This document shows positions 1-25,467 of a stretch of DNA of 25,467 nucleotides, piece after piece. The translations under genes were made by a program, and so were the position numbers. The stretch is from an uncultured Bacilli bacterium. GTDB taxonomy: Bacteria > Bacillota_I > Bacilli_A > RF39 > UBA660. Position 1 is the first letter of the stretch, and each line of letters opens with the position of its first letter. The DNA lies in the NCBI GenBank assembly GCA_947630095.1, contig CANRGI010000001.1, positions 1 to 25,467 on the forward strand, in the 5' to 3' direction. Under the pieces are notes generated by a model, which did not search any database, was not told where the DNA came from, and saw only the letters and a program-made list of their open reading frames with translations.

Positions 1-11
1 CCTTTTATTAG

Positions 12-40
12 ATTATATAATAATTAATGGAAAAAATCAA
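12..40 (-). promoter_or_regulatory. sigma70/SigA-type promoter firing leftward out of the window, divergent from nrtR
   Basis: Minus strand TTGATT (40-35), 17-nt spacer, TATAAT (17-12). Confidence 0.6.
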
Positions 41-41
41 C

Positions 42-71
42 GGCAAAAATGGAATTAAGTCCACTTCTGCC
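42..71 (-). terminator. 12-bp RNA hairpin on the minus strand, terminator-like
   Basis: Minus strand GGCAGAAGTGGA-cttaat-TCCATTTTTGCC pairs fully only with G-U pairs (so minus-strand specific), followed by GTTGATTTTTT. Confidence 0.45.
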
Positions 72-88
72 ATAAAATATTTTTGTCG

Positions 89-117
89 TTGACAAGTGTA
101 CAAAATACACTTATACT
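89..117 (+). promoter_or_regulatory. SigA promoter with an embedded palindromic operator (candidate NrtR box)
   Basis: TTGACA (89-94), 17 nt, TATACT (112-117). Perfect inverted repeat AAGTGTA-caaaa-TACACTT (94-112) with a GT-N7-AC core. Confidence 0.8.
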
Positions 118-136
118 TAAAATGAGAGTGATAAAG

Positions 137-796
137 ATGGAAAAGAATAATCCTCTATATAGAAATCAGGGAATACACGTTATTGGAGCGATTTTTACTG
201 TAGATAAGGGCATAGTTAAAATTCTATTAATTAAAAGAACTAATGAACCGTATAAAGATAAATGGGCTTTAGTAGGTGGTGCACTTTATAATAATGAAGA
301 TTTAATTAATGGGCTAAATAGAGAAATCAAAGAAAAAACAGGAATAGAAAATACACACCTATATTTATCTAATGTTCACGGCAAAGTCAATAGAAGTCCA
401 ATAATGCGTATGGTTGCTATTTCTTATGTAGGCGTAATTGATAAAGAAAAAAATCTACTTAATAAAGTCACAGAAAAGACAAAAGATGCTAAATGGTTTC
501 CTATAAATGAAAAATTACCTAGTCTTGCTTATGACCATAAAGAGATAATTGATACATCTTTAAAAACTCTTCAAAAATTAATTTTTGAAGGTGATATACT
601 ACTACCTTTATTTCCAAATGGTTTTACAATTCCAGAAATACAAAAAACTTATGAAGCAATAATGGGAATAAAATATGATAGAAGAAACTTTAGAAAGAAA
701 TTACTTAATACATCTATGATAGAAGAAACAGATAAAAAGATTATATTTAATGGTAAGAAACCTGCTAAAGTATATATGTTTAAAAAAGTAAAGTGA
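137..796 (+). CDS. nrtR: NrtR-family transcriptional regulator (Nudix domain + C-terminal winged helix)
   Basis: Degenerate Nudix box GALYNNEDLINGLNREIKEKTGI, LAYDH motif, wHTH segment FTIPEIQKTYEAIMG..DRRNFRKKL and C-terminal KPAKVY. The start is moved to ATG 137 because the track start TTG 83 lies upstream of the promoter. Confidence 0.85.
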   Translation: MEKNNPLYRNQGIHVIGAIFTVDKGIVKILLIKRTNEPYKDKWALVGGALYNNEDLINGLNREIKEKTGIENTHLYLSNVHGKVNRSPIMRMVAISYVGVIDKEKNLLNKVTEKTKDAKWFPINEKLPSLAYDHKEIIDTSLKTLQKLIFEGDILLPLFPNGFTIPEIQKTYEAIMGIKYDRRNFRKKLLNTSMIEETDKKIIFNGKKPAKVYMFKKVK

Positions 797-806
797 GGAG
801 AAAATT

Positions 807-1433
807 ATGTTATATTTTAAGAAAAATAATAATGAAATAATAAAATATGAAGTAAAAATTAATAAAGAGGAGTTAGAAAATTTAAGAGAAAATATTATAA
901 ATCAATGTAGTATTAGAAGAATAGTTAAAACTAATCCTTTACCTATTGTATGTTCGCCTAAAGGAGAAAATATAAAGTTTGTAACTAGTAAACTATCATT
1001 TACAAGAGAAGATTTTTATGGTAATACTGATTACTATACTTTTGAGTATGTAGAATATGAGTATCCAAAAATTATAAAATATATTGATTTAGTACTTGAC
1101 GGAAATATAAACGCAATTGATTACTTACTTATGCCACCTAAAGAAGAAAAAATAGATAAAATTAAATGTTTAGAAGAAAAGATAGAAAAATATTCTAAAA
1201 ATGTATTTGATACTAATTATTTAGAAGAAATGCAAAAATTATTATTAGAATTAGAAAAAGAGAAAAAAACAGTAGAGATTAACAAAAATAATTTACCTGT
1301 TGAAACTTATTATGAAAGTATTAGAGAAACTATAACTTTAAATGAATTAGAAAGAATTGATAGAGTTTTAGTTGATAAAGTAAATAGTTTCTTTAATGAA
1401 GAAGGAGTTATAAAGAAATTAAAAGAAAGATAA
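807..1433 (+). CDS. Hypothetical protein (208 aa)
   Basis: Open frame with RBS GAGGAG, 10 nt after the nrtR stop; no recognisable motif. Confidence 0.75.
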   Translation: MLYFKKNNNEIIKYEVKINKEELENLRENIINQCSIRRIVKTNPLPIVCSPKGENIKFVTSKLSFTREDFYGNTDYYTFEYVEYEYPKIIKYIDLVLDGNINAIDYLLMPPKEEKIDKIKCLEEKIEKYSKNVFDTNYLEEMQKLLLELEKEKKTVEINKNNLPVETYYESIRETITLNELERIDRVLVDKVNSFFNEEGVIKKLKER

Positions 1434-1457
1434 TTATATTTGAAAAGAGGGAATAAA

Positions 1458-1691
1458 ATGAAAGACATAAGCATAGATGTTTCTAATTATCAACCTAGCC
1501 AAGTTCTAACTTTATTAAGAAAAAGTACTGGTTTATCTTTGAGCGGGTTTGCTAAACTTATAGGTAAATCTAAAACTTGGGTATATAATAATGAAAAAGG
1601 AATAACTAAATTTTATTTTAATGATTTATTAAATATTTTAAAAATATTAAATTTACAACTAGAAGTATCTTCTATTGAAAGTGAGGGATAA
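1458..1691 (+). CDS. XRE/Cro-C1 family HTH protein
   Basis: LRKSTGLSLSGFAKLIGKSKTWVYNNEKG is a typical XRE HTH. RBS AGAGGG precedes ATG 1458. Confidence 0.8.
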   Translation: MKDISIDVSNYQPSQVLTLLRKSTGLSLSGFAKLIGKSKTWVYNNEKGITKFYFNDLLNILKILNLQLEVSSIESEG

Positions 1692-1692
1692 T

Positions 1693-1905
1693 GTGAAATT
1701 CATTGCTAATGATTTTGAACCTGGGGATACTTTAAAATTTATTAGACAAAATACAGGACTAACTCAAACTGAATTTGCTAAAACTATAAATAAAGGGAAG
1801 GACTGGGTTTCTTCTAGTGAACTTGGTAGAATTAATTTCTTTTTTCAAGATTTTTATAAAATATCTAAAATTCATAATATTAAATTAATTATTAAAAATA
1901 AATAA
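1693..1905 (+). CDS. XRE/Cro-C1 family HTH protein, paralog of the preceding gene
   Basis: IRQNTGLTQTEFAKTINKGKDWVSSSELG. RBS GAGGG then GTG 1693, one nt after the previous stop. Confidence 0.8.
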   Translation: MKFIANDFEPGDTLKFIRQNTGLTQTEFAKTINKGKDWVSSSELGRINFFFQDFYKISKIHNIKLIIKNK

Positions 1906-1952
1906 AAAAGAAATTGACTACGGCTCCAAGCGGAGCTAAGGCAATTTCTATA
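1902..1952 (-). ncRNA. Candidate ~50-nt sRNA (consensus promoter, hairpin, U-tract)
   Basis: Starts just downstream of a perfect minus-strand promoter. Hairpin AGAAATTG..GCTCC-gctt-GGAGC..CAATTTCT (1949-1909) followed by TTTTATT. No ORF. End points approximate. Confidence 0.5.
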
Positions 1953-1957
1953 AATAG

Positions 1958-1986
1958 ATTATACTATATTTTGAAAAATATGTCAA
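1958..1986 (-). promoter_or_regulatory. Consensus SigA promoter
   Basis: Minus strand TTGACA (1986-1981), 17 nt, TATAAT (1963-1958). Confidence 0.8.
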
Positions 1987-1999
1987 ATGAGAAGGAAAT

Positions 2000-2086
2000 A
2001 TGATATCAATAGGAATAATTCTATTAATAATTATGTTTTTAATAACGTGTGTATTATCTAAAATAGCCACTAAACTAGAAGATTAG
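2000..2086 (+). CDS. 28-aa single-pass membrane peptide (type I toxin-like), not in the ORF track
   Basis: MISIGIILLIIMFLITCVLSKIATKLED*: ~19 hydrophobic residues then a charged tail. Purine-rich GAGAAGGA upstream, with short spacing. Confidence 0.5.
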   Translation: MISIGIILLIIMFLITCVLSKIATKLED

Positions 2087-2104
2087 AAATTGGAAATTTA
2101 AACA

Positions 2105-2139
2105 TAGCACTCTATTTATTTTTGAGTGCTTCATATTTT
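2105..2139. repeat. Copy 1 of a ~35-bp near-identical direct repeat containing the hairpin AGCACTC-N11-GAGTGCT
   Basis: AGCACTCTATTTATTTTTGAGTGCTTCATATTTTTC versus copy 2 AGCACTCTATTTATTCTTGAGTGCTTCATATTTTTC (one mismatch). Confidence 0.85.
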
Positions 2140-2303
2140 TCATAATACTTATTTTTTAATTTTATTATTTCTTCCTCCACTTTGTTTTCTTTTAAATATT
2201 TCCATTCTTCCTCTTGTGTCATATTTTTTATTTTTTTACTATGGTAATCTATTATTTTTCTTAATTCTTGTTGCCACTCACATTCAAGTTCTTCTTTATT
2301 CAT
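2112..2303 (-). CDS. 63-aa charged helical hypothetical protein (module A, immunity-like)
   Basis: MNKEELECEWQQ...EKYEALKNK. RBS GAGGTGG before ATG 2303; the track start at 2387 is rejected. Paralog at 2767-2946. Confidence 0.75.
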   Translation of the reverse strand: MNKEELECEWQQELRKIIDYHSKKIKNMTQEEEWKYLKENKVEEEIIKLKNKYYEKYEALKNK

Positions 2304-2568
2304 TCTTCCACCTCTTATATAAAATATTATGTTCAATAGCATATTGAATACTTTTAATGTGTTCAAAACCAAATTCTTCATTATCAAATAAAGGCATTTT
2401 CAATTTTGGCTTTTTATTTCTATCAAATTCATATATATATTTATAATCTATACCTCTTAATTTTGTCAAAAGAAATTGAAATAAATTTAATTTTCATATT
2501 TGACCGAATTTTTTAAAAAAATATTGATGCTTAGTTCTTTTCGTCGTGATAACTTTTATTATTTCATA
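2296..2568 (-). pseudogene. C-terminal remnant of a gene translationally coupled to module A
   Basis: Frame 2493-2296 reads KLNLFQFLLTKLRGIDYKYIYEFDRNKKPKLKMPLFDNEEFGFEHIKSIQYAIEHNILYKRWKNE*. No RBS or ATG at its 5' end. An in-frame TGA (2496-2494) separates a further 24 codons. The stop overlaps ATG 2303. The tail is homologous to 2936-3013. Confidence 0.55.
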
Positions 2569-2731
2569 TCATATTTAAAAGATGTTCAATTTTTTATTAA
2601 AATATTATAGTTGATATCATTGTTAGTTCATTTTTTAAAACTCTGCTATGATTTATGCAATATTATTCATAGATTTGTAGCATCTTACACTAACACGCAA
2701 TTGCGCTACTCAAATTTAAAATATCACTAGT

Positions 2732-2752
2732 ACACTACTTACAAAGTAGTGT
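2732..2752. terminator. Perfect 9-bp inverted repeat downstream of module B (terminator or operator)
   Basis: ACACTACTT-aca-AAGTAGTGT; no clear U-tract on the minus strand. Confidence 0.4.
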
Positions 2753-2759
2753 TTAATGA

Positions 2760-2795
2760 AAGCACTCTATTTATTCTTGAGTGCTTCATATTTTT
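2760..2795. repeat. Copy 2 of the ~35-bp repeat/hairpin
   Basis: AAGCACTC (2760-2767)-N11-GAGTGCTT (2779-2786), overlapping the stop codon of module B. Confidence 0.85.
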
Positions 2796-2946
2796 CTATT
2801 ATTTTTCTTATTTCTTCTTTCATTTTAGGCTCATTTTCATCTATATACTTTTTTTCTTCTTCAATGCTCATATTTTTGCAATCTTTCAATGCTTTTGTTC
2901 CATATTTTTTATAAACATCTTGAATTTCTTTCTCTTTATTTGTCAT
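2767..2946 (-). CDS. 59-aa charged helical hypothetical protein (module B), not in the ORF track
   Basis: MTNKEKEIQDVYKKYGTKALKDCKNMSIEEEKKYIDENEPKMKEEIRKIIEKYEALKNK*. RBS AAGGTGGG. Shares KNM..EEE.KY..EN and EKYEALKNK with module A. Confidence 0.75.
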   Translation of the reverse strand: MTNKEKEIQDVYKKYGTKALKDCKNMSIEEEKKYIDENEPKMKEEIRKIIEKYEALKNK

Positions 2947-3013
2947 TTTCCCACCTTATATAATATATATTATTCTTTAAAGCATATTGAATATTAGAAA
3001 TATGATCTAACCC
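2936..3013 (-). pseudogene. Short C-terminal gene remnant coupled to module B
   Basis: GLDHISNIQYALKNNIYYIRWENDK* aligns to GFEHIKSIQYAIEHNILYKRWKNE* (13/24 identical, counted by hand). The stop overlaps the start of module B. Confidence 0.6.
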
Positions 3014-3057
3014 AGTAATACTAGAAATTTTGCCCAACAAGGACTTTTTTGTATTAT

Positions 3058-3426
3058 TTATTCAGTTTCTTTTTTCCATAATCCGTGTTTATTACAATAT
3101 GAATAAACTGTACTACCTTTTCTATAAGGTAATGCTATGCTTGGTTCGTCTCCTGGAACAAATTTAAACAAACTTAATCCTAAATCACTTACTACGGCTA
3201 CCCACTCTATAAAATGGTCTTCTTCCATTGGGTGCTCTACTTCGCCAATGCTTATATAAATTTTATCTCCATCTATTTTTACATAAGGCACGTGTTTTTC
3301 ACTTGAAGCATCTATGCTATTGGGAACTAACTCAGTCATTTCTTCACCACAACATCTTATATGTGAAGCATCTCCTTCCATTAAACATATTACATTACCA
3401 CATTTTTCACATTTATATAATTTCAT
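3058..3426 (-). CDS. dfx: Desulfoferrodoxin / superoxide reductase
   Basis: N-terminal YKCEKCGN...CCG desulforedoxin site, EKHVP, HPMEEDHFIEW and YCNKHGLW iron ligands. Confidence 0.93.
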   Translation of the reverse strand: MKLYKCEKCGNVICLMEGDASHIRCCGEEMTELVPNSIDASSEKHVPYVKIDGDKIYISIGEVEHPMEEDHFIEWVAVVSDLGLSLFKFVPGDEPSIALPYRKGSTVYSYCNKHGLWKKETE

Positions 3427-3449
3427 ATTTTACCTCCTATTTAATATTT

Positions 3450-3478
3450 ATTTTATAAATTTTTCTCTTTAAAGTCAA
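3450..3478 (-). promoter_or_regulatory. SigA promoter of dfx
   Basis: TTGACT (3478-3473), 17 nt, TAAAAT (3455-3450). Confidence 0.65.
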
Positions 3479-3480
3479 CC

Positions 3481-6400
3481 TTATTCATTTTCATATTTAA
3501 GTAAATCCCTTATATCTTTTTCAGTTAAATTAGATAAATCGGCAATATTTCCATCAGAATTTTCTATTAATTTATCACTTAATAATTTCTTTTTCTTTTG
3601 TAAGTCTAATATTCTTTCTTCTATTGTACCTCTTGCTATTAACTTAATAATTTGCACTGTTTTAGTTTGCCCGATACGATGGGTTCTATCTGTTGCTTGA
3701 TTTTCTGCTTGAGGGTTCCACCATAAATCTAAATGAATTACAACATCTGCGCTTGTTAAATTTAAACCCGTTCCACCACTTTTTAAAGTTATTAAAAATA
3801 CATTAGTATTATCACTATTAAATTTATCTACTAACTCTTGTCTTTTCTTTCCACTTACACTTCCATCTATTGTATAATAACTTATATCATTTTCTTTTAA
3901 TTTCTCTCTAACTATTTGAAAGGCACTTTTAAAACTAGAAAATATAAGTATCTTATGTCCATTTAATATAATTTCTTTAACTACTTTTACTAAATTTTCT
4001 ATTTTTAAACTTTCTCCTTTATAATTTTCATATACAAGTTTAGGGTCTATACATAATTCTCTTAATCTAGTAAGCAAAGATAAAATTTGAAATCTTGACT
4101 TATTAAAATCACTATATTCTAACATTTCTTCCATTTCTTTTTGTACTCTTTTTATTTCACTAGCATAAAGTTTTTTCTCATTTTCTCCTAAATCTATATA
4201 AATATTATTTTCCATTTTAGGAGGTAAATCTTTAAGTACATCATTTTTAAGTCTTCTCATTATAAAAGGCCTTATCATTTGGTTTAAATTAGTTAGTTTT
4301 TTATCTGCTTCTTCGTCTATTTCTCCAAATCTATATCTTGAATTAAATTTACTTAAGTTTGACAAGAACCCTGGCATAATAAAATCAAATATACTCCATA
4401 ACTCTGAAATAGAATTTTCTATAGGAGTACCAGTAAGAGCGAATTTAGTAAGTGCATTTATTTGCTTTACTGACTTTGTTATTCCAGCATTAGGGTTCTT
4501 TATATTTTGTGCTTCGTCTATAAAACATACTCTAAACTGACTGCCTTCATACATTTCTATATCTTCTCTTAACACACCATAACTAGTAATAAATACTTCT
4601 ACACTACTATCTTTTAATATTTTTTTTCTACTGTCTTTTGCGCCTACTAAAACTTTTACATTAATTTCACTACCAAATTTATTAAATTCATTAACCCAGT
4701 TAAATACTAGTGCAGTCGGACATACAATTAAAAATTTACTATTTTTATCTTCTTTAAGTAATTCTTTTATTAAATATATTGTTTGAATAGATTTTCCTAA
4801 ACCCATTTCGTCTGCAAGAATACCACCTAAGTCACATTTGCATATAGTATAAAGCCATTTTATACCATCTATTTGATAACCTCTTAGTATTTCTTTATCT
4901 TTTTTATTAAAATTTATAGTTGCATCTTTATATTTATTAAAATTATTTATAAATTCGTCAAATAAATTATCTGTTTTAATACCTAACTTACGATTACTTT
5001 TTAAACTATCTAAATATATTGCTTGGTATTTTCCTATAGAACCACTTTTATCAAAGTCTAAATTTTCCATTAAATCATTAAGTTCATTTATACTATCTTG
5101 CTCTAAATTAACTATGTCTCCATTTTTTAATCTATAATATTTCTTTTTCTTTCTAAAGGCACTTATTAATTCGTCAAATTCTTTATCAGTAATATCGTCT
5201 AAATCAAATTCGTAGTGCATTATATTATCTTTACCTATAGAAAAAGTACTACTAACTTTAACATTATTCTTTATTTTAACACTCTTAAATGAAGTAGATG
5301 TGTAAACTGAATATAGATTAGATAATTCTTCTAAACCAATATTTATTAAATTTACTATTAATTCTACATTATCTATTATAAATTTATTTTTTTCTATTTT
5401 AAAACCATAACTATATAGATGCTCTAAAATTTCATTTTCAAAATCTACATCTCTTAATACAGACTTTTCCTCTTCAAAATAATCAAAAGAAACATTGCCA
5501 TATTCTAATTTAACATTACATACTACATCATTTTTATTTAAATCAAAATATAATTTAGCATCTGCCTTACTTAAATTTATTTTATTATTTAATTCTTCGT
5601 CTATAACTAAATCATTTCTAACTATAGGTAATATTCCTTTACAGAAGTTATCTAAATTACTTTCTTCAAATACTAGTTCACTTATTCTTGATTTATTTAA
5701 GGCTTCAAAAAGGTTTCTATAGTCTTTACTTAATTTATATATTTTACCATTAGTATAAATATACTTTAAATTACTTGTAAGTATAACCATATCGTCATAA
5801 TCTATATTAAATGCAAATACATATTTATCTTCTTTTTTACTTAATTTAACACTAAAAGGAGAAATATCACTAATACCTCTTATTAAAATATTTTTATAAA
5901 AAAAATCTTTTTCTTTTAACATATCTAAAATAATATTAAGGTCATTATAATCAATAAATAATTTAAATGGGTTTTTGTTTATTAAATAATCTAATATCTT
6001 CTTGTCAGTATCGTCAAAATAATATTTAGAAGCATCATATATAAATGATTTACCAAAAGGTACTTCTCCACCATTTTCATAACTTAATACAAATCTTGAA
6101 AATTTATTATTAAGTAAATACATTTTATCTATACCTATTTTAATTTTTAATGTTATATCAGTTAAATATAATAGTCCTGACTTTAAAGAATTGTGTGAGT
6201 GCCCATAATCTACTACATCTCCGTTTATTTCATATTCTACTTTTAATTTCTTTTTTACTCCACTTTTTCTTTTAGAAAATATATCTATTATTTGACTAGA
6301 TTTATTTTTTAAATAATCTTCAGTATTAAAACTCATTAAATATTCATAATTAATTATAACAGCTGCGACGTGTTCGCAAGAGTGAAAAGACTTAAAATCT

Positions 6401-6621
6401 TCACAAGTACAATTATAAGCAATTATATTAGCCTCTTTCATAGAAATATTAATAGTATTAGTTATTCCTCTAAAATAATCAGTCATAGAAAAAGAATAGG
6501 TATCAAATAAATGCCCGTTTAATTTACTTATAAATTCTATATCTTCTTTTTGATAATATCTACCCATACTAATATGATATGGATATATTTTATCACTAAA
6601 TTGTTGTATAAGACTTTTCAT
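3481..6621 (-). CDS. SWIM-zinc-finger SNF2/SWI2 family helicase-like ATPase
   Basis: SWIM CTCEDF...CEHVAA; motif I LADEMGLGKS; DEAQNIKN; LTGTPIENS; SLKSGG-like LITLKSGGTGLNLT; WWNPQAENQATDRTHRIGQ. Confidence 0.93.
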   Translation of the reverse strand: MKSLIQQFSDKIYPYHISMGRYYQKEDIEFISKLNGHLFDTYSFSMTDYFRGITNTINISMKEANIIAYNCTCEDFKSFHSCEHVAAVIINYEYLMSFNTEDYLKNKSSQIIDIFSKRKSGVKKKLKVEYEINGDVVDYGHSHNSLKSGLLYLTDITLKIKIGIDKMYLLNNKFSRFVLSYENGGEVPFGKSFIYDASKYYFDDTDKKILDYLINKNPFKLFIDYNDLNIILDMLKEKDFFYKNILIRGISDISPFSVKLSKKEDKYVFAFNIDYDDMVILTSNLKYIYTNGKIYKLSKDYRNLFEALNKSRISELVFEESNLDNFCKGILPIVRNDLVIDEELNNKINLSKADAKLYFDLNKNDVVCNVKLEYGNVSFDYFEEEKSVLRDVDFENEILEHLYSYGFKIEKNKFIIDNVELIVNLINIGLEELSNLYSVYTSTSFKSVKIKNNVKVSSTFSIGKDNIMHYEFDLDDITDKEFDELISAFRKKKKYYRLKNGDIVNLEQDSINELNDLMENLDFDKSGSIGKYQAIYLDSLKSNRKLGIKTDNLFDEFINNFNKYKDATINFNKKDKEILRGYQIDGIKWLYTICKCDLGGILADEMGLGKSIQTIYLIKELLKEDKNSKFLIVCPTALVFNWVNEFNKFGSEINVKVLVGAKDSRKKILKDSSVEVFITSYGVLREDIEMYEGSQFRVCFIDEAQNIKNPNAGITKSVKQINALTKFALTGTPIENSISELWSIFDFIMPGFLSNLSKFNSRYRFGEIDEEADKKLTNLNQMIRPFIMRRLKNDVLKDLPPKMENNIYIDLGENEKKLYASEIKRVQKEMEEMLEYSDFNKSRFQILSLLTRLRELCIDPKLVYENYKGESLKIENLVKVVKEIILNGHKILIFSSFKSAFQIVREKLKENDISYYTIDGSVSGKKRQELVDKFNSDNTNVFLITLKSGGTGLNLTSADVVIHLDLWWNPQAENQATDRTHRIGQTKTVQIIKLIARGTIEERILDLQKKKKLLSDKLIENSDGNIADLSNLTEKDIRDLLKYENE

Positions 6622-6759
6622 ACTTCACTTCCCTGTATAAATATATCACACGAACAGAATTTTGTAAATATTTAAGTTAAAAATAATATGATATTATAAA
6701 AGTTGATAACTTATTTCATAACGTGATATAATAAATAAGTAAAGGAGAAAAAAGGAATA

Positions 6760-7434
6760 ATGAAAGAGAATAAAAAGAAAAATAGTAGGAATATAACTTT
6801 TAAAAAACTATTTTTAATATTTGTAATAGGTTCTGTGGTGGGAAATTATTACGAAATGATATTAAATTTAGTTAGACACTACTTAAGAGATGGGTCTATT
6901 TTTTGGGAAGTAAGACGTGGTTTTATCTATGGACCATTTAGTCCTGTTTATGGTCTTGGTGCTGTACTTATGACTTTAGTTTTTGCTGAAAAAGATTATA
7001 AATGGTATAAAGTTATTCTTTATGGTGCTTTAATATGTGGAACTTTTGAATATTTAATAAGTTTCTTACAAGAAAAAATTATAGGCACTATTAGTTGGAA
7101 TTATACTAGATATCCTTTAGATATAAATGGTAGAACTACTATTCCTATTATGTTACTTTGGGGAATTATGACATTAATATTTACTAAATATTTATACCCT
7201 TTCATTACTAAAATTATAAATAATACACCTTATATGGTAAAAGAAATAGTAATATATCCATTAATAATTTTTATAACTTTTGATGCTTTTATATCAGGCG
7301 CTGCTGTTTTTAGACAAAGTATGAGAAGAGATGGAAAGCCACCTGTTACTATATTAGGTAAAATATGTGATAAAGTATATACTGACGAAAGATTAAAAGA
7401 AGTATATCCAAATATGAGAGTTCCTGAAAGATAA
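6760..7434 (+). CDS. Membrane protein, ABC_trans_CmpB/DUF1113-like
   Basis: RGFIYGPFSPVYGLG, EYLISFLQEK...WNY..YPLDINGR pattern; several TM helices. Confidence 0.8.
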   Translation: MKENKKKNSRNITFKKLFLIFVIGSVVGNYYEMILNLVRHYLRDGSIFWEVRRGFIYGPFSPVYGLGAVLMTLVFAEKDYKWYKVILYGALICGTFEYLISFLQEKIIGTISWNYTRYPLDINGRTTIPIMLLWGIMTLIFTKYLYPFITKIINNTPYMVKEIVIYPLIIFITFDAFISGAAVFRQSMRRDGKPPVTILGKICDKVYTDERLKEVYPNMRVPER

Positions 7435-7435
7435 T

Positions 7436-8044
7436 ATGAAAAAATATATTAACTTTTTAAAACCTATGTTATTAGTTTTAATTTTAAATGCTTTTCTATA
7501 CTTTATAACTAAACAAATAAATCTTAATTATAACTTCATAACACCTAAAATTACTTTTCCATTTATACCAACACTTGTATTTATCTATAATTCTTGGTAT
7601 CCTTTTATTTTTATAATATCTTTTATAATTTATAAAAAAGACTATAATTTATTTAGAAAACTTATTAAATCTTTAATTATTTCAATAATACTATCTAATT
7701 TAACTTTTATAATTTATCCTACTATAATAAATAGACCTAATATAAAAGTAGATAATATAACTTCATTTATTTTAAATTTAACTTATAAAATAGATAATCC
7801 AGCAGTAAATTGTTTACCATCAATACATTGTTTATTTTCTTTTATTATTTCTTATTATATTTTAAAAACTAAATTAAATATTAAAACTAAAACATTAATA
7901 CTAATATATTTCTTATTAATAATTTTATCTACATTATTAGTACATCAACATTTGTTAATAGATGTTATATTTGCTTTTATTTATTCAGTAATTAGCCTCT
8001 TAATAACTCATTACTTATTCACAAGAAAAAAACACAAGAATTAA
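7436..8044 (+). CDS. PAP2-superfamily membrane phosphatase/phosphotransferase
   Basis: Hydrophobic protein with YPT..NRP, NCLPSIH and STLLVHQHLLID motifs. Confidence 0.8.
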   Translation: MKKYINFLKPMLLVLILNAFLYFITKQINLNYNFITPKITFPFIPTLVFIYNSWYPFIFIISFIIYKKDYNLFRKLIKSLIISIILSNLTFIIYPTIINRPNIKVDNITSFILNLTYKIDNPAVNCLPSIHCLFSFIISYYILKTKLNIKTKTLILIYFLLIILSTLLVHQHLLIDVIFAFIYSVISLLITHYLFTRKKHKN

Positions 8045-8056
8045 TTTCCTGTGAAT

Positions 8057-9295
8057 TTAACTATTGTTTTGATTATTATTATTTTGATTATAATTATTCA
8101 TATAGTCTAGTGGTGGCACTTCAAAACCTTGCTCGATTTCTGGTTCATTTGTTACTTGAGGTGTTTCTGTTGTAGTCTCATTTTCTACTACAGGCGGAGT
8201 TGCACTTTCATTATTAACAGGTGTTTCTTCTTTTGCTAGAACTACATCAGTAGGTTCAGGAGTGGTTTCAGTAGGCGTTGTTGCTTCAGTAGTCACTATA
8301 GTAGGTTCTGTAGTTGTAGTATTAGTTTCAGTTGTTTCAGGAGTATCTTCTTTCAAACTAACTTCTTCTATGGCCATTTTTTCTCTTTCTATTGCTCTTT
8401 CTCTTTCATTATTTATTATATCTTCATTTGTTGCTTTTCTACCTATTCTTGAACCTATTTCAACTAAAGTTTCTACATCTTCTTTAGTATTTTTTATTAT
8501 GTCTTCGTCTATTACTATTTTATCTTTTTCAACTAATAAAACTATAGTAGAACCACCAAACTCAAACATACCTTTTTCGTCGCCTCTTTTAAATGGCCAC
8601 TCAGCAGAGTGATAATTTTTTATTTTACCGACAAGCATAGCACCAACTTCAATTTGTACGACATCTCCAAAGTTTTCAGTATGTAATACAGTAAATTCTC
8701 TTGAGTTTCTTTTATATACTGGTTCTGTTTCGTGCGCTATTGGTCTTACTGTGTTTAGTACACCTTTTATATAAATATTTCCACTTTTAGTTCCATTATC
8801 TATATAAATATATCTATGATAGTCTTTTGGTCTTAATCTTATTATAATCATATATCCATCGTGATATTTAGCGCTTATAGGATCTCCATTTAATAAATCT
8901 CCTACTGTATAATAAGAATTTTTTATTTTAAAATCATTTCTATCACTTATTTTATATACTAATGCTTTACCATCACAAGGACTTATAAATATATTTGCAT
9001 CTTTATTTATATTCATACATTCTGGCTTTTTAACTCTAGTAAAGAAATCATTAAAACTTTTAAAATCTGTTCTAGTAAACATATTTATATCTATATTATT
9101 TTCTTTAATAAAATCTTTTATCATATAATCACTTAAAGGACTTTTTAAGAACATTGAAGCAAGTTGTGAACAAAAAGGATAAGAAAGTAACTTTGCTAAC
9201 ATTCTTCCAAAACTATTTCCATATAAAAATTTAATTGCTTTACTTTCCTTATCGACATCTAATTTTCCATTTCTATCTCTACCAACTATAACCAT
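8057..9295 (-). CDS. psd: Phosphatidylserine decarboxylase proenzyme with long T/E/P-rich C-terminal extension
   Basis: FNDFFTR, SPCDGK, RLRPKDYHR, EVGAMLVGKI and cleavage motif FEFGGST (Ser249). Confidence 0.9.
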   Translation of the reverse strand: MVIVGRDRNGKLDVDKESKAIKFLYGNSFGRMLAKLLSYPFCSQLASMFLKSPLSDYMIKDFIKENNIDINMFTRTDFKSFNDFFTRVKKPECMNINKDANIFISPCDGKALVYKISDRNDFKIKNSYYTVGDLLNGDPISAKYHDGYMIIIRLRPKDYHRYIYIDNGTKSGNIYIKGVLNTVRPIAHETEPVYKRNSREFTVLHTENFGDVVQIEVGAMLVGKIKNYHSAEWPFKRGDEKGMFEFGGSTIVLLVEKDKIVIDEDIIKNTKEDVETLVEIGSRIGRKATNEDIINNERERAIEREKMAIEEVSLKEDTPETTETNTTTTEPTIVTTEATTPTETTPEPTDVVLAKEETPVNNESATPPVVENETTTETPQVTNEPEIEQGFEVPPLDYMNNYNQNNNNQNNS

Positions 9296-9298
9296 ATT

Positions 9299-10243
9299 TT
9301 ATTCCTCCATTTCCTCATAATTCTCTAAAGATGTAAACAATTTAACTATATTCTTTTTTGGTAACATCATATTAATATCTTTATTTATTGAAAATACAAA
9401 TTCTTTTTCTTCGTGAGAGTATTCTTCTCCATCAATTACCCAACTAGGGGGAACTTTATCAAATTTAATTTTGAATTTATTAGTTCTATAATATTCTAAC
9501 CCTGGCATGTTTTTAATTTCTCCTGCTAAGATTTTACTTCCAATTAGTAAGAGTTCTGCTTTACTTTTAGCAGTACATAGGACTACTTCAAATTCGTCGT
9601 CGTCTAACTTAACATCATTATAAATATGGTCTATTCCTCCCATTCTACAAGTGTTAGTTACAAATACAAATGAGTAAGTTCCTGTTACTTTTTTACCATT
9701 TACTTCATAGGTTAAATCAAATAGTTTAACTTTATCTTTAAGTTCGTATAAAGCGTTCATAACATACCCTAAGCGACCGAAGCGCTTTTTCAAATTTCTA
9801 GGTGTATTATATGAAGCATCTACATAACTACCTATACAAGCGACATATACAAAAGGTCTTTTATTAATTAAGCATACATCAATATTTTTTATACTACCAT
9901 TAAGTAACATTTGGGCATTAATTATAGTATTTTTAGTAAAACCATACATTGTACCAACATCGTTAACTGTTCCTACTGGTAAATGGGCCATTAAGATTTT
10001 TTTTCTTCTTAGTAGGTTACCTCTTACACTTTCATTAAGAGTTCCATCTCCACCACAACATATAACTAAGTCTATATCATTAGGTAATTCTTTTATTATT
10101 CTTGATGCATCTCCCCTTTTGGTAGTTGGACACATTATAGTTTCATAATTATTTACACTAAGTAGTGCTGGTAAAGTTAGAATATCTTTTTTATCTTTTG
10201 GCTTTCCACTTTCTGGATTAAATACAATTGCACATTTTTTCAT
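9299..10243 (-). CDS. Diacylglycerol kinase family lipid kinase (YegS/BmrU/DgkB-like)
   Basis: FNPESG, GGDGTLNE, LPVGTVND, IDGE motifs. Confidence 0.9.
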   Translation of the reverse strand: MKKCAIVFNPESGKPKDKKDILTLPALLSVNNYETIMCPTTKRGDASRIIKELPNDIDLVICCGGDGTLNESVRGNLLRRKKILMAHLPVGTVNDVGTMYGFTKNTIINAQMLLNGSIKNIDVCLINKRPFVYVACIGSYVDASYNTPRNLKKRFGRLGYVMNALYELKDKVKLFDLTYEVNGKKVTGTYSFVFVTNTCRMGGIDHIYNDVKLDDDEFEVVLCTAKSKAELLLIGSKILAGEIKNMPGLEYYRTNKFKIKFDKVPPSWVIDGEEYSHEEKEFVFSINKDINMMLPKKNIVKLFTSLENYEEMEE

Positions 10244-10344
10244 ATTTTCACCTATTTACAATAACATTATACTATTAATTTAACCATTTTACTAGTATCT
10301 AGTCATACACTAGACATTTTATATAAAGAAAAATAGTTAGAAAC

Positions 10345-11424
10345 CTAACTATTACTTCCAAGTTTTACTTTAATTTCTTTACTCTTACCATCTCTAATTA
10401 TAGTAAGTGTTACTTTGTCGTCTGGATTATAACTATAAAGTCTATATCTAAATTCTGCTATGTCTGTTACTTCGTCGTCTCCTACTCTAACTATGACATC
10501 TCCACTAGTTAAACCAGCATCACTTGCAGGACTATTATTTTCTACATCAACTATAACTACACCTGCTAAAATATCACTATCAAGTCTAATACCTGCAGAA
10601 AGTAATTGCATTCTACTACTTGCATTAACCATACTAACACCTATATAAGGTCTACTAATAGAGCCATAATTCCTTAGGTCATTAGCATAATTTATTGCGT
10701 CTTCTATTGGAATAGAAAAACCTATGCTTTCTACTGTATCTTCAACTATCTTTAATGAATTTATACCTATTACTTCTCCATTTACATTACATAAAGGTCC
10801 ACCACTGTTACCAGGACTAATTGCCGCGTCTGTTTGCATTACGTTCATTATCCAGTCACTTTGTCCACCACTTAAACTAACAGAAACTAATCTATCTTTT
10901 CCACTTAGTATTCCTCTTGTGACTGTTCCTTTAAAATCTATTCCCATAGGACTTCCTATAGTAAATACAGTATCTCCTTTTCTAACATCTTCACTTTTAC
11001 CTAAAGTGGCAACATTTAATATAGTATCTTTATCTACCTTTAATACTGCTATATCTGCATATTCGTCACTACCTACAATAGACGCTGTAGTAACACTATC
11101 GTCACTATAAGTTATCTTTATATCTCCAGCATCTTCTATAACGTGATGGTTTGTCATAATATAGGCATATTTATCGTCTTTATCATATACAAAACCAGTA
11201 CCAGTACCAAGTAATGTATCTCTTTCATATACTTGTACAACAACAGTCGCGCTTTCTATTTTTTCTACCGCTTCTGCTATTCCTGTATCTGTTATACTAA
11301 CATTTTTTTCTGTTATAGTTTTAACTACTTCATTAGGATACTTATATATAACTGCGCACATAATAAGTACACCTAAAATAAACGCTATTAAAACTCCTAA
11401 ACAATATATAAATTTCTTTCTCAC
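10345..11424 (-). CDS. htrA: HtrA/DegP-family serine protease with N-terminal TM and PDZ domain
   Basis: TNHHV, DIAVLK, QTDAAISPGNSGGPL and a C-terminal PDZ. The start is moved to GTG 11424 behind RBS AGGAGA. Confidence 0.92.
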   Translation of the reverse strand: MRKKFIYCLGVLIAFILGVLIMCAVIYKYPNEVVKTITEKNVSITDTGIAEAVEKIESATVVVQVYERDTLLGTGTGFVYDKDDKYAYIMTNHHVIEDAGDIKITYSDDSVTTASIVGSDEYADIAVLKVDKDTILNVATLGKSEDVRKGDTVFTIGSPMGIDFKGTVTRGILSGKDRLVSVSLSGGQSDWIMNVMQTDAAISPGNSGGPLCNVNGEVIGINSLKIVEDTVESIGFSIPIEDAINYANDLRNYGSISRPYIGVSMVNASSRMQLLSAGIRLDSDILAGVVIVDVENNSPASDAGLTSGDVIVRVGDDEVTDIAEFRYRLYSYNPDDKVTLTIIRDGKSKEIKVKLGSNS

Positions 11425-11437
11425 TTTTATCCATCTC

Positions 11438-12370
11438 CTATTCAATGTACATTATATCTCTATAATTAGGTGGGAAACCCATTTTATCTAAAATATCGTC
11501 TATCTTTATTGTATGAAGTAACCCAGTAAGTTTATCTATTTCATAATTTATTTCATTCATCATCATTTTAAAGTCTACTGGTCTAAGTAATCTTTTAAGT
11601 ATTATAATAAGGGCAAAGATGTCATTTTTACCATAAACATATTCTTCATTAGTTTTATCAATATTTAGTAAATTATGATATTTAGTATCAGGAATAACTC
11701 TCTGTGTAAAATTATCAAATAATATGTTTTCGTGAGCACATAAATTTCTATAATTAGCAAGTATAGGTAAATACACTATTAAATCTGGAACATCTATTTT
11801 ATAAATATTAGCAATTTCTATTTTATCTTGCATTTTAAGTACACTATATATCTCACTCATAATACCAAAACTAATAACTTTAACACCTATCCAAAGAGGT
11901 ATATAACCATAATTTTCTAAATAGTGATTAGTTGCCATATGGCTTTTACCATTTATTCGCAGTTGACGTTTAATCTTTCTTATTAAATCATTAATCTGCC
12001 TCATTTTACTTTTATCATTATCAAAGTTTTTAACATTTAAGTAATCTCTTTCTTTATAACCATATTCCCTACTCAAAACATAACTTAAAATAGATTTATA
12101 GTTATTTTCTACTATTAGAATATTCTTAAAGATTATATTCCTAAACATTCTATCAAATACAAATAGACTATATATTTCTTCAAATGTAGTTCCTTCTTTA
12201 AACTTTCTCGATGTATCTTTTCTTAAAAATACGTGTCTGTAACCCATTAAAAAGAAATAATTTTCTCTTAAAAGGACTTCTTTAGTATATTCAATATCAC
12301 TTATTTTTAGTCCTTTATCAATTAATATGTTGATTTGTTCATCTAAATTTTTAAATACTTTATTTGCCAA
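11438..12370 (-). CDS. Abi family protein (Abi_2, AbiD/AbiF-like, HEPN)
   Basis: N-terminal LLRENYFFLMGY..F..GTTFEEIYSL..FDR and HEPN RxxxxH motif RNLCAH. TTG start with RBS AGGTGA. Confidence 0.82.
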   Translation of the reverse strand: MANKVFKNLDEQINILIDKGLKISDIEYTKEVLLRENYFFLMGYRHVFLRKDTSRKFKEGTTFEEIYSLFVFDRMFRNIIFKNILIVENNYKSILSYVLSREYGYKERDYLNVKNFDNDKSKMRQINDLIRKIKRQLRINGKSHMATNHYLENYGYIPLWIGVKVISFGIMSEIYSVLKMQDKIEIANIYKIDVPDLIVYLPILANYRNLCAHENILFDNFTQRVIPDTKYHNLLNIDKTNEEYVYGKNDIFALIIILKRLLRPVDFKMMMNEINYEIDKLTGLLHTIKIDDILDKMGFPPNYRDIMYIE

Positions 12371-12545
12371 CCCTCGTCACCTATAAAAAATTTTACCACA
12401 AAATAATTATTTTAACTAGACTTTTATTGCTTTTTTCACATAATTATCAGAAAATAAAAAAATAACTATTATTAATAGTGTAAATTAAAAATCTAACTAG
12501 ATTGAATTATAAAGTCTTTTATGATATTATTTAGTTAGGAGGTAA

Positions 12546-12950
12546 ATGATGGACGACGTTACATACACAGAAACTTTTACTAGAATAGTTGATAAAGATA
12601 GTGAAGCAATTGCGCATAAATTATATGCGATAGAAAGTGAATATAATAAACAGGCTGGTTGGAGTATAGATAATTTAGATATAACTGAGGTAAGTTATGA
12701 TAGTGTAAAAATCTCTGCTACATTATCAAAACATAGTAATAAAGAAGAACTACCTTATCAAGAATTATTTATAAAAACTATAAACTCGAATTACACTAGT
12801 TTAAATAATCAACTTAGTATGATAAATGAACAATACCCTAGTAGTTATGGTTATGAAGTAGGAGAAACTATTTCAATTAAACTTAATGATGGAAATATGA
12901 TAATAATTACTCCAATAACTAAATATCAAGATAGAATAAGAAGAAGATAA
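12546..12950 (+). CDS. Hypothetical protein (134 aa)
   Basis: Strong RBS AGGAGG and a downstream terminator; no motif recognised. Confidence 0.7.
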   Translation: MMDDVTYTETFTRIVDKDSEAIAHKLYAIESEYNKQAGWSIDNLDITEVSYDSVKISATLSKHSNKEELPYQELFIKTINSNYTSLNNQLSMINEQYPSSYGYEVGETISIKLNDGNMIIITPITKYQDRIRRR

Positions 12951-12951
12951 T

Positions 12952-12989
12952 AAAAAAACAGTAAACAATTTAAGTTTTACTGTTTTTTT
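12952..12989. terminator. Bidirectional intrinsic terminator
   Basis: AAAAAAACAGTAAA-loop-TTTACTGTTTTTTT between convergent genes. Confidence 0.85.
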
Positions 12990-13032
12990 CGTTATTTAGT
13001 AATCGTTTAAGAAGAGAAATTAGAAAAAGCAA

Positions 13033-14835
13033 TTATTTTACTAATATTTTATTAGTGTTTCTTTTTACTAAATATAAACCAATACCAATAACTAATAAAG
13101 ATGTTAATCCAATAACTATATAAGTAGAAATTGCATCTCCAGTTTTAGGGTTATTAATTAAAGTATCTACATACGCAATAACGTATTCACTAAATTTATC
13201 ACTCTTAAACTTTAATGCTTTTCCATCACTTGTTAAAGTTGCATCTAATTTTTCAACTTTTCCTTCGTGATTTCTTAAAATATAGTATTTTCTTTCATAA
13301 CCTTTTGCTACACTAGGTAACTCTGGTAAGTAAGCAAGTATTTCTATTTCACTTGTTAAGTCTGCTATTTCATAGTCTTTACCTAATACATTAAGATTAA
13401 TTTTTATACTTAATGCTTTACTTATAGTACCTTCTTTAAAGGCATCAGTGAATAATTTTTTAGTTTTATTATCTAATTCTATTTCTTCACTACTTAAAGT
13501 TACAGTTGCAGGGTTTTCTCCAATTATTTCTTGATATTTTTCTCCTGCTAAAGTATTATTTACTACACTTGAGAAATCATTACCAGAAGTAATTGTGTTA
13601 TCTTCTATTTTGTATTCATATATGATAGGAGAGTCTATATAACCTATTCCGATTACTCCAGCGTTAGTTACTTCAAATTCGATAGCAGTTCCATCAAAAT
13701 TTAATGTTGCAGGAACTTTTTTAACTTCTCCATCAACAACACTAACTACATAATAATCTCTAGCGTGTCCTTCTTCTAGTCCTTCAAGTAAACCATTAAC
13801 TTTTAATATTACTTTTTGTGGAGTTAATAATTTATCTAATTTAGTACTATAATATCCAGTTCCATCACTTATTGATAAACGAACTTGAAAATACTTTTTG
13901 AAATTAAATCCTTCTTCTGTTTTACTATCTACTAAAGTTTTATCTTCTCCATAAAAATCATTAGCACCTATAGTACTTATGTAATAATAATAACCAGTTG
14001 CAGGTAATTCTTCTTTAATTGCTTCATTTGCGTTTATTGCTGCTTCCATAGCGCTTCCAAAAGCAGTTGCATCTGATGGTTTAATTGCATTTGTATAGTC
14101 ATAACCATTAAATTTAACTAATACAGCATCGTCACCATAATTATTTGTATAAGTTACTGTTACAGTACCATCTTCTTTTACTTTATATACACCAATTATT
14201 TCTCCTTCACCAGAAACCATACCAGGTGTACAATCATTTTTTCCTGCTGAACAATTGTAATTTATTACATAATCTCCAGGGTTAAAATAATCTTTTACAT
14301 CTAAAGTTATTGTATTTTCTCCAGGTGGCTTAAGACCATTTGCTAGTAAATGAACTCTAAAACCTTTAGCATTTTCAAAAACTTCTTTTTGTGGAGTTGA
14401 TAATTCATTTGTATAAACAGTTAAATTATTTTCATTTTTAAAACCATCTACAACATTTTCACTAGTTGGCATAATACTATCCCAGTTATATAAGAATTTA
14501 CCACTTTCATTGTAAGCATCAAATGATAATATTACTTTATTACTAACTGCTAATTTTAGTGTTTCATTAGTAATAAATACATTAGTTTTTTCACAACCAT
14601 CTTTATATACTAACTTAATAGTAACTTTATCGTTAAAATCAAGTGTATCTTTTTTATTAGCAGTTATAATATTATCAATATTTAAAGTATAGTCGTCACA
14701 AGTACCTATATTTACTGTATTAGTATTTGCAATTATTGAGACTCCATTATCCCTCCCTTCTTCTAAAGCATTAAGATTATTTAGTGTTACTAATGTTAAG
14801 ACTGCACTAAATAAAATAAGTAACAATTTTTTCAT
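13033..14835 (-). CDS. Secreted sortase-anchored surface protein (LPXTG-like NPKTG)
   Basis: Signal peptide MKKLLLILFSAVLTLVTLNNLNA; C-terminal NPKTGD + TM + KRNTNK positive tail; RBS AAAGGAG. Confidence 0.88.
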   Translation of the reverse strand: MKKLLLILFSAVLTLVTLNNLNALEEGRDNGVSIIANTNTVNIGTCDDYTLNIDNIITANKKDTLDFNDKVTIKLVYKDGCEKTNVFITNETLKLAVSNKVILSFDAYNESGKFLYNWDSIMPTSENVVDGFKNENNLTVYTNELSTPQKEVFENAKGFRVHLLANGLKPPGENTITLDVKDYFNPGDYVINYNCSAGKNDCTPGMVSGEGEIIGVYKVKEDGTVTVTYTNNYGDDAVLVKFNGYDYTNAIKPSDATAFGSAMEAAINANEAIKEELPATGYYYYISTIGANDFYGEDKTLVDSKTEEGFNFKKYFQVRLSISDGTGYYSTKLDKLLTPQKVILKVNGLLEGLEEGHARDYYVVSVVDGEVKKVPATLNFDGTAIEFEVTNAGVIGIGYIDSPIIYEYKIEDNTITSGNDFSSVVNNTLAGEKYQEIIGENPATVTLSSEEIELDNKTKKLFTDAFKEGTISKALSIKINLNVLGKDYEIADLTSEIEILAYLPELPSVAKGYERKYYILRNHEGKVEKLDATLTSDGKALKFKSDKFSEYVIAYVDTLINNPKTGDAISTYIVIGLTSLLVIGIGLYLVKRNTNKILVK

Positions 14836-14867
14836 TTTCTTTTCTCCTTTCTATTTTAAGACAAAGC

Positions 14868-14895
14868 AAAAAGACACATAATAAAATTATGTGCC
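14868..14895 (-). terminator. Intrinsic terminator/attenuator in the 5' leader of the surface protein gene
   Basis: Minus strand GGCACATAA-tttta-TTATGTGTC-TTTTT, about 33 nt upstream of the ATG. Confidence 0.7.
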
Positions 14896-14979
14896 ACGAT
14901 AAAAATGAGAACGATTATGTTTAGTAACCCCCCCCAAGCAAAATAATGTTTGTGTAGGTTCTTTCATATCAATTTTCAT
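14887..14979 (-). CDS. 30-aa leader peptide containing a G8 homopolymer, not in the ORF track
   Basis: RBS GAAGGAG then MKIDMKEPTQTLFCLGGVTKHNRSHFYRGT*. The stop lies in the 5' arm of the terminator. Confidence 0.7.
   Translation of the reverse strand: MKIDMKEPTQTLFCLGGVTKHNRSHFYRGT
14928..14935 (-). repeat. G8 homopolymeric tract (C8 on plus)
   Basis: Directly read; I saw no other G/C run this long in this AT-rich window. Confidence 0.95.
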
Positions 14980-15012
14980 TTCTTTGCTCCTTCAAAAAAT
15001 TATTACATCTAT

Positions 15013-15041
15013 ATTATATTCTTATAGATTTTTAGTGTCAA
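15013..15041 (-). promoter_or_regulatory. Consensus SigA promoter for leader + surface protein
   Basis: TTGACA (15041-15036), 17 nt, TATAAT (15018-15013). Confidence 0.85.
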
Positions 15042-15052
15042 GAAAAAATAAC

Positions 15053-15087
15053 AAAAAAACCTTATAAACTCTAGGTTTAAAAGGTTT
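15053..15087 (-). terminator. rplM-rpsI terminator
   Basis: Minus strand AAACCTTTTAAAC-ctaga-GTTTATAAGGTTT-TTTT. Confidence 0.8.
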
Positions 15088-15096
15088 AAAAGAAAA

Positions 15097-15495
15097 TTAT
15101 CTCTTACTAAATTGAGGTGCACGTCTAGCCTTTTTAAGACCATATTTCTTACGCTCTTTAATTCTAGCATCTCTACTAACCATACCAGTACCCTTTAAAG
15201 TAGGTCTGTATGCTTCACTATTTACTTCAAGTAAAGCCCTAGCAATACCTAATCTAATAGCGCCAGTTTGACCACTAAAGCCACCACCTGTTACTGTTAC
15301 TTCTACATCAAATTCTTTTTCTGTACCAGTAAGTACTAATGGTTGTTTTAAGTCCATTACTAAAGTATCGTAAGGCATATAATCATTAACATCTACACCA
15401 TTAATAGTAATTTTACCATTACCACTATATAATCTAACTCTAGCAACACTTCTTTTTCTTCTTCCAGTTGCACTATAAATATTTTTATCTGCCAT
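15097..15495 (-). CDS. rpsI: 30S ribosomal protein S9
   Basis: [39 protein letters not shown]. Confidence 0.98.
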
Positions 15496-15503
15496 AGTTC
15501 CTC

Positions 15504-15932
15504 CTATAATTCTATTTTTTCAGGTTTTTGAGCACTATGTTTATGATTTTCGTCAGCATAAACATATAAATTTCTAAACATATCTCTACCTAGTGTATTT
15601 TTAGGTAGCATACCTTTTACTGCTCTTTCTACCATTTCTACTGGATATTTTTCTTTCATAACTTCAGCAGTTCTTTCTCTCAAACCACCTGGATATCCAC
15701 TATGATTATAATAAACTTTCTTCTTTAGTTTATCTCCTGTTAAATTAACTTTACTAGCATTAATAATTATTACTGCATCTCCACAATTAACGTGAGGTGT
15801 ATAAGTTACTTTGTGTTTACCACGTAAAATATGTGCTGCTTTACTAGCAACTCTACCTAGATTTTTACCCTCTGCATCAATTATGAACCATTTAGTAGAA
15901 ACATCTTCTTTTCTTAACATAAATGTTTTCAT
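15504..15932 (-). CDS. rplM: 50S ribosomal protein L13
   Basis: [41 protein letters not shown]. The start is set to ATG 15932 behind RBS AAGGAG. Confidence 0.98.
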
Positions 15933-16015
15933 ATAAATTCTCCTTACTTTATCCTTAATATATATGCCTTCCCACAGCAATATATCAAAAGATATTTAAA
16001 AATGTACCGTATATC

Positions 16016-16045
16016 ATTATACAATACTATATTACAAAAAGTCAA
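16016..16045 (-). promoter_or_regulatory. rplM-rpsI promoter
   Basis: TTGACT (16045-16040), 18 nt, TATAAT (16021-16016). Confidence 0.6.
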
Positions 16046-16097
16046 ATAAAACTTGAAGTCGGTCATAAAATTTATTACAAAACGTAAAATTAGATAG

Positions 16098-16126
16098 TTG
16101 ACAACAATTCTGAACTATTATAAAAT
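16098..16126 (+). promoter_or_regulatory. SigA promoter
   Basis: TTGACA (16098-16103), 17 nt, TAAAAT (16121-16126). Confidence 0.75.
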
Positions 16127-16166
16127 GATAATAGAGTAAAAAAGAATAGAAGTTGGAGGAATAAAA

Positions 16167-17282
16167 ATGAAAAAGAAACCAAAAAGCAATAAAGGAATAA
16201 TGGTAGTGTTAGTACTCCTTATTATTGCTTGTGTAGCCTGTGGTACTATAGGATATTTAGAAAGTACTAAACCAAAAGATACTAATGAAGGAGAAAATAA
16301 AGAAACAGACCCTAAGGACTTTAAAGTAACGTATAGATATTATTTAGATGGAGAAGAAATAGACGATATTGTTGAAAAAGAAACTTTAACATTAAATAAT
16401 AGTGAAGAATTTGAAGGAGATACTGAAGAAATATACGTATATAACTTTGATAGATATAGTTGCACTAATAACGTTACTGGTACTTGGAATGAAGAAGACT
16501 GGGAATTTACACCAGAATTAACAGCAAATTCTACTTGTAGATTATACTTTATTAAATCAGAACATACTGTTACATTTAAAGCAAATAATGGTATTCTTCC
16601 TAGTGGTCAAGTAGAAGAAAAGTTAGAAACTATAATAAATAAAGATAAAACAATAAATGTTAAACCAGCAGAAGGTTATAAATTTGAAAGTATAAGTTGT
16701 ACTAATAATGATATTAAAACTGAATATAATGAAGAAACTAATGATGTTACTGTATCAAATGTTACTAAAGATGGCGCTATATGTACAGTAGAATTTGGTT
16801 TAAAAGATTATAAAGTTGAAGTTACAGCACAATTTGGAAGTGTTGTTGAACCTAAAGACCAAACAGTTAAATATGGCGCTAATGTAGAATTTGAAGTAAG
16901 TCCATCAGAAAATTATGCTTTTGAAACAGTTACTTGTACTAATGACCAACACGGAACTTATGTAAATGGTAGACTTACAATATCAGGTGTAAGTAATGAT
17001 ACTGTTTGTACTGTAATATTTAGACCAGTAAAATACACTGTAACACTTAATGTAACAGGTGGTAAAATTAGTTCTGGATATTCTAGTCCACAAAGTGTAT
17101 CTGAAGGACAAAAAGCAACATTTGTAGTTGAACCTGACGAAGGATATAGTATGACAGGAGTTGTTCCAGAGTGTGGAGAAAATGTTAAGACAGAATTTCA
17201 AAGTGGTATATTAAATGTATATGATGTTACAAATAATATAACTTGTAATTTAAATCTTAAAAAGACAGAAACAACTGAATAA
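16167..17282 (+). CDS. Membrane-anchored extracellular protein with three ~70-aa beta-rich repeats (divergent InlB-B-repeat-like)
   Basis: N-terminal TM; repeats of the form (Y/H)xV...G......V..G....F.V.P.EGY.F..V.C.N...(V/I)..VT....C.V.F. Confidence 0.75.
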   Translation: MKKKPKSNKGIMVVLVLLIIACVACGTIGYLESTKPKDTNEGENKETDPKDFKVTYRYYLDGEEIDDIVEKETLTLNNSEEFEGDTEEIYVYNFDRYSCTNNVTGTWNEEDWEFTPELTANSTCRLYFIKSEHTVTFKANNGILPSGQVEEKLETIINKDKTINVKPAEGYKFESISCTNNDIKTEYNEETNDVTVSNVTKDGAICTVEFGLKDYKVEVTAQFGSVVEPKDQTVKYGANVEFEVSPSENYAFETVTCTNDQHGTYVNGRLTISGVSNDTVCTVIFRPVKYTVTLNVTGGKISSGYSSPQSVSEGQKATFVVEPDEGYSMTGVVPECGENVKTEFQSGILNVYDVTNNITCNLNLKKTETTE

Positions 17283-17289
17283 AAATTTT

Positions 17290-17324
17290 AAAGTAAATAG
17301 ATTAAATTCCTATTTACTTTTTTT
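17290..17324 (+). terminator. Intrinsic terminator
   Basis: AAAGTAAATAG-loop-CTATTTACTTT-TTTT. Confidence 0.75.
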
Positions 17325-17349
17325 ATACATATAATATATAATAAAAGTT

Positions 17350-18312
17350 ATGAAGTGGAAAATAGGAAATGTAGAAATTGAAAATCAAGTAGTATTTGCG
17401 CCTATGGCTGGAGTATCTAATATTAGTTATAGAACTATTATTAAAGAAATGGGTGCTGGTTTATTATACTCTGAAATGGTAAGTAGTATGGGTATAACTT
17501 ATAATTCACAAAAGACAATAGATTTAATAAATGAAAGTGAAAGACCTATAAGTATTCAAATATTTGGAAGTGATGTAAATTCTTTTGTAGAAAGTGCTAA
17601 ATATATAGAAAAAAATTTCCACCCTGATATAATAGATATCAATATGGGTTGTCCTGTACCTAAAGTTGCAGTTAAAAGTCAGGCTGGAAGTGCCCTTTTA
17701 AAGAATCCTGATAAAATAAAAGAAGTAGTAAGCGCTGTGGTTAAAGCAGTAAATATTCCTGTTACTGTTAAAATAAGAAGTGGTTGGAATACTATTAATG
17801 CAGTGGAAGTTGCTAAAAAAATAGAAGAAGCAGGTGCTAAAGCAATAGCAATACACGCTAGGACTAGGGCTCAAGGTTACTCAGGTAAAGCAGACTGGAA
17901 TATAATTAAAGAAGTTAAGGAAGCAGTAAATATTCCTGTAATAGGTAATGGAGATATTAAATCTTGTTTAGATGCTAAAAAGATGCTAGAAGAAACTAAT
18001 TGTGATGCTATTATGATAGGACGTGCTACTCTAGGTAACCCTTGGATAATAAAAGAATGTGTAGAATTTTTAGATACAGGCAAAAAAATAGAAGAACCTA
18101 CTAATAAAGAAAAAATAGATATGATTAAAAAACATTATGAATTATTAAAAAAATACTCTAATTCTAAAGTAGCGCTTTTAGAAATTAGAACACACGCTTT
18201 ATGGTATTTAAAAGGTATACCTAATATAAAAGAATATAAAGAAGCATTAGTTAAAACAAATACAGAAGCAGATTTTCAAAATGTCCTTGAACAAATATAT
18301 AACCACTTATAA
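17350..18312 (+). CDS. dusB: tRNA-dihydrouridine synthase B
   Basis: APMAGVS, QIFGSD, DINMGCP, TVKIRSGW, HARTRAQ, GNGDI, MIGRA. Confidence 0.95.
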   Translation: MKWKIGNVEIENQVVFAPMAGVSNISYRTIIKEMGAGLLYSEMVSSMGITYNSQKTIDLINESERPISIQIFGSDVNSFVESAKYIEKNFHPDIIDINMGCPVPKVAVKSQAGSALLKNPDKIKEVVSAVVKAVNIPVTVKIRSGWNTINAVEVAKKIEEAGAKAIAIHARTRAQGYSGKADWNIIKEVKEAVNIPVIGNGDIKSCLDAKKMLEETNCDAIMIGRATLGNPWIIKECVEFLDTGKKIEEPTNKEKIDMIKKHYELLKKYSNSKVALLEIRTHALWYLKGIPNIKEYKEALVKTNTEADFQNVLEQIYNHL

Positions 18313-18336
18313 TATAAATAGAAAGGAAAAAAGAAT

Positions 18337-18951
18337 ATGAATTTAAAGAAATTAACAATATCTAATTTAATATTTTTATTAAATAATCAAGATAAACAAA
18401 ATAAAGTTTATGAAGAATTAAAAAATAGATTTAATTTATACCCTATAACTCTTAATAAATTTATAGATAAAGAATTAAATATAATAAATGAAAGAGGTAA
18501 TGATTTAGAAAGTTATCTATTTAAACAAAACCCTACTTTACAAGAACTTATAGAATTATATTTTTCTTCTTTTAGTAAAGATACTTTATTATTTAGTGAA
18601 ACTCATTTAGTTAATTTAATAGACGATTTATATATAAATATAGATAAAGAACTAGATAGATTAGATAATAAGATTAGTACTAATACTGAAGCATTAATAA
18701 TAGTTAAAAATAAATTATTACTTAAAAAAGAAAAAATAAATAAAAATGATAATAAAAAATATTTATTAAAATATAGTAAAAATAATAATACTTTATTAAA
18801 AGATTTTTATATTAATTCTTTAATTAAATCTGACGATAGAAAACTTAAATTACAAAAATTAAAATTACTTAAAGAATACTTAGGGGGATATAAAATTAAT
18901 TATGAAACTGATAATATGAAAAAAATACTATCTAATATGAACTTATATTGA
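18337..18951 (+). CDS. Hypothetical protein (204 aa, K/N/L-rich)
   Basis: RBS GAAAGG, continuous frame, no motif. Confidence 0.65.
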   Translation: MNLKKLTISNLIFLLNNQDKQNKVYEELKNRFNLYPITLNKFIDKELNIINERGNDLESYLFKQNPTLQELIELYFSSFSKDTLLFSETHLVNLIDDLYINIDKELDRLDNKISTNTEALIIVKNKLLLKKEKINKNDNKKYLLKYSKNNNTLLKDFYINSLIKSDDRKLKLQKLKLLKEYLGGYKINYETDNMKKILSNMNLY

Positions 18952-18976
18952 CAAAAATAGTATTTTATTATAAAAT
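18948..18976 (+). promoter_or_regulatory. Promoter of the lysS leader
   Basis: TTGACA (18948-18953), 17 nt, TAAAAT (18971-18976). Confidence 0.8.
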
Positions 18977-18984
18977 TAACCCAT

Positions 18985-19177
18985 AAATCAATGAGAAGGA
19001 CAAGTAATAATAGAAACTGTTAATAGAAAGTTAGGAAGATGGAAACTAGCAATAAGCCTATTATGAATAAAAACCTTTGAGTGCTTTTAGTCGGTTGTGC
19101 CGTTATAACTAAATAAGTTACTAAATAAGGGTGGTACCGCGACCAATAATCGCCCCTTTGTTGAGTAACTTTTTTTG
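18985..19177 (+). promoter_or_regulatory. T-box riboswitch (Lys-specific by context and AAA in the specifier loop)
   Basis: T-box AAGGGTGGTACCGCG (19127-19141) with complementary CGCCCCTT (19151-19158); CCGTTA box; stem I with GA motifs and a GAATAAAAAC specifier loop (19065-19074). Confidence 0.9.
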
Positions 19178-19188
19178 AGGAGGAAAAT

Positions 19189-20658
19189 ATGAAACAATTA
19201 AGTGAACAAGAAATAATAAGGAGAGAAAAATTAAAGACTATAAGTGAAGTTACTAATCCATATCCAGAAAAATATGAGAGAACTCACGCTTTAAAAGAAG
19301 CAAGACTATTAAGCGACGATACTAAAGATGTCAGTATAGCAGGTAGAATTGTCTTTATGAGAAAGATGGGTAAACTTAGTTTTGTAAGGATAAGAGATTT
19401 AGAAGGAGATATGCAACTAGAAATAAAGATAGATGTTGTTGGAGAAGATAAATATTCATTTTTTAAATCTTCTTTTGATACAGGAGATTTTATAGGGGCT
19501 AAAGGAGAAATATTTACAACTCAAACTGGAGAAAAAACTCTTAGAGTTTATGAATTTACTTTTTTAGGTAAATCTTTAAGACCTTTACCTGAGAAGTTTC
19601 ACGGACTACAAGATACTGAACTTAAATATAGAGAACGTTTTACTGATTTAATTACTAATGAAAGTTCAAGAAATGTATTTTTAGGTAGAAGTAAATTATA
19701 TGCTTTTATTCATAAATATTTAAATGAACATGGTTTTTTAGAAGTAGAAACACCTATATTACAAACTGCTGTATGTGGGGCTAGTGCTCGTCCATTTTAT
19801 ACACATCATAATGCCCTAGATTTAGATTGTAATTTGCGCATCGCGCCTGAAACTTATTTAAAACAATGTATAGCAGCAGGTTTTGATAAAGTCTATGAAG
19901 TTGCTAAATGTTTTAGAAATGAAGGAATGGATACTGAACATTTACAAGAATTTACCCAAATTGAATGGTATGCTGCTTATTGGAATTATGAAGATAATAT
20001 TAAATTTTATACTAATTTTATTAAAGCACTTATTTTAGAATTAAAAGGAAGTACTACTATAGAATATCAAGGACATACTTTAGATTTTGGTAAAGATAAT
20101 TGGAATATGATTAATTACTGTGAAGAAATTAATAAAATATTAGGTTTTGATATTTTAGAGGTAAATGATGCAAATACTTTAAAAGAAAAAATAACTAATA
20201 CTAATTTATTTACTATGGCAGAATTAGAAGATTATAAATCAGTTAGTCAAATAATAGATTTTGTTTATAAAAAGAAAATACGTGAAAATATTATAGAACC
20301 AACTATAATCTATAACTACCCTGCCGTTTTAATTCCTCTTGCTAGAAGAAATGATAGTGACGAAAGGAGAATTGATGTATTCCAAGTAGTTGCCTGTGGT
20401 ACTGAACTTTGTAAAGCATATTCTGAATTAGTAAACCCAGAAATACAAAGACATAATTTTGAAGAACAATTAAAAGCAAAAGAACAAGGTGACGAAGAAA
20501 CTATGGAATTAGACGAAACTTTCTTAACTGCTATGGAACAAGGTATGCCGCCTATTTCTGGTTTAGGTTTTGGTATTGATAGATTAATGATGTTAATATA
20601 TGATATGCCTTCTATAAGAGATGTAGTATTGTTTCCTTTAATGAAACCATTAGATTAA
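19189..20658 (+). CDS. lysS: Lysyl-tRNA synthetase (class II)
   Basis: AGRI...R.MGKLSF, PLPEKFHGL, FLEVETPIL, CGASARPF.THHNAL, FRNEGMD..H..EFT, GMPPISGLGFGIDRL. Confidence 0.97.
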   Translation: MKQLSEQEIIRREKLKTISEVTNPYPEKYERTHALKEARLLSDDTKDVSIAGRIVFMRKMGKLSFVRIRDLEGDMQLEIKIDVVGEDKYSFFKSSFDTGDFIGAKGEIFTTQTGEKTLRVYEFTFLGKSLRPLPEKFHGLQDTELKYRERFTDLITNESSRNVFLGRSKLYAFIHKYLNEHGFLEVETPILQTAVCGASARPFYTHHNALDLDCNLRIAPETYLKQCIAAGFDKVYEVAKCFRNEGMDTEHLQEFTQIEWYAAYWNYEDNIKFYTNFIKALILELKGSTTIEYQGHTLDFGKDNWNMINYCEEINKILGFDILEVNDANTLKEKITNTNLFTMAELEDYKSVSQIIDFVYKKKIRENIIEPTIIYNYPAVLIPLARRNDSDERRIDVFQVVACGTELCKAYSELVNPEIQRHNFEEQLKAKEQGDEETMELDETFLTAMEQGMPPISGLGFGIDRLMMLIYDMPSIRDVVLFPLMKPLD

Positions 20659-20690
20659 AATTATCAAATTTTTGATAATTTTTTCTTTTT
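20657..20690 (+). terminator. lysS terminator
   Basis: AAAATTATCAAA-tt-TTTGATAATTTT followed by a T-rich run. Confidence 0.7.
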
Positions 20691-20797
20691 GTAACCATAT
20701 ATTATACCAAATTATATGAAGTTATTGTGAAAACTGCATAAAAACTTGTAAAACTTGACATAATTAGTGTATAATTGTGTTTAGGAGGTAATATATA

Positions 20798-22447
20798 ATG
20801 AAAAAGAACAAGACGTTCAAATTGATTGCAAGTGTTTTATCAGCACTATTGATAATCGCAGGTATAATTATACCTAATACACCTGGATTTATAATGTTAC
20901 TTTTTGGTTGGACTATTCTTTTTATATTAGGAATAATATACTGGATAAAACCATCTAAAAAAGATACTAAATTAAAATTATTAACTTTAATCTTTATGTA
21001 TCTAATAGCATTAAGTTGGGTAATACCTGCAACACAAATATCTAGTGGTACTAGTTTACAAGATTTAGGTCTATTAAGAGTATCAGTATTCGAGGCTATT
21101 GAATACCCTTACCTATCATTCCAATTCTTCTTACAACCACTTCTATACATCTTATTTGTAGGTGGTTTTTACGGAGTAATATCTGAAACTGGTAAATACA
21201 GGGCTATGCTAGATAAAATAGTAAAAATAATGAAAGGAAAAGAAACTATATTCATTATACTTTCTACATTAATTCTTACTATATTAAGTAGTGTATTCGG
21301 ACTAAGTGTAATGTTATTCTTTATCATACCACCTATATGTGGAGTTATCTTACTTATGGGTTATGACCGTATTACTGCATTTTTAGTAGGGTTTGTATCT
21401 ACTATGATAGGTGTTATAGGTAGTACTTATGCACCAACTATAGTTGGATATATAAATGACTCGACTGGAAGTAATTTTGAAACAGAGTTTTTCTCTAAAG
21501 TAATTTTATTACTTACAAGTTATGTAATATATTTAACATTTACATTAAAACACGCGAAAGACTGCAAAGAAAATAAACATAGTGAAGAAGAAAGTAAAGA
21601 AGAAAATGAAGAAAGAGAAGACGAAATATTACTTGTAGGTGAAAAGAAACAAAATAAAAAACCTTTCTGGCCTATTTTAGTAGTAATATTCTTAATTATA
21701 GCATTAACTAGTATTGGTACATTTGACTGGGCTGGAATATTTGATATTTCTTTCTTTGAAGATTTACATACTAATCTTTGGGAAACTGAAATATTTAATA
21801 ATACTATATTTAAGTTCTTACTTGATGGACAAGAAGGTATCGGAACTTGGTTCTTTAATGAACCTACAGTATTAGTATTACTTGGTACAATAATTTTAAG
21901 TAAAGTTTATAACTTAAAGTTCTCTCAAGCACTTAAATCATTTGGTAGAGGTGTTAAGAAAGTATTAAAACCTGCTTTCTTAGTTATCATTGCTTATTCA
22001 ATAGTAATATTAACTGCTTACCACCCTTATATAGTAACTATAACTGACTTTATGTTTAATACAGTTGCTGAGGGTATGTTAAATGGTCTAGGTAATATTG
22101 GTTTCTTAACTAATGTAATGGGAACAATATCAGATTTAACTTTTGCAATATTTACAAGTTTAAATACTGTATTAAGTACTATACTAAATATAGATATGCT
22201 TTATGTAGTTCAAGCAACAGTTCCTTATGTATCTTCATTTTATTCAGACGCGATTAACAATCTTGCAATCGTCACTCAATCTATGTATGGTTTAACTTTA
22301 TTATTCGCTCCTACTAGTAGTATGTTACTTTTAGGTCTTGAATATTTAGGTGTTCCATATAAAGAGTGGTTAAAATCAAGTTGGAAATTAATCCTTGAAT
22401 TACTTGCTATTATATTTATAATTATATTAGTAGTAATATTTATATAA
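20798..22447 (+). CDS. Multi-pass transporter, YfcC/DcuC-like (ArcD-type antiporter family possible)
   Basis: More than 10 TM helices; LSWVIPA, FILFVGGFYGV, LMGYD.ITA, QSMYGLTLLFAPTS..L...L.YL.V.YKEWLK motifs resemble YfcC family proteins; substrate unknown. Confidence 0.65.
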   Translation: MKKNKTFKLIASVLSALLIIAGIIIPNTPGFIMLLFGWTILFILGIIYWIKPSKKDTKLKLLTLIFMYLIALSWVIPATQISSGTSLQDLGLLRVSVFEAIEYPYLSFQFFLQPLLYILFVGGFYGVISETGKYRAMLDKIVKIMKGKETIFIILSTLILTILSSVFGLSVMLFFIIPPICGVILLMGYDRITAFLVGFVSTMIGVIGSTYAPTIVGYINDSTGSNFETEFFSKVILLLTSYVIYLTFTLKHAKDCKENKHSEEESKEENEEREDEILLVGEKKQNKKPFWPILVVIFLIIALTSIGTFDWAGIFDISFFEDLHTNLWETEIFNNTIFKFLLDGQEGIGTWFFNEPTVLVLLGTIILSKVYNLKFSQALKSFGRGVKKVLKPAFLVIIAYSIVILTAYHPYIVTITDFMFNTVAEGMLNGLGNIGFLTNVMGTISDLTFAIFTSLNTVLSTILNIDMLYVVQATVPYVSSFYSDAINNLAIVTQSMYGLTLLFAPTSSMLLLGLEYLGVPYKEWLKSSWKLILELLAIIFIIILVVIFI

Positions 22448-22451
22448 ACCT

Positions 22452-22478
22452 AAAGAGCAACAAAAATGCTCTTTTTTT
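22452..22478 (+). terminator. Intrinsic terminator
   Basis: AAAGAGCA-acaaaaa-TGCTCTTT-TTTT. Confidence 0.8.
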
Positions 22479-22532
22479 GTATATTTGTTTATTAAATCTC
22501 ACAATATATCATAGAATTAGAAAGAGGTGTTT

Positions 22533-24641
22533 ATGAACAAATATACTATAGAATTAAGGAAAATACTTAAAACAAGTGAAATAGAAGCAAAAGAAAATAA
22601 AGACGAACTAATAGGGACAGAACATATATTACTAAGTTTACTTAATACTAAAAATAGTTTAACTCCTACTCTAAATGAATTAGGAATAACTTATAATTTA
22701 GTTAAAAATGAAATACCTGTTGGAAATAATAATAAAGATTATGTATTTTATAAAAATGAATTTCTTAAAATATTAGAAGATATAATAATTAAAAAAAATG
22801 ATTTAGAAGAAGAAATAACTTTACCATCTTTAATTTATAAAATACTAGAAGATAAAGATACTAATGCTTATAAAATATTAAATAATCTAAATGTAGATAT
22901 AAATAAACTTAAAAAGAATATAAATTTAAAAAATAGTGAAAATAAAGTATTATTAATTAAAGAACTTGGTTCTAATTTAACTGAAGAAGCAAAAAATAAT
23001 GAATTAGATAAAGTTATTGGTAGAGATAAAGAAATAGAAAGAGTTATAGAAATACTTGCTAGAAAAAATAAAAATAATCCTATACTTATAGGTGATGCTG
23101 GAGTTGGAAAAACGGCTATTGTTGAAGAATTAGCAAGAAGAATAGTAAATGATAATGTACCACCATTTTTAAAAGGTAAAGAGATAATAAGTCTTAATTT
23201 AGCAAGTGTTATATCAGGTACTAAATATAGAGGAGAATTTGAAGAAAAATTAAGTAAAATAATTAAAGAATTAGAAACTTCTCCTAATTTAATAGTCTTT
23301 ATTGACGAAATACATACCTTAGTAGGTGCTGGAGGGGCTGAAGGCGCAATTGACGCATCTAACATATTAAAACCTGCACTTGCTAGAGGTAAAATTAAAT
23401 GTATAGGTGCAACTACTAATAACGAATTTAAAACTACTATAGAAAAAGATAAGGCTTTAGAAAGAAGATTTCAAAAAATTTATATTAATGAACCTAGTAG
23501 TGAAGAAACTAAATATATTTTAAAGAAAATAAAAAAAGATTATGAAAAATATCATAATGTAATAATTCCAGATAGTATATTAGATTTAACAATAAAATTA
23601 TCTAAAAAATATATTAAAGATAGATATGAACCTGATAAAAGTATAGATATTTTAGACGAGATGTGCGCTAGTGCGAGTATAATAGAAAAGAAAAATAATT
23701 ATAATAAATTAAAAAATAAAATAGATAATTTAAATAAAGAAAAAAATATATATTTAATTAGTAATGATTTTGTTAATGCTAGTATTACTAAAGAAAAAAT
23801 AAATGAATTAAATAAAAAAATAGAAAATATTAAAGTTGATAATAGAAATAAAGTAACTATAAATACTCTTAAAAAAGTATTAGAAACTAAAACTAATAGT
23901 ACTATATATGAATTAGAAGACTTGTCTTATTTAAAGAAATTAAATAGTTATTTAAAAAGCAAAGTAATCGGTCAAAATAACGCTATTGATAAATTAACAA
24001 GTATAACAGAATATTATACAAAGAATACTAGTAATAATCCTATATCTATTTTATTAAAAGGTAGTGTGGGTACTGGTAAAACTTATTTAATAGAAGAATA
24101 TGCTAAATATTTAAAATTAAATTTAATAAAGTTAGATATGAGTGATTTTACTAATGAAACAAGTGTGAATAAAATAATAGGCTCTCCTGCTGGATATGTA
24201 GGATATGACGAAAAAAATACTATTTTAGAAAAGATTAAAAACTTTCCTTTATCAATTATTTTAGTAGAAGATTATTTAATATCACATAATAAAGTGCAAA
24301 ATTTATTTAATAATATATTAGAAACAGGAGTGATTACATTATCTAATAATACTAAAATAGATTTATCTAATGCTTTATTTGTATTTAGCACTAAAGAAAC
24401 TAAAGAAAAAAATAATATAGGCTTTATAACTAATAATAAAGATACAGAGAATACTTTTACTTACACTATTACTTTAAATGATTTAAAAGAAGAAGATATA
24501 AGAAAGATAATAAAAAATAATAACAATTTAAGTAAGGAAGATATAGATAAGATTATATTAAAATCTAATTATAAAACTTTAGGGGCTAAAAAAATAAATA
24601 ATTTAATAAGAGAATTACATCAAAGTCTAGTTAATAATTAA
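22533..24641 (+). CDS. clpC: ClpC-like ATP-dependent Clp protease ATPase subunit with degenerate second AAA+ module
   Basis: Clp-N (GTEHILL); D1 IGRDKEIER, GDAGVGKT, FIDEIHT, ALERRFQ; D2 GSVGTGKT, GYVGY pore loop, IGF loop. Start ATG 22533 or GTG 22527. Confidence 0.8.
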   Translation: MNKYTIELRKILKTSEIEAKENKDELIGTEHILLSLLNTKNSLTPTLNELGITYNLVKNEIPVGNNNKDYVFYKNEFLKILEDIIIKKNDLEEEITLPSLIYKILEDKDTNAYKILNNLNVDINKLKKNINLKNSENKVLLIKELGSNLTEEAKNNELDKVIGRDKEIERVIEILARKNKNNPILIGDAGVGKTAIVEELARRIVNDNVPPFLKGKEIISLNLASVISGTKYRGEFEEKLSKIIKELETSPNLIVFIDEIHTLVGAGGAEGAIDASNILKPALARGKIKCIGATTNNEFKTTIEKDKALERRFQKIYINEPSSEETKYILKKIKKDYEKYHNVIIPDSILDLTIKLSKKYIKDRYEPDKSIDILDEMCASASIIEKKNNYNKLKNKIDNLNKEKNIYLISNDFVNASITKEKINELNKKIENIKVDNRNKVTINTLKKVLETKTNSTIYELEDLSYLKKLNSYLKSKVIGQNNAIDKLTSITEYYTKNTSNNPISILLKGSVGTGKTYLIEEYAKYLKLNLIKLDMSDFTNETSVNKIIGSPAGYVGYDEKNTILEKIKNFPLSIILVEDYLISHNKVQNLFNNILETGVITLSNNTKIDLSNALFVFSTKETKEKNNIGFITNNKDTENTFTYTITLNDLKEEDIRKIIKNNNNLSKEDIDKIILKSNYKTLGAKKINNLIRELHQSLVNN

Positions 24642-24647
24642 TATTTG

Positions 24648-24656
24648 TGATATAAT
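24648..24656 (+). promoter_or_regulatory. Extended -10 promoter element
   Basis: TGaTATAAT about 20 nt upstream of the next start codon. Confidence 0.5.
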
Positions 24657-24676
24657 GTACTTTAAGGAGAGTGAGT

Positions 24677-25046
24677 ATGGACAATTTAGGAATAATATTA
24701 ATTATAATAATACCTCTTATAGCACAATTTTATATATCTTATTCATATAGAAAATATAGTAATATTCAGTCTATTAATAAACAAACTGGATATGACATAG
24801 CGAGAAAAATATTAGATAGAAATGAACTTAATGATATGTTAATTGTTGAAACTAGAGGAACATTAACTGACCATTATGACCCTAAAAGAAAAGTAATTAG
24901 GCTTTCTAGTGATGTGTATCACGGTACTTCAGTTGCATCTATTGCAGTTGCTGCTCACGAAACTGGACACGCTATTCAAGATAAAGAAAGTTATATATTT
25001 TTAAAAATTAGAAGTATTATGTTTCCTTTAGTTAAATTATCTTCTC
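24677..25046 (+). pseudogene. YugP-like neutral zinc metallopeptidase, truncated at about residue 123
   Basis: LTDHYDP, LRLS-like IRLSSDVY, SVASIAVAAHETGHAIQD (HExxH). Family-like sequence stops after IMFPLVKLSS; the rest of the track ORF (to 25225) is the antisense of another gene. Confidence 0.75.
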
Positions 25047-25467
25047 CGTCACATAGAATTTCTTCTAAATTTTCTTGGTTTGAAAAAAAATCATTTGTTT
25101 TTGGAATTTCAATTTTAGGAGAATCATTTTCATCTAAATCTGTAAAAGTATTTGTAAACAATTGTTTCAATTCAGTTGTATTTTCTATTTTTTCTCCATC
25201 TTTACTTTTTTTAAATCCACATTGATAAAATTCATTTTCTTCTGCTGGTGAAACAATTTTTCTTCCAAAAAAATTAGTAGTTAAATTTGTTACCTGCTGT
25301 TTGTATTCATCTTCCGTTTTATAACTTTCAACATAATAATAATAATTTAATGGTATTCCTGTTGATATTAGTTTAACTTTTTCATTATTTATATCAACTG
25401 ATAGCACTCTCCAACCAGTATAGTTACTTAATGGTGTGTTGGACTCTTCTTGTGTATCTTCATTCAT
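25047..25467 (-). CDS. Fragment of a hypothetical, probably surface/secreted protein; 5' end likely outside the window, 3' end cut at the junction
   Basis: Protein-like frame YTGWRVLSVD..KVKLISTGIP..; its last ~18 codons (24991-25046) are the antisense of the peptidase. Confidence 0.6.

Follow-up and report, generated by a model that had tools for sequence, protein, structure and literature searches.

A G8 tract in a short leader ORF before a surface protein gene of uncultured gut Bacilli: a candidate phase-variable leader-peptide attenuator

The closest described system is that of the pil1 and pil3 pilus operons of Streptococcus gallolyticus, in which GCAGA repeats in a leader peptide gene alter the length of the peptide (Danne et al., 2014, PLoS Pathog, PMC3894217). 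If the stop codon lies far ahead of a premature terminator (by 39 bp in UCN34 and by 28 nt or more in other low-expressing isolates), pilus expression is low, while a stop within or beyond the terminator leads to high expression, and the OFF state is leaky (PMC3894217). The mechanism was proven with mutants of the ATG, the stop and the terminator, and it also works in Lactococcus (PMC3894217). Our literature search returned no other example besides Danne et al. (2014).

Here we analyze a locus of comparable layout in the genome of an uncultured Bacilli bacterium. The window, by which we mean the whole stretch of 25,467 nucleotides that was analyzed, is contig C1 of a genome (G000) of 1.16 Mb in 157 contigs, with 26% GC and 86% completeness. 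A preliminary description of the locus had given no named system of this design, which has in fact already been proven for pil1/pil3 (PMC3894217); what we describe is not a new principle, and is rather the homopolymer counterpart of a mechanism already proven, found at high copy number in a lineage that has not been studied. Like pil1/pil3, the locus combines a promoter, a leader ORF with a simple sequence repeat (SSR), a premature intrinsic terminator and a sortase-dependent surface gene, and two of its three frames are predicted to be ON. Unlike pil1/pil3, which carry 13–22 GCAGA units, it has the homopolymer G8; the cassette is present in at least nine copies per genome before unrelated gene families, and promoter-spacer switches occur in addition. 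A further difference is that the ON-frame stop overlaps the gene's ATG in several paralogues, which would add translational coupling, and the host, a reduced-genome gut Bacilli, is uncultured and known here from sequence alone. Since the leader has no GCAGA repeat and is unrelated in sequence to that of pil1, the two systems are analogous, not homologous.

Three broader classes of regulation share part of this layout. Classical poly-G/C contingency loci, such as those of Campylobacter jejuni, Neisseria and Haemophilus, have their tracts in promoter spacers or within genes. As in those organisms, G/C runs of at least 8 are strongly over-represented in a low-GC genome and tied to surface proteins, and both classical types recur, the promoter-spacer type in this genome and the 5'-coding type in the prepilin genes of relatives. 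The run at the present locus lies 78 nt downstream of the -10 element and 93 nt upstream of the regulated gene's ATG, that is, neither between -35 and -10 nor in the regulated ORF, and, unlike the classical tracts, it would act through a separate leader ORF and a terminator. In ribosome-mediated transcription attenuation, as in the trp operon and the antibiotic-sensing leaders of Firmicutes, the position of the ribosome on a leader ORF decides whether a terminator forms, as it may here; unlike those leaders, this one has no regulatory codons and no alternative antiterminator hairpin, and its input would be a mutation in frame length instead of stalling on a signal. Finally, in the cwpV-type switch of Clostridioides difficile, recombinase-driven DNA inversion flips a leader that forms a terminator in one orientation. 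Both switches would vary a cell-wall protein at a step after the promoter, through premature termination in the leader, but by repeat slippage and a leader peptide in our case and by DNA inversion without a leader peptide in cwpV.

The preliminary description had proposed a promoter, a ribosome-binding site (RBS), a leader ORF, the G8 tract, a hairpin with U5 and the RBS and ATG of the downstream gene, and all of these are present on the minus strand exactly where it had placed them, correct to the base (Table 1). The unit thus reads, in order, consensus promoter, RBS, a leader ORF of 30 codons with G8 at codons 15–18, hairpin and T5, RBS and ATG. The promoter is the sole perfect match among 29 promoter-like sites found in a 4-kb scan; it is kept in two other strains, and equivalents precede all paralogous leaders. 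The repeat lies within an ORF that has its own RBS and start and is predicted to be translated, with the promoter upstream and the gene downstream. The terminator hairpin, GGCACATAAT-TTT-ATTATGTGTC (-8.9 kcal/mol), is positioned between the leader ORF and the structural gene, in a region in which we counted 3 terminator-like sites against 0.8 expected. A search of Rfam gave no family matching 14836-15045 at E ≤ 1.

Table 1. Features of the leader locus, with positions in the window; the terminators are predicted.
Feature	Positions	Strand	Remark
Terminator-like hairpin + T7 ending the rplM-rpsI (L13-S9) operon	15053..15087	minus	Read by eye; S9 and L13 from Pfam
Consensus sigma-70 type promoter, TTGACA-17-TATAAT	15013..15041	minus	12/12 matches
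Leader RBS, GAAGGAG	14987..14993	minus	7 nt 5' of leader ATG 14979
Leader ORF as assembled (G8), 30 aa, MKIDMKEPTQTLFCLGGVTKHNRSHFYRGT	14887..14979	minus	Stop inside hairpin 5' arm
G8 homopolymer (C8 on plus strand)	14928..14935	minus	Proposed slippage site; the leader's most variable spot between strains
TAA in use at G9	14921..14923	minus	DRR848945 allele is in that frame; predicted OFF
Intrinsic terminator, 10-bp stem + 3-nt loop, then T5	14868..14895	minus	Hairpin 14895-14873, T5 14872-14868
TAA in use at G7 or G10	14856..14858	minus	40/41-aa peptide through whole hairpin
RBS of regulated gene, AAAGGAG	14844..14850	minus	Gene ATG at 14835
Regulated gene, 600-aa secreted protein	13033..14835	minus	Signal peptide + NPKTG cell-wall sorting signal

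The genes upstream are rplM-rpsI, as identified with Pfam, and because this operon has its own hairpin and T-run before the promoter, the leader is its own transcription unit. Three other candidate roles for parts of the leader were considered and rejected. The leader hairpin is ruled out as the rpsI terminator, since rpsI terminates upstream of the consensus promoter. An internal promoter firing at the G run (TTGATA-18-CATTAT, 14972-14943) is weak and is not conserved in the paralogues. The 40-aa peptide of the G7 frame is not a good candidate for a real membrane protein, as the ON-frame peptides differ between subgroups of leaders.

That the regulated protein is sortase-anchored, as had been claimed, is well borne out: the signal peptide is matched at the C-terminus by NPKTG, a TM span and a basic tail (KRNTNK), the protein passes NCBIfam TIGR01167 (20.6 bits vs a cut-off of 15.9), its match to Pfam PF00746 falls below the cut-off of that model, and the genome encodes five sortases. 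Beyond the signal peptide and the sorting signal, no known domain was found in it. Its C-terminal 200 aa are 40–44% identical to two proteins of the same genome that stand behind promoter-spacer G8 switches. No orthologue of this protein (P0001) was found in the 10 other species of the genus, and exact-protein look-ups for six neighboring or regulated proteins gave no match.

Changing the length of the tract in silico and translating the products gave three frame states, in agreement with the hand translations of the preliminary description for G8, G9 and G7/G10. At G8 the 30-aa peptide ends at TAA 14889-14887, within the 5' arm of the hairpin. At G9 a 19-aa peptide ending in LGGGY stops 4 nt after the tract and 25 nt before the hairpin (previously given as about 26). 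At G7 or G10 the stop falls 5 nt before the gene's RBS and 20 nt before its ATG. The number of repeats thus determines whether the stop lies well ahead of the hairpin, inside it or past it. By the rule established in S. gallolyticus, this locus should be ON at G8 and at G7/G10 and OFF at G9; the preliminary description correctly placed the G8 stop inside the 5' arm and left its expression state open, and the same rule would make that state ON.

The best explanation, which we consider probable, is a phase-variable leader-peptide attenuator. A strong constitutive promoter would yield a short leader mRNA, whose small ORF contains G8, and the number of Gs would set the reading frame 3' of the tract. 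At G9, the ribosome would stop ahead of the hairpin, the terminator would form, and little transcript would reach the surface-protein gene (OFF or low). At G8, with the stop in the 5' arm, or at G7/G10, with translation passing through the hairpin, the ribosome would block hairpin formation, so that transcription could continue and the RBS would be opened (ON). Switching between these states would be heritable and reversible, through slipped-strand mispairing when the G tract is replicated. We infer leader translation, termination at the hairpin and a high slippage rate at this tract, and the ON/OFF assignment is carried over from the S. gallolyticus experiments. It should be noted that in some Firmicutes RNA polymerase outruns the ribosomes, which would weaken translation-dependent antitermination. 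Nevertheless, an SSR in a translated leader that sets ribosome position relative to an intrinsic terminator is the best-supported explanation of what we observed, namely the anatomy of the locus, its recurrence, its frame logic and the differences in tract length among relatives.

The recurrence is extensive. G8/C8 tracts occur 14 times in the 1.16-Mb genome against 0.14 expected from composition, a 100-fold enrichment, and the genome's G runs comprise one G7, these 14 G8 and nothing longer. All 14 are in regulatory positions, and nearly all precede surface proteins. At nine of them (on contigs C1, C6, C128, C10, C19, C20, C71, C109 and C140), a promoter, an RBS, a short ORF with G8, a hairpin with T5-6 and a second RBS stand before a secreted or anchored protein. 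These nine loci form three subgroups that have only core motifs in common (ACA..TTTG..G8T, a T-rich stretch and the hairpin core), and further leader copies, truncated, lie at contig ends. An RBS and ATG are found 28–46 nt 5' of the tract in 13 of 14 leader-type loci. The other five tracts sit in promoter spacers of 18 nt (TTGACA-N7-G8-TAG-TATTAT), on C99 (L010), C106 (L011, two sites), C118 (L012) and C70 (L009), four of them before NPQTG-anchored proteins and one before an FkbH_N-domain (FkbH-like) protein. The genome's only G7 (C137:1693-1699) occupies the RBS position of a 295-aa ORF, 5 nt ahead of its start, and belongs to neither class of switch.

The search for other leaders with an RBS, short ORF, poly-G tract and hairpin that the preliminary description had advised was thus fruitful within this genome, and it extends to other genera. 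With G8, the layout occurs in a species of the same genus and at five loci of another genus; with G9, it occurs in six or more additional genera. Of 121 sampled genomes of the family, 48 carry exact G8 and 46 exact G9 runs, often in many copies: 25 G8 and 37 G9 runs in G021, 33 and 1 in G096, 24 and 2 in G014, and 2 and 14 in G093. Thirty G9 loci, drawn from thirty genera, show three uses of the run, in promoter spacers (17–18 in total length), in the 5' coding part of prepilin-like genes (..GFTLIE..), and in leader ORFs followed by terminators. In five loci from other genera (L132, L143, L156, L146 and L151) G9 lies in the first codons of prepilin-like genes (..KGFTLIELLAV..), a classical case of translational phase variation affecting type IV pilin-like proteins. 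The 62 runs of G021 (L161-L200; 1.3 Mb) are mostly near-identical promoter cassettes (TTGAAA-N10-Gn-TGCAAT) directly 3' of the preceding gene's terminator, a very high density of putative contingency loci.

One gene links the two designs directly. The FkbH-like gene has a promoter-spacer G8 in G000 (C70, L009:368-2158) and a leader-ORF G8 with a terminator in the sister species G003 (C3, L123:536 onward), the two orthologues being identical at 438 of 593 residues (74%). The two switch designs are therefore interchangeable, and the occurrence of the same gene family, or of orthologues, behind either a spacer or a leader G8 argues that what matters about the G run is its length rather than any function as a binding site.

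Evidence for a role of the reading frame comes from a comparison of twelve independent leader groups, from three species of the G8 set and six G9 genera. One frame reaches into or through the hairpin in all twelve, for which the individual mononucleotide-shuffle nulls, 0.32–0.78, multiply to about 0.002. The other two frames stop at most 22 nt after the run in ten of the twelve (chance of about 0.28 each, binomial about 1e-4); the exceptions are the present locus and G003b, each with two hairpin-reaching frames and one short frame. This non-random frame pattern, together with the recurrence of the layout at nine loci and in other genera, strongly backs the mechanistic reading. Recurrence and frame logic thus speak for the SSR-attenuator mechanism put forward in the preliminary description, while the design is not new and no length variation of this particular tract was seen among the assemblies compared.

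The length that opens the long frame is G7/G10 at five loci, G9 at three and G8 at one (C20), and such differences among paralogues are what loci that switch independently should show; given that every run is 8 long, the loci predicted to be ON are C20 and the present one alone. The long-frame stop overlaps the gene's ATG as ATGA in C6, C128, C10 and C19, and other long frames end close to the gene start (at a distance of up to 30 nt in five of seven G000 loci for which a start was called). These overlaps and nearby stops point to added translational coupling, a possibility raised earlier for this locus; it finds its support in those four paralogues, while here the stop nearest the gene lies, as given above, some way before the ATG.

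The hairpin is conserved in its pairing. Equivalent hairpins are present in all paralogues and relatives, and their sequences are entirely different in other genera. Pairing is kept through double changes, G-C to A-T at this locus and C-G to T-A in G026, by which the core CATAG/CTATG becomes CATAA/TTATG here and TATAG/CTATA in G026. We read these compensatory changes directly, since MAFFT had set the 5' arm of this locus two columns out of register.

Variation of the tract itself is less straightforward. G8 is found at this locus in the window, in a rabbit-gut run (X2) and in a third study (X7), the last two compared as Logan contigs at a depth of about 2, which give alleles and not population frequencies; the X7 allele has a G>A change 4 nt upstream of the tract. 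The searches of sequencing runs for the locus returned no RNA run that holds it. In two other samples the leader is about 99% identical and the run is interrupted. One interrupted allele, GGGAGGGGG, is 9 nt long, which puts the leader in the short, predicted OFF frame, and it is probably locked; the other, TGGGAGAG, is 8 nt long and keeps the frame of G8. The changes at this spot between strains are thus not of pure length, and no pure length variant of the tract was seen among the three G8 assemblies and two interrupted alleles compared. In the OFF-frame strain (DRR848945) the regulated gene is intact and 98% identical; it differs by 13 nonsynonymous and 9 synonymous substitutions and has NPQTG in place of NPKTG. 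A strain fixed in the predicted OFF frame with an intact gene implies that OFF is leaky or that the model is incomplete.

Phase variation by slippage, as the preliminary description proposed, is for this tract an extrapolation from relatives, in which alone real differences in run length were seen. In G021 there is a mix of G8 and G9 among near-identical cassettes. In addition, an orthologous pair of leaders from two human-gut metagenomes (L218 and L278) differs as G10 vs G9, with downstream flanks identical at 244 of 250 positions; its leader ORF begins MK[LV]FKNVNVCKDNVK and has no clear terminator 3' of it. This pair came from a metagenome scan with G7+TTACTAA, in which most of the matches listed were unrelated and only this pair was useful.

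The frame differences that we do see between paralogues and between alleles are due to single bases beside the run (an extra T or A) and not to its length. One case is the C19 orthologue, in which flanks 100% identical (L336:959-1264, ENA ERZ27249118, vs L093:1400-1720) enclose a mosaic leader, again with G8. The leader of ERZ27249118 is similar to that of C109, with an additional A immediately 3' of G8T. Gene conversion among the leader cassettes is suggested by this, as are frame changes that arise from bases adjacent to the G run and not from its length. Two further contigs should be mentioned. L160:880-993 (DRR848987) agrees with the window over the leader and the gene's first 12 nt, beyond which the two differ completely; it could be a recombinant or a chimeric contig, or the leader could there precede another gene. 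Contig L338 ends before the leader.

These observations bear on what is, among the rivals to the attenuator, the one that survives best, although we regard it as unlikely. In this view a leaky attenuator or uORF cassette, constitutive in its action, has been passed on together with a family of paralogous genes; its G run is a relic or hotspot that mutates slowly, and the states change over evolutionary time, through point indels and gene conversion, rather than within populations. Strain alleles that differ by an interruption of the run, by an adjacent added base or by mosaic segments matching another paralogue are what such a cassette would produce, and it would account for the lack of a within-locus length variant among the assemblies compared. 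The 100-fold enrichment of uninterrupted G8/G9 across many genera, taken with the stop-rich short frames directly after the run, however, argues for selection on a mutable run, and the mix of run lengths in G021 also speaks against this rival.

The constancy of the tract brings in a second rival. All 14 tracts of this genome, the C19 orthologue found elsewhere and the tracts of G003 and G026 are exactly 8 long, a uniformity that is odd for freely slipping runs; the genome also encodes MutS and MutL, a further point against the attenuator switch. The uniform length could reflect a sharply peaked slippage equilibrium with minority variants, or slippage that is not heritable. The latter would keep the same architecture and replace mutation with slippage of RNA polymerase, or +1/-1 slippage of the ribosome, on G8, so that a fixed fraction of transcripts or ribosomes enters the hairpin-reaching frame and expression is set low or high with the DNA unchanged. 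Such slippage would explain why the 14 loci, and those of other samples and species, have runs of exactly 8 while the paralogues need different shifts, and G GGG GGG is formally a slippery heptamer. We nonetheless find it doubtful, given the real differences in DNA length between near-identical cassettes in relatives and the five G8 tracts in promoter spacers, where DNA length alone can matter. The known sites of transcriptional slippage in bacteria, moreover, are A/T runs. A combined form of these ideas, to which we likewise give little credence, is that G8 is held either by polymerase or ribosome slippage, giving a programmed, non-heritable split, or by a sharply peaked equilibrium in which few cells leave G8, with gene conversion of cassettes in addition. 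Either way, if true, it would amount to a genome-wide, two-tier surface-variation system (promoter-spacer and leader-attenuator) that is unusually dense for a genome of about 1.2 Mb.

Quite improbable, in our view, is that the G run acts as RNA, with no need for leader translation, and modulates termination or stability by pairing either with a conserved U/C-rich stretch about 20–35 nt downstream or with a C/U-rich small RNA. There is a precedent for the small RNA in RepG and tlpB of H. pylori, where a C/U-rich small RNA pairs with a G run. A pyrimidine-rich segment (TTCTCATTTTT, TCTTTTATCTTTTT, TCTCTCATAGTTTTTT) does follow the run in all copies, and in the G026 leader the run and CTCTC form the stem of a hairpin with T6 after it. 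The whole-leader fold, however, only marginally beats shuffles (z = -1.98), the conserved RBS and ATG, the frame pattern and the ATGA overlaps would be left unexplained, and the same run works in promoter spacers. Very improbable, lastly, is an assembly or sequencing artefact in which the homopolymer is miscalled and the small ORF is a chance frame: the genome is a MAG in 157 contigs, and a bias of platform or polishing could make run lengths uniform within each genome, but independent assemblies from other studies give G8 with identical flanks and the layout is conserved across genera.

Should the attenuator reading hold, a mechanism that has so far been proven for just two pilus operons of a single Streptococcus would be a general, modular device, used dozens of times per genome by abundant, uncultured gut Bacilli with reduced genomes to vary surface proteins, pilin-like proteins and probably glycan-modifying enzymes. 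It would then bear on immune and phage evasion and on strain-level heterogeneity in metagenomes, and also on annotation, as leaders and frame-shifted genes are easily miscalled. The device would be a compact and portable stochastic switch, with states predictable from sequence.

Several features of the surrounding window may be noted. Upstream of rplM, at 16064-16135 on the minus strand, there is a weak Rfam match to RT-6 RNA (23.8 bits, gathering score 46.7, E = 0.02), which is probably due to chance. A divergent neighbor at 16098-17282 on the plus strand has a TTGACA-17-TAAAAT promoter and encodes a 371-aa protein with an InlB B-repeat (Flg_new_2), likely another surface protein, without a G run. 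A 134-aa ORF at 12546-12950 on the plus strand has no family. Just downstream of the region of the regulated gene, at 10345-12370 on the minus strand, the genes for an HtrA-like trypsin/PDZ protease (366 aa) and an Abi_2 (abortive-infection-like) protein (310 aa) share a few bases.
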